In this document: piece by piece, positions 1 to 64,000 of the stretch
Numbering within the stretch: position 1 is the stretch's first letter
How the letters are laid out: the number at the start of each line of letters is the position of its first letter
Sequence record: MT446392.1
Length of the DNA stretch: 64,000 bases
From: Escherichia virus TH15
Strand: one strand, 5' to 3'
Made by a program: the position numbers and the translations under genes
The notes under the pieces: model-generated
What the model was told of the DNA's origin: nothing
Database searches by the model: none
The model's input: the letters and a program-made list of their open reading frames with translations, nothing else

Positions 1-1205
1 GATAGTGAATCGACAACGTTTTCAGGTTTAGTCGGGTCTTGACGTTCTTCTTGTACTTCACCTGTGATTAATGCAAACACTTCACCATCAATTGAATCCA
101 TCTTATAACAAACAGCTTTTGGGTTGCCGCTTATTGTGCTAAAACCAGCTTCAAACAATTTTTCACCAAACGTTGGAGAGTTAGGGTCATTATCAATCGG
201 AGCATCAGAAGATTTAGCTTTGTACACGCGGTCACGGCCAGAAACGTAAATCATGGAATCAGTCGTAGTAATTGCTTCAGCAATTGTTGAGATATAAGCA
301 GGGAGTCTTGCATACGTGCCAAATATTTCAATATCGAATCCGAGATTGATATCCGAACCAATTTTTGCAAATGTTATATCCTGAGAACTGAATCGAACAT
401 CATCAGCAGACCATCTTACGTCACTTGATTTACGACCGTAAAAAATTCGGTCATACCCGAGCACATAAGTTGTCGTATCTGATTGATAATAAATTGTGCG
501 CGATACGGGGTTGCCGATACGGTCATTAAACAATTTCACATAATACCAGTTCTGTCCTTTATCATTGGAGACTTTGACAGTTGTCTGGAATCGTTCAAAC
601 AAATACAACACGCCACCAAGTTCAGCAATCATCGTACGATTAACATCGTTACACACTGGCTGAATGCTACCCTGAATTTCGTGATATTGGTCTTCCTTTA
701 ATACATAGTTTGAAATTGAAGACAAATGAGAATATGCAGGAGTAAAGCTAAAATCTTCGGACATCAACGATGCCGTAATCGCATCATTATTAAAGTTAAT
801 ATAAGCCTGGTTGTTGTTTGCGAATTTTTCTTCAATGAATTTATTTGTTAATGTAAACTCACGCATGTGTTCAAATGTGTATGCGTTAGTTGCAAAGGTT
901 TCAAATTCTTCGGTATAAACCCAATCAGATTGCTCAAAACCCATTGCTGCAACGGCAACACGCATTTTGTAAAATGATACTGGACGAATAAAATCTTGTT
1001 CGAACCATTCATTGTCTGGAGTATAACCTAAATTCCTCCATAACAGATTTTCTTCTGGAATAGCAACACCATTTTCTTTTGTCGGAGCAATCTCAACAAA
1101 ATAATAAAAGTTGGCGCCAACATTATCCCATTTTATGCTAACCTGGTTAGCAGATAGTTTATCAATCCGTAAGCTGGTTACATAAGGGGCTTTAACACTC
1201 ATCAT
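1..1205 (-). CDS. 7: baseplate wedge protein gp7, N-terminal part (gene runs past window start)
   Basis: Minus-strand ORF from ATG at 1205 (SD aagga upstream) open to the window edge, hand-translated; N-terminus MMSVKAPYVTSLRIDKLSANQV resembles T4 gp7; lies downstream of gene 6 as in T4. Confidence 0.6.
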   Translation of the reverse strand, partial: MMSVKAPYVTSLRIDKLSANQVSIKWDNVGANFYYFVEIAPTKENGVAIPEENLLWRNLGYTPDNEWFEQDFIRPVSFYKMRVAVAAMGFEQSDWVYTEEFETFATNAYTFEHMREFTLTNKFIEEKFANNNQAYINFNNDAITASLMSEDFSFTPAYSHLSSISNYVLKEDQYHEIQGSIQPVCNDVNRTMIAELGGVLYLFERFQTTVKVSNDKGQNWYYVKLFNDRIGNPVSRTIYYQSDTTTYVLGYDRIFYGRKSSDVRWSADDVRFSSQDITFAKIGSDINLGFDIEIFGTYARLPAYISTIAEAITTTDSMIYVSGRDRVYKAKSSDAPIDNDPNSPTFGEKLFEAGFSTISGNPKAVCYKMDSIDGEVFALITGEVQEERQDPTKPENVVDSL

Positions 1206-1233
1206 GGTTTCCTTAAAAAGCCTCCGAAGAGGC

Positions 1234-3180
1234 TTATAGTGTAATTGGTTCGAGGTCAATCTTTGTATATTGGGGACGAAGGTCATTCTCAAATACAATC
1301 AGCGAACCATCTTGCGTGTATATATTATCTTGGTTAGGACTTGCATAAAGTTCGATTGATTGAACCTCAAAGCGGTCGGAGGTCAATCCAATCGCAGCGA
1401 TATCCCAAAAAATATAATCAGAATAATAGTCAATTTCGCCGATTGCGTAATAAACTGTTTGGTCAGCCGGAGCTTCCATTTTATTAAAGTCATCTTGTAG
1501 ATAAGGCTGGATGTTTACGTTTTCGATAACATCGCCTTGACGGAATGGACCAATTACCATTTTACCATCACCACGAGAATCTTTATCGGTTGCAACAATG
1601 CGAACGTTATAGGCTTCACCTGTGGTCGGAACAAATTCAAATTCACTTGATTCGACAGAACGGTTGCCATACTGGTTATAGTATTTAATGCCGGATTCTG
1701 GTGTCTTAAAGAAGTTCAGGACTTCACGCACCATCGAAATAGTTGCAGACGAACCAAGAATACTATGATCAGTATTATCAACATATGTGAGCATTTTTGA
1801 CTTAGCAAAACTTCTGTTAAAGATTTCGACTTCATCGATATAATAACGGTCAATTTGATTAATGATTTGCGCTTGCAACCATTGTTCAGATTCTTGTAAT
1901 TTGTTCAGCGCATAAGATACTTTGATATTATGTCTAAGGAACAAATAATCTGGAGAAATAACCGATGGTGTAATTGTTGATACGTTGAAATCCGCCAGGT
2001 AGTTCTGTATGTCCTCACGCTGCACTGCAGTGAGATATAGGCCCGATTTAGGCTTAACTGATATAAACGCATACCCAGGTTTATTGGCGTCCGTAAACGT
2101 CTGTACGGCTTGCACGATTGAGCCGAATCTTTCAGATACGAAGGTATCATAATCCGTTCCGGTGACAGCACGCATCTGCGCTTCACGTTTAACAACAGCC
2201 AGTTCACGGATTCGTTCGATATCTTCCTGGTCCCCGCCACCATCGGCACCGACATAATCAGGGTCGTCATTGTAGTTTTCGGTAATCTTATCCACTGTGA
2301 TATAAGACAACGTATCAGCATAACTGAAATCTACTGCACCGTTAGCATCCGCTCCTGATGTACGAAGATACTCAATAACAATTGTCGAATCTTGTACAGG
2401 TTTAAGACCGCCAATATAGTTGGCTTCCATAACGCCGCCGGCTACAGATTTAGTAGATTCACCTTCACCGAAGAAAAATTCCGTATAACCATCGATTGTT
2501 TCACGCATATAAAATATGGTGGAAGTCGAACCAGCGTGAACCATTGATTTGTTCGTCCAGTCAACCCACTCAACGCCGTTCACGTATAACTTAACTTCTT
2601 TGCGGTCGATATCCGGGTCACGAATAAGAATAGGTTGTTTCGGGTCATATAAAAGTTCTGTACGAATAATACGACCTTGTGCCAGAGATACAATCGGAAG
2701 GTATTGGTTGTTAATATCTTTAACTGCGATAACATTTTCAGTGGTAACAAAAACATAAGGGTCAGCTGATGTATCCCGAGCATAAGCCAGGAACTTAGTT
2801 CCACGAGGTATTTCAATATTCGATGGTTGCAGAGCATGGGAACACGTCAACATAACAGAAGTCTTTGCAGCTGAGCGAGAAGATGGAAGATAGCCATTAT
2901 CCTGTGCCGCCTGAACAACCGAAGACCTTAAGTTTGCAGTTCCGATGAATGTTTCATAAACCGCTGTATTAGCAAACTGCTGCATATACAATGTATTATA
3001 TGCAAGCATATCAATCAGGATGTTCATTCGCGAACCTACGAAATCATAATCCTTAAATTCATCCTGGCTTGATAACCAGTCGATGATGTTCTTTTTAATT
3101 TCTTCAAACGTAGCTCCCACAAATACTTTTGGGATAGCGTTAACGGTTCTTGTTAATTGGTAATTCGTAGGAGTAGCCAT
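1234..3180 (-). CDS. 6: baseplate wedge protein gp6
   Basis: 648-aa ORF (T4 gp6 about 660 aa); position between 5.4 and 7 in the conserved baseplate operon. Confidence 0.75.
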   Translation of the reverse strand: MATPTNYQLTRTVNAIPKVFVGATFEEIKKNIIDWLSSQDEFKDYDFVGSRMNILIDMLAYNTLYMQQFANTAVYETFIGTANLRSSVVQAAQDNGYLPSSRSAAKTSVMLTCSHALQPSNIEIPRGTKFLAYARDTSADPYVFVTTENVIAVKDINNQYLPIVSLAQGRIIRTELLYDPKQPILIRDPDIDRKEVKLYVNGVEWVDWTNKSMVHAGSTSTIFYMRETIDGYTEFFFGEGESTKSVAGGVMEANYIGGLKPVQDSTIVIEYLRTSGADANGAVDFSYADTLSYITVDKITENYNDDPDYVGADGGGDQEDIERIRELAVVKREAQMRAVTGTDYDTFVSERFGSIVQAVQTFTDANKPGYAFISVKPKSGLYLTAVQREDIQNYLADFNVSTITPSVISPDYLFLRHNIKVSYALNKLQESEQWLQAQIINQIDRYYIDEVEIFNRSFAKSKMLTYVDNTDHSILGSSATISMVREVLNFFKTPESGIKYYNQYGNRSVESSEFEFVPTTGEAYNVRIVATDKDSRGDGKMVIGPFRQGDVIENVNIQPYLQDDFNKMEAPADQTVYYAIGEIDYYSDYIFWDIAAIGLTSDRFEVQSIELYASPNQDNIYTQDGSLIVFENDLRPQYTKIDLEPITL

Positions 3181-3188
3181 TTTATTTC

Positions 3189-3482
3189 CTATTTTATAAA
3201 GACTTTTGATGAGGCTTGAGCCACAGTATCACCACATGAAATCGGGTCTGCCATCTGGACGGCCTTTTTGCCTGTAACATACACCTTTGATGTTCTAGGT
3301 TGGGTTACTCCACCATGGGTTTCATATGGTTTTTTAATTTCTGTATGTTCGGTAATAGGGTCCCCGGCAACTAACACAGGAATTCCCCCTGTGAATACTT
3401 TACCTTGGGTTGCATTGATTACAGTCGGCGGCCATGCTTCGTGACCTGCTGTAACACATTGATTAAAACTTAATCCAGCCAT
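3189..3482 (-). CDS. 5.4: PAAR-repeat baseplate spike-tip protein gp5.4
   Basis: 97-aa ORF immediately upstream of gene 6, same size and position as T4 gp5.4. Confidence 0.6.
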
Positions 3483-4004
3483 TTAATCCCTCGCGTATAC
3501 GTATGAACGCAATTTATCTGCACATCGGCTCCAGTTACCGACGATAGTTTTTGTGTAAACTTTTGTCATTGTCTTTCTTACTGGGGCCGGAGGTGGGTCT
3601 GTCTCGTTGCCTGCCCGACTATTACTACCACCAGAGTTCCCTGTGTCTCCTCCAGAGCTCTCTTCTTGAAAGTCATAGGTTAGGGTTACTGTGTATGAAA
3701 AGACCTTCTGGAGGCTCGCTGGGGCCCTCCAGAGATACAATTGAGTGCTCTTATCCACAGGAAGTTCTTCCCATGAAGCAGCAGTTTTGAATTCATCATC
3801 AAGCCGATATTTAAGTGCATCATCTGCAAATCCGAACACGGATTCATAAACACCATAAAGATGATTGCCCTCAACATTAACGCCAGGGGTGGCCTCATAT
3901 TCAGTTATATTTATTTCGACTAATGTTTCGTTTGTTTCTAATTGAGCTGTAAACGTAACATCGATTGAGGCTCCTTCCATGGAGTCTCCTAGGTCAGTGC
4001 TCAT
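3483..4004 (-). CDS. 5.1: hypothetical protein, gp5.1-like by position
   Basis: ORF 3483..4064; start placed at internal Met 21 (4004) because the longer start overlaps gene 5; Ser/Gly/Pro-rich C-terminus. Confidence 0.4.
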   Translation of the reverse strand: MSTDLGDSMEGASIDVTFTAQLETNETLVEINITEYEATPGVNVEGNHLYGVYESVFGFADDALKYRLDDEFKTAASWEELPVDKSTQLYLWRAPASLQKVFSYTVTLTYDFQEESSGGDTGNSGGSNSRAGNETDPPPAPVRKTMTKVYTKTIVGNWSRCADKLRSYVYARD

Positions 4005-4014
4005 TGGGGTTATA

Positions 4015-5757
4015 TTAGCCAATGTCAATCCTCGAACCATCAATAGTATATTGTCCAGATGCAATAGAACTCATTGAAGCCATAGTCTCGGACCAAGCAC
4101 CTGCACAAGTCCAAGATACAGTACCATTTACAGTCCAGTTTAAATTACCATTAGTCGTGCGAGTTTCATTACCTTCTACTAAGGTAGTCGCATCACCCTT
4201 AACAGTAACATCAGCATTTCCTTCAACAATAACAGTAACGTTGCCTTTAACTCTGAGTGTTCCATTACCTTCTACAGTTTTCTCTTCGTTACCACGAATA
4301 TGGATGGTTTCGTTTCCATCGGTCTGACGACGAACGTTAGCCATATTGTAATAGGTTTCATCACCGCCAACGTTGACTTTATTATTACCACCGACATAAG
4401 TACTCGAATCGCCCTGGGTCATATAATAACCATCGGCTACCGTCTTCGAAGTCTTACGACCATCTGGTGCAACTTCCTCGTAGGAGCCAGTCGGGTGAAT
4501 CAGTCGATAACGTTCTTGCCCTGGAGTGTTATCGAATTCCTGAATATGTCCGCCTTCGGTTTGCATTGTCTGCACATAAGGATATTCGCCCTTGTAACTT
4601 GATTCTGGCTCTTTAAATAGAATCCTCGTATCTTCTGGAGTCCACGGGTCGGCCGGGTCAGAATTTGTAGGGGCCGCAAAGGTTTGAATCATCCTATATG
4701 AACGCCCTTTAAATTCCATTTCTTTAGGGGCCATTATACCATATGATTCCATATTACCGGTAAGGATAATCATTGATACCCTTGATGCACGCCCTTTAGT
4801 TTGGTTAAACCATACTGAATTACGAGCTTCCTCAAATGCCTTTTTATAATCGCCTATTAACATTGCACTAAGCATTCCACGGAATTTAGCAAGTCCACCT
4901 AATCCCATTTGGAAAGCCATGTTTTCAAGAGCCATTTGTCTCGAACGGTTTTCTTTATTGTAAACCGGACCTACAACACTATGCCTACCTATATCACTTT
5001 GTACTTTCTTAAGGTCTTCCTGGAATAATTTGGAAGCCTCGTCCATTGATATTGCGCCAGGGTTACCTTTAACTTCACGGCCTATTTGATTAGATAATAT
5101 TTTGTTTATCTGATTCATATCTCTAATAGGTTGTGGTGTAATAAGGTGGCCAATCCCGACAGTCGGATAACCTTCGGTGTCCCAATATACTTTCAGACGA
5201 AGCCCCTCATCACGGTGAAGCATATTTTCAATTGTGAAATTAGGGTTATCGTCTGGCTTAACCTGACTTAAATCAAGACCATCAGGGTTAATACCCAAAT
5301 CAAGGTTTGAATCCTGGATTACGTTTGAAGTGGCATCATAACCAACTTCACCCCCTCGGTTAAGCGCTGCAGCATCATTACCGACATAAAGTGGGTATTG
5401 TCCTGTGGGGTCAGAGAAACCTTCGTTAGGATTTGCTTTTTGCCTTGAGGCTGAACCGTATGTACCAATGACAAGACCGTTGAGCTTCCACTTGTCTAAA
5501 AAGTGACCATACACCTGAGTCCCTGGTACCATACCAGTCATGGCAGTTTGAATTCCAGAAACCGACGCAGATGATGTTGGCATCAGCACAGACATCCATG
5601 GTAGGTCTTCAGTTCTGATACCTTTTACAGGCCCTTGTGATTTCTCATATGGATGCATACCCCATACACGAACACGGACTCTACCTTGCTGAAGCGGGTC
5701 CATTCGGTCTTCAACCACACCGACGAACCAGCTTACACTATCTGACATATTAATCAT
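4015..5757 (-). CDS. 5: baseplate hub / tail lysozyme gp5
   Basis: 580 aa; central lysozyme-like segment (GYPTVGIGHLI, cf. T4 lysozyme [10 protein letters not shown]) and C-terminal VxGxxTxxVEGN beta-helix repeats. Confidence 0.85.
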   Translation of the reverse strand: MINMSDSVSWFVGVVEDRMDPLQQGRVRVRVWGMHPYEKSQGPVKGIRTEDLPWMSVLMPTSSASVSGIQTAMTGMVPGTQVYGHFLDKWKLNGLVIGTYGSASRQKANPNEGFSDPTGQYPLYVGNDAAALNRGGEVGYDATSNVIQDSNLDLGINPDGLDLSQVKPDDNPNFTIENMLHRDEGLRLKVYWDTEGYPTVGIGHLITPQPIRDMNQINKILSNQIGREVKGNPGAISMDEASKLFQEDLKKVQSDIGRHSVVGPVYNKENRSRQMALENMAFQMGLGGLAKFRGMLSAMLIGDYKKAFEEARNSVWFNQTKGRASRVSMIILTGNMESYGIMAPKEMEFKGRSYRMIQTFAAPTNSDPADPWTPEDTRILFKEPESSYKGEYPYVQTMQTEGGHIQEFDNTPGQERYRLIHPTGSYEEVAPDGRKTSKTVADGYYMTQGDSSTYVGGNNKVNVGGDETYYNMANVRRQTDGNETIHIRGNEEKTVEGNGTLRVKGNVTVIVEGNADVTVKGDATTLVEGNETRTTNGNLNWTVNGTVSWTCAGAWSETMASMSSIASGQYTIDGSRIDIG

Positions 5758-6386
5758 AGCGACTTCTCCATCTCACGAATAAGCGCCGAAATAAAAGATT
5801 CGATATCGTTAGGGTCGATTATCTTTATTTCTCGTTTGTATTCATTTTTGCGAATAGCATCTTCATAGATATCCACTGCGGCTAATGGACCTTCGTATTG
5901 TGGGTATAATTTGTTTTTATCGCCTTTATCGTACCAGGTGTATGGATTATCAGGATAAGAAACAAGGTTCCAGAATTTTTCACCATCTTCATTTACATGA
6001 TAAAGAACCTGATTGCCCCCGACATTCGAATATTTCTGAATTGATGCTTGATAAGATGCTTCTTGGGTACAAAGCCAACCATAATACGGGTCATAGATAT
6101 CATTGAGCATAAGGAGAACCCAATAGAGCTGAGTGTTGCCGTATAGCTGATATGCTAATTCTTCCGGGCGCGGAGCTCCGGCAATGTAATAGGTTTTTGG
6201 TGTATAATTGGCCGCGACTCTATCAAAGTAAGCACGATAATTTCTGAAGATGTCTGTCATTGGAATGCTTAAGACGTCTTCTTTCGTTAATGATGCCGAG
6301 TTTTTTCTGATTGTTTTAGCATCATAATCAATTGGGTTAAAAAATGAAAAAAGCATAAAGCCTCCATTTATAAATAAGTATATCAA
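5754..6386 (-). CDS. 53: baseplate wedge protein gp53
   Basis: 210-aa ORF upstream of gene 5 and divergent from gene 4, as in T4; true start may be the internal Met at 6356. Confidence 0.55.
   Translation of the reverse strand: MIYLFINGGFMLFSFFNPIDYDAKTIRKNSASLTKEDVLSIPMTDIFRNYRAYFDRVAANYTPKTYYIAGAPRPEELAYQLYGNTQLYWVLLMLNDIYDPYYGWLCTQEASYQASIQKYSNVGGNQVLYHVNEDGEKFWNLVSYPDNPYTWYDKGDKNKLYPQYEGPLAAVDIYEDAIRKNEYKREIKIIDPNDIESFISALIREMEKSL
6369..6376 (+). promoter_or_regulatory. putative late promoter TATAAATA upstream of gene 4
   Basis: Exact TATAAATA about 29 nt upstream of the gene 4 ATG, in the divergent 53/4 intergenic region. Confidence 0.4.
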
Positions 6387-6404
6387 TATTTATTAGGAGG
6401 CTAT

Positions 6405-6854
6405 ATGGCGTACTCCGGGAAATTTAAGCCCACTAATATAGAAAAATATAAGGGCGACTGGAAGAAAATACAATACAGGTCAAGTTGGGAGGCTTGGTTG
6501 ATGAGATGGCTTGACAACCATCCGAACGTTGTTCAATGGGGTTCTGAGACTGTTATCATCCCTTACTTTAGCAATGCTGATGGTAAAAAGCGCAGGTATT
6601 ATATGGATTTCTGGGTTAAGTTTGATACAGGACAACAGTTCTTTTTCGAAGTTAAGCCATTAAAAGAAACAAGGCCTCCAGCCAAACCGGTTAATAATAC
6701 CGCCGCGAGTAAAAAGAGATTTATTAACGAGATGTACACCTGGAGCGTTAACTCTGACAAATGGAAAGCTGCACAAGCTACCGCGGATAAGATGGGTATA
6801 ACGTTCAGGATAATCACTGAAAACTCACTGAAAAAATTAGGATGGAAAGGATGA
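6405..6854 (+). CDS. 4: head completion protein gp4
   Basis: 149 aa (T4 gp4 150 aa); conserved position and divergent orientation relative to gene 53. Confidence 0.7.
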
Positions 6855-7675
6855 GTATTTTTACATTTATCAATGAATCTGCAGATAAACCGGGTCCGAA
6901 ACCCAGTAAATCCGAACAACAATGGGTTGAGATAGGGGTTGAATTTTATACAGCAAAAGAAAAGGGAATGACCTCGAAGAAGTTTGCTGAAGAGAAGGGA
7001 ATCAACTATTCAACCTTTACCAAAAGCATGTCAAGATATCATTCGAGAATTCAGACTGCTTATAAAGTATCCAAACTCAAAAAGAAACCTGCTGGTAAAC
7101 TTACAAAGGCTGAACGCCAGCTGATAATGGTGAATAGCTTTAGGAAGAGCATAAGAGATAAAATTGCTAACGAAGGTGCTGCAAGCAACACCAAATCTGC
7201 CAGATGGTTCGCTGAGACAATTAAGAAAGCTGTCAGAGGGCACGTAACGGCTAAACCTCAACCAGGTAAGATTTATGCTTATATCTATGATGCAAAGCAT
7301 AAGGATACTCTTCCGTACTGGGACAAATATCCATTAATCATTTATCTTGGGTTAGGTAAGCACAATTTGATGTATGGTTTGAACTTGCACTATATTCCAC
7401 CGAAGGCACGTCAAGAGTTCCTTGAGGAACTTCTTAAGCAATATGCTAATACTCCTACGATTACGAACAAGACTCATCTGAAGATTGATTGGTCAAAGGT
7501 GAAGGGATTTAAAGGGGCTGACCAGATGATTAAAGCATATATACCTGGTAATATAAAAGGCACTATCACTGAAATCAAGCCCAGCGACTGGGCAAATGTG
7601 GTATTACTCCCCCTCCAACAATTTATGTCGAAAGGCAAAAGATTCTCTTCACAAAAAGTATGGAGAAATTCATAA
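6842..7675 (+). CDS. 2: DNA end protector protein gp2
   Basis: 277 aa (T4 gp2 274 aa); position between genes 4 and 3. Confidence 0.7.
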
Positions 7676-7760
7676 TCTATTATCGGTCAGTGTTATTGGT
7701 AAGGACAAAAGGTCTAGAACCATTATAACACTGATTGGTTTAAAGCAAACAAGGTGCACT

Positions 7761-8360
7761 ATGTCAGGTTTATATAATCAAACTAACACGACTAACTTTA
7801 TATTAGAGGTAAGCGATTCAAACCTCACACAGACTTTTAAACTCAACGTTCAAGACGTTACCCTCCCAGGAGTTCACATCCCTGTTACAGATGTCCCGGG
7901 TGGAACACAAGGCATAAATCGCTCCAGTCTTCCTGGTAGTACAATAGAATTCGACCCGCTGATTGTTAACTTTCTGTGTGACAAAGACCTAAGGGCATGG
8001 CTTGATATCTATAAATGGATGCTCTCGCTTAACAACTACATCACACACGAATCAAAGGCATGGCATCCAAAGGGTCGTCCCGAAGCGGTCACGCTTCATA
8101 TCTTAGATAACAACAAGGACAAAATTGTCATGTCAATCCATTACTATGGAGCATGGCCGTCCGACCTGTCAGAGATTCAGTATTCATATAAAGAAGATTC
8201 TGACCCTGCTATCAACGCAACAGCAACTTTTAACTTTAAGTCTTTTGCTGTGGAAATTGATGGTATAATAATAGAAGGTAGACCACAGATTGATAGTAAT
8301 GCAGCAATGCAACAGGAAATCAGGTCTAAGTCAATGCATCCATCTATGAGAAACGTATGA
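7761..8360 (+). CDS. 3: tail completion / sheath stabiliser protein gp3
   Basis: ORF 7596..8360; start placed at Met 56 (MSGLYNQ..., 7761) after the end of gene 2; position as in T4. Confidence 0.6.
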   Translation: MSGLYNQTNTTNFILEVSDSNLTQTFKLNVQDVTLPGVHIPVTDVPGGTQGINRSSLPGSTIEFDPLIVNFLCDKDLRAWLDIYKWMLSLNNYITHESKAWHPKGRPEAVTLHILDNNKDKIVMSIHYYGAWPSDLSEIQYSYKEDSDPAINATATFNFKSFAVEIDGIIIEGRPQIDSNAAMQQEIRSKSMHPSMRNV

Positions 8361-9033
8361 AATTAATTGCGATTGTGGGTAAAAAACGCAGTGGTAAAGA
8401 TACGACTGCTGATTATGTTATTAGTCAAAACGGAACAAAGTGGCAACTTGCTGGTCCAATTAAAGAAGCGCTTTATAAAGCGTGGGTTCGTCAAGACCTG
8501 CCACACAATTTGACCCTGGAAAATTTTGATGGACAAGGTTATGACCGTGAAAAAACATTGATAATGAACAACACCGAAGCTCATATTCTTCTGGTTGATG
8601 CTCTTGAATGGTTAAAACAACAATATAATCTTGACCTTCCGAATCCAGATATGGTTCGTAAAATCATTGAATTTCACACACTAAATAATGTTGAGCCCTG
8701 GACAGTTAGACGTTTCATGCAGACCCTTGGAACTGACATCGTTTGTACAGAGTTCGACAGCATGTTTTGGATTAAAACTTTTGCATGCGATTATCTTGAC
8801 AACCTCTATTCTGGATATAAATATTACGTTGTCCCAGATGTTCGCCAAAAGAACGAACTTGATTCGCTTCGGGCGATGGGTGCTACAATAATCTTTGTAG
8901 AGCGCGATGAAGCAAATCATTCTACTGATACACACATTACGGAAGCTGGACTTCCACCACTAGCTAGTGACATTGTTATTAAAAACGATGGCACACTCGA
9001 AGAACTTTTTGATAAAATTAATAAGGTAATATA

Positions 9034-9034
<1 letters not shown>
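8357..9034 (+). CDS. 1: deoxynucleoside monophosphate kinase gp1
   Basis: 225 aa; N-terminal P-loop GKKRSGKDT; position between genes 3 and 57A as in T4. Confidence 0.8.
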
Positions 9035-9724
<690 letters not shown>

Positions 9725-9725
<1 letters not shown>

Positions 9726-9764
9726 TGTACAAATGAGTGTAGGTGCAGTATTATGTTCCTACAC
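9725..9764 (+). promoter_or_regulatory. early promoter cassette: -35 GTGTAC, -10 TATTAT bracketed by inverted repeat GTGTAGG/CCTACAC
   Basis: GTGTAC, 18-nt spacer, TATTAT; 7-bp inverted repeat flanks the -10; the ATG at 9753 lies inside the -10. Confidence 0.55.
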
Positions 9765-9785
9765 CAACGAACAAACGGAGTTAAA

Positions 9786-10118
9786 ATGAACATCAAGACT
9801 TATAACGAGTTTTTAGTCGAATCCGCCATCAATGAGACCAAATCAATTGATGATAGTGAAGGCTCTCTGAAATTTGGTTTATCCAAAAATGCAGATGGTG
9901 TTTTCTTTCAGATTGGTAATGAACGTTTTCAAACGTCCAAATATTCCAAAGCTGCAGTTGAAGCTGTCCTGAAATCTGGTGGCAAGTGGAAAGGCAAAGA
10001 AGGTACTAAAGAAATTGGTATCGCTGTTGACGGCGGTATGGCTTATTTCAAAATTGGTGATGAACAATTCATTATGTCTGCTCGCGGACGTAAAGAACTT
10101 GCAAAACTTTATAAATAA
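9786..10118 (+). CDS. internal-protein-like protein with capsid targeting sequence (MNIKTYNEFLVE)
   Basis: Start placed at Met 12 of ORF 9753..10118 (SD acggag); N-terminus matches the T4 IP capsid-targeting motif M-K-T-Y/F-x-E-F-x-x-E. Confidence 0.6.
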   Translation: MNIKTYNEFLVESAINETKSIDDSEGSLKFGLSKNADGVFFQIGNERFQTSKYSKAAVEAVLKSGGKWKGKEGTKEIGIAVDGGMAYFKIGDEQFIMSARGRKELAKLYK

Positions 10119-10126
10119 GGTTTCTT

Positions 10127-10399
10127 ATGAAAACTTTCAATGAATTTTTCAACGAGTCCCAACTGAATGAAGAAGTAAAAATTAGTAAATCAGTCAAAGC
10201 TATGATTGACAATATCAATCACCTGTATAGCATTGACTTAACTGACCATATAACAATTGGCAACAAACGCAACTTTTTCGCGTTTGACATTTCAGAACTT
10301 GACCAGAACCAAATTAATAACATTGAGCGTTTTGCCAATGATAAGGGTCTCCGCCACGAGACAGCTGGTTATAAAAAATATGCAATTTATCTAAAATAG
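10127..10399 (+). CDS. internal-protein-like protein with capsid targeting sequence (MKTFNEFFNE)
   Basis: 90 aa; CTS-type N-terminus. Confidence 0.6.
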   Translation: MKTFNEFFNESQLNEEVKISKSVKAMIDNINHLYSIDLTDHITIGNKRNFFAFDISELDQNQINNIERFANDKGLRHETAGYKKYAIYLK

Positions 10400-10407
10400 G
10401 ATTTCAA

Positions 10408-10707
10408 ATGCAAACTTTTCATGAATTTTTGGTAGAAAACAATTACCTGGCGGAAGCAAAAACCTGGCCTCTGGGCCTTCAGAAGAAAAACACCTACAAA
10501 TGGGTTGACTTCAAAGGCAAAGGCGACGCTGAAGACTTTGACCAGCTGCGTAAAAATGGTTATACCTTCCTTGACTCTAACTATAATAAAATTACCTCAT
10601 TTGGTCAGAAATCCAGCATCGCATATATTGAAACTGGTAAAAACACCCCTAAGAACATCACTGACGACTTCGCAGCTTATGGCGTGATTCGCGGTTCAAA
10701 AATGTAA
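10408..10707 (+). CDS. internal-protein-like protein with capsid targeting sequence (MQTFHEFLVE)
   Basis: 99 aa; CTS-type N-terminus. Confidence 0.6.
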   Translation: MQTFHEFLVENNYLAEAKTWPLGLQKKNTYKWVDFKGKGDAEDFDQLRKNGYTFLDSNYNKITSFGQKSSIAYIETGKNTPKNITDDFAAYGVIRGSKM

Positions 10708-10742
10708 TGTACATGATGGGATAACTGCAGTATAATTATCCC
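10707..10742 (+). promoter_or_regulatory. early promoter cassette: -35 ATGTAC, -10 TATAAT inside palindrome GGGATA...TATCCC
   Basis: -35-like hexamer, 18-nt spacer, TATAAT; GGGATA(n6)TATAAT-TATCCC palindrome; leader ATCAACTACTGGAG. Confidence 0.6.
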
Positions 10743-10762
10743 ATCAACTACTGGAGCTACTA

Positions 10763-11041
10763 ATGAAAACTTATCAAGAATTTATTAACGAATCAATTAG
10801 TCACCCGGATATGCTGGAAGACCTGAAAGGACATCTGATGGTTAAGGCCAAACCGGTTGATGGTGGCGCATTTGAGTTGTTTCTTGTTAAAGGCGAAAAC
10901 GGTCCTGATAACAAGAAAGTTTCAGCAATGATGTTGACTAAAGGTTACAAAGTCAGTTCTTCCTGGAATGCTCCATTCACTTACGCGGTAAGCCCTCGTG
11001 AACTGAAAAAAGTTAAAGCTGGACAATATACAAAAATTTAG
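10763..11041 (+). CDS. internal-protein-like protein with capsid targeting sequence (MKTYQEFINE)
   Basis: 92 aa; N-terminus matches the T4 IPI/IPII/IPIII targeting peptide. Confidence 0.65.
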   Translation: MKTYQEFINESISHPDMLEDLKGHLMVKAKPVDGGAFELFLVKGENGPDNKKVSAMMLTKGYKVSSSWNAPFTYAVSPRELKKVKAGQYTKI

Positions 11042-11076
11042 TGTACGTGATGGGATAGTTGCAGTATAATTATCCC
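11041..11076 (+). promoter_or_regulatory. early promoter cassette: -35 GTGTAC, -10 TATAAT inside palindrome GGGATA...TATCCC
   Basis: Near-identical copy (about 85 bp) of the cassette at 10707 including the first codons of the downstream gene. Confidence 0.6.
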
Positions 11077-11096
11077 ATCAACTACTGGAGCTACTA

Positions 11097-11351
11097 ATGA
11101 AAACTTATCAAGAATTTATTAACGAAGCCGCAGATGCAAAAGTTGAGTTTGCTTACGTTGGTTCCCCGCGCGGCAGTTTTTCTAATGAAGAATTCCGTCG
11201 TTCACTGGACAATTTCATGCAGTTAAGTGCTGAAGTATCGCATGATGGCCGTTATGACATCGTTACTATTAGCGGTTCTGAAGACCTTATCAAAAAGTGG
11301 TACAAGCAGAAAGATGTTGAGATGCGTTACTATCGTATCCCTAAAAAATAA
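11097..11351 (+). CDS. internal-protein-like protein with capsid targeting sequence (MKTYQEFINE)
   Basis: 84 aa; CTS-type N-terminus. Confidence 0.65.
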   Translation: MKTYQEFINEAADAKVEFAYVGSPRGSFSNEEFRRSLDNFMQLSAEVSHDGRYDIVTISGSEDLIKKWYKQKDVEMRYYRIPKK

Positions 11352-11386
11352 GTGTACATTTGAATGGGATAGCGTATAATTATCCC
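11352..11386 (+). promoter_or_regulatory. early promoter cassette: -35 GTGTAC, -10 TATAAT inside palindrome GGGATA...TATCCC
   Basis: GTGTAC, 17-nt spacer, TATAAT; palindrome; leader ATCAACTACTGAGGAG. Confidence 0.6.
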
Positions 11387-11408
11387 ATCAACTACTGAGG
11401 AGAATAAA

Positions 11409-11594
11409 ATGAAACGTTGCGAATTAATTAGAAATGTTACTGCCATTGTTGCTGTTACCGCTTTTGGTTTTAGCATGTTTGCTGGCTTTATGTTGAATAT
11501 GCTTTCAACTTCTGAGAATATAATCTCTTTAGTAGTGGCATTCTTAATTGGTTCAATCTCTTTTGTTATGGATAAAATCTCTAAAGGTGAGTAA
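11409..11594 (+). CDS. small hydrophobic protein (two predicted TM segments)
   Basis: 61-aa ORF behind a promoter cassette with SD. Confidence 0.45.
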   Translation: MKRCELIRNVTAIVAVTAFGFSMFAGFMLNMLSTSENIISLVVAFLIGSISFVMDKISKGE

Positions 11595-11595
11595 A

Positions 11596-11976
11596 ATGTA
11601 TAAAGTGTACGCGGATTATCAGGCAAACCCATCTGACAAACCAGAATGTCAAATTGGGTGGGCGCATGACACCCTGCTTGAAGCGGTAGATAACGCCCAG
11701 AAATTAGGATATAGTTACGTAGATATTGTTCAACCATCTGGAACGGTTATTACTCTTGAAGAATTCAAGAATATCAAAACAAACTTTTTACTCTTTGCTG
11801 GCGATAGCTATTATCCCCGGGGCGGTTATGCAGACCTAATCGCAAAAGCCGCTACCGAAGATGAACTGCGTGATATCATTAAAGAAAACGAGAATAAGCC
11901 TCAATATGGTTCTAACCGTTTTGACTGGTGGCAGATTGTTAATGCCAATACTCATACTATTGTTGATGAAGGTTGA
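11596..11976 (+). CDS. hypothetical protein
   Basis: ORF 11548..11976; start placed at Met 17 (MYKVYADY...) directly after the stop of the upstream ORF. Confidence 0.45.
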   Translation: MYKVYADYQANPSDKPECQIGWAHDTLLEAVDNAQKLGYSYVDIVQPSGTVITLEEFKNIKTNFLLFAGDSYYPRGGYADLIAKAATEDELRDIIKENENKPQYGSNRFDWWQIVNANTHTIVDEG

Positions 11977-12455
11977 TTATGAATATTAAATTTGGTCAGA
12001 CCATCCCTAAAGGTTATGTGATTGAAATTGAAACCTGGGAAAATGATGGTGACAACTATAAAACCCAGACAATATTTGGTGTAGAAGAACAAGAAATCCA
12101 GCAGTACAAATATATCCTGGAACTTTTTCAAGGCTCTCATTGTAACTATCCAGATAAATGTGGTAATTCAGAATGGGACGTAGTTAAAGACTTTCTTATC
12201 GCACACATTGAATCTGGTGTAAAATCTGGTCAATTAACTCCTGAATTCATTAACAAAACACTTTGTATTGAAAATCTGGAAAACCTGGTTGAAGGTGACA
12301 ACGGCCAGGAATTTGAATTATTGTGTTCTCTCCAGGAATTGCTGGGCGAGCCGGTGGAATATGATAGCGTTTTGCGCGTAGTTTCGTGGGTAAAATTATA
12401 CATCATCGAAGAAGAAATCCAAATACCAAACGTTAAAGCACTTAATATGCTTTAA
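11973..12455 (+). CDS. hypothetical protein
   Basis: 160-aa ORF, start overlaps upstream stop (possible start at 11979). Confidence 0.45.
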   Translation: MIMNIKFGQTIPKGYVIEIETWENDGDNYKTQTIFGVEEQEIQQYKYILELFQGSHCNYPDKCGNSEWDVVKDFLIAHIESGVKSGQLTPEFINKTLCIENLENLVEGDNGQEFELLCSLQELLGEPVEYDSVLRVVSWVKLYIIEEEIQIPNVKALNML

Positions 12456-12533
12456 GAGTTATGTGTTATTATTAATAAGTACCCTCTATTACCAAAGGTT
12501 CTTCCCTCAAAGAACCTCTCATAATAGAATTAA

Positions 12534-12607
12534 GGCCCTGTAGCTGGACGGTCAAGCGAGCGACTCATAATCGCTGGATGGTGGTTCGATTCCACCCAGG
12601 GCCACCA
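12534..12607 (+). tRNA. tRNA with anticodon CAU (Met, or Ile if lysidine-modified)
   Basis: Hand-folded cloverleaf: acceptor GGCCCTG/CAGGGCC, anticodon stem AGCGA/TCGCT with loop CTCATAA, T-arm GGTGG-TTCGATT-CCACC, encoded CCA. Confidence 0.7.
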
Positions 12608-12741
12608 AACTTATTTTAAATTATCATGGCGATAGGTATTGTAGATGCGGTTCGATTCCGTCCGGGGTAAGTGCCCTAGCATGCTTGGAGCATGAGTGAC
12701 TTAATATTGGTGGTTCGAGTCCACCCCGCTATGAACAAACA
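12608..12741 (+). other. tRNA-like remnants or small structured RNA: two T-arm-like hairpins without a complete cloverleaf
   Basis: GCGG-TTCGATT-CCGT (about 12647-12661) and GGTGG-TTCGAGT-CCACC (about 12709-12725); no matching acceptor strands found by hand. Confidence 0.3.
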
Positions 12742-12817
12742 CGAGGCATAGCTCAGAAGGAAGAGCAAGGACCTTCTAAGTCCTAGGTCGTAGGTTCGAT
12801 TCCTACTGTCTCGACCA
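12742..12817 (+). tRNA. tRNA-Arg (anticodon UCU)
   Basis: Hand-folded cloverleaf: acceptor CGAGGCA/TGTCTCG (one G-U), D-arm GCTC/GAGC with GG loop, anticodon loop CTTCTAA, T-arm GTAGG-TTCGATT-CCTAC, encoded CCA. Confidence 0.75.
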
Positions 12818-13132
12818 AACAAGAAACCGGGTCGCTACCGGTAAGTCGTCGGACTGAAGTTCCCTGTTTAAGGACTGACATTAATAAATCTTTATGTTTT
12901 GTTAATGACCCCTTATCTCACAGCTGAAACGGCGCACCTAATTATCGATTCGAGGAAATATCTTTGCCGTAAGCCGAGTGGCGTTTTTGACGGAACGTTC
13001 GGATATGGTCGAGATATGGCCTTTTAAAAATATTGAGTAGCGTCAACTACTTGATAACCGGGTTCGAATCCCGGCGTATCGTACAAACACTTGCCTAGCA
13101 GGTGGAACCCCGACAAGGTTACCCTAGGTTAA

Positions 13133-13161
13133 AGCCCCTCCCGAAAGGTTGGGGCTTTTTT
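13133..13161 (+). terminator. rho-independent terminator after the tRNA/RNA cluster
   Basis: Hairpin AGCCCC-(12 nt loop)-GGGGCT followed by TTTTTT. Confidence 0.6.
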
Positions 13162-13168
13162 ATAAATA
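13161..13168 (+). promoter_or_regulatory. possible late promoter TATAAATA
   Basis: Exact TATAAATA about 27 nt upstream of the ATG at 13195. Confidence 0.3.
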
Positions 13169-13194
13169 TAACGTACCCATAACTAAGGAAATTT

Positions 13195-13749
13195 ATGAAA
13201 CTTTTAAAATATCTAAGCTGGATTCTGTTAGTGCCACTGGATTTCATTTCAATGATTCTGGCTGTTATCCTTGCACCATTTGTAGTGCCGTTCCATAACA
13301 AAAAGACTGGTAAGCTTCCGTTCGGATTTGACTGGATGATGACATACGATAATCCAATTGATGGTGACCGTGGTCATGTTAAACGTTGGGAAAAAATCAG
13401 AAAATGGCCGTTAGGTGTTTACTTCCAGCGAGTGGCCTGGCTCTGGCGAAATAAAGCCTACAATTTTGCTTATCATAAGCTGGGTCGCGATTGCGATTCT
13501 AAATTCCATTATAAAGGTAATCCTGATGTTGAATCGGGCTCCCCGGATAAAGCTCACCATGGCTGGCTCTGGATGTGGAATGATAATGCATGGGGCGTGT
13601 TCGCTTCCGTACCTTATCTTAAAGTTGGTGGAATCACCTTTTATCTGCGCGTGTATTGCGGTTGGAAGCTCAAAAGTCTTCTGTCCCGTCCTATCCCGAA
13701 AGCTATGTTAGCCTTTCATATCAATCCCTTCCGTTTTTATAAGAACTAA
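13195..13749 (+). CDS. hypothetical membrane-anchored protein
   Basis: 184 aa; N-terminal hydrophobic segment; SD ctaaggaaa upstream. Confidence 0.5.
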   Translation: MKLLKYLSWILLVPLDFISMILAVILAPFVVPFHNKKTGKLPFGFDWMMTYDNPIDGDRGHVKRWEKIRKWPLGVYFQRVAWLWRNKAYNFAYHKLGRDCDSKFHYKGNPDVESGSPDKAHHGWLWMWNDNAWGVFASVPYLKVGGITFYLRVYCGWKLKSLLSRPIPKAMLAFHINPFRFYKN

Positions 13750-13752
13750 TCG

Positions 13753-13777
13753 AACCCGCTCCGGCGGGTTTATTTTT
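13753..13777 (+). terminator. rho-independent terminator
   Basis: AACCCGC-TCCG-GCGGGTT followed by T-tract. Confidence 0.6.
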
Positions 13778-13796
13778 AATATTTCTTCAAAAAGTA

Positions 13797-13826
13797 GTGT
13801 ACATCCGGATTGACCGGGTGCATAAT
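13797..13826 (+). promoter_or_regulatory. early promoter cassette: -35 GTGTAC, -10 CATAAT, ACTGAGTTAC-type leader
   Basis: GTGTAC, 18-nt spacer, CATAAT; leader GATTCCATACTGAGTTAC shared with cassettes at 14864, 33166 and 33755. Confidence 0.5.
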
Positions 13827-13876
13827 GATTCCATACTGAGTTACACACTGAATCACAAAAACTTTGGAGAAATAAA

Positions 13877-14302
13877 ATGAACTTTCTGACCCTGACCTCT
13901 GCATTCTCTGTTACCCGCATCACTAACAAAATGGTTGCTGATGAAGTATGTGAAATCTGCATTCGTGAAGATGCACTTATCCATCTGACTTCAACCCAAA
14001 TTGTTGCCATCGCCAAGTCCCTTAATTCTGAACTGAAGGTAAACACCAAACAGTCAAAAGAATCCATCATTGAATTAATCCAAGCTGAAATGATTGAATT
14101 CCCAATTGAAGAAGTTAAAGAAGAAAAAATCCAGTCCAAATCTGGTAACGCCCGTGACATTTGCTTCCAGGCATTTGCAGAAATTGATATGAATGATAAT
14201 GCAGCTCGTCGCGCTCTGATTGATGACCTGGTTACTACCCATGATATCAAAAAGACTGTTGTTCAGTCTTATGCTTCCAACTTCCGCAAAGCTCAAAAAT
14301 AA
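13877..14302 (+). CDS. hypothetical protein; C-terminal domain shared with the next gene (...VVQSYASNFRKAQK)
   Basis: 141 aa; C-terminal 45 aa paralogous to the C-terminus of 14386..14829. Confidence 0.5.
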   Translation: MNFLTLTSAFSVTRITNKMVADEVCEICIREDALIHLTSTQIVAIAKSLNSELKVNTKQSKESIIELIQAEMIEFPIEEVKEEKIQSKSGNARDICFQAFAEIDMNDNAARRALIDDLVTTHDIKKTVVQSYASNFRKAQK

Positions 14303-14313
14303 TTGAGAAAAGT

Positions 14314-14349
14314 GTTTTACTTCCAAGTGGGATAGTGTATAATTATCCC
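14314..14349 (+). promoter_or_regulatory. early promoter cassette: -35 GTTTTAC, -10 TATAAT inside palindrome GGGATA...TATCCC
   Basis: 17-nt spacer; palindrome flanks the -10. Confidence 0.55.
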
Positions 14350-14385
14350 ATACTGAGTTACCAAATAAACAAACGGGATAATAAA

Positions 14386-14829
14386 ATGAAAACTTCAAAA
14401 CTGGTTAAGTACGTTAAACTGGCATTAAACAACTCTTCTGAAGCTGAAGCGCAATCCGCAGCGCGTATGTTCTTCAAACGTCTGACAGCTGAAGGTATTT
14501 CATTTAACCCGGCAGTATTTGGTATCACTCGTGGCGAAGCTGCTAAACTGGCAACTCTGGCAGGTAAAATTTTTAAAGGTCTGAATGATGGACAGGTTAA
14601 ACCAGAAGTTAAACCTACTCCTAAAGCTGAACCAAAAGCTGAGTGTAAGGCACCTAAACGCTCCGGTATGAGCAACAAAGATTTATGCTATGATATGTTC
14701 AAAACTGTTAATATGTCTAATGGTGCTGCTCGCAGAGCTGTTATTGATATGATTGTGCGTGAGTTTGGATTCAACAAAGCATCAGTTCAATCTTATGCTT
14801 CCAACTTCCGCAAAGAATTTGAAATTTAA
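14386..14829 (+). CDS. hypothetical protein; C-terminal domain shared with the previous gene (...SVQSYASNFRKEFEI)
   Basis: Start placed at Met 18 of ORF 14335..14829 (MKTSKL..., SD gggataa); earlier ATG lies inside the promoter. Confidence 0.5.
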   Translation: MKTSKLVKYVKLALNNSSEAEAQSAARMFFKRLTAEGISFNPAVFGITRGEAAKLATLAGKIFKGLNDGQVKPEVKPTPKAEPKAECKAPKRSGMSNKDLCYDMFKTVNMSNGAARRAVIDMIVREFGFNKASVQSYASNFRKEFEI

Positions 14830-14836
14830 TTCAAAA

Positions 14837-14861
14837 AGGGGGTATACAAGCCCCCTGCTTT
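14837..14861 (+). terminator. hairpin terminator whose loop carries the -35 of the next promoter
   Basis: AGGGGG-TATACAAG-CCCCCT then GCTTT; loop contains GTATAC positioned 18 nt upstream of CATAAT (14866-14871). Confidence 0.5.
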
Positions 14862-14910
14862 AAGGCATAATGATTCCATACTGAGTTACCAAATAAAACT
14901 GGAGAATAAA

Positions 14911-15216
14911 ATGAAATTCATCATCAACCTGGCGCTTGTTGACTTTGATAAAACTGGTAATTTCGCATCTGCTGAAAATATGATTCGCAACACTAAGTTC
15001 AAAGTGCAAGTCCAGCAGGCGGTAGCAAAAGAGTTCTTTACTGATAAATTAACCCACGTTGTCAATCACCTGAATGTGCAAGTTAAATTCACTCGTAAAG
15101 CAGAAACTACAGTTGAATTTGATTTTGAATGTCGTTACCATGATGAATATGTTCGCCGCATCCTTAATATTGTATCTGATGAACTTTACTATGGTGTGCA
15201 GGAAAACAAAATCTAA
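14911..15216 (+). CDS. hypothetical protein
   Basis: 101-aa ORF behind a promoter cassette; SD ctggagaa. Confidence 0.5.
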   Translation: MKFIINLALVDFDKTGNFASAENMIRNTKFKVQVQQAVAKEFFTDKLTHVVNHLNVQVKFTRKAETTVEFDFECRYHDEYVRRILNIVSDELYYGVQENKI

Positions 15217-15220
15217 ATCA

Positions 15221-15256
15221 GTGTACGCTTTAACGGGAACATGATAGTATGTTCCC
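15221..15256 (+). promoter_or_regulatory. early promoter cassette: -35 GTGTAC, -10 TAGTAT bracketed by inverted repeat GGGAACAT/ATGTTCCC
   Basis: 18-nt spacer; 8-bp perfect inverted repeat around the -10. Confidence 0.55.
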
Positions 15257-15292
15257 TGGATAATAAAACATTAACCAACTGAAGGAAATACC

Positions 15293-15886
15293 ATGAATAC
15301 TTTAAAGAAACTTGTTGAATTCATCCGCTCCAAACTGGGTACTGCAATGGCACAAAACCTGTCTATTGAAGACCAATATACTAAAGCGGCAACAACCCTG
15401 ATTGACAAGATTACTGAGCTCCAGACTGCCCACGTTAAGTCTGTTAATGAAGAAAAACGCATCCGCGAGTTAGCGAATGAAAAAGACCAGCTCGCTGCTT
15501 CAAAAGAGCGTGAAATCCGTAAACTGATTGCTGATGGTGCTGATGTTCAGGTCCATGCTAAACTAGGTCTCCTGTATCGCCACACGGCTAAACAACTTCG
15601 TAAGAAGGCAGATGATTATGTTGAAATGCGTAATGAAATTAAATTGAAAGTTAAAGAGCTGGATGATTCTCGTCAGGAACTAGCTGTTAAACTGGAATAC
15701 ATCCGCGAAACTCGTAAGGTATCTGCCCTGGGTATTGCGACTGCAGATGATGTTGTTGAAATCGCTGCATTGACTAAGATTGATATTGAAGACACTCTGA
15801 TGCGTGTTGAAACCTTCAAAGGCCCACAGGTTGGTGTGGATACCACATCCGCTGACATTGAAGAATACATCAATTCACTTAAGTAA
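15293..15886 (+). CDS. hypothetical coiled-coil protein
   Basis: 197 aa, charged and helical composition. Confidence 0.5.
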
Positions 15887-15893
15887 GATAAAA

Positions 15894-15908
15894 GGGGGCT
15901 TTGCCCCC
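15894..15908 (+). terminator. GC-rich hairpin (weak terminator)
   Basis: GGGGGC-TTT-GCCCCC, no clear T-tract. Confidence 0.3.
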
Positions 15909-15929
15909 TAATTGGGAGAGGAGAATATT

Positions 15930-16484
15930 ATGACTTCATACGATAATCTTATATCAAATGTAGAATGGTTTGGCGGCAGTGGTCTTGCCACTGAAACTAA
16001 TACAGTTCTTTATAGAATCCGTGGTGACCTAGGTTATTCCAATGATTTCTTAAGAAGAACAACTAGTCGGGGCGATACTACCAAATTACCTTTTATTTTT
16101 GCTTTGGCTGAAGACCTTTCTTTCGCAGATGCCTTGGAAATTATTGACGTGAATCTGGGCATTCAACGAGTGGAATTCGCTGGACTACGTTATTCAGTGT
16201 ATGCATTAAACGACCCTAGCGATTATAGACAACTTATTGATGCAGACGATGATTATCATTTAGTGTGTTATTTGATGTTAGAAAATGGTGACCACTTTGG
16301 AATGGTTGACCGCCGTCCAACTTACTCTGATATTAAAAATTATGATAAAGATGAGCTTACTATTTTGGCTGCTGAGTATACATCAGAGAGTCGTAAGCAA
16401 CAACGGAAGCTTAATCGTTTTATTACTGAATGTCGTGAATATGCTAAAGGGGTTCAAAATGCGAACGCTATATCTGCCAAGTAA
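15930..16484 (+). CDS. hypothetical protein, C-terminal FITECR motif
   Basis: Start at ATG 15930 (track ORF begins at TTG 15912); SD gagaggag; C-terminal ...NRFITECREYAKG. Confidence 0.5.
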   Translation: MTSYDNLISNVEWFGGSGLATETNTVLYRIRGDLGYSNDFLRRTTSRGDTTKLPFIFALAEDLSFADALEIIDVNLGIQRVEFAGLRYSVYALNDPSDYRQLIDADDDYHLVCYLMLENGDHFGMVDRRPTYSDIKNYDKDELTILAAEYTSESRKQQRKLNRFITECREYAKGVQNANAISAK

Positions 16485-16818
16485 ACCAGAAAAATTTGTA
16501 TACGCGGACAAGATTGATAAAGACCTTATGCCTCCATTTGGAGCTTTGTCCATGTGCATCGTTGGGGTTATAATGATGGTGCTTTGTGGGGATATGGATA
16601 TCATTAGTGTCGGAGTCGCCTGGACACTAATAATCGCAACTCCTTTTATTACAGTCCTGAGTATGATTTTGATAAATGTGTGGCATCAAAATCATATGAA
16701 TAAAGGATATCGTGGACGAGTTAAAGAGTGGGAACAAAAATGTGTTTCCCTACAAAAAGAGCACAAAATTAAATGTGCAGAAGAATTTATCAAGGAGGTT
16801 CGCAATGGAACGGCCTAG
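16459..16818 (+). CDS. small membrane protein, C-terminal FIKEV motif
   Basis: Start at Met 59 of ORF 16285..16818 (MRTLYLP...), overlapping upstream stop; two hydrophobic segments. Confidence 0.45.
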   Translation: MRTLYLPSKPEKFVYADKIDKDLMPPFGALSMCIVGVIMMVLCGDMDIISVGVAWTLIIATPFITVLSMILINVWHQNHMNKGYRGRVKEWEQKCVSLQKEHKIKCAEEFIKEVRNGTA

Positions 16819-17158
16819 TCTTGCACTACATGTTTATCAATTGGCTGAATATGATATTGGTGCCAATTTATTATTAGGGATTGTTACCGCTATGCTCGGG
16901 GGCTTGGTTGGCCTGGTAATGACCACAGTTATGGCTGCAATCGAGGGAGTCATGCCTATTGAGATGGGCTTCTTTATGATAATTGCTCCGGCTGTTGTAG
17001 CCTATTTTATCCCGGTTGTGTATGATATCTGTCACACAAACACCTTGAATGCTCCCATCCGTAAGAGATACGCTTTGGCAATGGCTGAGTATAATAAGTT
17101 CCTGGACAAAACAAAACGTAATGAACTTGAAACCTTTATTAAGGAATGTAAATCATGA
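16805..17158 (+). CDS. small membrane protein, C-terminal FIKECKS motif
   Basis: Start at Met 32 of ORF 16712..17158 (MERPSLALH...); two hydrophobic segments; stop overlaps next ATG (ATGA). Confidence 0.45.
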   Translation: MERPSLALHVYQLAEYDIGANLLLGIVTAMLGGLVGLVMTTVMAAIEGVMPIEMGFFMIIAPAVVAYFIPVVYDICHTNTLNAPIRKRYALAMAEYNKFLDKTKRNELETFIKECKS

Positions 17159-17445
17159 ATAAAATTGAAATCGCTATCCCTAAGTATTATGATGAGAAAT
17201 CTGCAGAAAAAGCTATCTATTCTCTTCTAAATAAGACTTCTGAAATTGAAACACATTGTGAAGAAATCGCTGATGAATATGGCATTGAATTCAGCACCGG
17301 CGATTACGGCACAGGTCGTACATACCACCCAGTCGGTTATGAATGCTCTGAATGGTTTACCCATCATATTGAAGCCAATGGCGGTCGGGTTGAAAATGGT
17401 GTTGTTACCGTTGGTGCTTGGGTCTCCTCTTCTGAGATGTGTTAA
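17155..17445 (+). CDS. W-SSS-x-C family small protein, member 1 (ends ...GAWVSSSEMC)
   Basis: 96 aa; shares the EEIADxY N-terminal helix and W-V-S-S-S-E-x-C C-terminus with the four downstream ORFs. Confidence 0.55.
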   Translation: MNKIEIAIPKYYDEKSAEKAIYSLLNKTSEIETHCEEIADEYGIEFSTGDYGTGRTYHPVGYECSEWFTHHIEANGGRVENGVVTVGAWVSSSEMC

Positions 17446-17454
17446 GGAAATGGT

Positions 17455-17736
17455 ATGATGAACGATTACAGTAAAAATAAAGAACTGGCCAACGCAGTAA
17501 ACGAAATCCATAAAGCTATTCGGCGCGCCGAGGAAATTGCAGACAAATATGAGACTCATTTTAATATATACCCTGCTCGCGGTATGGGCGGTGACTATTA
17601 TTCTCCTGGCGCCTTGAAAGCTGACCTTGCTCATTGGGAAAACTACGGTGAAGCCCAATACGCCATTGTTAACCAACATGACTACACAACGGACCTTGAA
17701 AAAGGTGGTTGGGTTTCCTCTTCTTCTGAATGTTAA
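17455..17736 (+). CDS. W-SSS-x-C family small protein, member 2 (ends ...GGWVSSSSEC)
   Basis: 93 aa; tandem paralogue; stop followed by TAAGGAA SD of the next gene. Confidence 0.55.
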   Translation: MMNDYSKNKELANAVNEIHKAIRRAEEIADKYETHFNIYPARGMGGDYYSPGALKADLAHWENYGEAQYAIVNQHDYTTDLEKGGWVSSSSEC

Positions 17737-17744
17737 GGAATTAT

Positions 17745-17942
17745 ATGTCCCGTGAATTAGATTGTGCAATCCGTACTGCTGCGGCAGCTATTGAAAACGT
17801 TATCCAGATTTGCAAAGAAGAACGCGAAGAAGCTGATATCTATATTGACGGTCAGCGTAATCTGGAACAACATATTACGCTTTATAATGGTTGTATTACT
17901 ATTAGTGGTACCTCTTGGGTGTCCTCCTCTTACGAATGCTAA
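17745..17942 (+). CDS. W-SSS-x-C family small protein, member 3 (ends ...TSWVSSSYEC)
   Basis: Start at Met 6 of ORF 17730..17942 (SD aaggaa); tandem paralogue. Confidence 0.5.
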   Translation: MSRELDCAIRTAAAAIENVIQICKEEREEADIYIDGQRNLEQHITLYNGCITISGTSWVSSSYEC

Positions 17943-17950
17943 GGAAATAA

Positions 17951-18178
17951 ATGACTACTAAAACTGTTAAAGAAATTGAAGACCAAATCCGTGCACTAAT
18001 CTGTGAAGGTGAACAGCTGGCCGATAAAACTGGTGAATACTTTCATGTATATGCTGACAGTCTTCAACGATATATTCCTGCGGGCTGTCCAGAATATGAA
18101 GAATATGACTGGATTCGCGGTGATTATGGTATCCCAGAAGGTAAAGGTTTCTGGTACACCTCCTCTATGTCTTGCTAA
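17951..18178 (+). CDS. W-SSS-x-C family small protein, member 4 (ends ...FWYTSSMSC)
   Basis: 75 aa; tandem paralogue. Confidence 0.5.
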   Translation: MTTKTVKEIEDQIRALICEGEQLADKTGEYFHVYADSLQRYIPAGCPEYEEYDWIRGDYGIPEGKGFWYTSSMSC

Positions 18179-18187
18179 GGAATAAAA

Positions 18188-18412
18188 ATGTCTGATATTA
18201 ATGAATTAGAAAAAGCAGCTCTTGAACTGGCTGCGCTGTATAAGAAAGTTAAAGATATGGCTTCTGCTCAAGATTTCGGTATTGAGCTCGATGATTATGA
18301 TGGCGAAGTTCGTCTTGAAGACTGGTTGAACAGCTCTTGTTATGGTGAAGAAGCTGGTCGAACCTTCGTTGCTCACCCGGATGGTAAAATCTGGTACCCG
18401 AGCAGCTGCTAA
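18188..18412 (+). CDS. W-SSS-x-C family small protein, member 5 (ends ...KIWYPSSC)
   Basis: 74 aa; tandem paralogue, most divergent. Confidence 0.5.
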   Translation: MSDINELEKAALELAALYKKVKDMASAQDFGIELDDYDGEVRLEDWLNSSCYGEEAGRTFVAHPDGKIWYPSSC

Positions 18413-18456
18413 AATTATCACAAGGATGTGATAGGAGGACTTATGCACAAGATTTA

Positions 18457-18486
18457 GTATACAAGTCTAAAGAAACATAGTATCAT
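18457..18486 (+). promoter_or_regulatory. early promoter-like element: -35 GTATAC, -10 TATCAT
   Basis: 18-nt spacer; leader CTCGTCAACTAATGAGGAAA precedes the ATG at 18515. Confidence 0.4.
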
Positions 18487-18514
18487 TATCTCGTCAACTA
18501 ATGAGGAAATCAAT

Positions 18515-18745
18515 ATGTGGTATTACGCCCCAATGGCTGATGAGCCTGTGAAAATTAGTCGCGCTAAGTTTACAAAGATTTACGGCCTCGTTTATAAGAA
18601 GTCTGATTACGGTGTTCGTTTTGAAGATGCACACTGTATCAACGACCCTTATAATGAAGACCTCTATGGCAAATTGGTTCCTATCGTTAAGGGGTCCGCC
18701 TCTGAGATGATAGATGAATCTAATATCTCTGCTGCTGAAATTTAA
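18515..18745 (+). CDS. hypothetical protein
   Basis: 76-aa ORF with SD. Confidence 0.45.
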   Translation: MWYYAPMADEPVKISRAKFTKIYGLVYKKSDYGVRFEDAHCINDPYNEDLYGKLVPIVKGSASEMIDESNISAAEI

Positions 18746-18763
18746 GTTACTGAGGAAAATATT

Positions 18764-19723
18764 ATGATGTTAGTTATTGGCTCTCGCGCATTACATAACG
18801 CCGGTCTGATTGAAAGTAAGAAAATTGAAAACTCTGATTGGGATTTTATCGCTGACCAGGGTTCCTGGAACAGCTTTAAAACCCAGATGATGGGGCAGCA
18901 TGTTCATGTGGATAACCCAGATGTGCAAGCTTTTAAATGTATGCACAATGGTAAAGAAACTTATTTTGAAGCGTACATCGTCCGCGCACTGACAAGTGTT
19001 CGTGAGTTGACTGATGAGTTGCAAGAGGAAGATTTTACTTCCAGTTATCGTCTGCTCAAATATGCAAAGGCAAATATTCAGAAAGACCGTCTATCTGGTT
19101 TTTACTGGGCGACCCCTGATATTTGTCTGGCAATTAAATTGTCTCATCGTTACCTGAAGAACAATCCATTCTTCCTGAAGACAATGAGCCATATTAATTA
19201 CCTTCGTAATAAGGGTGTTGTTCTTAATGATGAACTACAAAAAATCATGCAACAACGACAGGCAGAAACACTGTCATATAGTCACCCTAAACTAGACGTG
19301 GGCAAGAAAACTTTCTTTAATGATACAATCTATACCCTTGACCATGACTCCATCCACGAGGCCGTGGCGCTTGCTGATAAGCCTGCATATAAGTTCTATA
19401 TGAAGGATGATTCAGAAGTCATGACCTCACGTGAAAAATTTGAAGCACTCCCTGATGTTATTAAACTGGCAGGGGTTTATGAAGAAGCATGTGTGCTCGC
19501 TCTGGAGCGTTCGCAGGTTCCTAACGAGTTTAGTATCCCGGCCAGTCATAGCTTCCATATGGCTCTGGAAAAAGTCTGCACCTCCATTACTTCTGGATGG
19601 TTTCGTGAGTATGCCTGGGAACATTACCAGGATGTGGTTAATATGTACAACACCCTGGGTCGCGAAGACTATGTTAAACGTTTCAAGGCTAACCAGCATT
19701 TAATTCGTCCTTTTTCAAAATAA
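18764..19723 (+). CDS. Pol-beta-superfamily nucleotidyltransferase-like protein (function unknown)
   Basis: 319 aa; N-terminal VIGSRA ... SDWDF ... ETYFEAYIV arrangement fits the hG[GS]-x(9-13)-D-x-[DE] minimal NTase signature. Confidence 0.4.
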   Translation: MMLVIGSRALHNAGLIESKKIENSDWDFIADQGSWNSFKTQMMGQHVHVDNPDVQAFKCMHNGKETYFEAYIVRALTSVRELTDELQEEDFTSSYRLLKYAKANIQKDRLSGFYWATPDICLAIKLSHRYLKNNPFFLKTMSHINYLRNKGVVLNDELQKIMQQRQAETLSYSHPKLDVGKKTFFNDTIYTLDHDSIHEAVALADKPAYKFYMKDDSEVMTSREKFEALPDVIKLAGVYEEACVLALERSQVPNEFSIPASHSFHMALEKVCTSITSGWFREYAWEHYQDVVNMYNTLGREDYVKRFKANQHLIRPFSK

Positions 19724-19725
19724 GT

Positions 19726-19755
19726 GTGTACAACCAAATGGGGCTATGACATAAT
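19726..19755 (+). promoter_or_regulatory. early promoter cassette: -35 GTGTAC, -10 CATAAT
   Basis: 18-nt spacer. Confidence 0.5.
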
Positions 19756-19782
19756 GGTCCCACAATCAATGAGGAAAATATT

Positions 19783-20469
19783 ATGAACGGTCCTAAAACT
19801 TTTAATAGTCAAGCTCGTGCAGTTGGTGGTTTTGCACATAACGTACAAAATGACCAAATCAAAAATGAACCAATGTTCTTTAACTGTGATTTGAGTTTTG
19901 CTTGGGATAATGGTGGTCCAATCACTCGTAGCTTTATTGCCAATCTCCCAATTGATTGGACTAATCAACATGTTGTGTTTGATTCACGTGCGCATATGTT
20001 AATGCCAGGTTGGTATCCAGCTATCCCTGGCTATCATCATGATGATGTTCCTCGTCCACCCATTCCAACAGGACAACATTTTATTACTGCAGGACAACCT
20101 GATTATGACAATCCTCGCTATTTGTCTGAACACATTCTTGGTCTTGTTAACGCTGATGTGTGCCCTACCCATTTTGCTACAGGCGAAGCCACCTTTAGTG
20201 AAATCCCAGAAGGTGAACTGATTTATCGCCAATGGCATAAAGAAGTTCTGGCTAAAATTGAATCAGGTGAATTAGAGCAATGGGAAGCTCCTGACCGCAC
20301 ACTCCTGCAGTTTAATTGTCATACCTGGCATACTGGTTCCCAGACAGTGCGCAATGGCTGGCGTTGGTTTGGTCGTGTATCTCGTAACACTGACCGTGTT
20401 AAAAATATTACCAATGAAATCCGCGTTAATGCCCAAGTATATCTGGAATTCCCTATGGAGGGATGGTAA
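19783..20469 (+). CDS. hypothetical protein
   Basis: 228-aa ORF with SD gaggaaaa. Confidence 0.5.
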   Translation: MNGPKTFNSQARAVGGFAHNVQNDQIKNEPMFFNCDLSFAWDNGGPITRSFIANLPIDWTNQHVVFDSRAHMLMPGWYPAIPGYHHDDVPRPPIPTGQHFITAGQPDYDNPRYLSEHILGLVNADVCPTHFATGEATFSEIPEGELIYRQWHKEVLAKIESGELEQWEAPDRTLLQFNCHTWHTGSQTVRNGWRWFGRVSRNTDRVKNITNEIRVNAQVYLEFPMEGW

Positions 20470-21044
20470 TGATGTATGAACCCGGTTGCATGGGTGATAT
20501 GAAAGGTCCACAAGGATGTGCAGGTATTCCAGTTCCAAGAGATGAATTTATGATTACCAAAAGATATTGGGCAAACCTTGATGATGGTGATGAAGGAATC
20601 AAGGTGGAAAACGTTGATTGGTCGCACTGTAACCGTCATATGAAAGAGCTTTTGATTGAGGAATATAAAATGAAGCACATCGTTAAAGGTTGGCAACCAG
20701 AACCACATAAAGAACAAACACCTGACCCATTGATTTGTTATAGTGAAAAATATGGTTTTCGTACATGGAGCGATGAATATGACAAGTTGGTGTGCTCCAG
20801 GTTCTATGTTTGGATGGGAATACTATTTTTTCCAATCCTGTGGTTTTTCCTGACAACGAAAAATGACTTGCCAATTTGCGTATTCGGGGCAGCAGTATCT
20901 GCGGCCATTGCAGGTATTATCGCATCATTTTTGTGGACCTCTGTTATTGAAGTACCTTTTCGTATTTCTAAAGTTAAAAAGGTATATGACAATATCACAA
21001 AGAAAAATACATTAAACTCTTTTATTGAGGAATGTCGTAAATGA
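20463..21044 (+). CDS. membrane protein, C-terminal FIEECRK motif
   Basis: 193 aa; two C-terminal hydrophobic segments; tail matches the FIxEC family at 15930-17158; stop overlaps next ATG. Confidence 0.5.
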   Translation: MVMMYEPGCMGDMKGPQGCAGIPVPRDEFMITKRYWANLDDGDEGIKVENVDWSHCNRHMKELLIEEYKMKHIVKGWQPEPHKEQTPDPLICYSEKYGFRTWSDEYDKLVCSRFYVWMGILFFPILWFFLTTKNDLPICVFGAAVSAAIAGIIASFLWTSVIEVPFRISKVKKVYDNITKKNTLNSFIEECRK

Positions 21045-21277
21045 GTATTGCAATTTATATTAAATCAGAGTCATGTGATTCTTACCTGTATTCCTATGAT
21101 AAAGGTACGCCCGAAGTTGAAATCAAAGATGATTTAGAAATTGACCTGGACTTGTTCCGCCCGATTTCTGAATACAGAGTTCAAACTTCTAGTAGTGAAT
21201 CGCCATCAACAGAAACACGTATTGAAATTATTATGGCCGAAATCTTTAAAAAATCTTGGGAACGTGATGATGAGTAA
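21041..21277 (+). CDS. hypothetical acidic small protein
   Basis: 78-aa ORF translationally coupled on both sides. Confidence 0.45.
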   Translation: MSIAIYIKSESCDSYLYSYDKGTPEVEIKDDLEIDLDLFRPISEYRVQTSSSESPSTETRIEIIMAEIFKKSWERDDE

Positions 21278-21728
21278 GAAAAACGTGGTGAAAGAATTAT
21301 CTGCTGGCATTATTTTCATGACTGAAGATAAAGAGTTATTCATGGGTCGTGTGACTGGTTCTCGCAAACCGGGTATGCCTGCACATAAATGGGATATCCC
21401 TAAGGGTCATGTTGAAGCCGGCGAATCCCCGATTGAAGCGGCTATGCGTGAATGTGAAGAAGAAACAGGCTTTACCCAGTATGACCCGGCATTCTTAAAA
21501 GACCTAGGCGAGTTCCGTTATTCAGATAACAAAAACCTTCACCTGTTTTTGTACACGGTCCCGGTCGAGCATGAGCAATTCAGACATAGTAAATGCTCCG
21601 CATATCATACATTCCCGGATGGTAGTTCGGTCCCAGAGTTTGATGCATTTGCTCTGATTAAACCGAGTCAATGGCAATACGTAATGGGTAAATCGATGTA
21701 TAAGGTTTTGACTCAAATTTTCGGATAA
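21267..21728 (+). CDS. nudE: Nudix hydrolase NudE
   Basis: Start at Met 43 of ORF 21141..21728; Nudix box GHVEAGESPIEAAMRECEEETGF; lies immediately upstream of e as T4 nudE (e.1). Confidence 0.75.
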   Translation: MMSKKNVVKELSAGIIFMTEDKELFMGRVTGSRKPGMPAHKWDIPKGHVEAGESPIEAAMRECEEETGFTQYDPAFLKDLGEFRYSDNKNLHLFLYTVPVEHEQFRHSKCSAYHTFPDGSSVPEFDAFALIKPSQWQYVMGKSMYKVLTQIFG

Positions 21729-21739
21729 TAAATACACAT

Positions 21740-22495
21740 ATGAATTATCTAAAAATATATGAATCTTTAATAGTATCTGCTATTAAAAGACCTCTTACAC
21801 AAGGATACACCGAAAAACATCATATTTTACCGAAATCGATGGGTGGTAATGATTCTATTGATAATTTAGTTACCCTTACCGCCCGTGAACATTTTATTGC
21901 ACACTTATTATTGGCAAGAATTTTTAAGAATCGCGAAATGTGGTCCGCTGCATATATGATGGCTTCAACAAGTCTAACTAACTCGGATAGACATAGATGC
22001 TCGTCACATTTATATGAATTATTGCGTAAACAAGCGTCGGTATATAATTCAGGTGAAAATTCTCCAAATTGGGGAATAAAACGTTCTGAAGAAACACGAT
22101 TAAAAATGTCAATTTCAAAAATGGGTATCAGGAATCCAATGTACGGTATTCCACAATGTTTGGAACACTCTCATAAAATTAGCCTTGGTGTTACCGAAGC
22201 TTTTAAAAATCCAGAAATGAAAGAACGCCACCGTCAAAGTGTTTCTGGAGAGAATAATGGGTTTTATGGAAAAAAACATTCCGAAAAAAGTTTGGAAAAA
22301 CAGCGGAATACAAAACGGAAAGGATTTCCTTGGGACAATTATTTGGAATTGTACCCAATTTGGGTTTCATTAAATTGCCCCAAGCATCCAACATTCACAA
22401 ATGAACTTGTTAAATTGGGATACCCCAAAAAGAAGCTTGTTCGAATAGTGGAAGAGTTTAAAAATGAATATATTCGAAATGCTACGCATAGATGA
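21740..22495 (+). CDS. HNH homing endonuclease
   Basis: 251 aa; N-terminal [11 protein letters not shown]...[20 protein letters not shown] is the typical HNH core; NUMOD-like basic repeats at the C-terminus; overlaps start of e by 32 nt. Confidence 0.7.
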
Positions 22496-22952
22496 AGGTT
22501 GTAAATTAGATTTGTATAAAGATACCGAGGGGTACTATACCATTGGTATCGGGCAACTGATAACTAAGAACCCATCGAAAGATGTTGCTCGTGCCGAGCT
22601 CGACAAGCTCATGGGTCGCGTCTGTAATGGTCGCATAACCCAGCACGAAGCTGAAACATTGTTTAACCGTTCGGTCGAAAAAGCTAAAGCCGGAATATTG
22701 AGGCATCCTGTCTTAAAACCTGTTTATGATGTACTGGATGAAGTTCGTCGTTGTGCACTCATTAATATGGTATTCCAGATGGGTGTTGCCGGGGTTGCTG
22801 GTTTTCCTAAGGGACTGCGATTGCTCAAGGCCAAATCGTGGGAAGCTGCTGCTAAGGAACTGGCGGACTCAAGATGGTATAAAGTCCAGACTCCAAACCG
22901 GGCCAAACGAGTTATTGAAACTTTCCGTACTGGAACTTTTGACGCTTATTAG
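22464..22952 (+). CDS. e: endolysin (T4 lysozyme homologue, gene e)
   Basis: 162 aa; [12 protein letters not shown]...[11 protein letters not shown]...[13 protein letters not shown]...[13 protein letters not shown] closely parallels T4 lysozyme. Confidence 0.9.
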
Positions 22953-22989
22953 TTTACATCTCCAAACGATAGGGTTATAATGACCCTAT
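22952..22989 (+). promoter_or_regulatory. early promoter cassette: -35 GTTTAC, -10 TATAAT bracketed by inverted repeat ATAGGGT/ACCCTAT
   Basis: 18-nt spacer; 7-bp inverted repeat around the -10; leader ATCAACTACGGAG. Confidence 0.55.
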
Positions 22990-23007
22990 CAACTACGGAG
23001 AACAAAC

Positions 23008-23424
23008 ATGACTCGCATTAATTTAACCCTGGTATCTGAACTTGCTGACCAACACCTTATGGCTGAATACCGCGAGCTTCCTCGCGTGTTTGGTGCTGTT
23101 CGTAAGCATGTGCAAAATGGTAAAAAGGTGTCTGACTTTAAAATCCCATCATCTTTTCTTTTAGGAACTGGTCATGTCACCTTCTTTTATGATAAGCTTT
23201 TGTTCCTTAAAAACCGTCATCAAGAACTTATTGCTGAATGTTTAAAGCGAGGGTTTAATATAAAAGATATTTCTACCCAAGATTTAAATGATATTCCTGA
23301 TGAATGGAAGAATGATTATCAACCATCAATCTGGTCAATTGAAATCAGTCAATCCAGACTGAATGAGAAAATTTCTCAAAAGCCTACCTGGTACAAATAC
23401 TATGGGAAAGCTGTGTACGCTTAA
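23008..23424 (+). CDS. denV: endonuclease V (pyrimidine dimer DNA glycosylase) DenV
   Basis: 138 aa; [34 protein letters not shown]... closely parallels T4 DenV, same length. Confidence 0.9.
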
Positions 23425-23442
23425 CTAAAAAGGTTGTATAAT
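23413..23442 (+). promoter_or_regulatory. early promoter cassette inside the 3' end of denV: -35 GTGTAC, -10 TATAAT
   Basis: 18-nt spacer; -10 overlaps the denV stop region; the ATG at 23434 lies inside the element. Confidence 0.45.
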
Positions 23443-23472
23443 GATTTTATCAACCAAACAATGGAATATAAA

Positions 23473-23736
23473 ATGAAAACTTATCAAGAATTTATTACTG
23501 AATCTGCCAAAGCTCCTGCTGGTTCCTTTAAAGTCCGTGCCTTCGCTGGTGATGCTGAAGACTTTGGCTCACTGAAGCGCAACGGTTATTCTTTCTTTGG
23601 TGGTGATGGTAAAGAAATTGTTACCTATGCAAAACGTCGCGAAATCGCATTCGTGGTTGCTGGTAAGAAAGTATCCCCAGAAGATATTGAAGTTGACTTT
23701 GAGACCTTTGGTATTGTTTCTGGCGGTAAAGCTTAA
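23473..23736 (+). CDS. internal-protein-like protein with capsid targeting sequence (MKTYQEFITE)
   Basis: Start at Met 14 of ORF 23434..23736; CTS-type N-terminus; position matches T4 ipII/ipIII near denV. Confidence 0.6.
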   Translation: MKTYQEFITESAKAPAGSFKVRAFAGDAEDFGSLKRNGYSFFGGDGKEIVTYAKRREIAFVVAGKKVSPEDIEVDFETFGIVSGGKA

Positions 23737-23738
23737 CT

Positions 23739-23767
23739 GTTTACTTTATGATGGGATAGTGTATAAT
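23739..23767 (+). promoter_or_regulatory. early promoter cassette whose -10 overlaps the start codon of the next gene
   Basis: -35 GTTTAC, 17-nt spacer, GGGATA, TATAAT; the ATG at 23766 is formed by the last two bases of TATAAT plus G. Confidence 0.5.
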
Positions 23768-24065
23768 GTTAACTTATCAAGAATTTATCACAGAAGCCAA
23801 AGTTCCTAAAGCATTTCAAATTGGGGTTCAAGGCAATTTAGACCAACAATATGTTGATGCTATTGTAGCAAGCCTCGGTAAACAAGGGGTGCAAGTGGAT
23901 TTGGTTGATTTTACCAAAGGCAATACTTTTAATATTGTTACATCTAAAGGTTCTTTAGCTAAAGTTAAAAAGGCCTTTGGCGTAGCACAAGCATACGAAA
24001 TCGACCATTCTGAATTCGAAAATAAAGGTCGCCAGAACACAATTAAAGGCTCTGGTTCTTTTTAA
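23766..24065 (+). CDS. internal-protein-like protein with capsid targeting sequence (MLTYQEFITE); leader deleted
   Basis: 99 aa; CTS N-terminus with K2L change; no SD, ATG inside the upstream -10. Confidence 0.5.
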   Translation: MLTYQEFITEAKVPKAFQIGVQGNLDQQYVDAIVASLGKQGVQVDLVDFTKGNTFNIVTSKGSLAKVKKAFGVAQAYEIDHSEFENKGRQNTIKGSGSF

Positions 24066-24229
24066 TAAAGGCAAACCGACCCTCTCCTCATGAACGTCGT
24101 GTCCTCTGAGTGATGGACCTTTCCCTACCTGTAATAAGGTCGAGCCCGAGTGCGGTAAGGGGTTTACATTCGGATACATGGATGAATTAATGTGCCAAGG
24201 AATGGCCCCAAAACCTTAAGAGAAACAAT

Positions 24230-24775
24230 ATGAGAACTTTTTTAACTGGACCTTATCTATCCCTGATGAATGCTTTTACCCACCATTCTGATGCTCGAAT
24301 AGAAGAACTTTGTAAGACCGATTGTTATATTCCTCCAATGGAAGTCTTGCTCAAAGAATACTGCACACTCCGTATGGATGGCGGGCGACAATCAGGTAAA
24401 TCTACTGCAGTAACTAATTTTGCTGCTAACTGGATTTATGACGGAGGTACAGTAATTGTCCTGTCTAATACCTCGGCTTATGCAAGAATTTCATCCGATT
24501 CTATCAAAAATGATTTTATTCGTTTTAGCGCGGAAGATATTCGTTACCGGCTTTTCCATGATTCATTACGTAGCTTTATCGGTAATAAAGGTTCTAAATT
24601 CCGTGGCCTTGCGCTTTCACGCGTATTGTATATAATTGATGAACCTATTAAAGCTCCTGATATGGACAAGATTTACGATATCCATATGAAAACTGTACAA
24701 CACTGCTGCCATGCTCATTGTTTTAAAACGGGTGAAACAGTTCGTCCTCAATTTTTTGTGATTGGAATGCAATGA
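24230..24775 (+). CDS. P-loop NTPase-like protein
   Basis: 181 aa; Walker A-like GGRQSGKST about residue 50. Confidence 0.45.
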   Translation: MRTFLTGPYLSLMNAFTHHSDARIEELCKTDCYIPPMEVLLKEYCTLRMDGGRQSGKSTAVTNFAANWIYDGGTVIVLSNTSAYARISSDSIKNDFIRFSAEDIRYRLFHDSLRSFIGNKGSKFRGLALSRVLYIIDEPIKAPDMDKIYDIHMKTVQHCCHAHCFKTGETVRPQFFVIGMQ

Positions 24776-25128
24776 TGAATACTATCGAAGTTTTTGAATA
24801 TTGTTATAGCAGCTCCGCTTGTAATAAAAAGGCCCTCGTAGAAAACTATGAGATATTCCATTTTAAACCTAAACGGTATCGTTTGACTAAAGGTCCATTC
24901 AAGGGACAACAGGTTCTCTGTACCGCACCAAATGAACGTCTGATGAATATCATTCCATATTTCAAAATGGAATTCATTGGCAGACGTTATAAAGGGCTAA
25001 TCACTCAAAGCCTGATGGCTTATGGCTCTGATCCGATTTTGATGGAACAAACCGAATTTAAAAAGTTTTATACAGGTTCAGCCGTTTTAGCTGAACCTAA
25101 AGGCTTTACGGTGGCCCATCATGGCTAA
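24772..25128 (+). CDS. hypothetical protein
   Basis: 118-aa ORF, start overlaps upstream stop. Confidence 0.45.
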   Translation: MMNTIEVFEYCYSSSACNKKALVENYEIFHFKPKRYRLTKGPFKGQQVLCTAPNERLMNIIPYFKMEFIGRRYKGLITQSLMAYGSDPILMEQTEFKKFYTGSAVLAEPKGFTVAHHG

Positions 25129-25339
25129 ATTGATTATCGAAGGTTCTGATGAAGCCTTGAAAAGATTCGTTGAATGGTTTAATGGCCCGGGCGAACAAGA
25201 CTTTCTGGAAGTCTGGGACGGTGGTCAATGGAATGGTAAAGAAATGGTTTACCCAACTACCTATATCTCCGTGCAAGGGTGGACTGACAGACTTCGTTTG
25301 GTAGAATATGATATCGCAACTGGCGAGGAAGTGAAATGA
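25121..25339 (+). CDS. hypothetical protein
   Basis: 72-aa ORF, translationally coupled. Confidence 0.45.
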   Translation: MAKLIIEGSDEALKRFVEWFNGPGEQDFLEVWDGGQWNGKEMVYPTTYISVQGWTDRLRLVEYDIATGEEVK

Positions 25340-25599
25340 TTGAAGATATCAAAGGTTACAAGCCACATACCGACGATAAAATCGGTAAAGTGAACGCTAT
25401 TAAAGATGCAGAAGTTCGTCTTGGATTGATGTTTGATGCTCTGATTGAAGAAGCATATATCTTGAAAGAAAATGAAACAGAGCAACAAACCAAAGAAGAT
25501 ATGGATGCAGTGCAGGCTCTTAAGTATGCTAAGCAACATCTAAAAGAAGCCAGCATGTGGGCATGTCGTGCAGTATTTCGACCCGAGGAAAAATACTAA
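25336..25599 (+). CDS. hypothetical protein
   Basis: 87-aa ORF, translationally coupled. Confidence 0.45.
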
Positions 25600-25904
25600 T
25601 GGCGCAGATTAATTCTGGTTTTGGTTATGAGTTATCAACCGCTTCTCATCGCCGCATAAATGATTCCAATCCGTTTGGATTCACATCGAAACAGCCAAAA
25701 ATTCAAAGTCTAGACGATTTCCAGGAAGTTATTCGTAAGGCCTTTCAGGACTACGGGAACTATCTTAAAGAAGATTCAAACGACTGTCTTGAAGAAGATG
25801 AAATTGCTTACTACGAGCAACGCCTTGAACAGCTTAAGAATTTGCACGCTGTTCGTGCCGAAGTCTCACAATCATTAAATAAGCTAATTCGTTTTAAAGA
25901 ATAG
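25599..25904 (+). CDS. hypothetical protein
   Basis: Start at Met 15 of ORF 25557..25904 (TAATG overlap with upstream stop). Confidence 0.4.
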
Positions 25905-25939
25905 TGTACAAGCAGGTTGAAATGAGTTATGATTATCCC
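25904..25939 (+). promoter_or_regulatory. early promoter cassette: -35 GTGTAC, -10 TATGAT, half palindrome TATCCC
   Basis: 18-nt spacer; leader ATCAAACAAAAGGAG precedes regB. Confidence 0.45.
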
Positions 25940-25960
25940 ATCAAACAAAAGGAGATAATC

Positions 25961-26419
25961 ATGACTACTATCGATTCAAGTGTTTACATTCGCCGCAATA
26001 AACTTCGTCGTATTTTTGAAACGGAGTTCCTCAAAATTAATAATGCTATCAACAAGGCTTGTAAAGAAGCAGGCCTTGAAGCATTCTTCATTAAGTACAG
26101 TCCACACCTGTTGGACCGTGCAATCCAACGTGAAATTGACGAACAATATGTTTTTGACTTGTTTGGAAAAATCACACCACATGTAAAAGAAATTGTTGAA
26201 TTCCTGGAGATGAAACCACTCCCGGAAGTTGAAGCACAAATTGACCCGAATGTGAACTACCGTCCACTTCGTCTGGAAATCACAGACAAGAACCTATGGT
26301 TAGGAATGACAGTTAACCCAGCTCTTCCTGGGAAGTCTCCAACCATGTGTTGTCGTATGGCGTTTGTTAACTCTAATCGTCTGGAAGGAAAAATTAGCAC
26401 AAAAGTGATTTATATCTAA
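25961..26419 (+). CDS. regB: endoribonuclease RegB
   Basis: Start at Met 20 of ORF 25904..26419; ...YIRRNKLRR...HLLDRAIQREIDE...RPLRLEITDKNLWLG... parallels T4 RegB. Confidence 0.85.
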   Translation: MTTIDSSVYIRRNKLRRIFETEFLKINNAINKACKEAGLEAFFIKYSPHLLDRAIQREIDEQYVFDLFGKITPHVKEIVEFLEMKPLPEVEAQIDPNVNYRPLRLEITDKNLWLGMTVNPALPGKSPTMCCRMAFVNSNRLEGKISTKVIYI

Positions 26420-26429
26420 TGGGGAATTC

Positions 26430-26972
26430 ATGAAAAAAGTAATAGCCACTTTACTATTGACAGTTAGTATGTCTGCCCATAGCGTAGAGCCTACTTTCAG
26501 TAATGAACAGATGGAAAATCTTCAATATGCGTATGCATTTGGAGAACAGTTCCAGAAAAATGGTAAGTACAAAGAAAATCCGCACCAACATAATGGTTTG
26601 GGATATATCATGGCTGGATTAACCTGGCAGGAAAGTTCTGCCGGGGTTAATACAGGATTAAATAAAGATAAGCATCATGCATATGGTATATTCCAAAATT
26701 ATCTTCCAACCGTGCGCGAGCGCGTAAAACAGGTTGGGTGGACAATGACAGATAAAGAAATAATCAAGATGATAAGCAAGAGAGAGAACAGTGCACGCTG
26801 GGCTTATATTGAGCTTTCATACTGGTTGAACATTCACAAGGGGGACATAAGAAAAACACTATCATCATATAACGCAGGGTGGAATGTGAAAGCTGGAAAT
26901 ACGTATGCTTCACAGGTCCTAGAAAAAGCTAACTACTTAAAATCACGAGGCCTATTAAAAACGGTGGATTAA
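26430..26972 (+). CDS. secreted protein, possible lytic transglycosylase (SLT-like)
   Basis: 180 aa; N-terminal signal peptide; QESSAG ... AYGIFQ resembles the SLT catalytic ES ... G-h-M-Q pattern. Confidence 0.4.
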   Translation: MKKVIATLLLTVSMSAHSVEPTFSNEQMENLQYAYAFGEQFQKNGKYKENPHQHNGLGYIMAGLTWQESSAGVNTGLNKDKHHAYGIFQNYLPTVRERVKQVGWTMTDKEIIKMISKRENSARWAYIELSYWLNIHKGDIRKTLSSYNAGWNVKAGNTYASQVLEKANYLKSRGLLKTVD

Positions 26973-27332
26973 ATGGTAAGAGTCATAACTTTAGCCATAG
27001 GGTTAGTATTCAGCACGGGAGGAATAGCTTCAGTACAGAGCGATGATAATAATAGCATCATAGAATATGCAACGAGGACGGCCAAAGATTATTGTGCATC
27101 AAGCAATGTGGATTGTGTAATCCAGTTTAGTGCCAAACTCACTGCTGCATATAAAGACGGTCAAAATGATGTTGAACACACTCTTATGAAAAAGAGTATT
27201 TTATCCAACAAATATGAAAAGAAACTATTTGAAATGGATTGTATTCTGTCGAGTGCCAAATATAAAGCGGCCTGCACCAGTATGGTTGACAGGTTAGTCG
27301 ATTCCTATAACAGAGGATTGAACTCTAAATGA
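26973..27332 (+). CDS. secreted Cys-containing protein
   Basis: 119 aa; N-terminal signal-like hydrophobic segment. Confidence 0.45.
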   Translation: MVRVITLAIGLVFSTGGIASVQSDDNNSIIEYATRTAKDYCASSNVDCVIQFSAKLTAAYKDGQNDVEHTLMKKSILSNKYEKKLFEMDCILSSAKYKAACTSMVDRLVDSYNRGLNSK

Positions 27333-27793
27333 TTGTTAACTATATTAAGGGCGATATTGTCGCCCTTTTTCTCGAAGGAAACATCATAGCTCATGGCTGT
27401 AATTGTTTCCATACAATGGGTTCAGGCGTTGCTGGCCAACTGGCAAAGGCTTACCCAAAAATTTTAGAAATGGATAAGACATCAACTGAATACGGTTCCC
27501 GAGAAAAACTCGGTGATATGTCTATCGTTTTTAAACATAAACCAACTGGATTTGGTATGTGCTATAACCTTTATACCCAGTATGAACCGGGTCCAAATCT
27601 GGATTATGGTGCTTTAGTAAATTGCATGATAGAATTAAATCGACAAGCAGAATCCCTTTTGTTCAAGCCTGTGATTTATATTCCCAGGATTGGATGTGGT
27701 ATTGCAGGTGGTGATTGGGATAAGGTTTCCCGGTTAATTGATATGTTTACTCCTGACATTGATTTGATAGTGGTGGATTATGAGTCAAACTAG
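27329..27793 (+). CDS. macrodomain protein (ADP-ribose binding/processing fold)
   Basis: 154 aa; GDIV...NIIAHGCNC...GSGVAGQLA... and C-terminal IPRIGCGIAGGDW match the conserved macrodomain motif layout. Confidence 0.5.
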   Translation: MIVNYIKGDIVALFLEGNIIAHGCNCFHTMGSGVAGQLAKAYPKILEMDKTSTEYGSREKLGDMSIVFKHKPTGFGMCYNLYTQYEPGPNLDYGALVNCMIELNRQAESLLFKPVIYIPRIGCGIAGGDWDKVSRLIDMFTPDIDLIVVDYESN

Positions 27794-27986
27794 TATTCTT
27801 AAAAATGCTCACTGTGAAAAGTGTAAATGGCCAGTTGTTTTTGCTTTATGCAACGATGAAATGATATGTGATTTTGATTATTGGTGCTATTGTTCTAATA
27901 AAGGGTGTGTGAATCATGCAGGCGCCGGTTTCTATTCCGGGTTTCAACCGTATCCAGACTTTGTAAAACAAGGTGAACCGAAATGA
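27780..27986 (+). CDS. Cys-rich small protein (putative zinc-binding)
   Basis: 68 aa with CxxC ... CxxxxxxC ... CxC ... C pattern. Confidence 0.45.
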   Translation: MSQTSILKNAHCEKCKWPVVFALCNDEMICDFDYWCYCSNKGCVNHAGAGFYSGFQPYPDFVKQGEPK

Positions 27987-28168
27987 GTTTAAGTATTAGT
28001 CAGAAAAGTAGATTGTTTGAGCTTATCCATGAGCTTTTGGACGAGCATACGGAAGCGAACGCTTTTTATGATGAATACGGCCCGATAGATGCCGAACATC
28101 AGGAAGAATTTGCTAATCGGTTTGATGAGAAAGAAAACGAATTAATTGCTTATGTGAATACTCTTTAA
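27983..28168 (+). CDS. hypothetical acidic small protein
   Basis: 61-aa ORF, translationally coupled. Confidence 0.4.
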   Translation: MSLSISQKSRLFELIHELLDEHTEANAFYDEYGPIDAEHQEEFANRFDEKENELIAYVNTL

Positions 28169-28177
28169 GAAGGTGAT

Positions 28178-28750
28178 ATGGCGAGTTTAATTTATCATTA
28201 CGCAGCAATGAATGCAGGCAAAACAGCTTCATTGCTGACTGCAGCTTATTCCTATAAAGAGCGTGGAATGAGTGTGCTTTTGCTAAAACCTGTTATTGAT
28301 AATCGGGACTCGGAATCTGAAATTAAATCACGTATTGGTATTAGCCAGGAAGCAAACCTGGTAACGGCCGACATGAACCTGTTTGAATTCTATAAATGGG
28401 CCGAGTCTCAAAAGGATATCCATTGTGTCCTGGTTGATGAAGCTCAATTTTTGTTACCAGAGCAAATTGACCAGTTAGCACGAGTGGTTGATAATTACAA
28501 TATCCCCGTTATGTGTTACGGGTTAAGAACAGATTTTCGGGGTCAATTATTTCCCGGTTCAGCCAGACTTCTGGCTATTTCGGATAAACTGGTTGAATTA
28601 AAGGGCGTCTGCCATTGCGGCCGGAAAGCAACCATGACCGCTCGAGTAATCGACGGTGCTGCTGTAAAGGACGGCGAGCAAGTGTTAGTCGGTGGGAATG
28701 AATCGTACGTATCTTTATGCAGGAAACATTGGCTCGAATTGACAAGCTGA
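28178..28750 (+). CDS. tk: thymidine kinase
   Basis: 190 aa; P-loop NAGKTASL, VDEAQF and C-terminal CxCG...C zinc motif typical of type II thymidine kinase. Confidence 0.85.
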   Translation: MASLIYHYAAMNAGKTASLLTAAYSYKERGMSVLLLKPVIDNRDSESEIKSRIGISQEANLVTADMNLFEFYKWAESQKDIHCVLVDEAQFLLPEQIDQLARVVDNYNIPVMCYGLRTDFRGQLFPGSARLLAISDKLVELKGVCHCGRKATMTARVIDGAAVKDGEQVLVGGNESYVSLCRKHWLELTS

Positions 28751-28757
28751 GGTCCTT

Positions 28758-29033
28758 ATGATATATAAGATTTGGACGTATATCTCTATTTTTGTTATTG
28801 CTGGAATTGCATTTATCCCCACACAAACAGATAGCGAGAGATATGAAAGGGAAATTGAAATAGTAGCAAGCACGTACCATTCTGTTAATAAAGAATGCCC
28901 GAATAAAAATGGAATAAATTTACAAAAAGCACATTATATGCTGACTGTTACTAGCCCAGTGCAAAGAATATGGGTTGATAGACATTTTTCTGATTTATTT
29001 GCAATATATTGTTTCAAGTTTAAAAGATTATAA
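28758..29033 (+). CDS. small membrane protein
   Basis: 91 aa with N-terminal TM segment. Confidence 0.45.
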   Translation: MIYKIWTYISIFVIAGIAFIPTQTDSERYEREIEIVASTYHSVNKECPNKNGINLQKAHYMLTVTSPVQRIWVDRHFSDLFAIYCFKFKRL

Positions 29034-29107
29034 ATACAGTTACTAACTAGTATTCCGCTATGTTAAGGCTGCAAAGCGTAATCATGACCAACAATAAGGA
29101 GTCCTTT

Positions 29108-29404
29108 ATGGACCTTATTCGAGGACTTTCTCTAAGTCTATTACTAATGGGCTGTTTAGGCCCAAATCTGTCCTCTGCTACAGATGGTAAATTTACCCAG
29201 TATGCAGATAGTGCGATGCAAATCTATTCGCAATTCAAAGAACCCAGCGTCGAGCAGTCCGAACAATTTTGGGCTTTTATTAAAACCGAATGGAACAATA
29301 AGAGTCAATGTGTAAATGAAATCACATGTCAAATTGATGGCCGGGCTGCTGCAGTCGAATACGCTAAATTAATGAAGGTAAAATTGGAAGATGAAATTCG
29401 ATGA
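29108..29404 (+). CDS. putative lipoprotein
   Basis: Start at Met 17 of ORF 29060..29404 (strong SD aaggag); signal peptide with lipobox-like LLMGC. Confidence 0.45.
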   Translation: MDLIRGLSLSLLLMGCLGPNLSSATDGKFTQYADSAMQIYSQFKEPSVEQSEQFWAFIKTEWNNKSQCVNEITCQIDGRAAAVEYAKLMKVKLEDEIR

Positions 29405-29774
29405 TTTCGTAACAGGTCGTGGGTCTGAGGTGGATTCATACATTGGGTGGCTATTAACCTCTTTAGCATATTTTAAGTCCGCCCATCTTGAAACCAAAAG
29501 TTACGCCCGCCATAAAGCTTATGATTTCTACTTCACAGAAATCCAAGGTCCACTCGACCAGTTCAGTGAGCAATGGTTAGGTTACAGCGGGAAACAATAC
29601 AAAGCTGCATTACCGTCCGCCTCGGACTTGCCGAAAGATACAATTTTGTTTTTAGATGAAATGATTAAAAGCTCGGAAAGAGTCTATAAAGTTGTACCCA
29701 AGGCTATTCAATCGACTCTGGACGATATCGTTGGAGTTTTCTTTCAGACTAAGTATCTGTTAACACTAGAGTAA
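29391..29774 (+). CDS. hypothetical protein
   Basis: 127-aa ORF, translationally coupled. Confidence 0.45.
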   Translation: MKFDDFVTGRGSEVDSYIGWLLTSLAYFKSAHLETKSYARHKAYDFYFTEIQGPLDQFSEQWLGYSGKQYKAALPSASDLPKDTILFLDEMIKSSERVYKVVPKAIQSTLDDIVGVFFQTKYLLTLE

Positions 29775-29781
29775 TTCAAAA

Positions 29782-29807
29782 GGTCTGCCTTCGGGTGGAC
29801 CTTTTTT
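29782..29807 (+). terminator. rho-independent terminator (UUCG-loop hairpin)
   Basis: GGTCTGCC-TTCG-GGTGGACC followed by TTTTTT. Confidence 0.55.
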
Positions 29808-29816
29808 CATTTAGGG

Positions 29817-29852
29817 GTTTACATCCTCATAAAAAGGGTGTACTATTATCCC
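29817..29852 (+). promoter_or_regulatory. early promoter cassette: -35 GTTTAC, -10 TACTAT, TATCCC half-site
   Basis: 18-nt spacer; leader ATCAACTACTGAGGAG. Confidence 0.5.
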
Positions 29853-29874
29853 ATCAACTACTGAGGAGAACACA

Positions 29875-30078
29875 ATGAGAATTAAAAATATCAAGATTGA
29901 TGCAGTTAATACTGGTGATGAGGTTGTTATCTATCTTAATGATTATGCAATCTTTATGGACAGTGCCACTGATGAAGAAGTGGTTGAACTCTTACAGAAA
30001 GCTCCATTTGAACTGTGTGAAGAAGATGCTACTCATCTTTCATCAGCAATTTTCTCATTATCATATGTGGTGGAATAA
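29875..30078 (+). CDS. hypothetical small protein
   Basis: 67-aa ORF behind a promoter cassette. Confidence 0.45.
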   Translation: MRIKNIKIDAVNTGDEVVIYLNDYAIFMDSATDEEVVELLQKAPFELCEEDATHLSSAIFSLSYVVE

Positions 30079-30314
30079 TGAAACTTACAAATACCATGGT
30101 TTCATTGGAATATGAAACCAATAATCATATTCTTGAAATTAAGATATTTGATGACAGAAGCATATTTGCTGATTACAGGGGGTACAGAATCCGCTTGGAA
30201 AAGGAACAGCTTAAAGATGTTGAGCTTTTTAAAGAAACATTAAAAAGTTGCGGGTGTAAACTGAAAAATACTCAAGTCCAAGAATTAATTTCTACCATTA
30301 TCAAATACTGGTGA
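30078..30314 (+). CDS. hypothetical small protein
   Basis: 78-aa ORF, translationally coupled. Confidence 0.45.
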   Translation: MKLTNTMVSLEYETNNHILEIKIFDDRSIFADYRGYRIRLEKEQLKDVELFKETLKSCGCKLKNTQVQELISTIIKYW

Positions 30315-30317
30315 TAT

Positions 30318-30500
30318 ATGATTACTTTAGAACAAATTGAAAAAATTATTAAACTCGCTCGCGATATTGAAATTGACTCATATGAACTAGCTGTTGAACA
30401 TTGCGAAGGATATTCATATTCTGGGATAGAGCAGTGCAAACGTGATTTAAATGGTTCTAAAGAAAAATTAGTCGCTTATCTAAACGAGTTGAAAGCATAA
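30318..30500 (+). CDS. hypothetical small protein
   Basis: 60-aa ORF. Confidence 0.4.
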   Translation: MITLEQIEKIIKLARDIEIDSYELAVEHCEGYSYSGIEQCKRDLNGSKEKLVAYLNELKA

Positions 30501-30757
30501 TGGCTGTTGGATTTGCAAAAGATGGTGCTGAACAGTTAGAGATGGAAGCGGTTGTACAAGCCGCTATCACCCATGCGAGAGCACAGGTTTCAGTTGAAAG
30601 GGAGTCTGCTAAATTCTGTTTTGACTGCGATGAAAAAATTCCTGAAGCGCGGAGACAAGCGATTAAAGGTGTGATATATTGTGTTGGTTGCCAATCAATG
30701 CATGATAAAGTTTTTAAACGTGAGCCACGTAACTGTTGGCATAGGAGCATGAGATGA
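30500..30757 (+). CDS. TraR/DksA-family C4 zinc-finger protein
   Basis: 85 aa; CFDCDEKIPEARRQAIKGVIYCVGCQ matches the C4-type zinc finger of the TraR/DksA family. Confidence 0.5.
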   Translation: MAVGFAKDGAEQLEMEAVVQAAITHARAQVSVERESAKFCFDCDEKIPEARRQAIKGVIYCVGCQSMHDKVFKREPRNCWHRSMR

Positions 30758-30848
30758 TTTACTATCTTGAACCTTGGGCTTGGTTAATAATGGCTGTAGG
30801 GCCTGTTTTAATTGGTTTATTCTTTTCATGGTTAGCGAGGAAACTGTA

Positions 30849-31064
30849 ATGTTATACGACCCTAGTGGTAATTCTGAAAATGGTGTGATTGTTCTGGAGC
30901 CTGAGCATCCGACTGGTGATGTATACCGTACCGTTGAAGTGTGTGAATGTAATTTCGTTGAAGGAAATACCGGTGGGATTTCCATTGAGCAAGATGATGA
31001 TGTTATTTACCTGGATGCAAGCCAAGTAGAAGCTCTTTATAGTATTTTAAAACATAACCGTTAA
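30849..31064 (+). CDS. hypothetical small protein
   Basis: Start at Met 26 of ORF 30774..31064 (SD gaggaaa); a 31-aa hydrophobic peptide ORF lies just upstream. Confidence 0.4.
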   Translation: MLYDPSGNSENGVIVLEPEHPTGDVYRTVEVCECNFVEGNTGGISIEQDDDVIYLDASQVEALYSILKHNR

Positions 31065-31076
31065 GAGGAAATTAAA

Positions 31077-31631
31077 ATGATTATTGAAAAATCTGGGTTG
31101 TTTGGTGACCTGACTGCCGATGTAATTGATAATGCAATCGTGCTTAAACAAGAAGATGATACAGTCGTTTTGACCATTCAAGATATTCAGAACCTGTACG
31201 AGTTGTCTGTTATTGATGCAGAGCAGTATATTCGAACTCGTAATCGTGTCTTTAAAATTAACGATGAAGTTGTGGCTTGGTTGTATCGAGGTGAAAATGG
31301 CTTTAATCTGGAAACCGAATGGGCTTGTTTATCCATTAAAAACCGTTCAGAATTTTTAGAGAAAATTTTTAAACTCTTCCAAGAAGAGTGTGTACCTGAG
31401 CTCGAATGGAAAATCCCCGGTTGTGATGCTATTATACATTCAAGCGAAACCTTTGAAGGTGATGAAGAAGGTGATTATAATACTGAATTCAGTGTCTACC
31501 AATATCAAGGTCGCGATATGTTATCTATCATCCAGACCCACGGTGGTGAAGCTGAAGTAGTATTCACTAAAGACGAATTAAAAGTTCTGGTAAAATACCT
31601 GAACACTGTTATCCCAACTATGAACCCTTAA
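31077..31631 (+). CDS. hypothetical protein
   Basis: 184-aa ORF with SD gaggaaa. Confidence 0.5.
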   Translation: MIIEKSGLFGDLTADVIDNAIVLKQEDDTVVLTIQDIQNLYELSVIDAEQYIRTRNRVFKINDEVVAWLYRGENGFNLETEWACLSIKNRSEFLEKIFKLFQEECVPELEWKIPGCDAIIHSSETFEGDEEGDYNTEFSVYQYQGRDMLSIIQTHGGEAEVVFTKDELKVLVKYLNTVIPTMNP

Positions 31632-31641
31632 GGAAAATATT

Positions 31642-32094
31642 ATGATTATCAATACAAACTCTTGGCACGCTAAATTACACGACCGTTTTTATGACCGTCA
31701 TTCTCGACCACACTCTTTGTGTGCTTACTTCTGGAAAATTGTATGGGCCTGTTTTGTTTGTGCAGGTTTTATTGGCAGTACAGTCTTCTGCTTAACTGTT
31801 GCAGGTGCTGGTGTATTGGAGCAGTTCTTTGTATTAAGTATTCCGGTTGGTTTAGGGCTAGGGTTTATTTTAGGACTGGCTACAATGGCTATTATTCTGG
31901 CGGTAGTATTTGGTTTAATGTATGGTCTAATGAATTTATGGTCCTGGTATGATTTACGTAAAGAAGAAAAAGAATGGGAACGAATTAAAGCTGGGCGTGA
32001 AGGCCGAGAAACTAAAGAAAACGTTTTCATTCAATATATCAAAGCTCGTAAATCTAAGATGTGCCCGGTAATCCATTTTGAGGCGAAGAAATGA
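31642..32094 (+). CDS. membrane protein
   Basis: 150 aa; multiple hydrophobic segments. Confidence 0.5.
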   Translation: MIINTNSWHAKLHDRFYDRHSRPHSLCAYFWKIVWACFVCAGFIGSTVFCLTVAGAGVLEQFFVLSIPVGLGLGFILGLATMAIILAVVFGLMYGLMNLWSWYDLRKEEKEWERIKAGREGRETKENVFIQYIKARKSKMCPVIHFEAKK

Positions 32095-33101
32095 GAACAG
32101 TTATGAAGGGCTATTTTGGCTCACATCTTTATGGAACAAGTACTCCGGAATCTGATGTTGATTTTAAAGAAATCTTTGTTCCACACCCACGTGACATTCT
32201 GTTAGGTACGGCTATGAACCATACCAACTTGAACACGAATAATACGGCATCCAAAAACACTAAAGACGATGTTGACCACGAGCTTTATAGTCTGAAATAT
32301 TTCTTTAAACTGGCGGCTGAAGGCGAAACTGTTGCTCTGGACATGATTCACACTCCGGCTAACCTGGTAGTCAAATCCGATTTACCAGATGTATGGAAGT
32401 TTATCCAAGACAACCGTTCACGGTTCTATACGACCAACATGAAAGCATATTTGGGGTACGTCCGTAAGCAAGCTTCAAAATATGGTGTTAAAGGTTCTAG
32501 ACTGGCTGCTTTACGTGGTGTACTGGCAATTGTTAACCAGATTCCTGAACAGTGGGTTGACTACCAAGAAGATGGTTCGACTAAACAACGTCGCACTAAA
32601 GTTGAAGATATTAAGCATCGTCTCCCAGAGAACGAATTCTGTGAATGGGTATTCCATAACCATGAGAAAACTGGCCCTCAAACGTTTTATACTGTTCTCG
32701 GTCGCAAATACCAAACTACTTTGTCATTAATCGAGCTTAAGCAATCTCTGAATAAACTTGATGCTGAATATGGTGAACGTGCTCGTAAGGCTGAAGCTAA
32801 CGAAGGTATTGACTGGAAAGCTCTGAGCCACGCTTATCGTGCTGGATATCAGTTGAAGGAAATTTATATGACCGGTGACCTTCAATATCCTTTACGAACA
32901 GCCCCATTTATCCTTGAAATCAAACAAGGGCTACATGCTTTTAAAGATGTACAGGCTGAACTTGAAGCTATCGTTGATGAAGTCGAAACTAATGCCATCT
33001 GGGCTGCTAAGAACGGTATGCCCGATAAGGTAGACATGAAGTTCTGGGACAAGTTTGTTGAAGAGGTATATCTTGACAACCACAATTCCTATTATTGTTA
33101 A
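32091..33101 (+). CDS. nucleotidyltransferase (Pol-beta superfamily) domain protein
   Basis: 336 aa; N-terminal GSHLYGTSTPESDVDF is a clear G[GS]-x(9-13)-D-x-D NTase signature. Confidence 0.5.
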   Translation: MRTVMKGYFGSHLYGTSTPESDVDFKEIFVPHPRDILLGTAMNHTNLNTNNTASKNTKDDVDHELYSLKYFFKLAAEGETVALDMIHTPANLVVKSDLPDVWKFIQDNRSRFYTTNMKAYLGYVRKQASKYGVKGSRLAALRGVLAIVNQIPEQWVDYQEDGSTKQRRTKVEDIKHRLPENEFCEWVFHNHEKTGPQTFYTVLGRKYQTTLSLIELKQSLNKLDAEYGERARKAEANEGIDWKALSHAYRAGYQLKEIYMTGDLQYPLRTAPFILEIKQGLHAFKDVQAELEAIVDEVETNAIWAAKNGMPDKVDMKFWDKFVEEVYLDNHNSYYC

Positions 33102-33107
33102 ATTCTA

Positions 33108-33134
33108 AGGACCCTTCGGGGTCCTTTTTTATTT
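33108..33134 (+). terminator. rho-independent terminator (UUCG-loop hairpin)
   Basis: AGGACCC-TTCG-GGGTCCT followed by TTTTTT. Confidence 0.7.
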
Positions 33135-33143
33135 TAAAAAGTA

Positions 33144-33173
33144 GTGTACAACAAGATGGTCATGAGGCATAAT
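33144..33173 (+). promoter_or_regulatory. early promoter cassette: -35 GTGTAC, -10 CATAAT, ACTGAGTTACC leader
   Basis: 18-nt spacer; leader GATTCCATACTGAGTTACCAAATAAAAACGGGAG. Confidence 0.55.
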
Positions 33174-33213
33174 GATTCCATACTGAGTTACCAAATAAAA
33201 ACGGGAGAATAAA

Positions 33214-33420
33214 ATGTTAGAATTAATCAAAGCTGCTGGTGAAAAAGGTCTGATGGTTAACACTCGTGACCCTGAACAACGTCAAGCATTTGGTGAGTTA
33301 AAAGCCAAAGGTCTGGTTAAAGCATCCCTTGGTATTGGTAATGCTTTGCGTGTGACTTTGACCCCTGCAGGTAAAGCAATGTTCTTCCCTAAACCATTAC
33401 CAAAACGTCGTCGCAAGTGA
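33214..33420 (+). CDS. hypothetical basic small protein
   Basis: 68-aa ORF behind a promoter cassette. Confidence 0.45.
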   Translation: MLELIKAAGEKGLMVNTRDPEQRQAFGELKAKGLVKASLGIGNALRVTLTPAGKAMFFPKPLPKRRRK

Positions 33421-33426
33421 GGAATT

Positions 33427-33729
33427 ATGAAAAAGTATGAAATTGACATGATTGATGCATGTCTTAAATCTGCTGACCATTTTAAGTTGAAAATGCACAA
33501 GTTAAGAGGAATGGTCAAAACTCCAGAAGAGAAGAAACGTTATGCTCTGAAGGAGAAATGTAAAGCTCTTATCATGATGGATAAGATGCAAATGGTCGCC
33601 GCAGAAGCCCACAGGACAAGAAAAGCAGAGGCCCTTGGTGTTTATATGGCTGAACAGATTCATCGCGCACAGCAAGCCGTTAAGAGCGCCTGGTTCAGTG
33701 GCAGTGATGGTGAAAGAACTTTTAATTAA
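33427..33729 (+). CDS. hypothetical protein
   Basis: 100-aa ORF with SD. Confidence 0.45.
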   Translation: MKKYEIDMIDACLKSADHFKLKMHKLRGMVKTPEEKKRYALKEKCKALIMMDKMQMVAAEAHRTRKAEALGVYMAEQIHRAQQAVKSAWFSGSDGERTFN

Positions 33730-33731
33730 AT

Positions 33732-33761
33732 GTGTACACCAGTATGGGAGCGTGACATAAT
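33732..33761 (+). promoter_or_regulatory. early promoter cassette: -35 GTGTAC, -10 CATAAT, ACTGAGTTACC leader
   Basis: 18-nt spacer; same leader class as 33144. Confidence 0.55.
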
Positions 33762-33799
33762 GTTCCTATACTGAGTTACCAAACAAACGGGAGAATAAA

Positions 33800-34324
33800 A
33801 TGGAAGCCAAATCAATCTTTAATCTGATTAATTACAATAATGGTAATTTTAAATCAGAAGCACAAAGCAAGTTCTTTAATGATGTTGCTTGTGCAGGTGA
33901 GATTACAGTATCAGGCGGTCAAACTTATAAAAACGCCTGGAACTGGATTGTAAATGTTGATTCAGTTGGTATTGTTGATGTGTATAAAAACACCAACAAA
34001 AACCGCTCTTTGTTCTGGTCAAGAGAGACTAATGCTGAGTATCAGGCAACAAGAGCAAAGAAAAATATGCCTACTGAATCTGATGTACAGAACATCAAAT
34101 CAGATATCCAATATTATGATGGTCTGATTGCTGAACAACAAGCAGTGCTTGATAAGTTCAATGAAATCAAAGCATGTAAAGAGATTCCTGAATTCATGAG
34201 GGAATCAGTTAATGAACAATACAATCTCACTTCAGAGCGTATTGAAACCTATACCAAACAAAGAGCAGAGCGCCAGGTACTCCTTCAGAAGTTTGAAGAG
34301 CGTTTAAAGACGGTTCTCGCATAA
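33800..34324 (+). CDS. hypothetical protein
   Basis: 174-aa ORF with SD gggagaa. Confidence 0.5.
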   Translation: MEAKSIFNLINYNNGNFKSEAQSKFFNDVACAGEITVSGGQTYKNAWNWIVNVDSVGIVDVYKNTNKNRSLFWSRETNAEYQATRAKKNMPTESDVQNIKSDIQYYDGLIAEQQAVLDKFNEIKACKEIPEFMRESVNEQYNLTSERIETYTKQRAERQVLLQKFEERLKTVLA

Positions 34325-34387
34325 ACGCTTTATACCAAGGATGGTATAATGGTTCTGACCTTTGATTAATCTATTGAGGAAAATAAT

Positions 34388-34801
34388 ATGTCACAAGCAA
34401 TTAATGAAATTCGTTCTGAAGTTAAAAAAGCAGTTAAATTTAACAGTATTCCGAGCACTAAAGATGTGGTTTTAAATGTTTTATATATGATGTGGAATAA
34501 GTTCAATGTTTGTACTAATTCTGCTGAATTCACTAAAATCTTTAATAAAACAACGGGCTTGCTTACATTAGAAGACCGAGTCATGAAATCTCTTCATCGT
34601 TCAGGTATGTTGTCTCGTGCTAATGCCAAAATTTTACTTAAAAATTATAATAAAGGTTATGACCTTTATGGTCGTGCGATTAGCACCATGACATTTGATG
34701 AAGTGGTCAAAGACCTTCATACTAACCAACGCCGTTTATTGGCATTAGGTGCTCGTTTAGCAAGCGGTCAAGATAAACAAATGACCTTTAAAAACCAATA
34801 A
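34388..34801 (+). CDS. hypothetical protein
   Basis: 137-aa ORF with SD gaggaaa. Confidence 0.5.
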   Translation: MSQAINEIRSEVKKAVKFNSIPSTKDVVLNVLYMMWNKFNVCTNSAEFTKIFNKTTGLLTLEDRVMKSLHRSGMLSRANAKILLKNYNKGYDLYGRAISTMTFDEVVKDLHTNQRRLLALGARLASGQDKQMTFKNQ

Positions 34802-34910
34802 TTCTTTAGATTATAAACTATTTAATGTTATTAAAGGTCAAAATGAAGGCGAATACAGTATTTCTTCTTTTAGTGGATGTCAATACGAAAACTGGAAATT
34901 CCATCTTCGT

Positions 34911-35237
34911 TTGGCTTTGTCTGAACTCGAACATCATGGGGTTCTTACCTTCTATGATGTTAAAACTGGAGGCGTCCAGCGTATTAAACTATGTCAAATT
35001 AAAGACCGAGTTGTAGTTGATAGTCCTTCAGAACAAGCTCCTAAAATGGAACCTGTTCCAGTGCGAAGCAATGAAAAATATTCAGAGCAAATTGAGCTTT
35101 TCACTAAACAGATTGAAGAGCTTAACATCACCATCCAGCAGCAAGATGATGAAATTTTCCGTCTGTCAGGACTGAATAATGCAGCGAAAGCCGAACGTCA
35201 GAAACTGATGAACGTTATTAAATTGCTTAAGGATTAA
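34911..35237 (+). CDS. hypothetical coiled-coil protein (start uncertain, possible frameshift)
   Basis: Track ORF begins at TTG 34911; the frame is open from about 34785 without an ATG, while an overlapping frame carries ATGs at 34825 and 34843. Confidence 0.3.
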   Translation: MALSELEHHGVLTFYDVKTGGVQRIKLCQIKDRVVVDSPSEQAPKMEPVPVRSNEKYSEQIELFTKQIEELNITIQQQDDEIFRLSGLNNAAKAERQKLMNVIKLLKD

Positions 35238-35321
35238 TTATGGAATGGCTTGCTGTTCTTGGTTATGTATTCGTTGCCACAGGTATTCTGTGGCTGATAT
35301 TCTCAAATATTGTAGGTTAAT

Positions 35322-35537
35322 ATGGAAATTGTAGGTTTTATTCTCCTTTACTTTATGTTAGGATTCATGACGACCATTATCATTCATAAATCGGGTGATT
35401 GGAATCCAATCGAAATTGAATCAAGTTATGATGCAGTATTCATTACACTAGTATGGCCTCTGCTTTGGTTTGCTTTGGCAATTATGATGGTGTTTTGGCC
35501 TATTGCTAAATTCTATGAAAAATTATTTGGACTATGA
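35322..35537 (+). CDS. small membrane protein
   Basis: 71 aa, two hydrophobic segments. Confidence 0.5.
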   Translation: MEIVGFILLYFMLGFMTTIIIHKSGDWNPIEIESSYDAVFITLVWPLLWFALAIMMVFWPIAKFYEKLFGL

Positions 35538-35538
35538 T

Positions 35539-36438
35539 ATGAAAATTAAAACTCGCGCTGAATATGCTAGTAGTTATGAACCACATGACGGTCGTGTGAC
35601 TCGTCTTATCGCAATGAATTCTTTGGTTAACTTTGGCAAAATCAAATCAGGTTCTGCTACCCAGGGGTATGGTCAACGTATTGTAAGAATTAACTCTCTG
35701 AATGATTACTGCCGCCGCCCAGCGTTTTTGTTTGGTGCCACGGTTCGTAAGAGTATCAAGGAAATTCTGGCCGGCGGATTTCGTATTCGCAAAGCTCCGG
35801 TTAACATCAAGAACTATAATTTTAACTCTGACAACTTGATTATCAATATCAAGAATGATGGTGTACAGATTAAGTTCAAACCAACTACCAAGGGCGATGT
35901 TGCTCTTTGTCATAACTTTAAAGAGGTTATGGGTATTGCGCTGTTTTATATGCGCCATGCTGTTGAATCGTACACGTTTGATGAAGATACAAATTATATC
36001 CACCAAACGGAAAAATTCCTCAAAACTATAGTCATTGATATTAAATTAACTAAAGAATATCTTTTGTCTTATGCTCCTTATCAAGAGAAAAATGAACCAG
36101 AAGAGGAAAAGGAACCAGAAATGGAACGTATCCCTACCGCATCATATGGCCCAGCATTTGCAGGTCAGTTTAAATCTTACGACCAGACTAAAATTTCACC
36201 ACTGGAAGTTAAAAATATGTATCAATGGAAAATCCAGCCAAACAGCTCTCTTGAAATCTTTAACCCACCAATGAAGCCTATTGAGAGCTATCATGCTGAT
36301 GCTATCCGGGAATCAGTTAACCGCTTAAATGGTCTGATTGAAGATGAGAAAAAGGGTATCCAGGATGTTCTGAATCGCATCAAGAATATGGAAAAACAAC
36401 GCAATAAATTGCAAGCGGCAATCAAAGCATTAAAATAA
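35539..36438 (+). CDS. hypothetical protein
   Basis: Start at Met 13 of ORF 35503..36438, directly after the upstream stop. Confidence 0.5.
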   Translation: MKIKTRAEYASSYEPHDGRVTRLIAMNSLVNFGKIKSGSATQGYGQRIVRINSLNDYCRRPAFLFGATVRKSIKEILAGGFRIRKAPVNIKNYNFNSDNLIINIKNDGVQIKFKPTTKGDVALCHNFKEVMGIALFYMRHAVESYTFDEDTNYIHQTEKFLKTIVIDIKLTKEYLLSYAPYQEKNEPEEEKEPEMERIPTASYGPAFAGQFKSYDQTKISPLEVKNMYQWKIQPNSSLEIFNPPMKPIESYHADAIRESVNRLNGLIEDEKKGIQDVLNRIKNMEKQRNKLQAAIKALK

Positions 36439-36496
36439 TGTTTACTTCCAAGGATGGAGGGAGTATAATGAATTCCTACTTTATGAGGAGAACACT

Positions 36497-37489
36497 ATGA
36501 CACGTAATGAATATATCCAGGCCTTTAACTCAACTATCGACACAAAAGTAAAACCATTAATAGGTGAATCGGCTATCCTTTTAATTATCAATTTCTGGTT
36601 AAATCAGATTGACTCGACAATTGTTGCATCTGGACGCTTCAAGAAAGACATTGCAACTATTGCGAGTCGTGCTGGTAACGATGATATCAAGAAAACTTTT
36701 AAAAGTTCCCGAGTCCTGGCATACCTGGTTAATAAAGACCTTCTTAACAAGTTTGGTGTTGAATCCAGACGTGGTAAAGGTACAATTGGATATCATTGGT
36801 TTGGCGATGTTGAAAAATACTATCTTGATAAACAAGGCTATACTGCTTCTGAATTCGCAAATTGTTGGGCTCGTGAATTCAGAGATAACAAAATGTCTAT
36901 CATCAAATCAGCGACAAAATTGATGGGTGGTGATTTTCGCACTATCTCCCATTTGGCTGAGCACATGATAAATGTTAAAGATTCTGGTGAAAACCAGGTA
37001 ATTATTGCAGTTAAGTATGAATTCTTTACGCCAGTGGCTACTCCAGAAAATGTCAAAAAGTACCTTGATGTTGCCTGTACGCTTACTCATCAGCTGCAGT
37101 GTGCACTTAATTATATGCGCACTGTTGAAAAAATTAAAGTAGACCCTATCACCAGTGCTCATGGTTGGAAAGGTTGGAAAATTGTGGTGACATTACGCGA
37201 AGTTAAATGTGCAAAGCAACCAACTGTTGCAGAAATCTATAAAAAGAAAAGTGAGGAAATTATGAATGCTCCGCATGAAGTTACTACCCTTGAAGACCTG
37301 ATTGATAACCTGAATAATGAGCCAGTGAAACAAAAAGCGCCTGAAATTGTTGCCCTGGAAACAGCGTATAATGAAGCTCTTGCTGTTAATAAAAAGGCAA
37401 CTGAAGACTATACAAAAGCCAAGCGACTTTGGGAAGAATCAACCAATCGTCTGGATAAACTGGAACAGGCTCTGGAGCTGTTGAAATGA
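36497..37489 (+). CDS. hypothetical protein
   Basis: 330-aa ORF with SD gaggag. Confidence 0.5.
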   Translation: MTRNEYIQAFNSTIDTKVKPLIGESAILLIINFWLNQIDSTIVASGRFKKDIATIASRAGNDDIKKTFKSSRVLAYLVNKDLLNKFGVESRRGKGTIGYHWFGDVEKYYLDKQGYTASEFANCWAREFRDNKMSIIKSATKLMGGDFRTISHLAEHMINVKDSGENQVIIAVKYEFFTPVATPENVKKYLDVACTLTHQLQCALNYMRTVEKIKVDPITSAHGWKGWKIVVTLREVKCAKQPTVAEIYKKKSEEIMNAPHEVTTLEDLIDNLNNEPVKQKAPEIVALETAYNEALAVNKKATEDYTKAKRLWEESTNRLDKLEQALELLK

Positions 37490-37803
37490 AAAATCGTTTA
37501 AGAGAAGATATTGCTGCAGCCTCTAATACAGATTTATTGAAATTTATTAAAGAAGCCGAGCTCGATGAAATTAAATTGAATGGAAAAATTCATGGCTGTG
37601 ATGATTATAGCCGAGATATTCCTGATTGGAATGCTATTATTAAAATTGTCGAACGTCGTGAAAAAGCTTCTAAGAACGTTCCTAACTGTCCTATGTGTGG
37701 AACTGAACAAGTCCAGTTGATTCAATGGCGACATAATCCGCTTCAGTATAAATGTCGCATGTGTAAACACAAATTTGAGAGAGATGAAAATGGCAAAGCG
37801 TAA
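37486..37803 (+). CDS. zinc-ribbon protein
   Basis: 105 aa; CPMCG ... CRMC pair near the C-terminus. Confidence 0.45.
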
Positions 37804-38035
37804 AGAATATGTTGAGACCGCCGAAAGGGTGGTCCGTGAATTAACTCTGGCCTATTATAAAGAACACGGCAAATTTCCGGATAGTTATTCGGTATTGAAA
37901 TCCGCTTTAACCCGTTCGTATAATAATATCCTTACTGAAGTGCATGATATCAGAAATGCACACCTTAAAGAAACTGGAACAGAGCTTGACCGCTCTGAAG
38001 TATTCAAACAAGTATTAGGAATTCAAGATGTTTAA
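37790..38035 (+). CDS. hypothetical protein
   Basis: Start at Met 6 of ORF 37775..38035. Confidence 0.4.
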
Positions 38036-38291
38036 AGTATATGGCTATGATTCAAACATTCATCGTTGTGTTTTCTGCGACAATGCAAAACGTCTACTTG
38101 ACGTTAAAAAACAGCCTTACGAATTCATCAACGTGATGCCTGAAAAAGGTGTGTTTGATGATGAGAAGATTGCTCAACTCCTGGCTGCACTTGGTCGCGA
38201 ATCCCAAATTGGTTTGACTATGCCACAAGTGTTTGCTCCTGACGGAAGTCATATTGGTGGCTTCGACCAACTGCGAGAATATTTCAAATGA
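38028..38291 (+). CDS. nrdC: thioredoxin / glutaredoxin NrdC
   Basis: 87 aa; [24 protein letters not shown]...[25 protein letters not shown] closely parallels T4 NrdC including the CxxC site. Confidence 0.9.
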
Positions 38292-38477
38292 TTGAATTAA
38301 TGTTGGGTGTTTTGTATCTTATCATTGGTATTGGTTATGCTAAGACCCTAGCTAAATTAGATGATTTCGGTGCAGGTGATTTTTGTTGGTGGCTGACGTC
38401 TATGATTTGTTGGCCTTTATTTCTGGTTGGTGCTTCATTCTGGAACTTTAAATGATTGACGAATTTATGGTGGAATT

Positions 38478-38786
38478 ATGATTGGATTAAATGAACAGAC
38501 TATTTTTCTAGGTGATGGTACCGAAGATGACCTAGAATATAAACTCTATGAATACATGGTAGCCCTGGCGAAAGAAGAAGGTATTGACTTTGCTGTGGCT
38601 AATCCATATGGCGAGAACACCGTTGTAATCGGTGGCACTGCTTATGAAGTCCAATGGCAATACGTTGGGCTTGAATCTGAAGAATATGAAGAAGATAAGC
38701 ATGGCGATTGGCATCCGGTTGGTCCTTGGTATTGGGACGACGGCGAGCCTGATTTTGAAGTAAGTAGTTATTGGTGTGACCGTTAA
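38478..38786 (+). CDS. hypothetical acidic protein
   Basis: 102-aa ORF. Confidence 0.45.
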   Translation: MIGLNEQTIFLGDGTEDDLEYKLYEYMVALAKEEGIDFAVANPYGENTVVIGGTAYEVQWQYVGLESEEYEEDKHGDWHPVGPWYWDDGEPDFEVSSYWCDR

Positions 38787-38832
38787 GCCATGGTATACCG
38801 CTCGATGGGAAACTGTCGAGCCAGAGGAACCG

Positions 38833-38862
38833 GTTTACAACGGTTTCGAAACAGAGTATAAT
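38833..38862 (+). promoter_or_regulatory. early promoter cassette: -35 GTTTAC, -10 TATAAT, palindromic spacer GGTTTCGAAAC
   Basis: 18-nt spacer. Confidence 0.5.
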
Positions 38863-38902
38863 GAACCTTCAAACAATGATTTAATCGATATGGAGTTTGG
38901 AT

Positions 38903-39076
38903 ATGAGTACCAAAATTGAAGTTGGCCGTCACAAAGGCCGTTTAATTGAACATTCTCTTTACGAGTTGTCGGATTCTCGTAAGTTACCTGATGAAGAATC
39001 TGCTTTAATTTTTGCCGCGGCAGATTATATTCATTGGCTTGAAGCCCAACTTCGCTTTTCTGATGAGGTCTTTTAA
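38903..39076 (+). CDS. hypothetical small protein (57 aa, below the ORF-track cutoff)
   Basis: Hand-translated MSTKIEVGRHKGRLIEHSLYEL...; stop overlaps next ATG (TAATG). Confidence 0.35.
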   Translation: MSTKIEVGRHKGRLIEHSLYELSDSRKLPDEESALIFAAADYIHWLEAQLRFSDEVF

Positions 39077-39345
39077 TGTTTTTAGAAATTGTTAATATTC
39101 ATGCTGCTCAATCAGGTTTTATGAAAGAGCTTCAAGACGCGGGATTTAAAAATGGTGATGTTATCCAGGCGTTAAGACAACGTTTTGACCCTGATGTTGA
39201 ATGTAATGTTTGGGACGTTGTTGAAGCAGATGAATACCTTTTTGATACCATAGAAATTGAAGGGTCATGGACCTGTATCACTGAGTATATGATAATTGAT
39301 AATGGTAACGTTGAATGCCATTATCCTTGTTTTAGGATTGTTTAA
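39076..39345 (+). CDS. hypothetical small protein
   Basis: 89-aa ORF, translationally coupled. Confidence 0.45.
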   Translation: MFLEIVNIHAAQSGFMKELQDAGFKNGDVIQALRQRFDPDVECNVWDVVEADEYLFDTIEIEGSWTCITEYMIIDNGNVECHYPCFRIV

Positions 39346-39521
39346 TGAAAACTAAATTAGTCTATACTGAAAAATTAAATGGTGCCAAGGTCTGGAAACT
39401 TCTTATCAAAGGAAGTCCTACCGACCAGTTTATGGCCACCTGTGTGGGATTGTATACTCGTCCTACCAAAAAGATGATTCGTCAATTTAAACGGTTGCAT
39501 CGCTCTTTCTATAATATTTAA
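39345..39521 (+). CDS. hypothetical basic small protein (58 aa, below the ORF-track cutoff)
   Basis: Hand-translated MKTKLVYTEKLNGAKVWKLL...; TAATG coupling to the upstream ORF. Confidence 0.35.
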   Translation: MKTKLVYTEKLNGAKVWKLLIKGSPTDQFMATCVGLYTRPTKKMIRQFKRLHRSFYNI

Positions 39522-39557
39522 TAAATACCCTTATCTAATAATGGTAGGGGTTAAATT

Positions 39558-40634
39558 ATGCAAGATTATGGCCATTGGTCTGTATTTGAAGAAGTTGACA
39601 TTAAAAATTATATTGGGTTTGTGTACGTGATTACATTTGAAGACGGTCGCAAATATGTTGGTGCTAAAAAGATTTGGAAACGAATCAAAGCAGCTCCATG
39701 CACATTCAAGCGCGGTCCCAAAAAAGGTTTTGAAGAATCTGATTGGAAAACCTACACATCCTCATCAAATGAGTTAAACTCAATTCTGGAAAATGGTATA
39801 AAGCCAAAAGAAATGATTATCATGGGTTGGTATCCAACTTGGGGTAAAACACTTATGGCTGAAATGGAAATGCAACTAGCTAATGATGTTTTGCGAGACC
39901 CAATGTGGCTCAACAAACAGATTGGTGGTCATTTCAACCCCAACTGTTTTGATGATTTGACTCAAGATGATATTGCTCGATGGATTGAATTTGACAAAGG
40001 CAATGAACATGTTAATTGGCCTGTGATGTATAAAATGGGTCAGAAAACTAAATATGTTAAACCTGACGAAGTTGAAAATTATTTGGCGAAGGGTTGGCAG
40101 TTTGGGCGTTCTCGTTCAGAAAAGCATGGAATAATTACCAATTGTTCTTCGTATAAAATTTGGGATTACCAGACTGATACGGAAGTTGAAGTCGTTAACC
40201 AAACCGAGTTCGCGCAAGAAAATGAAATCTCTGCAAGTCATTTAACCAGACTGTTACAGGGTGATTTAGACCTAATTCAGGAACGTTGGGGCTTACCTCC
40301 GACCATTGCACGACAAAGATACAAATTTGCTTTGGCTGATGATAGTGTAAAATTTATATCGAACGCTGATGTTGAACAATATTTTGGTGTTGGTCGCGGT
40401 GGTTGTGCAAAAATATTAAAAGATGGAAAAATTAAAAAGTTGGTCGTGGAAGACAAAAAATCGCATAAAGCAAAACTTGCAACCATGGATTTAGTCAAAA
40501 CAGTTCGACATGAAAAAGTTTCACAAATGGAATTAAACTTTTTCAAAGATATGGTTAATCCGCTATCTCAAACTGAAAGAGATAACTTAACAGTATGGCT
40601 CGAAAGCTATATACAGTATTTAAAAAACAACTGA
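39558..40634 (+). CDS. possible GIY-YIG-type (Seg-like) endonuclease
   Basis: 358 aa; N-terminal YIGFVYVITFEDGRKYVGAKK resembles the GIY-(10 aa)-YIG module; remainder unassigned. Confidence 0.35.
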   Translation: MQDYGHWSVFEEVDIKNYIGFVYVITFEDGRKYVGAKKIWKRIKAAPCTFKRGPKKGFEESDWKTYTSSSNELNSILENGIKPKEMIIMGWYPTWGKTLMAEMEMQLANDVLRDPMWLNKQIGGHFNPNCFDDLTQDDIARWIEFDKGNEHVNWPVMYKMGQKTKYVKPDEVENYLAKGWQFGRSRSEKHGIITNCSSYKIWDYQTDTEVEVVNQTEFAQENEISASHLTRLLQGDLDLIQERWGLPPTIARQRYKFALADDSVKFISNADVEQYFGVGRGGCAKILKDGKIKKLVVEDKKSHKAKLATMDLVKTVRHEKVSQMELNFFKDMVNPLSQTERDNLTVWLESYIQYLKNN

Positions 40635-40772
40635 GGAAATCGCTCAAATGATTAATTTTTATGGCTACATATTTTATGCTTTAGCTGAATCTATGAATGA
40701 TATTATCCGCCGCATGGGTGACGAGTATCCTTCTCAATGGCTATTCCTCGTAACCAATACAGGACCTTTCTA

Positions 40773-40988
40773 ATGAATAATTTTCGCAATGCGGCGGCAG
40801 ATATCCTGGCAAACATAACGCTTGTGTTGTTCATCGTTTGTCTGCTTATTCTGGCTATCCCGTTTGGTTTGCTGTTTGTTATCATCGGTTGGTTAAGCAC
40901 TAATCCTGGCCTCGAAAGCTCTGAATTCAACAAAAGAATCCAGGCTATTCATAATACCATTGCAAAAATGCTGAAGGTGAAAGAATGA
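40773..40988 (+). CDS. small membrane protein
   Basis: Start at Met 13 of ORF 40737..40988, coupled (TAATG) to a 41-aa upstream ORF at about 40648-40772. Confidence 0.4.
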   Translation: MNNFRNAAADILANITLVLFIVCLLILAIPFGLLFVIIGWLSTNPGLESSEFNKRIQAIHNTIAKMLKVKE

Positions 40989-41284
40989 AACGTTTTGAAG
41001 AATATGTAGCTACTAATTGGACCGCATGGGACAAGTTCGGTGATGAATGGTACTTCCATGACTGTGACTTGGACCCGAAATTCTTTGCTGATAAAGAAGA
41101 AGACCTTAAAGATATCTATGCTCTATCTGAGATTCATGGAATCAAACCGACGGTTTATTTCTCTTTCGACGACACTGGTTTCCTTGTACAGGTTTATGTC
41201 CCGTATGCAACCGCCAGCGATGAAGAAGTTATTAAAACCTGGAACTACCAAGGAGTGATTTCCTGTGGGCCAAAACTCGACTAA
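40985..41284 (+). CDS. hypothetical protein
   Basis: 99-aa ORF, translationally coupled. Confidence 0.45.
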   Translation: MKRFEEYVATNWTAWDKFGDEWYFHDCDLDPKFFADKEEDLKDIYALSEIHGIKPTVYFSFDDTGFLVQVYVPYATASDEEVIKTWNYQGVISCGPKLD

Positions 41285-41582
41285 GATTGAAATCTATGGT
41301 ATCCCCGAAGAAGTCGGTCGATGCCCTGGTTGTATGCACGTCAGGAGCCTTCTGGGCTCCTTAAACCTTCCTTATACATTCTATTCAGTCCTTAACAAAC
41401 AAGGCTCTGAAATCGCTTATGACAGGCCATTAATCGTGTCTTTGGCTAAGCGTGCTGGATATCCTACCCTTAACATTCGTTACCCAGTGATTTTTGTCAA
41501 TGATGAAAAAATGACCAATATTCCTGCCTTTAAAACAAAACTGATATCCCTGGGGTATGACCAGGACTTAATTGAAGATTAA
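41265..41582 (+). CDS. thioredoxin-fold (glutaredoxin-like) protein
   Basis: 105 aa; CPGC motif near the N-terminus in an NrdC-like context. Confidence 0.4.
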   Translation: MGQNSTKIEIYGIPEEVGRCPGCMHVRSLLGSLNLPYTFYSVLNKQGSEIAYDRPLIVSLAKRAGYPTLNIRYPVIFVNDEKMTNIPAFKTKLISLGYDQDLIED

Positions 41583-41584
41583 AA

Positions 41585-41618
41585 AGGGGTGTACAAGCCC
41601 CTTTGAATGATGTATCAT
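41585..41618 (+). promoter_or_regulatory. overlapping terminator hairpin and early promoter (-35 GTGTAC in the hairpin loop, -10 TATCAT)
   Basis: AGGGG-TGTACAAG-CCCCT hairpin; GTGTAC, 18-nt spacer, TATCAT; ATGAT/ATCAT inverted repeat around the -10. Confidence 0.5.
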
Positions 41619-41649
41619 TATCCCATCAACTACTGATGAGGAAAACAAA

Positions 41650-41832
41650 ATGGTTATTCAAGATAAAGAAATTAAAGTTGACCGGTATTATTCTGTAAAT
41701 GGCTATCCTGTACAGGTAACCAAAGTGACTGACCAAGATGTATGGTATCGTCCTTTGAAATGGCCTGATGCTCCGTTGATGGTGTGTGACCGTAGCTTGT
41801 TCAATACAGTTGCAAAAGGACCTAAATTATGA
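41650..41832 (+). CDS. hypothetical small protein
   Basis: 60-aa ORF with SD gaggaaa. Confidence 0.45.
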   Translation: MVIQDKEIKVDRYYSVNGYPVQVTKVTDQDVWYRPLKWPDAPLMVCDRSLFNTVAKGPKL

Positions 41833-42077
41833 GCCTTAAATTGCACGCAATGAAAAATATCATTACCCTTAATCTGGATGATGAGCGTCTGATTTTTCTC
41901 ACCATCACTGATAAGAATATTGAAATTGCAAATGGTCCTAAGACTTATTGTTGCCCAGTAAAAAATTGGAAGCATGTAACCTTTTTGTCCCTGGGCGAAC
42001 GTCTGGAAGACCTTAAGTTGGATTTGGGTATCAAAGATATCCAGTATATCAAAAATCTTATTGACGCTAACTGCTGA
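41829..42077 (+). CDS. hypothetical small protein
   Basis: 82-aa ORF, translationally coupled. Confidence 0.45.
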   Translation: MSLKLHAMKNIITLNLDDERLIFLTITDKNIEIANGPKTYCCPVKNWKHVTFLSLGERLEDLKLDLGIKDIQYIKNLIDANC

Positions 42078-42084
42078 GGTAACT

Positions 42085-42378
42085 ATGGGTAAAACTATTC
42101 GTCGCAAAGAATTGTCTGTAAAAGATTTTTATTATTCAGGGCGTCGTCAGGCGCGCTGTGGTGTAAGTCAGGAACAAGTTGAAGAAAATATCTTCCGTTC
42201 AGACAAATGGAAGCGTATGCGTGGTGTTGATTCAGAAGTTAAGAATGAGATGAATCGTCAACTGCGTAAAGAAGTTCGTCAGTTGAAAAAAGATGTGTAC
42301 GTTGAGGATGATTTTGATTATAATACTTCTCATCGTGTTGCAAAGCGTAAATCAAATGAATGTTACCGTTATAGCTGA
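42085..42378 (+). CDS. hypothetical basic protein
   Basis: Start at Met 9 of ORF 42061..42378 (SD gaggt). Confidence 0.45.
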   Translation: MGKTIRRKELSVKDFYYSGRRQARCGVSQEQVEENIFRSDKWKRMRGVDSEVKNEMNRQLRKEVRQLKKDVYVEDDFDYNTSHRVAKRKSNECYRYS

Positions 42379-42517
42379 GGAAAATATGAATATCAAACGA
42401 ATGTTTTTTAAGCAGGGGTTATACACTTTAAATGCTACTCCAAAGGGTGATACAACTAAGTGGTCAGTAAATGACTGGATTAAATTCATTGATGAAAATG
42501 GCAATTGGAAAATTTAA

Positions 42518-42715
42518 ATGAATCCTGAATCTAAATTATCACAGCGAATTGCCGAATCTCGTCGTCAGTTCTTTGAAAATATGATGGCCCAAGGTATTGA
42601 TGACGAAGTTTTTCTGAACTGGTTTTGGAATCACAAATATTCAAGCTGTTCAGGAGCAATATTAATATCCGTCGCATTGATGTATGAAGGATGGAAAGCC
42701 GCTAAAGCGCAGTAA
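42518..42715 (+). CDS. hypothetical small protein
   Basis: 65-aa ORF. Confidence 0.4.
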   Translation: MNPESKLSQRIAESRRQFFENMMAQGIDDEVFLNWFWNHKYSSCSGAILISVALMYEGWKAAKAQ

Positions 42716-42723
42716 AAACCAAC

Positions 42724-42745
42724 GGGGTCATGGTATAATGACCCC
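42724..42745 (+). promoter_or_regulatory. -10 TATAAT inside perfect palindrome GGGGTCAT...ATGACCCC
   Basis: 8-bp inverted repeat arms flank the -10; no good -35 seen. Confidence 0.4.
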
Positions 42746-42782
42746 AAGGATAATAAAATTTTAATTGAATGAGGAATATATC

Positions 42783-43109
42783 ATGACTGCATCTATCACT
42801 AACACCATCGCTAATTTCGCATTTGCTAAAGTCAACACTCTGATGAAATCTGGTTTCGTTACTCCTGAGATTCTGGACCAGTGGGAAGGTGATGTACAGA
42901 AGTTGATTATTGCAGAAGGTCAGACAATGGGTAAAGCACGTATTCGTGAAAGCCTTGTTCAGTATATCCTGAATGAATTTGATGTAGTAGCGTTTGGTCT
43001 GCCGCTCCCACGTGAAAACAAAGAAGTTTCTGACAAAGCCATCAAGCGCATGAATTCCCAGCGCAAGAAAGGTTTTGTTGACCTGAAAATTGTTAAGGGC
43101 GAGAAATGA
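42783..43109 (+). CDS. hypothetical protein
   Basis: Start at Met 7 of ORF 42765..43109 (SD gaggaa). Confidence 0.45.
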   Translation: MTASITNTIANFAFAKVNTLMKSGFVTPEILDQWEGDVQKLIIAEGQTMGKARIRESLVQYILNEFDVVAFGLPLPRENKEVSDKAIKRMNSQRKKGFVDLKIVKGEK

Positions 43110-43372
43110 TTAAAATTAAACTCTCTCATTATGAGAAAAACCTGGAAATGATTACTATGAAAGAAGAACTCCTAAATGATATCCGCTTTACGGGTTACGC
43201 AGTTCAATTTAATGATGTTGGTGTCCTCCAGATTGAAGGCGACCACTTTATTATTGAATATGAATTCAAGCAGTATTGGTTGTATGCCAAAGATGAAGTT
43301 GGCGGGATTGATTATGTTGACCAGTTTGATAAGCTTGATGATGTTTTAGAAGCTGCCCAATTGGTGCACTGA
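43106..43372 (+). CDS. hypothetical small protein
   Basis: 88-aa ORF, translationally coupled. Confidence 0.45.
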   Translation: MIKIKLSHYEKNLEMITMKEELLNDIRFTGYAVQFNDVGVLQIEGDHFIIEYEFKQYWLYAKDEVGGIDYVDQFDKLDDVLEAAQLVH

Positions 43373-43638
43373 TGCACATCAATCATACAATGATATCCGT
43401 CCAGGACCTGGGAACGTTTTGGGTGGATGAATTCATGAAAATAACATTCTTCCCACACGCAGAAGGGTATGGCTCCTGGGAATCTCATATCAGCATGTTG
43501 AATGAAGGTCAATACCGCAACGAGCATGACCGGCTGATGGAATTCATTAGTGATGCTGAGGTTATCCCTTATATTGACATCCACGAATTTAAGGCAATTA
43601 TGGAGAAGGTCTTCCAGGCTTACTGTTTACTTCGCTAA
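43372..43638 (+). CDS. hypothetical small protein
   Basis: 88-aa ORF, translationally coupled. Confidence 0.45.
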   Translation: MHINHTMISVQDLGTFWVDEFMKITFFPHAEGYGSWESHISMLNEGQYRNEHDRLMEFISDAEVIPYIDIHEFKAIMEKVFQAYCLLR

Positions 43639-43686
43639 CGCTTTGTATCAAGGATGATATAATATTCATATACTAAGTGAGGCGAT

Positions 43687-44244
43687 ATGAACGAAATTAA
43701 ATTAACCAAGAATAACTATGTAAATAATAAAGAGCTTCTGAAAGCTATTTCGGAGTGGAAACAGAAGCTGAATGCGAACACCGACCCAAATAAAATTATT
43801 CGCCAGAACGATGTTATTGGTCTGGCAATTATGCTTATAGCCGAAGGTCTTAGCAAACGTTTCAACTTTTCAGGATATACCCAATCTTGGAAGCAGGAAA
43901 TGATAGCGGACGGAATTGAGGCCGCAATAAAAGGTCTTCATAACTTCGACGAAACAAAATACGATAATCCACATGCTTACATAACAATGGCTTGCTTCAA
44001 TGCTTTCGTTCAGCGTATCAAAAAAGAACGTAAAGAAATGGCAAAGAAATATAGCTACTTCGTCCATAACGTGTACGATTCACGTGACGACGATATGGTG
44101 GCTCTGGCTGACGAAACATTTATCCAGGACATCTATGACAAAATGACACAGTACGAATCCTCCTTAGTTAAAGCGCCAGGGTCTGATAAGAGCGCCAAAG
44201 ATAAAGAAGGTGATTTGGATTTTTTATATGGAACATCAATTTGA
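43687..44244 (+). CDS. 55: late-transcription sigma factor gp55
   Basis: 185 aa; ...NYVNNKELL...[40 protein letters not shown]... closely parallels T4 gp55, same length. Confidence 0.9.
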
Positions 44245-44461
44245 TATTACCGATTTTTTAGATAAAATCGAGGAAGACTTTACAGCGCTCCCATATTTCA
44301 TTAAACTTTATCTGCGAGACATAAAAGGTCTTCCAATTGATATCGACCCTTTAAACGTCCGGAATCTGGAATTTACTTCACCGGATAATAACGTTGATTA
44401 CCGTTATCATGTGGATAATGCTAATCTATATTTTACAATTGAGTTAACTCCCAAGGATTAA
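44228..44461 (+). CDS. hypothetical small protein
   Basis: Start at Met 7 of ORF 44210..44461, overlapping the end of gene 55. Confidence 0.4.
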
Positions 44462-44462
44462 T

Positions 44463-44774
44463 ATGCAAGCTCCAGATATTTCTCAACTGACCGATAAGCA
44501 GATTGAAGAAGCACAGGAACGTCTCGAAGAAGCGAACGCACTCGAAGCTACCAGCCAGGCAGCAAAGATTCTGAAAAAGAATGCTCGTGAAATTGAACGC
44601 CTGAATAAGCATGCTCAAGGGGCAGTGCTGGAAAACAATTTTGAAGCATACAAATATGCTTTAGTTAAACTGCGTGGAATTTACCGCCAACCAGTTACGG
44701 AAGACCTGATTAAGTTGATGTGGGAAACTACTCGCAAGCAAATTTGGGAAATCGTAAATGGCATTAGTAAATAA
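44463..44774 (+). CDS. hypothetical protein
   Basis: 103-aa ORF. Confidence 0.45.
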   Translation: MQAPDISQLTDKQIEEAQERLEEANALEATSQAAKILKKNAREIERLNKHAQGAVLENNFEAYKYALVKLRGIYRQPVTEDLIKLMWETTRKQIWEIVNGISK

Positions 44775-44958
44775 ACCTTTTAAACGGCTTCTTGTTGGAG
44801 CCGCTTTCAGACTTCGCTCATATGGTAATATCTGTATTAAGCAGACTGAAACCGAATACAAAATGATTGGCCAGTATTCTGACGGTATTTTTCAGATTGA
44901 GCCAGTAGCGAAGGTGTGGGTTGATTCACATCAACTTAAGAAATGGTGGCAAAGGTGA
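44758..44958 (+). CDS. hypothetical small protein
   Basis: 66-aa ORF. Confidence 0.4.
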   Translation: MALVNKPFKRLLVGAAFRLRSYGNICIKQTETEYKMIGQYSDGIFQIEPVAKVWVDSHQLKKWWQR

Positions 44959-45214
44959 TAACATGGACGGCGGGCTAATGAAAGACGAACATCCAGATTT
45001 TTAAGAGGTCATATGAATGACGAGTACGAAAAAGTTTAAGAGACTACGTTATGATGAATTCGACGGATTTTGATAAGATTAAATCTGACAAAAATGAGAT
45101 GATGCTTCAATTTGAAGCCGCTCGTATTAAAGCAGAAAATGAAGGTACTATTACCTATAAACCCATCAAGTTCAAGTCTTCTCATGAACCTCTGTATGGT
45201 GTATTAATTGGAAA

Positions 45215-45237
45215 GGAAGCCTAGTGCTTCCTTTTTT
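45215..45237 (+). terminator. rho-independent terminator
   Basis: GGAAGC-CTAGT-GCTTCC followed by TTTTTT. Confidence 0.65.
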
Positions 45238-45264
45238 GCTTTATAGTCGGGATGATAAAATGAA
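45232..45264 (+). promoter_or_regulatory. possible MotA-type middle promoter (TTTGCTTTA box, about 12-nt spacer, TAAAAT)
   Basis: MotA-box-like TGCTTTA overlapping the terminator T-tract, -10-like GATAAAAT downstream. Confidence 0.3.
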
Positions 45265-45281
45265 CCAACTGAGGAGAACAT

Positions 45282-45425
45282 ATGGAATTATTTTTAGGAT
45301 ATGTCGTGTTATTCATGGCATTCTACACATTCACACGAACTTGTTGGATAGGATTCTTTTCTACTCCTGACGGGTTCATCTCATTAATTTTATTTTGCAT
45401 TGCGATAACGGCGCTTGGCTTATGA
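45282..45425 (+). CDS. small hydrophobic peptide (47 aa, below the ORF-track cutoff)
   Basis: Hand-translated MELFLGYVVLFMAFYTF...; strong SD gaggagaa; stop overlaps gene 47 start (ATGA). Confidence 0.4.
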   Translation: MELFLGYVVLFMAFYTFTRTCWIGFFSTPDGFISLILFCIAITALGL

Positions 45426-46441
45426 AAATTTTAAATTTAGGTGATTGGCACTTAGGTGTCAAAGCTGACGACCCATGGGCTCAAAACATTCAACGCGATG
45501 GTATTTTACAGGCGATTGCATATTCCAAGGCAAATGGGATTAAAGTCTGGATTCAATATGGTGATATTTTTGACGTCCGTAAGGCCGTAACGCATAAGAC
45601 GATGGAATTCAGCCGCGAGATTATGGAACTCCTTCGTGAAGCAGGAATTACTATGCACACGATAGTCGGGAACCATGACATGAATCTGAAGAATAAGATT
45701 CATCCTAATGCTATCACTGAACTCCTGAATAAGTATGACCATGTTAAAATCTACGACAAGCCAACGACTGTTGATTTTGACGGTTGTCAGATTGATATGA
45801 TTCCATGGATGTGTGACGAGAACGCGACTGACATTCATCAACACATCAAAACTTCTGGTGCCGAATATTGCATCGGTCATTGGGAATTAACTGGGTTTTA
45901 TTTCTATAAAGGATTGAAATCTCACGGACTTGAGCCTGATTTCCTTAAGAAGTACAAGCAAGTTTGGTCTGGTCACTTTCACACCATTTCAGAAGCTGCA
46001 AACGTTAAGTACATCGGTACACCATGGACATTAACAGCAGGTGATGAGAATGACCCGCGCGGATTCTGGGAATTTGATACCGAAACCGAAGAGATGAAAT
46101 TTATTCCGAATGAAACCACCTGGCATCGGAAGATTTTCTATCCAAACGAAACTATTAACTACGACGACTTCAAAGACTTATCAGTCCGTGTTATTGTAGA
46201 AAAAGTCGATAAAGACCTGACCAAGTTCGAATCTGAATTAGAAAAGCGTGTGCATGAATTGCGTGTTGTCAATAAGGTTGATAACAGTGTTGATACATCA
46301 GATTCCGAAGAAGAGTTAGACATAAAACGCTTAACTGATATGATGGCAGAATATATCGATGCATTACCTGATGCCAATGAGAAAGAATCAAAAGCTCTCA
46401 AAGCATTGGCCAACAAATTATATCTTGAGGTGCAACCGTGA
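45422..46441 (+). CDS. 47: recombination nuclease subunit gp47 (Mre11/SbcD-like)
   Basis: Start at Met 10 of ORF 45395..46441 gives 339 aa as in T4 gp47; N-terminal LNLGDWHLG metallophosphoesterase motif. Confidence 0.85.
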   Translation: MKILNLGDWHLGVKADDPWAQNIQRDGILQAIAYSKANGIKVWIQYGDIFDVRKAVTHKTMEFSREIMELLREAGITMHTIVGNHDMNLKNKIHPNAITELLNKYDHVKIYDKPTTVDFDGCQIDMIPWMCDENATDIHQHIKTSGAEYCIGHWELTGFYFYKGLKSHGLEPDFLKKYKQVWSGHFHTISEAANVKYIGTPWTLTAGDENDPRGFWEFDTETEEMKFIPNETTWHRKIFYPNETINYDDFKDLSVRVIVEKVDKDLTKFESELEKRVHELRVVNKVDNSVDTSDSEEELDIKRLTDMMAEYIDALPDANEKESKALKALANKLYLEVQP

Positions 46442-46701
46442 GACTTTATGATTTTAATGAAGCGGGACTTGAACATATCCGCGAATGTGATGTGGTTGAC
46501 GATGATAACCAACCGAATACGATTAAGTATTGGTTTGAAGCCATTACTGACCGGGAAACCGGCCAACTTATCAAAGTCTATGTAGTCACTGATTGGGCTG
46601 TAGAATTTAGCTTTAATGTAATGGAAGATGATACTCCAGAGACATTAATTCATATGGCTGAATCATGTATCAAGGATGCTTATTACGATGAAGACTTTTA
46701 A
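46438..46701 (+). CDS. hypothetical acidic small protein
   Basis: 87-aa ORF between genes 47 and 46. Confidence 0.45.
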   Translation: MRLYDFNEAGLEHIRECDVVDDDNQPNTIKYWFEAITDRETGQLIKVYVVTDWAVEFSFNVMEDDTPETLIHMAESCIKDAYYDEDF

Positions 46702-48370
46702 GCTAAAGAAAGTTATCTATAAAAATATCATGTCAGTTGGAGCGCAAGCAATTACGGTTCAACTTGATAAAGTCCAGAAAACTCTGGTGACCGGTAAGAA
46801 CGGTGCAGGTAAATCAACCTTCCTTGAAGCCGTTACATTTGCATTGTTTGGTAAGCCTTTTCGTGATGTTAAGAAAGGGCAGTTGATTAACTCGAGCAAC
46901 AAAAAAGATATGCTCGTTGAATTGTGGATGGAATATGATGGAAAAGAATACTATATCAAGCGTGGGCAAAAACCCAATGTTTTTGAAATCTCTTGTGGCG
47001 GTGAACGTCTTGATGAATCTGCCAGCAGTAAAGACTTCCAAGCAGAATTTGAACAGCTTATCGGAATGTCATACGCCAGTTTCAAACAGATTGTCGTGCT
47101 CGGCACAGCTGGATATACCCCTTTCATGGGCCTATCCACTCCTGCAAGAAGAAAACTTGTCGAAGACCTGTTAGAGGTTTCTGTACTGGCGGATATGGAT
47201 AAGCTGAACAAATCTCTTATCCGTGAAGTCAACAGTCAAATCCAGGTGATTGATGTTCAGCATGATGGTGTTGTGCAACAGATTAAAATCTACCAGGACA
47301 ACGTTGAAAAGCAGAAAAAATTATCAGGTGATAATCTGCTGCGGTTGCAAACGATGTATGATGATTTGGCTTCAGAAGCTCGTGATATCAAATCAACGAT
47401 TGATGAAGCAACGACAAGATTGACCGAGATTATTTTGGGCGAAGACCCTGAACAGGAACTGACGAAAGTCAAGCAAGAATCGTTCCTGATTAAATCGAAA
47501 ATCGATAGCTTCCGTAAAGTAATCGGTTTGTACGAGAAAGGCGGTTGTTGCCAAACGTGTTTGAGTCAATTGTCGCCAGGAGACTCCATAGTCCCCAGGA
47601 TTGAGACAAAGATTGAAGAGTATAATCGTGAGTCTGATAGCCATAAAGCTCTCCAGGCCTCCATTCAGGAGCGATTTGATGCGTACGCTGAAGCAAGACA
47701 AAACCAACGTACAATAGCTCAAGAGATTCAAACTAAGAAACAAACATTAATCCAGACTGTGGATAAAGCTAAAAAGGTTAAGACGTTAATTGAACAAGCT
47801 AAGTCTGAATTCATTGACCATGCCGATGATATTAAAACGCTTCAAGACCAGCTTGATAAAATAGTCAAACAGAAATCTGACCTTGTTATGGAAAAATATC
47901 AACGTGGTATCTTAACTGATATGTTGAAAGATTCTGGAATCAAAGGCGCGATTATTAAGAAATATATTCCTATCTTTAATAAGCAAATTAATGCTTATCT
48001 GAAAGTTATGGAAGCTGATTATAGTTTTACGCTTGATGAAGAATTCAACGAAACAATTAAATCTCGTGGGCGTGAAGACTTTAGCTATGCATCATTTAGC
48101 CAGGGTGAAAAAGCTCGTATCGATATTGCATTGTTGTTTACATGGCGTGATATTGCTGCGAAAGTATCTGGTGTGCAAATTAGTACGTTGATTCTGGATG
48201 AGGTCATGGATTCAGCCACTGACGCCGAAGGCATCAAAGCTATCCAGGCAATTATCAATAAATTAGAAGGTCAAAACGTGTTTATCATTAGCCATCGTGA
48301 ACACGACCCAGAAGCATATGGGCAGCATCTTCAAATGAAAAAAGTTGGTCGATTTACTGTTCTGGAATGA
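46688..48370 (+). CDS. 46: recombination nuclease ATPase subunit gp46 (Rad50/SbcC-like)
   Basis: Start at Met 5 of ORF 46676..48370 gives 560 aa as in T4 gp46; Walker A GKNGAGKST; closely parallels T4 gp46. Confidence 0.9.
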   Translation: MKTFKLKKVIYKNIMSVGAQAITVQLDKVQKTLVTGKNGAGKSTFLEAVTFALFGKPFRDVKKGQLINSSNKKDMLVELWMEYDGKEYYIKRGQKPNVFEISCGGERLDESASSKDFQAEFEQLIGMSYASFKQIVVLGTAGYTPFMGLSTPARRKLVEDLLEVSVLADMDKLNKSLIREVNSQIQVIDVQHDGVVQQIKIYQDNVEKQKKLSGDNLLRLQTMYDDLASEARDIKSTIDEATTRLTEIILGEDPEQELTKVKQESFLIKSKIDSFRKVIGLYEKGGCCQTCLSQLSPGDSIVPRIETKIEEYNRESDSHKALQASIQERFDAYAEARQNQRTIAQEIQTKKQTLIQTVDKAKKVKTLIEQAKSEFIDHADDIKTLQDQLDKIVKQKSDLVMEKYQRGILTDMLKDSGIKGAIIKKYIPIFNKQINAYLKVMEADYSFTLDEEFNETIKSRGREDFSYASFSQGEKARIDIALLFTWRDIAAKVSGVQISTLILDEVMDSATDAEGIKAIQAIINKLEGQNVFIISHREHDPEAYGQHLQMKKVGRFTVLE

Positions 48371-48375
48371 GCCTC

Positions 48376-49092
48376 TTATTGAGGCTTCATTTTGCAGTTA
48401 TCAAAATGCCAACGTTTCATATTAGCTGGTGTACCGACTACATTACAGTGTGGACACTGAATTTTGGGGTCCACCTTTTTCTTCCGGTTTGGATTGGATT
48501 TGCAGAATTGTCGGTGAGTGGATATAACACACTTTTTACCTTCAATACCACAAAATTCACAAGTTAAAATTTCATGTTTAGCTTGTTTTAATCCTACTGA
48601 AATTTTTTGCTTTCGTTCTTCTGAAATAGTATGAACAACCTTGTTTGGACCTTTGGAACAGTTATCAAAATGCCAACGATTCATATTGCCAACGAGACCG
48701 GTTTTTCCACAATGTGGACATTCAACTCTCGGTTTTAATTTGGCAGATTCTGACATTTTCTTTCTGGTTTCATCGGAGAAAATTTTATTTTGTTGAGCTT
48801 CCAAGTTTTTACGACGAAGCCATCCAAATAATTTGTTTTTGCTTCTGTCGGTGTTTGGTGCAGAAACTGTCATCATGCGTGCGGCATAGACCAAAGAAGC
48901 ATTATTTGGATGCATTTTGACCAACAGTTGATGACAAACGAAATGTTCCTCGGGAGTTAAATCAACAAGATTTGAAGCGTCGTCTGCCCCACCCATACAA
49001 CGGGGTATAATGTGATGACTTTCAGAGTATGTGGTTAATTTGCGATTCAATGCTCTGCTAATAAGCTTTTGGTAAATGATGTTATAATTCAT
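48376..49092 (-). CDS. HNH homing endonuclease with repeated C-terminal zinc-finger-like motifs
   Basis: Start at Met 68 of minus ORF 48376..49293: MNYNIIYQKLISRA...ESHHIIPRCMGG is the typical HNH start; three CPHCG...NMxRWHFDNC-type repeats follow. Confidence 0.7.
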   Translation of the reverse strand: MNYNIIYQKLISRALNRKLTTYSESHHIIPRCMGGADDASNLVDLTPEEHFVCHQLLVKMHPNNASLVYAARMMTVSAPNTDRSKNKLFGWLRRKNLEAQQNKIFSDETRKKMSESAKLKPRVECPHCGKTGLVGNMNRWHFDNCSKGPNKVVHTISEERKQKISVGLKQAKHEILTCEFCGIEGKKCVISTHRQFCKSNPNRKKKVDPKIQCPHCNVVGTPANMKRWHFDNCKMKPQ

Positions 49093-49329
49093 ATCAGACC
49101 CTTGTTTGATACTGCAACGGATAATATTATTTATGAGCAATTTTTTAACCGGGCAGCATTTACTGGCTGTCCCCGAAATTAAACGATATGTGTTAGTTAA
49201 TACCTTTTCGAAAGATGAACACCTAGTTACTGAACGTGACTTACAAAACGCTTTCGGTGAAGAATATGTTAAAATAATCGCGAACAGACACAAAGCCTGG
49301 TTCGCATATGAATACTTTGATTAATTGAA

Positions 49330-49755
49330 TTGAATAGAGAGAATATTATGAACAACGTAACTGCTAAAGATATCCAAGTTAAAACCATCCGCACCGACGC
49401 TAACCCACATAACCAAAACCGCATCCGTAAATCCTGGGTCCTGGCATGTGATGAAGTATCTGCCACCCGTCTGAAATCACTTCCTCAAGAAGTTAAATTT
49501 ATGTTGTATGGTGTTATTGATACTGATGTATCTGATAAGTGGATTGAACTGATGCAACGTCATTACACCGAATCTCTGGCAGCTGGTGCTAAACTGGTTA
49601 TCGACCGTGACGGCTCCGAACGTCTAGAAGATGATTACTGTGTTGACTTCGATGACCACCTGGTCCAAGCTGGTTCTATTATTGCTGCGCAACTTCCAGA
49701 GTATATTGAATCTCTTCCGGAAGCTATCCGCAAACAAATGGCAGTTGTTGCGTGA
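49330..49755 (+). CDS. hypothetical protein (position corresponds to T4 rpbA/45.2)
   Basis: 141-aa ORF upstream of the gene 45 cluster. Confidence 0.4.
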   Translation: MNRENIMNNVTAKDIQVKTIRTDANPHNQNRIRKSWVLACDEVSATRLKSLPQEVKFMLYGVIDTDVSDKWIELMQRHYTESLAAGAKLVIDRDGSERLEDDYCVDFDDHLVQAGSIIAAQLPEYIESLPEAIRKQMAVVA

Positions 49756-50639
49756 ATTTGATTTATAAAATAACCTTTATAACAAGGGAACAAAATAACG
49801 AATTCCCTTGTTATTATATTGGTTCAAAGGTTGATGCGACATTTAACGGTCAAAATATTCTCGACAAAAATAATAAAATTTATACAGGTTCTCCGAATTC
49901 AAAATACACTAAGCTGTATAATGAATTGATTGATAGAGGTGACTATATTGTTACTATCATTGGAGAAACAAAGCAGGACCCAAGAAAAATAGAAAATATT
50001 TTTCAAATGTCAGTTAAAGCTGTAACCAATGAGAAGTACTTTAATAAAACGTATGCTCACGACCAAAGCCGGTATGATGCTCCTGGATATGCTCCATACC
50101 GAAACTTGAAAACAGGTAAAGTCGTTAAATTGCATCCATCTGAACTTACATCTGATTATGTTGGTGTTCGTAAAGACTGCTCAATTTCGGATAAGCACAT
50201 TCAAGCAATTAAAGACTTTCAAAAAGAATATTGGACTGCCGAAGCTCGACAAGCAAGGTCTATTGAAGTCAAAAATCGTTATAAAGATGCCGAGTATGCT
50301 TTAAAATTCAAAGTTATAATGAATACATCTGAAGTATACGAAAAATATTTAAAATCAATTACTGAATATTGGAATAATTCAGATAATAGAATAAAGGCTT
50401 CAAAACGAGCAACTGAAAGAAATGCTAGTCCTGAGTTTAAAGAAAAATTTAGGAAATCCAAAGCAAGGGGAACCTGGTTGCAGTATGAAGATGAACTTAA
50501 AACATTGTGGAATGCTTTAGGTCAACCGGGGTATATTAAGTTTAGAAAACACGCCATTGAACATGGGTTTAATGATGAAAATTATCAGGGTGCAATCCGG
50601 TCCTGGTCAAATTATTATGTTAATAGGAAAATGAAATGA
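49752..50639 (+). CDS. GIY-YIG homing endonuclease (Seg-like)
   Basis: 295 aa; N-terminal LIYKITFITREQNNEFPCYYIGSK is a GIY-(13 aa)-YIG module; lysine-rich repeats follow. Confidence 0.6.
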   Translation: MNLIYKITFITREQNNEFPCYYIGSKVDATFNGQNILDKNNKIYTGSPNSKYTKLYNELIDRGDYIVTIIGETKQDPRKIENIFQMSVKAVTNEKYFNKTYAHDQSRYDAPGYAPYRNLKTGKVVKLHPSELTSDYVGVRKDCSISDKHIQAIKDFQKEYWTAEARQARSIEVKNRYKDAEYALKFKVIMNTSEVYEKYLKSITEYWNNSDNRIKASKRATERNASPEFKEKFRKSKARGTWLQYEDELKTLWNALGQPGYIKFRKHAIEHGFNDENYQGAIRSWSNYYVNRKMK

Positions 50640-51331
50640 AATTTAGTCGTGACACCATCGCAGTTCTGAAAAACTTCACCTCCATCTACTCTGGCATTAT
50701 GCTTAAGCCGGGTAATACCATCTTGACTCGTTCCGTAACTGGAGCGTCATATGGCGAAGCCGAAATCAATGATACAATTGACTTTGAAGCTGCGATTTAT
50801 GACCTGAACGGCTTCTTAAGTATCCTGGGCCTGGTAACTGACCAAGCTGAAGTATCTCTAGCTGAAGACGCATCAAACATCATTATCAAAGACCAACGTT
50901 CAACGATTCACTGGCCTGCAGCAGACCCGAGCACTATCGTGTTCCCTGCTAAGAAGATTCCTTTCCCGGTAGCTAAGGTTATCTTCGACCTGAAAGGCAG
51001 TGACCTGCAGCAGCTTCTGCGTGTGGCTGGTGGTTTGTCTCTGGATACTTTTGCAATCACCAACAAAGACGGTAAGATTGTTATCCATGGTTATAACCAG
51101 CTCGAAGATAAAGAATTAGCGCGTCCATTGTATTCCCTGGTGTGTGGTGATTACGAAGGTGATGCAGCGTTTAAATTTATCATTAACAAACTGAACATGA
51201 AAATGATTCCGGCTGATTACCGTGTTATGCTTTGGGCGAAAGATGATAAATTTGCTACGAAGTTTGAAGGCACACAAGCAAGTTATGTGATTGCAATGGA
51301 ACAAGGCTCTAGCCACGAATTCCAAGATTAA
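50636..51331 (+). CDS. 45: sliding clamp gp45
   Basis: 231 aa; MKFSRDTIAVLKNFTSIYSGIMLKPG...IHWPAADPSTIVFP... closely parallels T4 gp45. Confidence 0.9.
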   Translation: MKFSRDTIAVLKNFTSIYSGIMLKPGNTILTRSVTGASYGEAEINDTIDFEAAIYDLNGFLSILGLVTDQAEVSLAEDASNIIIKDQRSTIHWPAADPSTIVFPAKKIPFPVAKVIFDLKGSDLQQLLRVAGGLSLDTFAITNKDGKIVIHGYNQLEDKELARPLYSLVCGDYEGDAAFKFIINKLNMKMIPADYRVMLWAKDDKFATKFEGTQASYVIAMEQGSSHEFQD

Positions 51332-51385
51332 TAAATGGGGCTTCGGCCCCATGGAGTATTGAGTAGAAACTAATGAGGAAAATAT

Positions 51386-52345
51386 ATGTTAACGGTTAAT
51401 GACAAAGAATTCATGTGGGAACAAAAATACCGCCCAGGTACATTATCAGAGTGTATTCTGCCGGCTCATGATAAAGAAACATTAGAGGCGATTGTTAAAA
51501 AAGGTTTGATTCCTAACTTGATTCTGGTCAGTAGTTCCCCTGGTACTGGTAAGACAACAGTTGCGAAAGCTATGTGCGCGGATACGAATTCTGATATGCT
51601 GTTTGTTAACGGCTCCGATTGCCGAATTGACTTTGTGCGTAATGAATTGACTCGCTTTGCATCATCCAAATCAATCGAAGGACGCCGTAAGGTAATCGTG
51701 ATTGACGAGTTCGACCGCGCGGGTCTGGCGGAATCCCAGCGACACCTCCGTAGTTTCATGGAAGCTTATTCAAGCAACTGTTCTATCATTATGACCGCGA
51801 ACAACATCGATGGTATCATCACTCCATTGCAGTCCCGTTGTCGTGTGATTAAATTCGGTGAGTCAACCGATGAAGACCGCACCTCCATGCTTAAGCAGAT
51901 GATTCATCGTTCAGTGGCTATCTGTAAGAACGAAGGTGTTGAAATCGAAGACCTGAAAGTTGTTGCTGCCCTGGTTAAGCATAACTTCCCGGACTTGCGT
52001 AAGACAATTAACGAGCTTGACCGTTACTCTGCGAAGGGTGTTATCGATTCTGGTATCTTAAGTATCGTGACAAATAATCGCACTCCAATCGATGATGTGA
52101 TTGATGCCCTTAAAGACCGTAACTTTAAAGTTCTTCGTGGTCTGGCACCGAAATTTGCAAACGATTATTCAAACTTCATTGCCAAGCTCGCTGATGAAAT
52201 GTATGGCAAACTGACTGGTGCAAGCATCATCCGTATGTATGAAATTGTGGGTGAGAACAATCAGTATCACGGGCTGGCAGCGAACACCGAAGTTCACCTG
52301 ACCTACTTGTTTGCTCAACTGGCTGGGGAAATGAAATGGCTGTAA
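51386..52345 (+). CDS. 44: clamp loader large subunit gp44
   Basis: 319 aa as in T4 gp44; Walker A SSPGTGKTT; conserved position. Confidence 0.85.
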   Translation: MLTVNDKEFMWEQKYRPGTLSECILPAHDKETLEAIVKKGLIPNLILVSSSPGTGKTTVAKAMCADTNSDMLFVNGSDCRIDFVRNELTRFASSKSIEGRRKVIVIDEFDRAGLAESQRHLRSFMEAYSSNCSIIMTANNIDGIITPLQSRCRVIKFGESTDEDRTSMLKQMIHRSVAICKNEGVEIEDLKVVAALVKHNFPDLRKTINELDRYSAKGVIDSGILSIVTNNRTPIDDVIDALKDRNFKVLRGLAPKFANDYSNFIAKLADEMYGKLTGASIIRMYEIVGENNQYHGLAANTEVHLTYLFAQLAGEMKWL

Positions 52346-52914
52346 GTCTCTTTGATGATGACGTTCAATTAAACGAACATGAGGTTGCGTGGAAATCACG
52401 CGACTTTAACAAAATTCAGGAATTGTCTGATTCATACAAAGAGAAAGCCGAAAATGAATTGTTTGCGATTCTTAATGATGTCACCGTGAGTAAAAAGCCT
52501 CGGTGTCTGATTCAATCGGAAAACTATAATAAATTTTGGTTGGACAATGCCCTGAGCCAACATGTTGATTGTATTATGCAGGTCAATGTGATGAACTTAA
52601 TCGGGGCCGGGTTAACAGACCAGCAGCATTACAATTATCTGTTGCATGCAGTTCCACAAGGCAAGCGTTATGGCAAATGGGCGAAGGCTGAGCCGGATGT
52701 AGTCAGCGTCCAGCTTGTGTTAAAGCTTTTAATGAAATATTATACAATTAATGCAGATGATGCTTTGATGTATATGGAAACATTGAAAGTCAAAGGTAGT
52801 CTTAAAGATGTTTTGAAAAAGACAAAGGGTCTGGTGACGGATGAATTCTTAAAGACCGTTACCAGTAATGTGAAAGAACAAAAAGAAATTAAAAAACAAA
52901 TATTGGAATGGTAA
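52336..52914 (+). CDS. 62: clamp loader small subunit gp62
   Basis: 192 aa (T4 gp62 about 187 aa); overlaps the gene 44 stop; conserved position. Confidence 0.8.
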   Translation: MAVSLFDDDVQLNEHEVAWKSRDFNKIQELSDSYKEKAENELFAILNDVTVSKKPRCLIQSENYNKFWLDNALSQHVDCIMQVNVMNLIGAGLTDQQHYNYLLHAVPQGKRYGKWAKAEPDVVSVQLVLKLLMKYYTINADDALMYMETLKVKGSLKDVLKKTKGLVTDEFLKTVTSNVKEQKEIKKQILEW

Positions 52915-52915
52915 A

Positions 52916-53284
52916 ATGATTGAAATTACATTAAAGCAACCTGAAGACTTCCTGAAAGTTAAAGAAACTCTGACCCGTATGGGCATCGCAAATAATAAAG
53001 ACCGTGTGCTGTACCAGAGCTGTCACATCCTCCAAAAGCAAGGTCGTTACTATATTGTTCACTTCAAAGAAATGCTGCGCATGGATGGCCGCCAGGTGGA
53101 TATTGATGGCGAAGACTATCAGCGCCGTGATTCCATCGCTCAACTGCTCGAAGACTGGGGCTTAATCGCTATCAAAGAAGAAGAGCATAATGAATTGTTC
53201 GCAGTAACAAATAACTTCCGTGTTATCTCATTCAAACAAAAAGACGACTGGAAGCTCGTGGCCAAATATACAATTGGAAATTAA
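52916..53284 (+). CDS. regA: translational repressor RegA
   Basis: 122 aa; MIEITLKQPEDFLKVKETLTRMGIANNKDRVLYQSCHILQK... closely parallels T4 RegA, same length. Confidence 0.9.
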   Translation: MIEITLKQPEDFLKVKETLTRMGIANNKDRVLYQSCHILQKQGRYYIVHFKEMLRMDGRQVDIDGEDYQRRDSIAQLLEDWGLIAIKEEEHNELFAVTNNFRVISFKQKDDWKLVAKYTIGN

Positions 53285-53285
53285 T

Positions 53286-53504
53286 ATGAATACTGAAATT
53301 AAACAAGAATTGATGAATGACATTAAAGTTGCTTATGGATTGACTGAAGACCAGACCGTATTTGACCTTGATGAAGATTTACAGCTAGAATTCCAAAAAG
53401 AATTTGAAAGGGCTGTTAATCCAAACTGCAAAGTTTTCCAAGCCGTTATTAAAACTATTACATCCGAAGGCGTAAGGTATACTCGTCATGCGGTAGAAAT
53501 TTAA
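53286..53504 (+). CDS. hypothetical small protein
   Basis: Start at Met 23 of ORF 53220..53504, right after the regA stop. Confidence 0.4.
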   Translation: MNTEIKQELMNDIKVAYGLTEDQTVFDLDEDLQLEFQKEFERAVNPNCKVFQAVIKTITSEGVRYTRHAVEI

Positions 53505-53509
53505 AGCAA

Positions 53510-53529
53510 AGGGACTTCGGTCCCTTTTG
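53510..53529 (+). terminator. UUCG-loop hairpin / weak terminator upstream of gene 43
   Basis: AGGGAC-TTCG-GTCCCT followed by TTTGT; then TAGTATAAT -10-like element at 53531-53538. Confidence 0.45.
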
Positions 53530-53589
53530 TAGTATAATAGCGTCAAGTCATAAAACAAAAGTCAATCACTCGACTATAAAGGAAACCAA

Positions 53590-55113
53590 ATGCAAGAATT
53601 TTATTTAACTATCGAACAAATCGGTGACAACCTGCTCGAACGGTACATTGACAAGAATGGTCATGAACGTGTTCGTGAAATCCCTTATGCTCCATGCTTG
53701 TTTATGCATGCTCGCGAAGACCAGGCTGCAAAGTATACAGACATCTATAATAAAGGTTGTGTGAAAAAAGAATTCGATTCCATGCGTGATGCATCCCAGT
53801 GGATGAAGCGCATGAACGATATGGGCCTCGAAGCTATGGGTATGGACGATTTCAAACTCGCGTACCTGAGCGACCGTTACCCACATGAAATCAAATACGA
53901 TTCAAGTAAAATCCGTGTGGCTAACTTCGATATCGAGGTGACATCTCCTGATGGGTTCCCTGAGCCGTCTGAAGCACGTCACCCTATCGATGCCCTGACG
54001 CACTATGATTCGGTAGACGATAAATTCTATGTCTTTGACCTTTTGAGCTCGCCATACGCCACTGTGGAGCAATGGTCTATTGATATTGCTGCTAAGCTGC
54101 AGGAAGATGGCGGTGATGAAGTCCCCGAAGAAATCCTGGAAAAAATTGTTTATATGGCTTTCGATTCAGAAGAAGAAATGCTCCAGCAGTATTTGGTATT
54201 CTGGAACGAGAAAACTCCGGTTATGTTAACTGGTTGGAACATCGAGAAATTTGATATTCCGTATATCTACAACCGCATTAAAAATGTATTTGGTGAAGCT
54301 ACGGCCAAACGTCTGAGCCCACATCGTCGTACAAAAGTTAAAGTCATTAACAACGGCTTTGGTGAAGAACAAGAAATCATTCAGATTCTGGGTATCTCTG
54401 TTCTGGATTATCTGGACCTGTACAAAAAGTTCAGCTTCACAAACCAACCGTCTTACTCGTTGGACTATGTTGCGGAATCTGAGCTGGGTGTTGGTAAACT
54501 TCCGTATGATGGCCCGATTTCTAAATTACGTGAATCCAATCACCAGCGATACATCAGCTATAACATCATTGACGTTTATCGTGTTGTGCAGATTGACCGT
54601 AAGCGACAGTTCATTAACCTGAGCCAATCGATGGGTTATTATGCAAAGATGCAGATTCAGTCTGTATTCAGCCCAATCAAAACTTGGGATGCGATTATCT
54701 TTAACAGTCTGAAGACTCAAAACAAGGTTATCCCTGAAACCAAATCACATGTTCGTCAATCGTTCCCTGGTGCATTTGTTAAGGAACCGATTCCGAACGC
54801 ATACAAATATGTAATGAGCTGTGACTTAACATCTCTGTATCCGAGCATCATCCGACAGATTAACATCAGTCCAGAAACGATTGCCGGGTCATTTGCACCA
54901 GCCCAGATGCACGAATACATCGCAGGAACTGCTGACCGTCCATCTGATGCATTTAGTTGTGCGCCAAATGGTATGATGTATTTTAAAGATGTTGCGGGTA
55001 TTATTCCGACAGAAGTTGAGAAAGTTTTTAATCAACGAAAAACCGAAAAGAAAAAGATGTTGGCGGCACAACGTAATAGTGAATTGATTAAAGAAATTTT
55101 ACATGGAAAATAA
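53590..55113 (+). CDS. 43: DNA polymerase gp43, N-terminal segment (exonuclease and N-terminal domains)
   Basis: 507-aa ORF ending in a stop; contains B-family polymerase N-terminal and 3'-5' exonuclease regions (e.g. FDIEV); continues in ORF 55791..56966. Confidence 0.85.
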   Translation: MQEFYLTIEQIGDNLLERYIDKNGHERVREIPYAPCLFMHAREDQAAKYTDIYNKGCVKKEFDSMRDASQWMKRMNDMGLEAMGMDDFKLAYLSDRYPHEIKYDSSKIRVANFDIEVTSPDGFPEPSEARHPIDALTHYDSVDDKFYVFDLLSSPYATVEQWSIDIAAKLQEDGGDEVPEEILEKIVYMAFDSEEEMLQQYLVFWNEKTPVMLTGWNIEKFDIPYIYNRIKNVFGEATAKRLSPHRRTKVKVINNGFGEEQEIIQILGISVLDYLDLYKKFSFTNQPSYSLDYVAESELGVGKLPYDGPISKLRESNHQRYISYNIIDVYRVVQIDRKRQFINLSQSMGYYAKMQIQSVFSPIKTWDAIIFNSLKTQNKVIPETKSHVRQSFPGAFVKEPIPNAYKYVMSCDLTSLYPSIIRQINISPETIAGSFAPAQMHEYIAGTADRPSDAFSCAPNGMMYFKDVAGIIPTEVEKVFNQRKTEKKKMLAAQRNSELIKEILHGK

Positions 55114-55801
55114 ATTGCATTTTGTGTATAAAATTACAAATAACATTAATGGTAAAATTTACATCGGTGTTCACAGCACCGATGATATTAATGATGGATA
55201 TTTGGGCAAAGGTACTTTAATTCAGAAAGCTATTAAAAAATATGGGAAATCTAATTTTAAAAAGGAAATTTTGGAATTTTTCGAGGACCGCACTTCAGCC
55301 TTTGACAAAGAGCGAGAGCTTGTAACCAGAGAATTTGTCAGTTTGACAACAAACTATAATTTAAAAACTGGCGGCGAAGGTGGTGCAATGTATGGTAAAA
55401 CCAATCCGATGTATGGTCGAACATATAGGAAGTCGGAATCAGAGAAGACCCAAATTTCGTTGCGATTTAAAAATGTTCCCAAAACCAACCAGCACAAACA
55501 AAACCTATCCAATTCATTACTCGGTAAACCCAGACCGGACATCGCTGAGAGACAGCGCGGATTGTTACCCTGGAATGTTAATTCTATTCGCAATAACAAA
55601 ACCAGACTAAGAAAATTCGCCGACCTGGATATTATTTTCGATTATTGGTCTAGTCATAAATGTGGTGTTAAAGCATTAGCGAATTGGTATCAACTGGCGA
55701 CGTATAATGAATTAGCATCCGTTATGCGATTCATTAAAAAGTATGGTGACCCGCGACTGAATGGTGATTGGAAAAAATTTAAGGCTGACTATGAATATTG
55801 A
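55103..55801 (+). CDS. GIY-YIG homing endonuclease inserted within gene 43
   Basis: 232 aa; HFVYKITNNINGKIYIGVHS is a GIY-(10 aa)-YIG module; MYGKTNPMYGRT repeats; overlaps both polymerase ORFs by about 11 nt. Confidence 0.75.
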   Translation: MENKLHFVYKITNNINGKIYIGVHSTDDINDGYLGKGTLIQKAIKKYGKSNFKKEILEFFEDRTSAFDKERELVTREFVSLTTNYNLKTGGEGGAMYGKTNPMYGRTYRKSESEKTQISLRFKNVPKTNQHKQNLSNSLLGKPRPDIAERQRGLLPWNVNSIRNNKTRLRKFADLDIIFDYWSSHKCGVKALANWYQLATYNELASVMRFIKKYGDPRLNGDWKKFKADYEY

Positions 55802-56966
55802 TTATAATGCTGATTTTACAGAAGAACAAATCGAATACTTAAAAACTTTGTCTAAAGATGAATTGGAACACCATTTATACAATTCTCAAATGGCTGAAGT
55901 AGCTGCAAACACCGCGCAGATTAACCGTAAACTGCTTATCAATAGCTGTTATGGTGCTCTGGGCAATATCTGGTTCCGTTACTTTGACCTGCGAAATGCA
56001 ACTGCGATTACATCTTTCGGGCAACTTGCATTGCAGTGGATTGAGCGTAAAGTTAACGAATACTTCGATAGTGTTTGTGGTACAAGTGGTGAGACTTACG
56101 TATTCTATGGCGATACTGACTCCATTTATATCCAGTGCGATAACCTGATTAAAAAGGTTGGTGGTGAATCTAAATTCCGCGATACAAACCACCTGGTTGA
56201 CTTCATGGACAAGTTTGCAAAAGACCGTCTGGAACCGGCAATTGATAAAGCTTTCCGTGAACTGGCCGAATACATGAACAATAAACAGCACCTTATGTTT
56301 ATGGACCGTGAAGCGATTGCATGTCCTCCGCTGGGTTCTAAAGGCGTGGGTGGATTCTGGACGGCGAAGAAGCGTTATGCGTTGAACGTGTATGATATGG
56401 AAGGCACACGATATGCTGTTCCGAAACTGAAAATTATGGGTCTGGAAACTCAAAAGTCGAGCACTCCAAAAGCATGTCAGAAAGCTCTGAAAGAATGTAT
56501 CCGTCGCATGCTGCAAGAAGGTGAAGAATCTCTGCAGACATACTTCAAGGAATTCAATAAGGAATTTAATGAGCTTAACTACATGACCATCGCAGGTGTA
56601 TCATCGGTTAACAACATCCAGAAATATAATGAGGGCGGTTTCCCTGGATTTAAGTGCCCGGCTCATATCAAAGGTGTGCTTGCATATATGCGTGCAACTA
56701 AAGGGCTGAAGACTGTTCCGCAAATCATGGAAGGGGAAAAGGTGTATGTGCTTCCTCTTAAAGTTGGTAATCCGTTTGGCGAAACCGTGATTGCGTGGCC
56801 ATCAGGGATTGAACTCCCGATTGAAATTCGTGACCAAGTCTTGCAGTGGATGGACTACAACACACTGTTCCAGAAGACTTTTGTTAAGCCATTGACAGGG
56901 TTCTCTGAAGCAGCTAAGGTTGATTACGAGAAAAAAGCATCTCTTTTTGATATGTTTGATTTTTAA
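55791..56966 (+). CDS. 43: DNA polymerase gp43, C-terminal segment (palm/thumb, motif C YGDTDS)
   Basis: Start at Met 11 of ORF 55761..56966; INSCYGALGN and YGDTDSIY polymerase motifs. Confidence 0.85.
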   Translation: MNIDYNADFTEEQIEYLKTLSKDELEHHLYNSQMAEVAANTAQINRKLLINSCYGALGNIWFRYFDLRNATAITSFGQLALQWIERKVNEYFDSVCGTSGETYVFYGDTDSIYIQCDNLIKKVGGESKFRDTNHLVDFMDKFAKDRLEPAIDKAFRELAEYMNNKQHLMFMDREAIACPPLGSKGVGGFWTAKKRYALNVYDMEGTRYAVPKLKIMGLETQKSSTPKACQKALKECIRRMLQEGEESLQTYFKEFNKEFNELNYMTIAGVSSVNNIQKYNEGGFPGFKCPAHIKGVLAYMRATKGLKTVPQIMEGEKVYVLPLKVGNPFGETVIAWPSGIELPIEIRDQVLQWMDYNTLFQKTFVKPLTGFSEAAKVDYEKKASLFDMFDF

Positions 56967-57038
56967 GTGTTTACAATGGCAAAGGATTGCCGTATGATTA
57001 CTCCATCAATTACTGATGATTAACTTAAGGATATTAAA

Positions 57039-57281
57039 ATGGAAACATTAATTGCGGGTACTGTTGTTCTTGGTGCTGGTTCTTTCTTCTTGGCTGCACT
57101 GACCTATTTTCTACCGTGGATTATCGCGCTACTGCGTGGAACCAAAAGTAATTGCGGAATCTTCTTTGTTAACCTTCTGTTAGGTTGGACAATGGTTGGG
57201 TGGTTTATTGCGTTTATTTGGGCACTCGTTGCTGAACGTAAATCAAACGCACAGTTAATTATCATCAAGGAAACCAAATGA
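57039..57281 (+). CDS. imm: superinfection immunity membrane protein Imm
   Basis: 80 aa with two TM helices, downstream of gene 43 as in T4. Confidence 0.6.
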   Translation: METLIAGTVVLGAGSFFLAALTYFLPWIIALLRGTKSNCGIFFVNLLLGWTMVGWFIAFIWALVAERKSNAQLIIIKETK

Positions 57282-57421
57282 AGATAATTACAATTATTGT
57301 ACTGATTGCATTTTTTAGTATGTCAATCTATTGGGCAATAATGACTCCGCATATGATTCCAACTTTAATTTTGGGTTGGATATTTTTGGGACTCCAAGCC
57401 CGTTATGAATGTTTTAATTGA
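57278..57421 (+). CDS. small hydrophobic peptide (47 aa, imm.1-like by position)
   Basis: Hand-translated MKIITIIVLIAFFSMSIYWAIM...; ATGA overlap with imm. Confidence 0.4.
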   Translation: MKIITIIVLIAFFSMSIYWAIMTPHMIPTLILGWIFLGLQARYECFN

Positions 57422-57431
57422 GGAAAATACA

Positions 57432-57935
57432 ATGAAAAAGTTAGCTATCGCAGCTGTTATGCTGCTATCTGGTTGTGCTTACCAGGGTGATGTAGTTAAT
57501 GTCAGTGAAATTGGTAAAGCGCGAATTGCTGCAGACCGTCAGGTGCATAATGGTTCCTTTGATTTCAAAGGTGGTACTGGGCTTATCTACAAACGCGACA
57601 ATAGTCAGTGTGGAAATAACTGCGCGAAATATGCTCAACAAGAAATTGAGTACAAACGCGAGCAAGCTGCGAAGCATGATGAAGTAATCGCTAAATTAGA
57701 AGCAGAAACTAAGCGACAAAATGACTTGGATACTGTTAACCAGATTTCACAGGTCTGCATGTCTTACATCAATATGCAGATAAACATCATGCGCGCGGAA
57801 GCTTATCAGGCAGCGGAGACTGGTTCTCCAAAAGCCAATGAGTATCGCGATATGTATCAGCGTTCTGCTCAAAATCGTCTGAGCTATATTAATAAATGTG
57901 TGGCTAAAGAGAAAGCCCGCCAAGGTATTAACTAA
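57432..57935 (+). CDS. lipoprotein (candidate superinfection-exclusion factor)
   Basis: Start at Met 10 of ORF 57405..57935; signal peptide plus lipobox LLSGC; occupies the interval where T4 has genes 42 and beta-gt. Confidence 0.5.
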   Translation: MKKLAIAAVMLLSGCAYQGDVVNVSEIGKARIAADRQVHNGSFDFKGGTGLIYKRDNSQCGNNCAKYAQQEIEYKREQAAKHDEVIAKLEAETKRQNDLDTVNQISQVCMSYINMQINIMRAEAYQAAETGSPKANEYRDMYQRSAQNRLSYINKCVAKEKARQGIN

Positions 57936-57942
57936 CATTAAT

Positions 57943-57969
57943 TGCTCTAAAAATACAGTGATATAATTA
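57943..57969 (+). promoter_or_regulatory. possible MotA-type middle promoter upstream of uvsX
   Basis: MotA-box-like TTGCTCTA, about 13 nt, then TATAAT (57964-57969). Confidence 0.3.
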
Positions 57970-58020
57970 TCCTATCTTAAACCTGTGAGAAAAATATAAT
58001 GGTGCCTATGGAAAAAATGA

Positions 58021-59199
58021 ATGTCTATTGCAGATTTGAAATCCCGTTTGATTAAAGCTTCTACATCCAAAATGACCGCGACTCTTACCAAGTCCAAGTT
58101 TTTTAATGATAAAGATGTAGTTCGTACAAAAATCCCGATGCTGAACATTGCAATCAGCGGTGCACTAGATGGTGGTATGCAGTCAGGTTTGACTATTTTT
58201 GCTGGTCCGTCAAAACACTTTAAATCCAATATGGGTTTAACGATGGTCTCTGCATATATGAACAAATACCCCGAAGCAATCTGTTTGTTCTATGATTCAG
58301 AATTTGGTATCACAGAAGCCTATCTGCGTGCAATGAAAGTAGACCCGGAACGTGTTATTCATACACCAATCCAGTCGGTTGAACAATTGAAAGTTGATAT
58401 GGTTAACCAGCTTGAAGCAATTGAGCGTGGTGAAAAAGTCATTATCTTTATTGACTCAATCGGTAACATGGCGTCGAAAAAAGAAACAGAAGATGCGATG
58501 AACGAAAAAGTCGTTGGTGATATGACTCGCGCTAAATCCCTGAAATCTCTGTTCCGTATTGTTACCCCATATTTTAGTATCAAGGATATTCCTTGTGTCG
58601 CGGTTAACCATACAATTGAGACGATTGAGATGTATAGCAAAACCGTTATGACCGGTGGTACAGGTGTTATGTATTCTGCGGACACCGTATTCATTATCGG
58701 CAAACGCCAGATTAAAGAAACCGGTAAAGAGCTTGAAGGTTTCCAATTTGTACTGAACGCCGAAAAATCTCGTATGGTCAAAGAGAAAAGTAAATTCTTC
58801 ATTGATGTAAAATTCGATGGTGGTATTGACCCGTATTCTGGCCTGCTTGATATGGCAATGGAAATTGGATTTGTGGTGAAGCCGAAAGTTGGTTGGTATA
58901 ACCGTGAATATCTTGATGTTGAGACCGGTGAAATGGTCCGCGAAGAAAAATCATGGCGAGCAAAAGATACTAACTGCACTGAATTCTGGGGCCCGCTGTT
59001 CAAGCACGAACCTTTCCGTGATGCAATCAAACGTCATTACCAACTGGGTGCAATCGATAGCAATGCTGTTGTTGATGCCGAAGTTGATGAGCTTATTAGT
59101 TCGAAAGTTGAAAAATACTCTGCACCAGAAGGCAAATCAAAACCATCTGCGGCAGACATCGAAAACGATTTAGATATGATGGAAGACCTTGATGAGTGA
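58021..59199 (+). CDS. uvsX: recombinase UvsX (RecA-like)
   Basis: 392 aa; ...LKSRLIKASTSKMTA...KIPMLNIAISGALDGGMQSGLTIFAGPSKHFKSN... closely parallels T4 UvsX. Confidence 0.9.
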   Translation: MSIADLKSRLIKASTSKMTATLTKSKFFNDKDVVRTKIPMLNIAISGALDGGMQSGLTIFAGPSKHFKSNMGLTMVSAYMNKYPEAICLFYDSEFGITEAYLRAMKVDPERVIHTPIQSVEQLKVDMVNQLEAIERGEKVIIFIDSIGNMASKKETEDAMNEKVVGDMTRAKSLKSLFRIVTPYFSIKDIPCVAVNHTIETIEMYSKTVMTGGTGVMYSADTVFIIGKRQIKETGKELEGFQFVLNAEKSRMVKEKSKFFIDVKFDGGIDPYSGLLDMAMEIGFVVKPKVGWYNREYLDVETGEMVREEKSWRAKDTNCTEFWGPLFKHEPFRDAIKRHYQLGAIDSNAVVDAEVDELISSKVEKYSAPEGKSKPSAADIENDLDMMEDLDE

Positions 59200-59533
59200 T
59201 ATCGATTTATCTGATTTAGATAATTTCGAGAAAGATGCGGAGGGAGCTAAGGCTCCTTCTGTGCCTTACTACGAAAAAAGTTTGGAGATTATCCGGCAAT
59301 CCATGGGAACTGTACGACAGGAAATTCTGTTATCACTTCCCGATGGGTCCAGTCACATCGTGTACGTAACCGGAATTAAAATTGAACCATCTGGAAAAGT
59401 TTCAGTTGATTTCGGCACCCCTTCTGAAGACCGCAAAGCGGAGCTTGCAGTGCATGTAGAAAAGTGTGTTACAATGCAAATACAAGATGAAATTGATAAG
59501 ATTAAAATGAAAAAGAGGTGGTGGAAGTGGTAG
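59189..59533 (+). CDS. 40: gp40-like protein
   Basis: 114-aa ORF between uvsX and gene 41 as in T4. Confidence 0.5.
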   Translation: MMSDIDLSDLDNFEKDAEGAKAPSVPYYEKSLEIIRQSMGTVRQEILLSLPDGSSHIVYVTGIKIEPSGKVSVDFGTPSEDRKAELAVHVEKCVTMQIQDEIDKIKMKKRWWKW

Positions 59534-60957
59534 AAACTATTTTATCCCAGCTACTCTTTAACAAGGAATATTTTGTTAAAGTCTGGCCATATCTGAATAA
59601 TACATATTTTGAAAAGGGTCCTGCGAAGACCCTTTTTAATACGATTAACGAACATGTAAAAGAATATCAAGCAGTGCCAACTAAGACTGCACTTGATATC
59701 GCGCTCGACGGTTCTGACCTTTCTGAAGTTGAATATGAAGGCACAAAGAAACTCTTAGGAGTCCTGGCCGATACTCCAGAAGACCAGGAATGGTTGGTCA
59801 GAGAAACCGAGAAGTATGTACAGAAGTCTGCGATGTTCAATGCCACATCCAGGATTATCGAAATCCAGAGTAATGCCGAACTTCCGAAAGATAAGCGTGA
59901 TAAACGAATCCCGGATATCGGGGCTATCCCTGACATTATGCGCGATGCATTGTCTATTTGTTTTGACTCTGCTCTGGGCCATGACTGGTTAAACGATTAC
60001 GAAGCTCGATTCCAGACTTATCTGAACAAATCGAAGAAAGTTCCGTTCCGTATTAACATCCTGAATAAAATTACGAAGGGTGGAGTTGAGTACGGTACAG
60101 AGAACGTTTTACTAGCCGGGACAAACGTCGGGAAATCCCTTGGACTCTGTTCATTAGCCGCTGACTATCTTCAGACTGGTCATAACGTTCTTTATATAAG
60201 CATGGAAATGGCTGAAGAAGTATGTGCCAAACGTATTGATGCCAACTTGCTGGATGTGTCTCTGGATGATATTGATGAAGGTCATATATCATGGGCGGAA
60301 TATAAAGCTAAGATGGAAAAATGGCGTGCTTCCGGGACTCTCGGGACTCTGAAGATAAAACAATATCCAACTGGGGGCGCGCATGCGGATACCTTCCGTG
60401 CATTACTGAACGAGTACAAACTGAAGCAAGGATTTGTACCAGATGTGATTATTGTTGACTACCTGGCAATCTGCGCAAGCTCAAGACTGAAAACGTTTAC
60501 CGAAAACAGTTACGGCCTGATTAAGATGGTTGCAGAAGAACTTCGTGGTCTGGCGGTCGAGAAAAATGTGGTCCTATGGACCGCGGCGCAGACAACCAGG
60601 GGCGCGAACGTTGCAGCTGAGATTGATATGGCTGACATCGCAGAATCCTTTGGTATTGCTCACACGGCTGACTTTATGTTGGGTGTTGTTGAGACCGAAG
60701 AATTCGCTCAAATGGGACTGCAGTTAATCAAACAGCTTAAGTCTCGTTATGGCGATAAGAACTACTATAATAAATTCAAGATGGGTGTTAAGAAAGGTAA
60801 TCAACGCTGGTATGAGGTTGATGATGATTCAGCTCCTAAACAAGGCCCTACGGTGAAAGAAGCCACTGGTGAGATGAATCGTCAGGCTGAAATGAATAGA
60901 CAAACCAGGGTCAACAGGAGCGACCTGGATGACCTTGCCGCTCAAATGAAATTTTAA
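59518..60957 (+). CDS. 41: replicative DNA helicase gp41
   Basis: 479 aa with GTG start (59518 or 59527); ...LFNKEYFVKVWPYLNNTYFE...GTNVGKSLGLCSLAADYLQTGHNVLYISMEMAEE... closely parallels T4 gp41. Confidence 0.9.
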   Translation: MVEVVETILSQLLFNKEYFVKVWPYLNNTYFEKGPAKTLFNTINEHVKEYQAVPTKTALDIALDGSDLSEVEYEGTKKLLGVLADTPEDQEWLVRETEKYVQKSAMFNATSRIIEIQSNAELPKDKRDKRIPDIGAIPDIMRDALSICFDSALGHDWLNDYEARFQTYLNKSKKVPFRINILNKITKGGVEYGTENVLLAGTNVGKSLGLCSLAADYLQTGHNVLYISMEMAEEVCAKRIDANLLDVSLDDIDEGHISWAEYKAKMEKWRASGTLGTLKIKQYPTGGAHADTFRALLNEYKLKQGFVPDVIIVDYLAICASSRLKTFTENSYGLIKMVAEELRGLAVEKNVVLWTAAQTTRGANVAAEIDMADIAESFGIAHTADFMLGVVETEEFAQMGLQLIKQLKSRYGDKNYYNKFKMGVKKGNQRWYEVDDDSAPKQGPTVKEATGEMNRQAEMNRQTRVNRSDLDDLAAQMKF

Positions 60958-60968
60958 AATATTTTAAA

Positions 60969-60989
60969 AGGGGCTTACAGCCCCTTTTT
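60969..60989 (+). terminator. rho-independent terminator after gene 41
   Basis: AGGGGC-TTACA-GCCCCT followed by TTTTTC. Confidence 0.65.
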
Positions 60990-61002
60990 CTTATGTTATA
61001 AT
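60973..61002 (+). promoter_or_regulatory. early promoter overlapping the terminator loop (-35 GCTTAC, -10 TATAAT)
   Basis: 18-nt spacer; leader GACCCTATCAACTACTGGAG. Confidence 0.45.
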
Positions 61003-61028
61003 GACCCTATCAACTACTGGAGAATAAA

Positions 61029-61346
61029 ATGAAAACTATTGATTGCAAAGCGGAATACAAAGTTTATTATCATGGCTCAAGCTCTAATGCTGGAATCCAA
61101 AATATGCTTTGCCCTCCTGATGCAACTGGTGTTCTGTCAGAAGTTGGGCGCAAGAAAAATTTAGGGCGTGTGTTTTTTACTGAAGATATTGGTTTGGCAC
61201 GTATCTATGCAGGAAGAGCAGCTCGTTCAGTGGGAGGAGAACCCCGTCTTTATCGTGTGATTGCACCTGTTGATGTGGTTTGTTTAAATGATACTAAAGG
61301 CGCAACAGTTTATCACGCAGACTGGGCGTTTTGTGAGGAAATCTAA
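61029..61346 (+). CDS. small protein with ADP-ribosyltransferase-fold-like H-G-S motif (tentative)
   Basis: 105 aa; KVYYHGSSSNAGIQNML...GRVFFTEDIGLARIYA resembles the H-G-S ... aromatic ... acidic layout of PARP/Tpt1-type folds. Confidence 0.3.
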   Translation: MKTIDCKAEYKVYYHGSSSNAGIQNMLCPPDATGVLSEVGRKKNLGRVFFTEDIGLARIYAGRAARSVGGEPRLYRVIAPVDVVCLNDTKGATVYHADWAFCEEI

Positions 61347-61559
61347 ATGTATAAATTAGAGAACGTAGTGTTTATTGGTTGGTTTGAAAATGGTAATATG
61401 TTTACCAAAGAAACCGCGCTGGATGTTAGTGACCAAAAAATGATTGAATGGGTTACGGTGCAGTATGCAGAGGTGAATAATGCGCTGGTGAAAGCCTTTG
61501 TTAATGACAATAAAGTTTTTGAATGTGATTATCGTATCCACTTATCTGAGGAAATCTAA
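61347..61559 (+). CDS. hypothetical small protein, paralogue of 61560..61901
   Basis: 70 aa; shares the ...NNALVKAFVNDNKVFECD block with the next ORF; junction GAGGAAATCTAAATG on both sides. Confidence 0.45.
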   Translation: MYKLENVVFIGWFENGNMFTKETALDVSDQKMIEWVTVQYAEVNNALVKAFVNDNKVFECDYRIHLSEEI

Positions 61560-61901
61560 ATGGCTTTTAATCCAGAAGACCGCGTAAAAGTAACAATCAA
61601 AGTGAGTGCTGTTGGCGTTCCATCTTTTGAGCGCTCAAGTATGTTCCATCCCGCAGGTATTCACTGGTATGTTCAGAAGACTGCTGATAACTATAATGCG
61701 CTTGTTGAAGCTTTTGTTGATGACAAGCTAATTCATAAAGTAGACATGCGTAAGGGTACCGCATTGCGTAATCTGATTTTGACCGTTGAAGCGCAACTGT
61801 TAAATGAAGAAATCTGCCTTACTGATATTGAAGCAGCTCTTCATATTGCACGTGCTGAATATTACAACTTGACCGGTTTTTCAGTTGAAGGCGAAAAATA
61901 A
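61560..61901 (+). CDS. hypothetical protein, paralogue of 61347..61559
   Basis: 113 aa; shares the ...YNALVEAFVDDKLIHKVD block. Confidence 0.45.
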   Translation: MAFNPEDRVKVTIKVSAVGVPSFERSSMFHPAGIHWYVQKTADNYNALVEAFVDDKLIHKVDMRKGTALRNLILTVEAQLLNEEICLTDIEAALHIARAEYYNLTGFSVEGEK

Positions 61902-61936
61902 GTGTACAACAAAGGGATAATGCAGTATATTATCCC
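61902..61936 (+). promoter_or_regulatory. early promoter cassette: -35 GTGTAC, -10 TATATT inside palindrome GGGATAA...TATCCC
   Basis: 18-nt spacer; leader ATCAACTACTGAGGAG. Confidence 0.55.
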
Positions 61937-61959
61937 TATCAACTACTGAGGAGATTGAA

Positions 61960-62253
61960 ATGAAAAAGTTATTAATCGCGGCAATTCTTACCGTAGCATC
62001 ATGTGGTACAGCTCCTGTAACCGCTGGACTTGATAAAGACCTTTGTGAGTGGTCTATGACTGCTGACCAGACTGATGTTGAACATCAGATTTATGCTGAT
62101 ATCATGAATATTACTAAACGTGACCGCCCAGATATGGTTAAAGAAGTATCTGACCAACTGGCTTCTGGCGACGTTATGCAGTATAACTATGTTCTGTATT
62201 GCGATGCTTCATTTGACAACAGCAAGATTGTTCAATGGGTTACAGGTGAATAA
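61960..62253 (+). CDS. putative lipoprotein
   Basis: 97 aa; signal peptide with lipobox TVASC. Confidence 0.5.
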   Translation: MKKLLIAAILTVASCGTAPVTAGLDKDLCEWSMTADQTDVEHQIYADIMNITKRDRPDMVKEVSDQLASGDVMQYNYVLYCDASFDNSKIVQWVTGE

Positions 62254-62254
62254 A

Positions 62255-62695
62255 ATGATTAACAGAAATTTAGTTATCAAAAAACTTCGTTGTAAAAATC
62301 AAAATGCACAGGCATACAGGATGTTTTGGAGCGACGACCCCATCCAATACCTGGGTTATTTTCTTGTTGATAGTGATAATAGAATTACGTTTGCTCATAA
62401 ACTTCTTAACAAAGAATTAAACCATTGGCAAGAACTTATTGCGGTCAAGTCTAAATTATTTTCGCGCAATACAATGCACCAATTGGTTTATTTTTTCGCT
62501 GATGGTATTCCTGACAAGGTTGAATTTGATGGGTTTGAATTTAAAGACATCAACCCTGATAATGAATTGAATGACAGTATTGTTAATATGGGTATCCCGG
62601 GTAAGTACATCAAAAACAGTCTTTTGAAACTTCTGGAAACTCCTGTATATTCAGTTGACGACCAAATTTTTAATGCCTTCATGAAGCGAGATTAA
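62255..62695 (+). CDS. hypothetical protein, C-terminal DDQIFNAFMKRD tail
   Basis: Start at Met 46 of ORF 62120..62695, directly after the upstream stop; C-terminal tail shared with the next gene. Confidence 0.45.
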   Translation: MINRNLVIKKLRCKNQNAQAYRMFWSDDPIQYLGYFLVDSDNRITFAHKLLNKELNHWQELIAVKSKLFSRNTMHQLVYFFADGIPDKVEFDGFEFKDINPDNELNDSIVNMGIPGKYIKNSLLKLLETPVYSVDDQIFNAFMKRD

Positions 62696-62696
62696 T

Positions 62697-63056
62697 ATGA
62701 GTTATTATAATTTTCTGAATTTTGAACTGGTGAGCAATAATGATGGTAATGCCCGTTATGAATTTCGTGAGCCTCGGTTTAATCAGGCGATTGGTTATAT
62801 TATCGTTAAAGATGATGTTATCATAAAGGCTCGCTCATTTATGGTAATGAGTGGACCTTATGAAGATACTCGTGGCTATCCATTTGATAAAAAGAATGTA
62901 CGCGATTGTGCAGCATGGATAACCGGAAACCCTGAAATTGGGGTCATGATATCTACTGAAGCAAATGACATTCTGGAAGGGGCTTGGGTTAAAGCTCAAG
63001 AACTGCCTACTGATATTGATGACCAGATTTTTAATGCCTTCATGAAGCGAGGTTAA
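62697..63056 (+). CDS. hypothetical protein, C-terminal DDQIFNAFMKRG tail
   Basis: 119 aa; the last 12 codons plus stop/start junction are near-identical to those of the preceding gene. Confidence 0.45.
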   Translation: MSYYNFLNFELVSNNDGNARYEFREPRFNQAIGYIIVKDDVIIKARSFMVMSGPYEDTRGYPFDKKNVRDCAAWITGNPEIGVMISTEANDILEGAWVKAQELPTDIDDQIFNAFMKRG

Positions 63057-63057
63057 T

Positions 63058-63279
63058 ATGTTTGTTTTGACCCAATTCTCTAAAGCAATATATAGTTACT
63101 CTTGTCAGTGGGAAGTCTTTATTGATACTCCTTCGCCTAAGTATGGTGTTTTTGGACGAGTAACTACACAAGCTTACGTTGCGCGACCGACTAAACGTCA
63201 GATTCGTAAGCTTAAAAAGGCACATCGTCAATTGATTAAAAGAAGGGAACAATATGAGTGCAATGTGTACGGGCTCTAA
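63058..63279 (+). CDS. hypothetical basic small protein
   Basis: 73-aa ORF, translationally coupled. Confidence 0.4.
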   Translation: MFVLTQFSKAIYSYSCQWEVFIDTPSPKYGVFGRVTTQAYVARPTKRQIRKLKKAHRQLIKRREQYECNVYGL

Positions 63280-63445
63280 GATTTCGGTCTTCCAGATTTT
63301 TGAAGAATATGAAATCGTGTCGCAAGACCAAGAAGCAATCCATGTTATCGCTGATGATGGTGTTACCTGGATTATTCCATTGTATCATGAAGACACTTAT
63401 GAAGTGACTGATGCAAATGGTGATAAAGCTATCTTCGTTGTATAA
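63254..63445 (+). CDS. hypothetical small protein
   Basis: 63-aa ORF. Confidence 0.4.
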   Translation: MSAMCTGSKISVFQIFEEYEIVSQDQEAIHVIADDGVTWIIPLYHEDTYEVTDANGDKAIFVV

Positions 63446-63447
63446 AT
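63440..63447 (+). promoter_or_regulatory. putative late promoter TATAAATA
   Basis: Exact TATAAATA about 17 nt upstream of the ATG at 63464. Confidence 0.4.
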
Positions 63448-63463
63448 AGCGGAAAGGGGGTGT

Positions 63464-63631
63464 TATGAAAACATTCAAAGATTTTATAAACGAAGATATG
63501 GTTGCAGGTGATGCAGGTGGAAACCCAACTAATATCGCAACAGGTACCACTTCCGGGGCAGTTGTCAATAAAGGCCCTGAACAAATCCCATCAAAAAAGC
63601 GTAAGAATAAAGACGATAAACCTACAGTATA
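63464..63631 (+). CDS. small protein with capsid-targeting-type N-terminus (MKTFKDFINE; 55 aa, below the ORF-track cutoff)
   Basis: Hand-translated MKTFKDFINEDMVAGDAGGNPTNIATGTTSGAVVNKGPEQIPSKKRKNKDDKPTV; SD aaaggggg; preceded by a late-promoter motif. Confidence 0.45.
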
Positions 63632-63664
63632 ATGGTCCTTCGGGGCCATTGAAATGAGGAAACT

Positions 63665-64000
63665 ATGTCATATATTGATAGAGAATTTGCAATCAGAGCT
63701 TTATCGTATCAACCACGTTATAGAGAAGTCACCGGGAGCACATTTAAGGCAAACTGTCGTTGTAAGGTTTGCGGTGACTCCCAGAAAGATTCACACAAGG
63801 CCCGATTCTGGGCGTATACCAATCCGTCTGATGGTGCGGTTTACGTGAAATGTTTTAACTGTGACTACTCCACGCATATAAGCAAATACATAAAAGAGTT
63901 TGAGCCGGATTTGCACCGGGAATATATGGTTGAGAAGTACAAGGAAAACGCCTTCGGTCGACAACGTAATGAAGTTGCAGAAGCTCCGAAAGAACAAGAA
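63665..64000 (+). CDS. 61: DNA primase gp61, N-terminal part (gene runs past window end)
   Basis: Hand-translated open frame from ATG 63665 to the window edge: ...CRCKVCGDSQKDSHKARFWAY...VKCFNCDYSTHISKYIKEFEPDLHREY... resembles the T4 gp61 zinc-binding N-terminus. Confidence 0.75.
   Translation, partial: MSYIDREFAIRALSYQPRYREVTGSTFKANCRCKVCGDSQKDSHKARFWAYTNPSDGAVYVKCFNCDYSTHISKYIKEFEPDLHREYMVEKYKENAFGRQRNEVAEAPKEQE

Follow-up and report, generated by a model that had tools for sequence, protein, structure and literature searches.

The window analysed here is a stretch of 64,000 nucleotides of Escherichia virus TH15 (sequence record MT446392.1). Between positions 17155 and 18412 it carries an array of five consecutive + strand genes, whose products of 96, 93, 65, 75 and 74 aa are referred to as paralogues 1 to 5, and a gene for a predicted nucleotidyltransferase lies downstream. 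The features of the locus are as follows.

17155..17445, + strand: paralogue 1, 96 aa, pI 4.6, core type; …EEIADEYGIEF…GDYGTGRTYHP…GAWVSSSEMC
17455..17736, + strand: paralogue 2, 93 aa, pI 5.0, core type; …EEIADKYETHF…RGMGGDYYSP…GGWVSSSSEC
17745..17942, + strand: paralogue 3, 65 aa, divergent short type without the Gly-rich Tyr loop; …SWVSSSYEC
17951..18178, + strand: paralogue 4, 75 aa, core type with a variable middle; …EQLADKTGEYF…YIP…GFWYTSSMSC
18188..18412, + strand: paralogue 5, 74 aa, 'double-motif' type; internal DWLNSSCYGEE, terminal IWYPSSC
17443-17449, 17734-17740, 17940-17946 and 18176-18182, + strand: TAAGGAA junctions, read directly; stop codon plus Shine-Dalgarno sequence of the next gene
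18515..18745, + strand: intervening ORF, 76 aa, phrog_3723 (function unknown); lineage-specific, outside the conserved module
18764..19723, + strand: partner gene, 319 aa, DUF7277 (N-terminal) and DUF7275 (C-terminal); predicted pol-beta-fold nucleotidyltransferase with G6 S7…D25xD27…E69

The presence of five consecutive open reading frames with Cys-terminal tails, as described in the initial annotation, was confirmed, as were the lengths that it gave for four of the products; the third, put there at 66 aa, is 65 aa long if its start is taken at the ATG that follows the ribosome-binding site, and 70 aa long if taken at an alternative ATG at 17730. No promoters or terminators exceeding shuffled expectation were found within the array, and a structured RNA in the gap at 18413-18514 was not supported (z-score -1.0). 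Between the array and the enzyme gene, other phages carry different genes or none.

The tails of paralogues 1 to 5 (AWVSSSEMC, GWVSSSSEC, SWVSSSYEC, FWYTSSMSC and KIWYPSSC) share the form W-x-x-S-S-(x-x)-C, in which Cys is the final residue. The whole window has 349 open frames of 60 codons or more; 12 of them end in Cys, and the tail motif was seen only in the five array genes. As a word-indexed homologue search is insensitive for such short proteins and returned about 30 close relatives, an exhaustive HMMER scan of 1.84 billion representative proteins was employed, which yielded 74 representative clusters, nearly all of them aligned to the last residues of the protein. Family members are very acidic units of about 65-100 aa, with a long N-terminal helix ahead of the tail; the pI is below 5.5 in 98% of them (median 4.26; 4.3-5.0 for the five TH15 proteins). 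The terminal residue is exactly Cys in 180 of 191 unique family ORFs and is the sole Cys in 69 of 150 members, paralogue 2 among them. An invariant Cys as the last residue of a folded cytoplasmic protein is unusual. The N-terminal helix noted earlier was likewise found in the array proteins, ending E-x-[IL]-A-D-[EK], and in the AF2 model of paralogue 1 (mean pLDDT 85.8) a long helix is predicted at residues 14-42, followed by a small beta unit, with a lower pLDDT in the tail than in the core. Helix and tail, and nothing else, are common to all subtypes.

In PHROGs profile searches, paralogues 1, 2, 4 and 5 matched phrog_899 (E 2e-22, 1.3e-21, 1.5e-15 and 6e-10, respectively) and paralogue 3 matched phrog_4882 (E 2.9e-36). 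The paralogue 3 type was joined to the core family by hhalign (92.6% probability, E 4.6e-7), in support of the earlier view that these are real paralogues. PHROGs thus divides the small-protein family in two, labels both parts 'unknown function' and records the tail motif and the enzyme linkage for neither. Aeromonas phage 25, Phapecoctavirus and others likewise have the double-motif subtype of paralogue 5, which coexists with the core subtype in most lineages.

No characterised family was matched, in agreement with the initial annotation, in which the proteins had not been recognised. The five proteins gave no match in Pfam or NCBIfam, nor in PADLOC-DB, which covers defence and anti-defence genes, at E<=1; neither a single protein nor a 76-sequence profile gave a match in PDB sequence searches, and Foldseek against BFVD returned only uncharacterised family members. 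Nothing of relevance to phrog_899, DUF7275/DUF7277, the WVSSS motif, phage MenT-like enzymes or small proteins with a C-terminal cysteine emerged from a literature search. Identity with T4-type internal head proteins was considered and rejected, as the five N-termini (MNKIEIAIP…, MMNDYSK…, MSRELD…, MTTKTVKE… and MSDINELE…) lack a capsid-targeting sequence (MKTYQEFIAE type, cleaved after L/I-x-E), and the occurrence of the family in phages other than T4-like ones also counts against it. Many ip genes lie in this region, and true CTS proteins in neighbouring loci begin MKTYKEFIAE. Ubiquitin-like or sulfur-carrier proteins were rejected as well, given a long helix with a small sheet and no beta-grasp match, an end in Cys and not Gly-Gly, and a partner that is pol-beta and not E1-like.

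The shared C-terminus might be a nucleotide by-product of the TAAGGAA stop/ribosome-binding junction, or the ORFs might not be genes at all, and four of the five junctions are indeed identical. However, TAAGGAA spans only the stop codon and bases downstream of it, and the motif is kept where that sequence is absent, after paralogue 5 and after paralogue 1 of phage MN01, in which TAATATG takes its place. When the TH15 genes were compared with those of five related phages, whole-gene dN/dS values of 0.13, 0.23, 0.10, 0.34 and 0.10 were obtained for paralogues 1 to 5; synonymous changes were numerous in the last eight codons, Ser AGC<->TCA switches among them, and none of the changes there in paralogues 2 and 3 was non-synonymous; in paralogue 5 orthologues the Ser codons alternate between AGC, AGT and TCA. 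Together with the 74 clusters matched to the last residues, these comparisons refute the junction artefact and leave its probability practically nil. Judging from the codons, the tail motif is selected at the protein level, as the initial annotation had proposed. Its further description of the locus as diversifying did not hold: throughout Dhakavirus and Gaprivervirus each of the five paralogues has its 1:1 orthologue and evolves under purifying selection, a pattern indicating that the locus is not rapidly diversifying.

The family ranges over Straboviridae lineages (Tevenvirinae, Tulanevirus and Twarogvirinae), Phapecoctavirus, Otagovirus and an Erwinia jumbo phage, a distribution by which it is old and widespread; by tblastn, paralogue 2 was located in 281 phage records. 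In T4, the module was found neither in bases 1-80,000 nor at the syntenic e.2-e.3 junction, and the locus is therefore accessory, as previously suggested.

The protein encoded at 18764..19723 shows, by sequence and model, the features of the pol-beta superfamily (hG[GS]…[DE]x[DE]…third acidic residue, on an alpha/beta core). No variation was seen at its G6-S7, D25-x-D27 and E69 among 34 homologues, and conservation at these positions was still at least 95% among 74; its model (pLDDT 91.4) has MenT1, ANT(2''), TglT, MenT4 and LnuA as best PDB folds, with TM1012 also matched. C272, H128, H174, D193, H194, D195 and H198 are highly conserved too. Phage records that carry the enzyme number 731. By sequence the enzyme is DUF7277/DUF7275 and not DUF1814, and no match to the RlaP or CCA-adding families was obtained in Pfam. 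T4 NrdC.11, an annotated nucleotidyltransferase which we take to be RlaP-like judging from its N-terminal motif, did not match the enzyme profile. The RlaP and CCA-adding nucleotidyltransferases of phage RNA-repair systems are likewise pol-beta enzymes, found in large phages and believed to rebuild the 3' ends of RNA; both are covered in a jumbo-phage survey that does not include the DUF7277/DUF7275 family (PMC7824862). Small Cys-tailed partners are not known for those enzymes. The cellular target of the enzyme would most plausibly be RNA or tRNA 3' ends. A strong association of the module with tRNA genes was rejected, as a tRNA gene was located within 5 kb in only 11 of 60 loci; the module is sometimes found near tRNA genes, an RNA ligase or a polynucleotide kinase.

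The near-obligate linkage of the array to this nucleotidyltransferase gene had been overlooked in the initial annotation and is the most informative fact about the locus. Arrays lie directly upstream of the enzyme gene in the TH15 window, VR7, a metagenomic phage, Pseudomonas phage PN09, Erwinia phage Kaldavass, Phapecoctavirus 536P1, Aeromonas phage 25, Acinetobacter phage AM101 and Providencia phage PSTCR6. Among enzyme-centred IMG/VR loci, one to six small genes were present within about 3 kb upstream in 74 of 80 (73 from the motif scan, with locus L058 added), and the tail motif was matched 216 times on the strand of the enzyme and never on the opposite strand. When the enzymes were clustered at 70% identity, arrays accompanied 40 of 42 clusters, or 40 of the 41 that are informative, as the upstream DNA of one of the two array-less clusters was too short to judge. 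In the reciprocal test, seeded with the small-protein pattern YGMGGTY only, the enzyme gene was found no more than 1.6 kb downstream in all 37 informative small-protein loci. In the loci compared there was no third universal component and no comparably co-located gene family, and order, strand and adjacency were retained across phage groups with otherwise unrelated neighbours. Given that 40 of the 41 informative enzyme lineages sampled have the array directly upstream, the small-protein family and the MenT-like enzyme very probably work together, on the strength of gene neighbourhood; synteny by itself cannot distinguish 'works with' from 'co-transcribed with'.

The explanation that we favour, although it is offered tentatively and falls somewhat short of probable, is that the products of the five genes are partners of the MenT/AbiEii/ANT-like enzyme, either its substrates or its regulators, in a conserved two-part phage module. 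The inferred mechanism would have the acidic body of the small protein dock on the nucleotidyltransferase and the Ser/Cys tail reach the catalytic centre. The tail could then act as an acceptor, its Ser hydroxyl or Cys thiol taking a nucleotide, or it could plug or otherwise regulate the enzyme. The core, short and double-motif subtypes, anciently diverged and coexisting in one genome, would be non-redundant partners with different specificities or outputs. Against partnership, neither PDB sequence searches nor fold searches (BFVD included) revealed a resemblance to a known antitoxin or nucleotidyltransferase substrate, and some enzymes have no adjacent array: those of L038 and of the L062 clade, as well as distant homologues from actinophages and Vibrio. 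The L062 clade enzymes are changed at D193, Y209 and W279, positions that may mark a partner-binding surface, and the actinophage and Vibrio enzymes have unrelated small proteins encoded downstream.

Known systems offer precedents for both versions. In the type VII toxin-antitoxin system HepT-MntA, the pol-beta nucleotidyltransferase MntA AMPylates its partner HepT, a HEPN RNase, on Tyr. The likeness lies in the pairing of a pol-beta-fold enzyme with a partner protein, and by analogy it provides a model for the acceptor version; the partners here, however, are tiny, acidic and Ser/Cys-tailed, and their modification is only proposed. For the regulator version, the model is the 68-aa MenA1, a short helical protein encoded beside MenT1 that blocks the electropositive active-site cleft of the latter (PMC10435456). 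The small proteins nevertheless show no sequence or structural similarity to MenA/AbiEi antitoxins (the helical V of MenA1, or COG5340 MenA3/AbiEi). MenAT1 of M. tuberculosis has one MenA1, whereas the present loci have one to six diverged paralogues with an invariant W-x-x-S-S-(x-x)-C-COOH tail, an enzyme that differs in family by sequence and a restriction to lytic phages; the two to six diverged paralogues per enzyme are likewise unlike a simple toxin-antitoxin pair.

A more specific proposal, which we regard as distinctly unlikely as yet, is that the small proteins are encoded acceptors to whose Ser/Cys tail the enzyme adds nucleotides, generating a new class of protein-nucleotide conjugate with several 'carriers' per enzyme for use in phage-host conflict. 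If so, the acidic proteins might mimic a tRNA acceptor and serve as decoys or inhibitors of tRNA-targeting host defences, or they might act as primers for a signalling or blocking oligonucleotide.

It was also considered that the small proteins are independent, host-directed effectors, such as anti-defence or host-takeover inhibitors and possibly nucleic-acid mimics, which share an ancient operon with the enzyme without joint action and whose Cys tail engages a host target. Small size and strong acidity would suit such a role, as would a position in an early accessory region that varies among T-even phages, a copy number of 0-6 per enzyme locus and the persistence of the enzyme without small proteins in a few lineages. 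The phage anti-restriction proteins and nucleic-acid mimics Ocr, Arn and ArdA are similarly small, strongly acidic and encoded in the early accessory genome of lytic phages; however, they share neither fold nor sequence with the present family, and have no counterpart of its terminal Cys tail or obligate enzyme neighbour. No match to known mimics emerged from PADLOC or fold searches, and autonomous effectors explain poorly why the enzyme is present at every informative small-protein locus and why the gene arrangement survives among unrelated neighbours. We rate such effectors as a somewhat unlikely explanation.

The small proteins might instead be structural or cofactor subunits, the terminal Cys of several of them joining the invariant Cys/His residues of DUF7275 to bind a metal or redox centre that the enzyme needs. 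The invariant terminal Cys, the conserved Cys, His and Asp residues of the enzyme listed above, the two invariant Cys of the double-motif subtype (C51 and C74) and the joint occurrence of that subtype with the core type in most lineages are consistent with this. The 69 members with a single Cys, however, have no recognisable metal-binding fold or second ligand, and C272 is retained by array-less enzymes, making a shared centre improbable. Less probable again is a role as scaffold or precursor, in which the Ser/Cys tail would be processed in a RiPP-like manner (e.g., activation of Ser and then thioether or aminovinyl-cysteine-type chemistry) or removed by cleavage to yield a product. Peptides that form AviCys have a C-terminal Cys with a Ser three residues upstream (S-x-x-C), which the family tail recalls by analogy; several precursor paralogues beside one enzyme is a RiPP-like layout, and the tail is the sole universally conserved segment. 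The short variant W-x-x-S-S-C, however, violates the S-x-x-C spacing, the body is a folded conserved domain and the tail, which would be the 'core', is invariant rather than variable. AviCys-type precursors were rejected on the neighbourhood, which holds no conserved LanD-type or other flavin decarboxylase, dehydratase, radical-SAM enzyme or protease, only the nucleotidyltransferase.

Should the enzyme modify or be controlled by its small partners, the partner logic of MenAT, AbiE and HepT-MntA would extend from bacterial toxin-antitoxin systems to lytic phages, and a joint function, if true, could reveal a new protein modification or counter-defence route. T4-like phages carrying the module infect Escherichia, Klebsiella, Enterobacter, Serratia, Yersinia, Aeromonas and Acinetobacter, and it is also found in Phapecoctavirus, Pseudomonas Otagovirus and jumbo phages. 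Many of the carrier phages are therapy candidates, and the module is entirely unstudied, likely in part because a search of T4 bases 1-80,000 did not turn it up. Whichever reading holds, PHROG 899/4882 and Pfam DUF7275/DUF7277 gain a context, and scattered misannotations ('tail completion protein', 'major capsid protein' and 'prohead scaffold') are corrected.

The five consecutive open reading frames described in the initial annotation, each ending in a Cys-terminated tail, were confirmed from the ORFs and their tail sequences:

17155-17445, + strand: paralogue 1, 96 aa, tail AWVSSSEMC
17455-17736, + strand: paralogue 2, 93 aa, tail GWVSSSSEC
17745-17942, + strand: paralogue 3, 65 aa, tail SWVSSSYEC
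17951-18178, + strand: paralogue 4, 75 aa, tail FWYTSSMSC
18188-18412, + strand: paralogue 5, 74 aa, tail KIWYPSSC, with an internal DWLNSSC

All five products are acidic (pI 4.3-5.0), and TAAGGAA, a stop codon plus Shine-Dalgarno sequence, occurs at four junctions of the array. The window contains 349 open frames with 60 codons or more; 12 of these were Cys-terminated, and only paralogues 1-5 carried the tail motif.

When 1.84 billion representative proteins were scanned exhaustively with HMMER (E<=1e-3), only 74 representatives emerged, all of 71-136 aa, with the match reaching the last residues in nearly all. The commonest, core type comprises, in this order, a long helix ending [AE]-E-x-[IL]-A-D-[EK]-x-G-[VI]-x-F, the Gly-rich loop (A)YG(M/S)GG(R)TYYP, a linker that is acidic and rich in Trp and Ser, and the C-terminus G-x-W-[VIL]-S-S-S-x-x-C-COOH. 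Further subtypes are a short one (paralogue 3), a double-motif one (paralogue 5, DW-x-S-S-C-Y-G-E … W-x-x-S-S-C) and 140-170-aa forms bearing additional N-terminal domains. Homology to the core type was supported by hhalign for type 3 (92.6% probability, E 4.6e-7) and more weakly for type 5 (E 3.4e-4), although PHROG 899 matched paralogue 5 at 6e-10. Because nothing besides the helix and the tail W-x-x-S-S-(x-x)-C recurs in every subtype, the sequences point to the tail, rather than the Tyr loop, as the functional element that defines the family. The terminal Cys was exact in 180 of 191 unique family ORFs, and 98% of members had a pI <5.5. Since the terminal Cys is the sole Cys in 69 of 150 members, an intramolecular disulfide was ruled out as its general role. 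An AF2 model of paralogue 1 (mean pLDDT 85.8) comprised a helix at 14-42, a small sheet and a tail of lower confidence. No characterised relatives were found by Pfam, NCBIfam, PADLOC or PDB sequence searches, PHROGs assignments were limited to the function-unknown phrog_899 and phrog_4882, and a literature search for the family returned nothing.

Selection on the tail was assessed by comparing orthologues from six phages (the window, VR7, MN01, IME281, dhaeg and SP18). All five paralogues showed 1:1 orthology, with dN/dS values of 0.13, 0.23, 0.10, 0.34 and 0.10 for paralogues 1-5, respectively. Synonymous changes were common in the last eight codons, such as AGC/AGT<->TCA switches at Ser in paralogue 5, and non-synonymous changes there numbered zero in paralogues 2 and 3. 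The junction TAAGGAA was replaced by TAATATG after paralogue 1 of MN01 and was absent throughout from paralogue 5, refuting the tail as a by-product of the junction. The codon data thus indicate that the motif is under protein-level selection, as initially proposed. Of the overall interpretation in the initial annotation, this selection and the uncharacterised nature of the family stood, but the term 'diversifying' proved unsuitable because of the 1:1 orthology and low dN/dS.

In a distant metagenomic phage contig, two paralogues were followed at once by a homologue of the 319-aa ORF at 18764-19723 (+) of the window, here called the enzyme, which carries the Pfam domains DUF7277 and DUF7275. 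The same order was found in VR7, Erwinia jumbo phage Kaldavass, Phapecoctavirus 536P1, Aeromonas phage 25, Acinetobacter phage AM101, Providencia phage PSTCR6 and, with up to five members, Pseudomonas phage PN09 (Otagovirus). PSTCR6 (MW057858.1) has an intact enzyme gene (L004 4926 to L094 ~750), which is unannotated because it crosses the origin of the circular record. Across 80 enzyme-centred IMG/VR loci, tail-motif matches numbered 216 on the enzyme strand and 0 on the opposite strand, nearly all within 3 kb upstream of the enzyme. At least one member was present at 74 of these 80 loci (73 by motif scan, plus L058, skipped by the length cut-off), with 0 to 6 members per locus. When enzymes were clustered at 70% identity, arrays accompanied 40 of 42 clusters, and for one of the other two the upstream DNA was too short to judge. 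Reciprocally, 37 of 39 loci seeded on the small-protein pattern YGMGGTY alone had the enzyme on the same strand and at most 1.6 kb downstream; the remaining two contigs stop at the array. Clustering of all neighbouring genes found no third universal component. The enzyme was recorded in 731 phage records, and plasmids almost entirely lack it: 3 of 72,556 plasmid records matched, in the C-terminal domain alone. The Cys-tailed acidic small-protein array and the nucleotidyltransferase gene that follows it form a conserved module of two gene families, and this nearly obligate pairing with a MenT-like nucleotidyltransferase is, as far as our searches show, undescribed.

Residues G6, S7, D25, D27 and E69 were invariant in a 34-sequence enzyme alignment and, together with an AF2 model (pLDDT 91.4), predict a pol-beta-fold nucleotidyltransferase of the MenT/AbiEii/aminoglycoside-NTase kind; by sequence it is not a DUF1814 member. 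The C-terminal domain is densely conserved (H128, H174, D193-H194-D195, H198, C243, C272, …TSITSGWFRE…). The label 'putative nucleotidyltransferase' already appears in some deposited records; others (GenBank MW250787.1, MK295203.1, MZ571829.1 and the cluster of P0120) carry evidently wrong product names, the small proteins appearing as 'tail completion protein' or 'major capsid protein' and the enzyme as 'prohead assembly scaffold protein'. T4 nrdC.11 (L135 5435-6445) appears to encode a different pol-beta nucleotidyltransferase (YGSHLYG…DVDF), and its product did not match the DUF7277/7275 profile. A function at RNA ends is no more than plausible, as tRNA genes lay within 5 kb in only 11 of 60 loci.

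Weak leads come from enzymes that lack the array. A single phage clade (L062, L064, L068 and L090; enzyme at ~5001-5930) has no array upstream, and its enzymes carry D193 to Q/E, Y209 to F and W279 to R substitutions at positions whose conservation elsewhere is at least 95%. A frameshift splits the gene in L068. In the array-less T4-like contig L038 (3615-4567), seven tRNA genes occupy exactly the usual upstream slot of the array. Distant, shorter homologues (250-264 aa) from Gordonia, Streptomyces and Vibrio phages, listed here in that order, also have no Cys-tailed proteins upstream:

L136, 1974-3606: distant enzyme homologue region, neighbouring a 5-tRNA cluster
L137, 2878-4328: distant enzyme homologue region, neighbouring an RNA ligase gene
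L138, 2818-3973: distant enzyme homologue region, neighbouring a DNA ligase gene

Directly after each homologue come 1-2 small acidic proteins, paralogous to one another and belonging to a separate family (…GGGEG.GE..W.V..IGD..F.K.GYY.S.DG..WDG…).

We infer from the module that the small proteins act as the enzyme's partners. MntA, a pol-beta enzyme, AMPylates its partner HepT. The 68-aa helical MenA1, encoded beside MenT1, plugs the electropositive cleft of MenT1 (PMC10435456). By either route, the tail would enter the catalytic centre of the enzyme, as acceptor or as plug. The acidity of the protein bodies, the flexibility of a tail with invariant Ser-Ser-(x-x)-Cys-COOH and the placement of the genes upstream all fit this picture. 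Rival explanations are that the small proteins are independent host-directed effectors, that they are cofactor or metal subunits, or that their tail undergoes RiPP-like processing. As for partnership with the enzyme, core and double-motif subtypes occur within one genome in Aeromonas, Phapecoctavirus and T-even phages, and this coexistence of anciently diverged subtypes argues for non-redundant roles over a simple one-to-one antitoxin. The module is rated a variation on the theme of a nucleotidyltransferase plus small partner protein; if the tail is covalently modified, there is a real chance of something categorically new.

The window derives from a Gaprivervirus/Dhakavirus-like T-even phage with ~90% identity to VR7, VR25 and TH55 along this stretch. 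The VR7 counterpart of the array (ORF142c-138c) lies after e.3 and upstream of e.2; in T4, e.3 adjoins e.2, and T4 bases 1-80,000 yielded no match to the small family or to the downstream enzyme. Predicted e.4/e.3/e.2-like membrane proteins flank the module (16285-16818, 16712-17158 and 20463-21044), their C-termini resembling one another (…EEFIKEVRNGTA, …ETFIKECKS and …NSFIEECRK), and in the e.3-like gene the codons for I-K-E-C contain TAAGGAA, which serves paralogue 1 as ribosome-binding site. Immediately past the enzyme, a 228-aa ORF (19783-20469; phrog_1843, unknown, with no Pfam match) carries a GYHHDD…H pattern that might denote a metal-dependent oxygenase fold; it neighbours the enzyme in 23 loci, T4-like only. 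VR7 ORF135c, after the enzyme, has no counterpart in the window. Nor does the window contain the additional genes that separate paralogue 5 from the enzyme in Dhakavirus and Gaprivervirus loci L010-L013 (~2195-2805 each), namely one for a basic 75-aa protein (MLKLKKRYIRK…) and, in L011-L013, one for a His-rich 109-aa protein (…HHHMYHTH…) missing in MN01 (L010). Upstream of the array, two intergenic G+C-rich hairpins (AGGGGGC…GCCCCCT; 14837-14856 and 15893-15909) appeared terminator-like on the - strand by consensus scan.

Follow-up and report, generated by a model that had tools for sequence, protein, structure and literature searches.

The MntA-HepT (MNT-HEPN) type VII toxin-antitoxin system relies on a minimal Pol-beta nucleotidyltransferase (NTase) whose target is the product of the adjacent gene, a HEPN RNase with an Rx4-6H motif, which it nucleotidylates on a tyrosine. 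The holo-ACP synthases CitX and MdcG, equally of the NTase fold, transfer a nucleotide-derived group to a serine of a small acidic carrier protein. ANT(2'')-Ia, LnuA and LinB act on antibiotics and do so without dedicated protein partners. The MenT/AbiEii enzymes are encoded by chromosomal toxin-antitoxin loci. In MenT enzymes, the motif IV aspartate (D152 in MenT1) is expected 15-22 residues past the motif III lysine. The catalytic residues of MenT1 have been defined by experiment as T39/D41, K137 and D152, and its antitoxin MenA1 is a protein of 68 aa (PDB 8an4/8an5; PMC10435456). Here we compare these systems with an NTase-like gene of Escherichia virus TH15 (MT446392.1), of which a stretch of 64,000 nucleotides, called the window below, was analysed.

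The window comes from a T4-type coliphage of the VR25/VR7 (Gaprivervirus) and Dhakavirus group and reads in the direction of the T4 early genes. The NTase-like gene, found in the list of open reading frames at the position and on the strand given by the initial annotation, sits in a block inserted between the equivalents of T4 e.3 and e.2; in T4 these two genes adjoin and the inserted block is missing. A GAGG Shine–Dalgarno sequence lies 8 nt 5′ of the start codon. A scan for promoters and terminators was uninformative, with 20 promoter-like sites vs 17 expected. The gene and its parts are as follows:

18764..19723, plus strand: NTase-like gene, ATG start, 319 aa; DUF7277 + DUF7275; phrog_2141
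18764..19066, plus strand: N-terminal Pol-beta-type NTase core as predicted (DUF7277, aa 1-101), from Pfam, beta-alpha-beta topology and near-invariant catalytic-type residues
18779..18784, plus strand: G6-S7, putative GS loop of the NTase core
18836..18844, plus strand: D25-x-D27, putative DxD of the NTase core
18968..18970, plus strand: E69, putative third carboxylate of the NTase core
19079..19213, plus strand: basic linker/helical segment (aa 106-150, pI 10), from conservation and pI
19136..19138, plus strand: K125, invariant in 145/145 relatives, putative counterpart of the motif III lysine of MenT
19121..19678, plus strand: C-terminal all-helical domain (DUF7275, aa 120-305), the most conserved part

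In Pfam, DUF7277 matches residues 2-101 of the protein (E 1.7e-27, 96.4 bits) and DUF7275 residues 120-305 (E 3.1e-76, 255.9 bits), both above the curated cut-off of 27 bits that applies to either family, and the phrog_2141 match spans residues 1-319 (E 8.6e-148). The DUF7277, DUF7275 and PHROG 2141 entries have no function attached, and the nearest annotated homolog, VR25_134 (97% amino-acid identity), is labelled 'hypothetical protein'. In GenBank the homologs of the Acinetobacter phages Lazarus and Konradin are labelled 'putative nucleotidyltransferase', and such records are few.

The family to which the gene belongs is large. A word-indexed search (E<=1e-3) retrieved 2,041 clusters at 90% identity, and an exhaustive HMMER scan 1,219 clusters at 50% identity; 349 of the latter fall below 1e-30. 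By tblastn the gene occurs in 731 phage records, which span T4-like coliphages, jumbo phages of 370 kb and actinophages, with hosts that include Escherichia, Acinetobacter, Aeromonas, Pseudomonas, Vibrio, Gordonia and Streptomyces. When one genome per species was searched for 185,579 bacterial and archaeal species, nine loci were found, all on MAG contigs, and the family is virtually confined to viruses.

The initial annotation had read a Pol-beta-type NTase into the first 70 residues on the strength of three strings, all of which are present (VIGSRA at residues 4-9, SDWDF at 24-28, ETYFEAYIV at 65-73), and both the conservation of the motif residues and the predicted structure support this reading. 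Among 36 homologs, the most distant of which has 44% identity, no exchange occurs at G6, S7, D25, D27 or E69. In the 145 representatives of the 50%-identity clusters, the glycine is kept in 143, the serine in 138, D25 in 142 and D27 in 144, while position 69 is E in 126 and D in 17; the remainder of the first 105 residues shows a mean identity to the query of only 24%. Conservation of the GS, DxD and E residues amid such variable surroundings argues for an active-site signature and against a chance motif. AlphaFold2, run on the 36-sequence alignment, gave a model with a pLDDT of 91.0 and a pTM of 0.85, in which I5-G6-S7 is placed where strand 2-5 passes into helix 7-12, D25-W-D27-F at strand 26-31 (beta2) and E69 within strand 64-73. 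The predicted alpha/beta core carries a mixed beta-sheet as in known NTase structures, and since the sheet is predicted the NTase interpretation stands. We thus consider it very probable that the protein is an NTase-fold enzyme with a live active site, an assignment which rests on modelled structure and motif rather than on a sequence-level family link, and which extends a well-known superfamily by a divergent family.

The lack of such a link also bears on the opposite idea, that of a degenerate, non-catalytic NTase-fold scaffold or of a chance match to the motif. Sequence and profile searches with the protein matched no named NTase family, and the spacing from GS to DxD (14-15 residues in most members and 17 in this protein) is longer than the classical 9-13. 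However, strong purifying selection has preserved all three carboxylates and the GS loop amid changing surroundings, and inactive NTase homologs typically lose such residues, which makes a dead scaffold highly improbable. In databases beyond the named NTase families there was no NCBIfam match and no match in the PADLOC defence-system libraries, and the PDB yielded nothing with the single full-length sequence, the family profile or a profile of the N-domain only. In a Pfam scan of 66 divergent family members at E<=1, a few gave sub-threshold matches to NTase-type families (DUF6036, E 7.7e-3; MdcG, E 0.06). The MdcG match, found in 1/66 members, is the sole link to the CitX/MdcG synthases, which serve here as a conceptual analogy. 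The antibiotic-modifying enzymes ANT(2'')-Ia (4xje), LnuA (4wh5) and LinB (3jyy) show 7-9% identity to the protein in structural alignments.

A second NTase of the same superfamily and of similar length is encoded by the same phage:

32091..33101, plus strand: RlaP-type NTase; PF10127, E 1.2e-10; phrog_388 'nucleotidyltransferase'; T4 nrdC.11 family

The initial annotation had rated the match of the gene studied here as the weaker of the two. At the sequence level this is correct, as the other protein falls into the Pfam family RlaP and ours into no named NTase family. Co-conservation of the two genes and paralogy between them, on the other hand, are both rejected: an hhalign comparison gave a probability of 0.03, the NTase-like protein has no PF10127 match, and the distributions differ, RlaP being found in 1,547 phage records and present in T4, T2 and RB69. 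The NTase-like gene thus represents a separate lineage. The RlaP gene is also not linked to the tail-bearing small open reading frames (ORFs) that accompany the NTase-like gene.

The part of the protein that follows the NTase core is by far the better conserved, with a mean identity of 50% for the C-terminal two thirds. The linker contains the family invariants K125, H128, R129, K139 and T140. K125 lies 98 residues past D27, as compared to 96 residues between D41 and K137 of MenT1, and position 143 (K125+18) is an aspartate in 130/145 relatives and a histidine in the NTase-like protein and in the T4-like clade. On the basis of this spacing K125 and position 143 are candidate equivalents of MenT motifs III and IV. 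The C-terminal domain contains the motifs YDHDxxH (D193-H194-D195, H198), GVYEExCVLALER (E240, E241, E248, R249) and KVCTSITSGWFRE (K270, C272, S274, S277, G278, R281). K125, H128, F137, K139, T140, H194, D195, H198, P207, E240, E241, E248, R249, G278 and R281, among others, are invariant in all 145 representatives. This unusual density of invariant His, Asp, Glu, Cys and Arg residues, among which are an H...HD...H pattern and an HDxxH string, together with the fact that the domain is the most conserved part of the protein, could indicate that the main chemistry takes place here. A metal-dependent hydrolase, lyase or peptidase might be built from H128, H194-D195, H198, E240/E241 and C272, with the NTase core only activating or holding the substrate. 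The DUF7275 helical domain had no convincing fold relative. We regard a principal role of the C-terminal domain in the chemistry as quite unlikely. Our first guess of an HD-type phosphohydrolase was abandoned, as an HD fold with its H...HD...D metal site was not found.

Five small ORFs precede the NTase-like gene on the same strand, followed by a sixth that differs from them:

17155..17445, plus strand: small acidic partner protein 1, 96 aa; ends GAWVSSSEMC-stop; family HMM E 1.6e-23; pI 4.64
17455..17736, plus strand: small acidic partner protein 2, 93 aa; ends GGWVSSSSEC-stop; family HMM E 2.6e-22
17730..17942, plus strand: small acidic partner protein 3, 70 aa; ends TSWVSSSYEC-stop; family HMM E 6.7e-10
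17951..18178, plus strand: small acidic partner protein 4, 75 aa; ends GFWYTSSMSC-stop; phrog_899; family HMM E 1.7e-12
18188..18412, plus strand: small acidic partner protein 5, 74 aa; phrog_899; family HMM E 1.3e-11
18515..18745, plus strand: 76-aa ORF (phrog_3723) without the tail motif, situated after partner protein 5 and before the NTase-like gene

Members of this small-protein family measure 60-125 aa and are encoded on the strand of the enzyme, usually just 5′ of it. They have an N-terminal amphipathic helix ending in [IL]-A-D-E-x-G-[IV]-x-F, frequently a Y-G-M-G-G-x-Y-Y-P motif, and the tail consensus G-x-W-x-S-S-S-x-x-C directly before the stop codon. Partner protein 5 has the motif twice, internally as EDWLNSSCYG and terminally as KIWYPSSC-stop; as some small proteins carry such an internal second motif, a free C-terminal carboxylate is not strictly needed. 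The proteins are acidic (median pI 4.42 for 179 sequences; net charge −5 to −10 for those of the window). At least two of the five in the window match phrog_899, and tblastn finds homologs of partner protein 2 in 281 phage records. There is no Pfam family and no solved relative for them, and all database homologs are labelled 'hypothetical'. A profile of the family showed a weak, non-significant similarity (best E 0.036) to residues 42-93 of staphylococcal nuclease, where a helix followed by IEVEFD...DKYGRGLAYIY aligns with iAdeyGvefs...dYGmGgtYyp, which may reflect a shared substructure of helix and beta-hairpin. The 76-aa ORF is found in close relatives only and its membership in the module is uncertain. 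Within the window the family HMM matches only the five partner ORFs at 17155..18412 and one marginal ORF. The latter encodes an acidic protein of 102 aa (38478..38786, plus strand; E 0.0045), lies 19 kb from the cassette and has a helix motif LAKEEGIDF and a degenerate tail EVSSYWCDR; judged from these features it may be a diverged orphan member.

How tightly the small proteins are tied to the enzyme was assessed by neighbour clustering at 80 diverse viral loci, from T4-like, Aeromonas, 355-371-kb jumbo and metagenomic phages, with target identities of 38-97%. BLAST alone detects the small-protein family at 52/80 loci. With a strict regular expression for the stop-anchored tail motif there were 138 matches at 72/80 loci, where codon shuffles give an expectation of 1.25 +/- 1.0; 134 of these 138 are on the strand of the enzyme and 123 within 2 kb upstream of it. 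A relaxed motif is found at 78/80 loci. The motif is present in 21 of 24 lineages defined by single linkage at 70%, and in 10 of 11 at 60%. As a rule one to five tail-bearing ORFs lie upstream of the enzyme, and 53/80 loci contain 2-5 small-protein paralogs. Loci that have kept the enzyme with no detectable small partner do occur (L027, L030). The independent loci from cellular-genome MAGs show the same arrangement in 8/9 cases. A whole-genome scan found neither the enzyme nor the small-protein family in the complete T4 genome. The genetic linkage between enzyme and small proteins is thus independent of lineage, and the two are probably coupled functionally. One database protein (P0254, 377 aa; L084:107-1240) at first looked like small protein and enzyme fused in a single chain. 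It was discarded as a gene-calling artefact because the DNA has an in-frame stop after QWNSSGGPACW, at the junction of a tail-bearing small ORF and the NTase-like gene, which the gene call had read through; alternative-code gene calling had created false fusions in the protein collection.

This linkage bears directly on the possibility that the enzyme modifies a small molecule in the manner of ANT(2'')-Ia or LnuA, such as a metabolite, an antibiotic-like anti-phage compound or a signal, the small proteins being separate neighbours. The ANT and Lnu enzymes have the two-lobed build that is proposed for the NTase-like protein. However, they work without dedicated protein partners while the NTase-like gene has small-protein partners, and a small-molecule substrate would leave unexplained both the near-obligate linkage, specific in strand and position among neighbours that are otherwise unrelated, and the joint absence of the two components from T4. 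We consider it very unlikely.

The explanation that we prefer, to which we would give slightly less than an even chance, is a live two-lobed NTase working as a unit with the tail-bearing small proteins. The enzyme would be built as in the MenT/AbiEii toxins and ANT/Lnu enzymes, with an N-terminal beta-sheet core providing the metal-binding carboxylates D25, D27 and E69 and the GS loop, and a helical lobe in which K125, R129 and K139 would cluster for the NTP. The rest of DUF7275 would be a family-specific, strongly conserved helical extension fused to the NTase. The enzyme would recognise the W-x-S-S-S-x-x-C tail of the small proteins encoded upstream and transfer a nucleotidyl group from an NTP to the hydroxyl of a tail serine or the thiol of the cysteine, the small proteins being dedicated substrates or clients. 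The conserved C-terminal domain would form the tail-binding site beside the active site and possibly a processing site as well. That enzyme and small proteins bind each other, which group is the acceptor and which nucleotide is transferred are all inferred. That the small proteins are nucleotidylation substrates in particular we hold to be possible, if doubtful. Roles as substrate or client are preferred over that of an antitoxin-like inhibitor because there are several diverging paralogs per enzyme, because the invariant side chains are reactive and because some loci have the enzyme without a partner.

MntA-HepT is the closest functional precedent for the proposed nucleotidylation of the tails. 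Unlike HepT, the small partners are proteins of 60-125 aa with a pI of ~4.4 and no conserved Rx4-6H motif; this is found in only 42/179 of them, scattered over non-conserved positions, and on these grounds they were not taken for HEPN partners.

Several points weigh against our preferred explanation. The link to NTases is structural only and reaches neither a named NTase family nor a solved structure by sequence or profile, the sole apparent fusion of the two components is an artefact, the position of the MenT motif IV aspartate is occupied by a histidine in the NTase-like protein, and the closest structural relatives, MenT1/3/4, act on the 3′ ends of tRNA and not on proteins. The structural ranking and the precedent of MenA1 make a MenAT-like mode of action a serious alternative. 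The enzyme would then be an NTase acting on RNA 3′ ends (the tRNA acceptor stem), with which the phage would alter or mend its supply of tRNAs. The small proteins would inhibit or time this activity by plugging the active site with their tail. We nevertheless judge it to be rather unlikely. The usual 2-5 paralogous partners per enzyme are unlike the 1:1 pairs of toxin-antitoxin systems, loci L027 and L030 keep the enzyme without a detectable partner, and with a pI of 6.5 (family median 6.1) the protein as a whole is not basic. In addition, the invariant nucleophilic residues of the tail suggest chemistry over plugging. PF08843 (AbiEii/DUF1814) gave no match to the query at E<=10 and lay outside the 25 most-matched of the 31 families in the scan of the 66 divergent members at E<=1, and the NTase-like protein is therefore not filed as a MenT/AbiEii member. 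The MenT/AbiEii enzymes also lack a counterpart of the ~170 extra, highly conserved C-terminal residues, and whereas they belong to chromosomal toxin-antitoxin loci, the NTase-like family is virus-restricted with 1-5 W-SS-C-tailed paralogous partners.

Our preferred reading of an NTase acting together with the small proteins can be extended, with greater reserve, to a phage-specific system of post-translational modification. An NTase with a unique catalytic or recognition domain would nucleotidylate the tails of diversifying small acidic effectors, and the nucleotidyl-serine might further act as a leaving group, for example in the conversion of serine to dehydroalanine, attack by the terminal cysteine and formation of a lanthionine-like C-terminal ring. 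Such a cassette, which we judge to be rather unlikely, to about the same degree as the MenAT-like mode, would yield modified effectors for host takeover or counter-defence. The reading as a live Pol-beta NTase gives a chemistry to a large virus-confined family with no assigned function, and the near-obligate pairing with tandem Trp/Ser/Cys-tailed small proteins supplies a candidate substrate or regulator. Together this points to an undescribed two-part module of enzyme and partner. The literature that could be searched held nothing relevant on the Pfam and PHROG identifiers or on phage NTases with small partners, and the C-terminal domain and the pairing with W-SS-C-tailed proteins appear undescribed there. 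Should the small proteins turn out to be substrates, phages would be shown to encode a new type of protein modification; should they turn out to be inhibitors, the cassette would be a MenAT-like module carried by phages and directed at tRNA. Both cases are relevant to the means by which large virulent phages gain control of the cell or escape its defences.

In this context, it is of interest that the arrangement is also present in Yersinia phage phiR1-RT (L085, HE956709), where g125 is the homolog of the NTase-like gene and g126-g128 are the tail-bearing small ORFs. When screened in E. coli, g126-g128 caused no inhibition, and g125 was left out of that toxicity screen because it was annotated 'phage protein' and not 'hypothetical' (PMC6893735). 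The toxic phiR1-RT proteins Gp136 and Gp137 do not correspond to the NTase-like gene, as both are transmembrane proteins encoded elsewhere.

Directly downstream of the NTase-like gene lies another ORF:

19783..20469, plus strand: 228-aa ORF (phrog_1843), no Pfam match

In its product, an H-H-D-D ... C-H-T-W-H pattern recalls a metal site. The ORF was rejected as a third universal component, since iterative HMM searches found it as a neighbour at T4-like loci only (23/80). The other neighbours are lineage-specific and comprise a lambda-type phosphatase, RNR, HNH and methyltransferase-like genes. In jumbo-phage-like loci (L050, L057, L058, L061, L065-L067, L071) the NTase-like gene is followed, at ~+0.5 kb, by the lambda-type Ser/Thr metallophosphatase (GDIHGN...GDxxDRG...GNHE; cluster 15, 15 loci); this adjacency could be synteny only or a hint of phospho- or nucleotidyl-serine chemistry. 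Further downstream in the window, a homing-endonuclease-like ORF with HNH and NUMOD3 (251 aa; 21740..22495, plus strand) separates nudE from the lysozyme gene e, whose start (22464) it overlaps. In the closest relative, VR25, nudE is directly followed by e, so this ORF looks like a recent mobile insertion. On the other side, ~6 kb upstream of the cassette, genes for tRNA-Met (CAT; 12534..12607, plus strand) and tRNA-Arg (TCT; 12742..12817, plus strand) mark the equivalent of the T4 tRNA region.

Follow-up and report, generated by a model that had tools for sequence, protein, structure and literature searches.

Among T4-like phages, homing endonucleases of the free-standing kind are familiar, so that another such element is in itself expected. 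In the intronless homing described for MobE of T4 and Aeh1 and for SegG of T4, the endonuclease gene is intergenic and adjoins its presumed conserved target, the cut and insertion sites are separate and the intervening host sequence is co-converted, and signals of the host gene that are embedded in the endonuclease gene favor its retention (PMC2988022). The locus described here, between the genes nudE and e of Escherichia virus TH15, resembles these systems in each respect. It differs in that the target gene is nrdB or gene 32 in the MobE and SegG systems and would be the lysozyme gene e here, and in that the embedded signals are promoters in those systems and a translation start in ours, where activity is deduced from sequence comparison. 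Precedents exist for nearly every feature of the locus, namely the lack of an own promoter, overlap with a neighbor, displacement of host signals, and co-conversion (PMC2988022), and our search of the literature found no description of this particular element.

The closest named relative of the endonuclease is MobD of T4, which the review of Edgell (2010) gives as an uncharacterized free-standing HNH endonuclease, "ND, target unknown" (PMC2988022). The two proteins agree in carrying the HNH motif at the N terminus, a middle part of the NUMOD3 type, and KLGYPK in the C-terminal region, and neither gene has an obvious promoter or Shine–Dalgarno sequence of its own. T4 mobD lies between nrdC.11 and mobD.1 rather than between nudE and e, and it runs 17 nt into nrdC.11, likewise overlapping its neighbor. 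For MobD that review names no target, whereas here co-conversion allows one to be predicted.

The leader of gene e provides the other point of comparison. The hairpin in the T4 gene e leader reportedly goes back to the work of McPheeters et al. in 1986. In early read-through transcripts of T4 this hairpin forms and lysozyme translation is reduced ~100-fold, and late transcripts, which start inside the hairpin, are translated (PMC3014915). Similar e leaders have been predicted in related phages (PMC3014915, PMC2988022). At the same locus, endonuclease-free relatives have retained this arrangement, with the late promoter within the 5′ arm and the Shine–Dalgarno sequence hidden by the hairpin on early transcripts, whereas TH15 has lost the loop, the right arm, and the Shine–Dalgarno sequence and has no equivalent structure. 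Based on the comparison of genomes, we consider it likely that a MobD-like, free-standing HNH homing endonuclease of the T4 Mob family has homed into the nudE–e junction.

We analyzed a stretch of 64,000 nt of TH15 DNA (record MT446392.1), hereafter the window, to which all coordinates refer unless another record is named. The closest record is phage VR7 (Gaprivervirus), whose flanks are 97.9% identical and whose gene order matches. The upstream neighbor, nudE (21267..21728, plus strand; Pfam NUDIX 2.2e-16), encodes a Nudix hydrolase, agrees in length and position with the annotated nudE of VR7, and differs from it at 4 of the last 300 nt. Its TAA stop lies 11 nt 5′ of the ATG of the endonuclease gene (21740..22495, plus strand), which encodes 251 aa in the ORF listing. 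Gene e (22464..22952, plus strand; Pfam Phage_lysozyme 5.9e-12) encodes a T4-type lysozyme of 162 aa, and denV (23008..23424; Pfam Pyr_excise 9.7e-16) lies downstream of it. From the coordinates of the two ORFs it follows that 22464..22495 (plus strand) is common to both, and within these 32 nt the endonuclease frame, with its final 10 codons and its TGA stop, differs from that of e codons 1–11. The product of e aligns from its first residue, M1, with T4 lysozyme and with the e products of VR7 and JS98. These results bear out the sequence-only reading, according to which the endonuclease ORF stops 32 nt inside e and the start of e, an ATG at 22464, falls within endonuclease coding sequence. 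In the spacer between e and denV, 22953..22981 (plus strand) holds a near-consensus sigma-70-type promoter, TTTACA-17-TATAAT, with 11/12 matches, which is probably an early promoter for denV.

The ORF had been read as an HNH homing endonuclease, and Pfam, PHROG 655, and full-length homology to MobD agree on this assignment. The catalytic HNH motif lies at 21806..21904 (plus strand; aa 23–55), where Pfam HNH matches aa 23–46 with 21.6 bits against a curated cut-off of 21.4 bits, and residues H27, H28, N42, H51, and H55 are invariant in a three-way alignment that includes T4 MobD. Pfam NUMOD3 matches in three stretches (2.2e-13); the best-scoring of these DNA-binding repeats is at 22235..22306 (plus strand; aa 166–189), and the remaining ones lie upstream, within aa ~104–155. 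PHROG 655, "homing endonuclease," matches aa 1–246 at 1.2e-54. T4 MobD is 38.5% identical over residues 1–247 by tblastn (E 6e-37) and 42% identical over its full length in a MAFFT alignment. In the overlap the C-terminal tails of the two proteins share just two residues (Y244 and R246), a likeness that we do not regard as meaningful. A tblastn search of 50,697 phage records yielded a sole close relative, in phage 04086 (Dhakavirus; 90% amino acid identity), and nothing else above 42% identity; a scan of IMG/VR proteins returned relatives that are just 31–38% identical and none closer. A sequence search of the PDB gave only short matches to the generic HNH motif, the best of them to a group II intron maturase (6me0, E 0.004), in its HNH domain.

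Over 241 codons, comparison with the 88%-identical copy of phage 04086 gives a dN/dS of 0.10 (dS 0.53, dN 0.053), from which it follows that the endonuclease protein is under purifying selection. Together with the Pfam, PHROG 655, and MobD matches, this value rules out a chance reading frame at 21740..22495. The HNH motif with its conserved histidine and asparagine residues places the protein in the HNH (beta-beta-alpha-metal) superfamily by sequence motif. The full-length homology, the N-terminal HNH motif, and the DNA-binding NUMOD3 repeats place it with the T4 Mob-type proteins of PHROG 655, and its gene shows their characteristic setting, since it stands free between conserved genes and is present or absent among relatives. 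By homology it is MobD-like and belongs to a well-known class, the free-standing homing endonucleases of phages.

The nudE–e junction of related phages speaks for an insertion. In megablast comparisons about 30 Gapriverviruses have flanks that are 90–98% identical and lack the ~730 nt, and no record spans 80% or more of a 2.5-kb query. In VR7 the stop of nudE is separated from the e ATG by a 26-nt spacer, TAATAAATACCCCTATATAAGGGGGTATT-ATG, and the endonuclease gene is likewise missing from the nudE–e junctions of JS98, VR5, IME540, NC-G, and T4. Judged from this comparison, nudE/e is an endonuclease site that is unoccupied in T4. The GC content of the insert is 34.5%, compared with 43% in nudE and 45% in e.

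Contig look-ups for seven protein-cluster variants yielded 13 carrier loci in two genera (the window/L015, L016, L017, 04086, and L018–L025), and in all 13 the endonuclease gene stands between nudE and e with an intact ORF. We distinguish type G (the window, which equals L015, with L016 and L017) from type D (04086 and L018–L025). The insertion begins exactly 5 nt after the late-promoter motif. At the 5′ junction the window reads CACAT (21735..21739, plus strand), a mutated remnant of the left hairpin arm CCCCT; in L017 the left arm is intact (AATAAATA-CCCCT-ATG), L016 has CCCAT, and the type D copies in Dhakavirus have TATAAATA-CCCGT-ATG. The corresponding sequence of VR7 is CCCCTATATAAGGGGG. 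At the 3′ junction homology to relatives starts again at the e ATG. From these positions it follows that the endonuclease gene has replaced the hairpin loop, the right arm with the Shine–Dalgarno sequence, and the spacer.

Lacking a stop codon of its own, the endonuclease ORF terminates at an out-of-frame TGA in e, at e nt 30–32 in the window and at nt 27–29 in the type D copies, in which the I9L substitution of the e product brings the stop one codon forward and shortens the overlap to 29 nt. Because the gene lacks its own stop and was inserted flush against the e start codon, the overlap is a by-product of insertion. The earlier proposal that the endonuclease invaded the nudE–e junction thus stands, although it rests on the comparison of relatives, the GC content, and the cassette described below and not on the overlap itself. 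Among the relatives compared we found no case of the same overlap without endonuclease homology.

The carrier loci share more than the endonuclease gene. Within type G this gene is 99.2–99.4% identical at the nucleotide level, and e nt 1–84 show just 0–1 differences; yet the last 300 nt of nudE in the window are 9–10% different from those of L016 and L017, which differ from each other by ~6%, and the window and L016 differ by 8% across e nt 85–480. Within type D the endonuclease gene is 100% identical and e nt 1–84 again show 0–1 differences, against flanks that are 2.5–7% apart. The first 84 nt of e (22464..22547, plus strand) thus accompany the endonuclease gene within each type as a co-converted tract (Poisson P 3e-21 to 2e-24), next to flanks that are 3–10% apart. 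Across the 808-nt cassette formed by the endonuclease gene and these 84 nt, on backgrounds with a divergence of 5–8%, we count 0–7 differences versus 44–68 expected from the divergence of the flanks (Poisson P 3e-18 to 2e-24). Read from these comparisons, the near-identity of the cassette is the co-conversion footprint of recent homing, and such co-conversion of flanking host markers places the gene among homing endonuclease genes.

Comparison with relatives points in the same direction. Between the window and VR7 there are 9 differences among the 84 positions of e nt 1–84, versus 2.3% in the flanks (P 2e-4), and among 749 matching phage records none is more than 91% identical to the first 100 nt of e in the window. 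The e gene of phage 04086 is chimeric: its first 17 nt encode MNIFEM, which is cassette-like, and Dhakavirus sequence follows, whereas e of the Dhakavirus relatives of this phage starts MDIFDM. On the upstream side background-specific polymorphisms return within ~32 nt of the endonuclease ATG, and the converted tract is thus asymmetric, with e as the side into which it extends. Asymmetric conversion fits free-standing endonucleases, whose cut site lies in the neighboring gene, away from the insertion site (PMC2988022). The locus offers a natural record of intronless homing, in which one cassette with a sharply defined edge of co-conversion recurs in two genera and on at least six backgrounds.

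Other recombination has also left traces in e. In L017 the e allele shifts from Gaprivervirus to Dhakavirus/T4-like after nt ~220, which marks a recombination junction in the lysozyme gene (L017 3445..3698). UPEC01 (L012 2256..2460), TH22, and TH57 are ~95% identical to the window overall and 82% identical in e nt 1–100, with a patch of divergence at about nt 52–200 of e, which suggests a separate recombination history for the 5′ part of e in these phages. Since they lack the endonuclease, ordinary recombination is active here too.

The co-converted side of the cassette contains a candidate for the target. When e nt 1–150 were compared between seven carriers and seven non-carriers, nt 72, 74, and 75 (22535, 22537, and 22538) were the sole positions that separate all carriers from all non-carriers. 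Carriers have TAC TAT where non-carriers have T(A/T)T TGG, a W25Y change, and the three positions fall within 6 consecutive nt that do not vary among the non-carriers. The predicted target and immunity core is 22529..22540 (plus strand), which reads GAG GGG TAC TAT in the window and GAA GGY TWT TGG in endonuclease-free phages. The inferred site of recognition or cleavage takes in GAAGGTTATTGGAC, at codons 22–26 beside the catalytic T26, and TAC TAT would confer immunity. In a mixed infection the enzyme would cut or nick an endonuclease-free e ~65–85 nt into the gene, around this sequence; recombinational repair off the carrier genome would then copy the endonuclease gene together with the stretch between insertion site and cut, and the TAC TAT (W25Y) allele would protect carrier genomes. 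The two gene types represent only two independent lineages, so that TAC TAT could also be inheritance from an ancestral cassette and not the result of selection for immunity. Lysozyme codons 24–25 provide a testable prediction of target and immunity for an enzyme of the Mob family, whose prototype MobD has none assigned.

In one Dhakavirus genome, IME540 (L013, MT150133; 1501..1600), the endonuclease gene is absent and the e hairpin is intact, yet codons 24–25 read TAC TAT, an allele that is otherwise confined to carriers. It may be a resistant non-carrier genome or may belong to the lineage where type D first settled. We also looked for an operator in the style of I-TevI, that is, a copy of the predicted target over the endonuclease promoter, and rejected it, since the best match (13/20) was equalled by 72 of 200 shuffled sequences.

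Of the alternatives to homing, the one that survives best holds that the endonuclease is an inactive or decaying relic and that the identity of the cassette reflects ordinary homologous recombination or a recent sweep. The activity of T4 MobD itself has never been shown (PMC2988022), the 5′ region of e is mosaic even in endonuclease-free genomes, and one NCBI genome annotates just a 118-aa C-terminal piece (P0005), all of which would fit this view. Against it stand an ORF that is intact in every carrier locus, the low dN/dS, the conservation of the catalytic histidine and asparagine residues, cassette edges that are sharply drawn and fall at matching positions on independent backgrounds of both genera, and diagnostic substitutions that are clustered in 4 nt. 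We therefore consider this explanation improbable and favor homing by an active enzyme.

The insertion also changed the leader of e. The endonuclease-free junctions of T4, JS98, VR5, IME540, NC-G, VR7, UPEC01, P896, and P479 share one architecture, in which the nudE stop is followed by (T/A/G)ATAAATA, a hairpin with the Shine–Dalgarno sequence as its right arm, and the ATG. The predicted hairpins fold with −14.9 kcal/mol in T4, −16.8 in JS98, and −16.9 in VR7 (z −2.7 to −3.6). In these three phages the Shine–Dalgarno sequence is sequestered and the late promoter lies in the 5′ arm; neither is the case in the window, which keeps only the promoter motif and the mutated left arm. In place of the right arm and the Shine–Dalgarno sequence there is a new, weak initiation region for e at 22450..22463 (plus strand; GGAAGAGTTTAAAA), within the endonuclease coding sequence. 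Its predicted pairing with the anti-Shine–Dalgarno sequence is −3.3 kcal/mol, compared with −12.6 in VR7 and −11.6 in JS98, and opening it costs ~7 kcal/mol, compared with 14–17 in the native early transcript. The e initiation region of the window has no significant local structure (−8.2 kcal/mol, z −0.02).

We considered and rejected three further ideas about structure at the two start sites. A replacement hairpin over the e start is absent from the window (see the z score above), and that of 04086 (−13.6 kcal/mol, z −2.5) involves different pairings, so that none is conserved. A hairpin hiding the endonuclease start folds with −6.5 kcal/mol in the window (z −2.0) and −1.9 in 04086 (z +1.2), and it is not conserved either. 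Finally, the substitutions in the 5′ end of e do not act as a compensatory opening, since the cost of 7.02 kcal/mol is hardly altered, at 7.12, when the e 5′ end of VR7 is put in their place.

What remains of the module is the T4-type late-promoter motif at 21727..21734 (plus strand; AATAAATA), 5 nt 5′ of the endonuclease ATG. The equivalent motif is TATAAATA in T4, JS98, IME540, and 04086 and AATAAATA in VR7 and VR5, and in endonuclease-free relatives it serves gene e. In T4-type late promoters the motif occupies −13..−6, and in relatives an A frequently stands in place of its first T (PMC1524935). As 5 nt separate the motif from the ATG in 13 of 13 carrier loci, this consensus rule predicts +1 at the A of the endonuclease AUG. 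No other (A/T)ATAAATA motif occurs within 20400..23100, and consensus scans between the endonuclease start and e found no sigma-70 promoter, MotA-type promoter, or terminator above chance. With the sole late motif upstream of the endonuclease, late e transcripts should start there and pass through the endonuclease gene. The late e mRNA would be a two-gene transcript of endonuclease and e that starts at or next to the A of the AUG, and from it the endonuclease would be translated at best as a leaderless message. The endonuclease start has no Shine–Dalgarno sequence (−3.3 and +0.6 kcal/mol). In carriers it lies 11–14 nt past the nudE stop, a distance over which reinitiation has been considered for mob and seg genes (PMC2988022), and on early read-through RNA the endonuclease could at most weakly reinitiate after that stop. 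Translation of lysozyme would now depend on an initiation site that is weak and unstructured and lies in endonuclease coding sequence, and it would be free of early repression by a hairpin.

It is plausible from this arrangement that endonuclease expression is coupled to late lysozyme transcription, as first suggested by the overlap. A clearer effect than coupling, as predicted from the junctions, is that lysozyme is deprived of its own regulatory module. A more far-reaching version, in which lysis control has been rewired, would combine a leaderless late endonuclease mRNA, loss of the ~100-fold early repression of lysozyme, an e start that is weak and possibly coupled to translation of the endonuclease, and an endonuclease gene whose loss would abolish lysozyme expression; we offer this version tentatively and regard it as rather unlikely in its entirety. 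The locus also means that a textbook regulatory element, the gene e hairpin, can be overwritten without loss of viability, so that its purpose becomes a question that can be asked.

The dependence of e on the inserted gene raises the possibility that the element is kept mainly for the lysozyme initiation region and late leader, or for the exclusion of competitor phages, with homing being secondary. Gene e has its only initiation region within the endonuclease ORF and its only late motif upstream of that ORF, and since both are tied to the endonuclease in this way, a simple deletion would cripple e; embedded signals that favor retention have moreover been described for segG and gene 32 (PMC2988022). 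A role in lysozyme expression would not, however, need an intact HNH and NUMOD3 protein under selection (dN/dS 0.10), although competitor exclusion would need one, and endonuclease-free relatives manage with a stronger, regulated initiation site. We find retention for such reasons, in place of homing, decidedly improbable. Hardly credible is the view that the endonuclease is ancestral at the nudE–e junction and was deleted in most relatives without there being any invader, for, although one site in two genera would accord with it, each deletion must have precisely rebuilt the promoter-plus-hairpin module conserved in T4, Dhakavirus, and Gaprivervirus, and the view leaves unexplained the low GC content of the insert, a gene that is 88–100% identical between genomes with far more diverged flanks, and the chimeric e of phage 04086.

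Insertion by homing at nudE/e, which we prefer, concerns one of several endonuclease-like genes in the window. A second Mob-like HNH gene (48379..49092, minus strand) matches PHROG 655 at 2.7e-68, is 39% identical to the nudE/e endonuclease over 140 aa, contains repeated CPHC...WHFDNC zinc-ribbon-like motifs, and lies antisense directly after a gene 46-like SMC/AAA gene (46676..48370). An ORF at 49752..50639 (plus strand), whose product starts MNLIYKITF...YYIGSK, matches PHROG 7504, "homing endonuclease," at 6.4e-15 and has no Pfam match. It may be a GIY-YIG/seg-like gene, and if so the window holds at least three homing-endonuclease-like genes.

The locus also reveals gaps in annotation. In phage 04086 (L002, OR842557; 2500..5000) nudE, the endonuclease gene, e, and denV are all unannotated, and the record of one NCBI genome (171,591 bp) is confined to the C-terminal 118 aa of the endonuclease. 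On type D carrier contigs, gene callers place the start of e at Met6.

Follow-up and report, generated by a model that had tools for sequence, protein, structure and literature searches.

A truncated promoter cassette fused to the start codon of an internal-protein gene in a T4-type phage

How is a gene read, and why is it kept, when its start codon lies inside the -10 box of the promoter in front of it? The question is raised by ip7, an internal head protein gene of Escherichia virus TH15 (record MT446392.1), which we examined in a stretch of 64,000 nucleotides, hereafter the window. The region belongs to a T4-type phage of the VR7/SP18 group (genus Gaprivervirus) and is its e-denV-internal-protein (IP) segment. 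The best megablast match for 23000-24300 was VR7 (96.6% identity), and over a 24-kb stretch the closest phage records reached about 95% identity at most. The gene sits in a variable IP locus with the order e, denV, ipX, ip7 and then a vs.8-like gene from 24230, its AUG 29 nt past the stop codon of ipX (Table 1). The upstream gene ipX is a homologue of VR7 ORF127c, and the Ip7 protein is 100% identical to the annotated Ip7 of VR7, with which it shares the start position. Pfam searches with Ip7, IpX and IpY (an IP-like protein of the relative TH44) returned no meaningful match, and an Rfam search of 23300-24400 at a permissive threshold returned none.

Table 1. Positions of features at and around the ip7 junction, numbered from the first letter of the window.
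Feature	Position	Strand	Basis or remark
Lysozyme gene e	22464-22952		gene order
denV	23008-23424		gene order, after e
Upstream early-type promoter, at the end of denV	23413-23442	+	promoter scan; -35 GTGTAC 23413-23418, 18-bp spacer, -10 TATAAT 23437-23442
ipX, upstream cistron	23473-23736	+	87-aa internal head protein (MKTYQEFITESAKAP...); phrog_2667, E=5e-21
Truncated promoter cassette	23739-23767	+	right arm, +1 ATCAAC, leader, GGAG Shine-Dalgarno (SD) and RegB site all gone
-35 box GTTTAC	23739-23744	+	
Left hairpin arm GATGGGATA	23750-23758	+	includes GGGATA 23753-23758
GGGA of the orphaned left arm, candidate weak SD	23753-23756	+	inferred; 9 nt upstream of the ATG
-10 box TATAAT	23762-23767	+	17-bp spacer from the -35 box
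ip7	23766-24065	+	99-aa internal head protein (MLTYQEFITEAKVP...); phrog_2667 'internal head protein', E=1.8e-41, residues 1-99/99
Chimeric capsid targeting sequence (CTS) MLTYQEFITE	23766-23795	+	ATGTTAACTTAT of ipY type (TH44), CAAGAATTTATCACAGAA of ip7 type
Deletion joint	23767-23768	+	30 bp (TATCCCATCAACTACTGAGGAGAATAAAAT) lost; comparison with L019 (TH44) 731-766
Expected start zone of the residual promoter	23772-23776	+	sigma-70 geometry and ATCAAC spacing; 5-9 nt past the -10 box, in codons 3-4, downstream of the ATG
Conserved, GC-rich, non-coding spacer from ip7 to the vs.8-like gene	24066-24229	+	164 bp; context, outside the mechanism
regB, endoribonuclease gene	25964-26419	+	PF10715, E=3.7e-72

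Two neighbours of the locus were recorded in passing. A homing-endonuclease-like ORF (HNH/NUMOD3, 21740-22495), situated between nudE and e, extends into the start of e. The GC-rich element behind ip7 was found in 967 phage records from at least seven genera, usually intergenic and adjoining IP genes; it has invariant blocks, and our searches of it found no conserved reading frame, Rfam match or convincing structure. The T4 annotation assigns part of it to the 5' end of vs.8.

Direct reading of the sequence placed GTTTAC, GGGATA and TATAAT exactly where a preliminary description of this DNA, made from the letters alone, had put them. The two boxes are separated by 17 bp, within the 17±1 bp of an early-type promoter, and together form a near-consensus T4 early promoter. 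The pattern GTTTAC-N8-10-GGGATA-N2-5-TATAAT occurs once in the window and in none of 100 shuffled sequences. The left hairpin arm stands alone; because its partner TATCCCATC is missing, the copy before ip7 is a degraded half cassette, and the strong hairpin that RNA folding predicts for PSD2001 and TH44, whose cassettes are intact, is missing from the truncated junction. The GGAG leader is deleted as well, as the preliminary description had noted for the TATCCC arm and the leader, both of which the window's intact cassettes possess. The ATG (23766-23768) overlaps the promoter, its A and T being the last two bases of the -10 box and its G the base that follows. No start upstream of 23766 is possible, because an in-frame TAG occupies 23757-59, and the first ATG after 23766 (at 23851) is out of frame. 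The copy is a commonplace case of cassette degradation at a hyperplastic IP locus.

Intact cassettes elsewhere in the window define what has been lost. The promoter scan located them at 11041, 11352, 14315 and 22952; the first precedes another IP gene (MKTYQEFIN...) and the last precedes denV, and at 60973 the -10 box, right arm and leader are present and the left arm is missing. The intact layout is a -35 box, N17/18, left arm, TATAAT, right arm (TATCCC or gaCCCTATC), ATCAAC..., GGAG and ATG; in each of these cassettes ATCAAC lies exactly 6 nt past the -10 box, its first base 7 nt on. Between cassettes, changes in the arms of these inverted repeats round the -10 boxes are compensatory.

At least six junction types were found upstream of ip7 among relatives, with ip10 and ipY each present or absent. 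PSD2001, VR20, 212, TH54 and ECML-359 carry an intact cassette directly before ip7, with the junction ...GGGATAGTG(C/T)ATAATTATCCCATCAA(C/T)TT(A/G)GAG(A/C)GAATAA(A)ATGAAAACTTATCAAG. TH40 and VR26 have no cassette, and ip7 lies 13 nt behind ip10; JS98-like genomes also have none, and there ip7 follows denV and uses its downstream promoter. In TH44 an intact cassette drives ipY, a 65-aa IP-like gene beginning ATGTTAACTTATAAAGAATTTATG (MLTYKEFMKE; start TATCCCATCAACTACTGAGGAGAATAAAATGTTAACTTATAAAG), and ip7 (MKTYQEF...; start ATGAAAACTTATCAAGAATTTATCACAGAAGCC) begins without a cassette 8 nt past the ipY stop; TH41 shares this layout, with 97% identity over the stretch. In TH40, VR26 and TH44, ip7 is therefore a promoter-less distal cistron directly after another IP gene, and the TH40 allele is the one most similar to that of the window (99.1% identical over 23771 to 24778). 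The truncated cassette is the same, base for base, as the 5' half of the cassettes that TH44, ECML-359 and TH54 carry intact, and the ip7 cassette lies at indel or replacement boundaries between close relatives. This comparison of orthologous junctions, which the preliminary description had proposed, marks the truncated junction as the derived form.

The identical truncated junction was found in VR7, in VR25 and in 11 independent metagenome contigs from at least nine samples, and thus is not an assembly artefact. A scan of IMG/VR with GGGATAGNGNATAATG was unspecific (more than 120 chance matches); filtered for an upstream -35 box, its matches came down to VR7, VR25 and one unrelated phage promoter whose -10 box is enclosed by an inverted repeat. 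Exact-protein look-ups returned the window's Ip7 in 14 contigs and an F84L variant in three more, from several sewage and gut metagenome projects plus VR7, and in all contigs examined the truncated junction was unchanged, 29 nt past the ipX stop. Its backgrounds vary: ip10 is present or absent, as is an additional gene of 89 aa after e and before denV, and the vs.8 alleles encode 169, 175 or 181 aa. The junction has persisted from an isolate sequenced by 2010 (VR7) to later isolates and metagenomes of several studies.

Behind this junction ip7 has remained intact. All 14 junction-bearing sequences have the full 99 codons with no frameshift or stop, and their eight nucleotide alleles are connected by 14 synonymous and two non-synonymous steps (binomial P=4e-8 against a neutral expectation of 78% non-synonymous), a count in which the metagenome contigs, having been picked by exact protein identity, are biased against non-synonymous variants, and to which recombination with ip7 alleles from intact-junction phages may have contributed some of the synonymous diversity. 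A conservative correction, in which ten unseen non-synonymous variants are assumed, still gives P=3e-4, and the family-wide pN/pS of ip7 is 0.03-0.1. The CTS, a stretch of about ten residues at the N-terminus (MKTYQEFIxE type), retains Tyr4, Phe7, Ile8 and Glu10, and residue 2 alone differs (Lys>Leu). In T4 IPIII, residues 4 and 7 of the CTS are critical for targeting and residues 8 and 10 for processing (PMC9026906), and residue 2 is not among the positions singled out there as critical. Ip7 would therefore be expected to retain a functional CTS and still enter the capsid; the mature N-terminus predicted after cleavage at Glu10 is AKVPKAF..., giving the peptide AKVPKAFQIGVQGNLDQQYVDAIVASLGK. 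By homology, CTS residues and locus, Ip7 is classed as a T-even internal head protein with a CTS. The substitution pattern indicates that ip7 is conserved under purifying selection and is not dying, which runs against the earlier suggestion that it is a decaying copy.

If the gene is maintained, its message has to come from elsewhere. By sigma-70 geometry and the ATCAAC spacing of the intact cassettes, the residual promoter must start 4-10 nt past its -10 box, within codons 2-4 of ip7, in agreement with the earlier proposal that transcripts from the fused promoter begin 3' of the ATG. With its predicted start zone inside codons 2-4, this promoter would be unable to serve ip7, and because ip7 has no in-frame downstream start, its transcripts would serve only vs.8 and beyond. 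It probably still fires, feeding genes 3' of ip7 alone. Since its own promoter would start downstream of the ATG, ip7 would be read from RNA started upstream. An early-type promoter lies at the end of denV, and the same promoter and leader stand before the first IP gene in VR7, PSD2001 and TH40; no terminator-like site was found on the + strand between this promoter and 23766. We propose that ip7 is a distal cistron of an ipX operon, with RNA supplied by the denV-end promoter and any promoters further upstream, so that it is probably expressed as the second gene of this operon through read-through RNA.

The preliminary description had envisaged translation from read-through RNA without an SD. 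The read-through RNA appears likely, but 'without an SD' was an overstatement, as the GGGA of the left arm lies 9 nt upstream of the AUG and the duplex with the 16S 3' end has an estimated energy of -5.6 kcal/mol. This equals the median of 104 putative genes of the window, although the estimate uses a bulged duplex and the contiguous GGGA core alone is weaker. The corresponding values (kcal/mol) are -3.3 for ipX, -3.3 for e, -2.9 for vs.8 and -0.9 for the TH40 ip7. Deletion of the right arm frees GGGA from the hairpin: by RNA folding, the probability of being unpaired is 0.49 for this stretch, compared with 0.21-0.25 for positions -13..-8 of intact leaders, where the strong hairpin forms. Accessibility of the start site itself (0.44 truncated, 0.33-0.44 in intact read-through leaders) shows no decisive difference, and the ip7 start region is not sequestered in the predicted fold. 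Re-initiating or freshly loading ribosomes would be expected to reach the ip7 AUG, using the unpaired GGGA and a weakly structured, A/U-rich leader. Re-initiation by ribosomes ending ipX 29 nt upstream is a possibility.

The nearest match to the late promoter motif TATAAATA is at 13161, about 10 kb upstream of ip7; with no canonical late promoter nearby, the need to supply a head protein late in infection counts against the reading from the ipX operon. We rejected AAAGCTTAA, which stands at the end of denV and of the IP genes, as a candidate MotA box, since there is no TAnnnT at the required 11-13 bp. In the literature on VR7 proteomics and transcription we found no report of Ip7 detection.

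The deletion also bears on RegB, an endoribonuclease encoded in the window. The optimal target of RegB with S1 is GGAGAAUAAAA (GGAGRAYARAA), and GGAA is cut very poorly (PMC1702504). The sequence GGAGAATAAAA, which fits the published consensus (PMC1702504), has six exact matches in the window where chance would give 0.34; the + strand carries five of them, and two, at 11399 and 61019, fall within cassette leaders. The segment of the TH44-type leader that is missing at ip7 includes one GGAGAAUAAAA site, and GGAGRAYARAA has no match in 23737-23765, its six matches in the window all lying elsewhere. Because the 30-bp deletion removed the GGAG site, the ip7 initiation region is predicted to be RegB-resistant. 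The other promoter-less ip7 junctions, TAAGGACC and AAAGAAAC, likewise lack GGAG, and ipX has a weak SD, GGAAUAUAAAAUG, with uGGAAu (23463-66).

Three other accounts of the gene's fate were weighed against selection and read-through from ipX. Silencing of ip7 by the deletion, with the gene surviving as a pseudogene too young to have acquired lesions, would fit the loss of the canonical SD, the leader and the gene's own start site, and the IP genes of T4 are individually non-essential; moreover, the three isolate genomes alone give two synonymous changes and one non-synonymous change, which carries no statistical power. The full set of 14 intact reading frames with its 14 to two excess of synonymous steps, the persistence of the junction across differing backgrounds, isolates and metagenomes, and a ribosome-binding potential not below that of demonstrably needed genes such as e make this account very unlikely. 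Still further from probable, to the point of being barely credible, is a leaderless ip7 mRNA made from a weak overlapping promoter (TTAACT 23733-38, 16 bp, GATAGT 23755-60) that starts at the A of the ATG. Its geometry permits a start at 23766-67 and GATAGT retains the critical A2 and T6, but with 8/12 consensus matches it fell under the promoter-scan threshold and was not called, it overlaps, and would compete with, the near-consensus promoter 7 bp downstream, and leaderless mRNAs are generally translated poorly in E. coli. The third account accepts that the gene is kept and makes the deletion itself adaptive: the 30-bp loss would have been selected because it removes the early start site together with a RegB/S1 site. 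An early, quickly inactivated message would thereby have become a RegB-resistant distal cistron tied to ipX and continuing during prohead building. We consider this account unlikely, though worth keeping in view. The deleted segment does hold the published optimal site GGAGAAUAAAA, regB lies 2 kb downstream and such sites are strongly enriched in the leaders of this phage; the first IP gene of the locus has GGAA, reported to be very poorly cut (PMC1702504), the promoter-less junctions TAAGGACC and AAAGAAAC are also without GGAG, and the junction is common in sewage metagenomes of several studies. Against this, many relatives (VR20, ECML-359, TH54, 212) retain a GGAG leader before ip7, and the commonest ip7 protein allele (54 contigs) is carried by several GGAG relatives, so that harm from GGAG is not evident; the junction may also owe its frequency to hitch-hiking in a successful lineage. 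The complete version, an adaptive switch that by one 30-bp loss of start site, right hairpin arm and RegB/S1 site leads from an early, RegB-inactivated monocistronic ip7 to a RegB-resistant, ipX-coupled cistron in which the GGGA arm would be re-used as ribosome-binding site, is a shade more doubtful still.

The origin of the junction can be followed by comparison with TH44. Relative to genomes with an intact cassette before ip7 the net loss is 27-28 bp, and relative to the TH44-type cassette exactly 30 bp are missing, which bears out the earlier estimate of a deletion of about 30 bp. In the TH44 leader GTGTATAAT is followed by TATCCCATCAACTACTGAGGAGAATAAAAT (30 bp) and then by GTTAAC, and taking out TATCCCATCAACTACTGAGGAGAATAAAAT gives the window's GTGTATAATGTTAAC exactly. 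The deleted 30 bp are bounded by the near-repeats TATAAT and TAAAAT, and held the start site, the right hairpin arm, the leader, the GGAG SD and a perfect RegB/S1 site. The coding sequence behind the joint is chimeric: its first 12 bases, ATGTTAACTTAT, are of ipY type, and the sequence is of ip7 type from CAAGAATTTATCACAGAAGCC onward. The CTS codings of ipY and ip7 are identical at 19 of 23 bases and have AACTTAT in common. The ancestor may have been TH44-like, with ipX, an intact cassette, ipY (MLTYKEF...) and ip7 (MKTYQEF...). Homologous recombination between the ipY and ip7 CTS codings, within AACTTAT, would then have dropped the body of ipY and joined the chimeric start ATG TTA ACT TAT to CAA GAA; the two-base codon change AAA>TTA (Lys2>Leu) would follow from this recombination. 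In a second step, slipped mispairing would have removed exactly 30 bp, from the -10 TATAAT to the TAAAAT before the start codon. The two-step path and the order of its events are what we infer from the sequences now available.

A shorter route would be a single deletion in an MK-type cassette-ip7 junction like that of ECML-359, followed by AAA>TTA point changes and without ipY; the junction form that this implies is the MK form fused to the -10 box, TATAATGAAAACTTATCAAG. Only one rearrangement is required, and ECML-359 and TH54 have the identical promoter half directly before an MK-type ip7. The two-step path predicts as intermediates a Leu2-ip7 preceded by an intact cassette or an ipY preceded by a truncated one; that our searches of 50,697 phage records, IMG/VR and JGI metagenomes yielded neither also favours the shorter route. 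A search with ATGTTAACTTATMAAGAATTTAT returned VR25 alone from IMG/VR and a single unrelated AT-rich chance match from JGI metagenomes. Yet two adjacent substitutions would have to recreate the exact ATGTTAACTTAT of TH44 and TH41, and the end-points coincide with the near-repeat TATAAT/TAAAAT solely with a TH44-type leader. Given that ATGTTAACTTAT stands behind the same cassette in TH44, the single-deletion route appears less parsimonious than the two-step path, and we rate it as improbable. As a source of the junction, a single deletion from one AACTTA repeat of the PSD2001 leader to the other was rejected, since it would retain TATCCCATC and destroy the start codon. For the locus as a whole, the explanation we favour, and hold to be reasonably probable, is that a half cassette was left behind by recombination in the IP locus and that ip7, under selection, is read from the ipX operon.

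The junction can be regarded as a clean, datable scar of the reshuffling of T4-type injected internal proteins, in which one site displays two mechanisms, recombination in the shared CTS coding and microhomology deletion in a repeated cassette. It suggests that selection can maintain an IP gene from which the promoter start, the leader, the SD and the RegB site have gone, which argues that IP genes are normally expressed from operons and that canonical SDs are dispensable to them. The case also cautions annotators that a gene may not be served by the perfect promoter immediately 5' of it. RegB escape, if true, would link cassette decay to the timing of anti-defence cargo, and an adaptive switch, if true, would be a natural instance of a cannibalised promoter cassette retiming a packaged anti-defence protein. 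Current understanding is not overturned by the ip7 junction.

Among known systems, the cassettes most resemble the promoter-early stem-loop cassettes (PeSLs) of T4-like phages (Arbiol et al. 2010, PMC2839356; Comeau et al. 2014, PMC4122927), which are likewise short, repeated intergenic modules of early promoter, stem-loop, SD and start codon, are placed before small accessory genes of hyperplastic regions, and act as recombination points, with partial cassettes found beside indels. Earlier work has already described how IP genes of T4-type hyperplastic regions are shuffled by way of the flanking and targeting sequences they share (PMC2839356), and also degraded '1/2' PeSLs beside indels in T4-like phages (PMC4122927). 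A PeSL, however, has a G/C-rich terminator hairpin upstream of its -35 box, whereas here the inverted repeat brackets the -10 box, with the left arm in the spacer and the right arm in the discriminator. A nearer counterpart is provided by the IP-associated elements of T-even phages (Repoila et al. 1994, as presented in PMC2839356), where the IP genes, as here, share only the N-terminal CTS and vary between phages. The T4 ipIII and ipII promoters are of the same design, with GTTTAC, an inverted repeat enclosing the -10 box (AATTGTGA..TCACAATT and CTAGAATTGTGA..TCACAATTCTAG), a leader and ATGAAAACATATCAAGAATTT; on this ground the window's cassettes are identified, from sequence, as the T-even IP-associated analogue of the PeSL mentioned by Arbiol et al. 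(PMC2839356). The T4 IP locus is variable too, as is the presence of ip10 and ipY between the relatives studied here. Its elements differ in their arms, which are GGGATA/TATCCC or GATAGGG/CCCTATC in the present cassettes, its gene order is e-ipIII-ipII-denV instead of e-denV-IPs, and in T4 no IP gene is fused to a -10 box. The intact leaders also resemble the T4 leaders cut by RegB with S1 (Durand et al. 2006, PMC1702504), in that they end in GGAGAATAAAATG, an optimal site overlapping the SD, and regB is encoded in the window. At the ip7 junction, by contrast, GGAU and a sequence that is not A-rich are left, predicted to be resistant by the rules of PMC1702504. In published degraded PeSLs the -35 box stays, whether the stem is kept or not, and it is the -10 box that is lost, whereas at ip7 the -35 box, the -10 box and the left arm survive, everything 3' of the -10 box is lost and the start codon lies inside that box. 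The ip7 junction is thus a new and well-resolved case of cassette degradation, unusual in being cut directly after the -10 box, with the start codon inside the promoter.

We also observed that the 164-bp 'spacer' separating ip7 from the vs.8-like gene is deeply conserved at the nucleotide level. This GC-rich element was present in 967 phage records (at least 80% coverage in 305 of them), distributed over the genera Gaprivervirus, Mosigvirus, Tequatrovirus, Tegunavirus, Gelderlandvirus, Roskildevirus, and Marfavirus. Its invariant blocks, including ACCTGTAAnAAGGTCGAGC and ATGTGCCAnGGAA, are separated by stretches carrying indels of 1–2 nt, and the reading frame is therefore not conserved. No Rfam match to the element was obtained, and on folding, MFE z-scores were about 0 and the RNAalifold consensus was weak. 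The element usually lacks annotation and usually adjoins genes for internal head proteins (IPs); in loci L015 and L016 and in Klebsiella phage F48, an IP gene lies downstream of it. In T4, the sequence homologous to part of it is annotated as the vs.8 N-terminus (MRDSRQPVIRSSPSAV...MCHGMAQ...MRTFLTG). Read in the same frame, the window gives MDLSLPVIRSSPSAVRGLHSDTWMN, a TAA stop codon, and then an in-frame continuation to MRTFLTG. The conserved ATGTGCC block falls in a frame different from that of T4. Either the long vs.8 start has been misannotated in T4, or it is the window's extension that has become degenerate.

Features of the window and of related phage loci
Feature	Position	Strand	Description
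Early-promoter cassettes	11041-11100, 11352-11412, 14315-14370, 22952-23010		inverted repeat bracketing -10
T4 promoters	T4 (L022) 2740-2800, 3440-3500	-	inverted repeat bracketing -10
GC-rich element	24066-24229		164 bp, between ip7 and vs.8-like gene
vs.8 5' region	24112-24232; T4 (L022) 1817-1913		homologous sequences
Homing-endonuclease-like ORF	21740-22495		HNH + NUMOD3, 251 aa, inserted between nudE and lysozyme e
GGAGAATAAAA	11399, 14901, 33204, 33790, 61019	+	exact copies
GGAGAATAAAA	35336	-	exact copy
regB	25964-26419		phage's own gene
ipY	TH44 (L019) 763-960		65-aa IP-like ORF, MLTYKEFMKEVKKLKK...

Gene content in this region differed among relatives. In VR7, VR25, and TH40, denV is separated from the following IP gene by ip10, which is missing from the window (23473-23505, compared with VR7 locus L001 1974-2320). 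In the alignment, the ipX start matched the starts of VR7 ip10 and VR7 ORF127c equally well, as expected if a deletion (or insertion) had occurred by recombination between the sequences coding for the targeting sequence. ipY, whose targeting sequence is a variant form, was detected only in TH44 and TH41 within the phage collection, and had no PHROG match. The homing-endonuclease-like ORF overlaps the start of e (22464) by 32 nt, and no HNH/NUMOD3 ORF occupies the nudE–e position in VR7 or PSD2001.

The window also contains six exact copies of the published optimal RegB/S1 cleavage site (PMC1702504), where chance alone predicts 0.34. Two of the six, those at 11399 and 61019, are situated within cassette leaders, directly before start codons.

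The arms of the cassettes vary in sequence yet remain complementary (GGGATA/TATCCC and GATAGGGT/ACCCTATC), and such complementary changes suggest selection for a hairpin or cruciform whose loop holds the -10 box. The same design was present in an unrelated 112-kb IMG/VR contig (L037 5842). In T4, the arms bracketing the -10 boxes (AATTGTGA/TCACAATT and CTAGAATTGTGA/TCACAATTCTAG) are likewise complementary, and are unlike those of the other cassettes.
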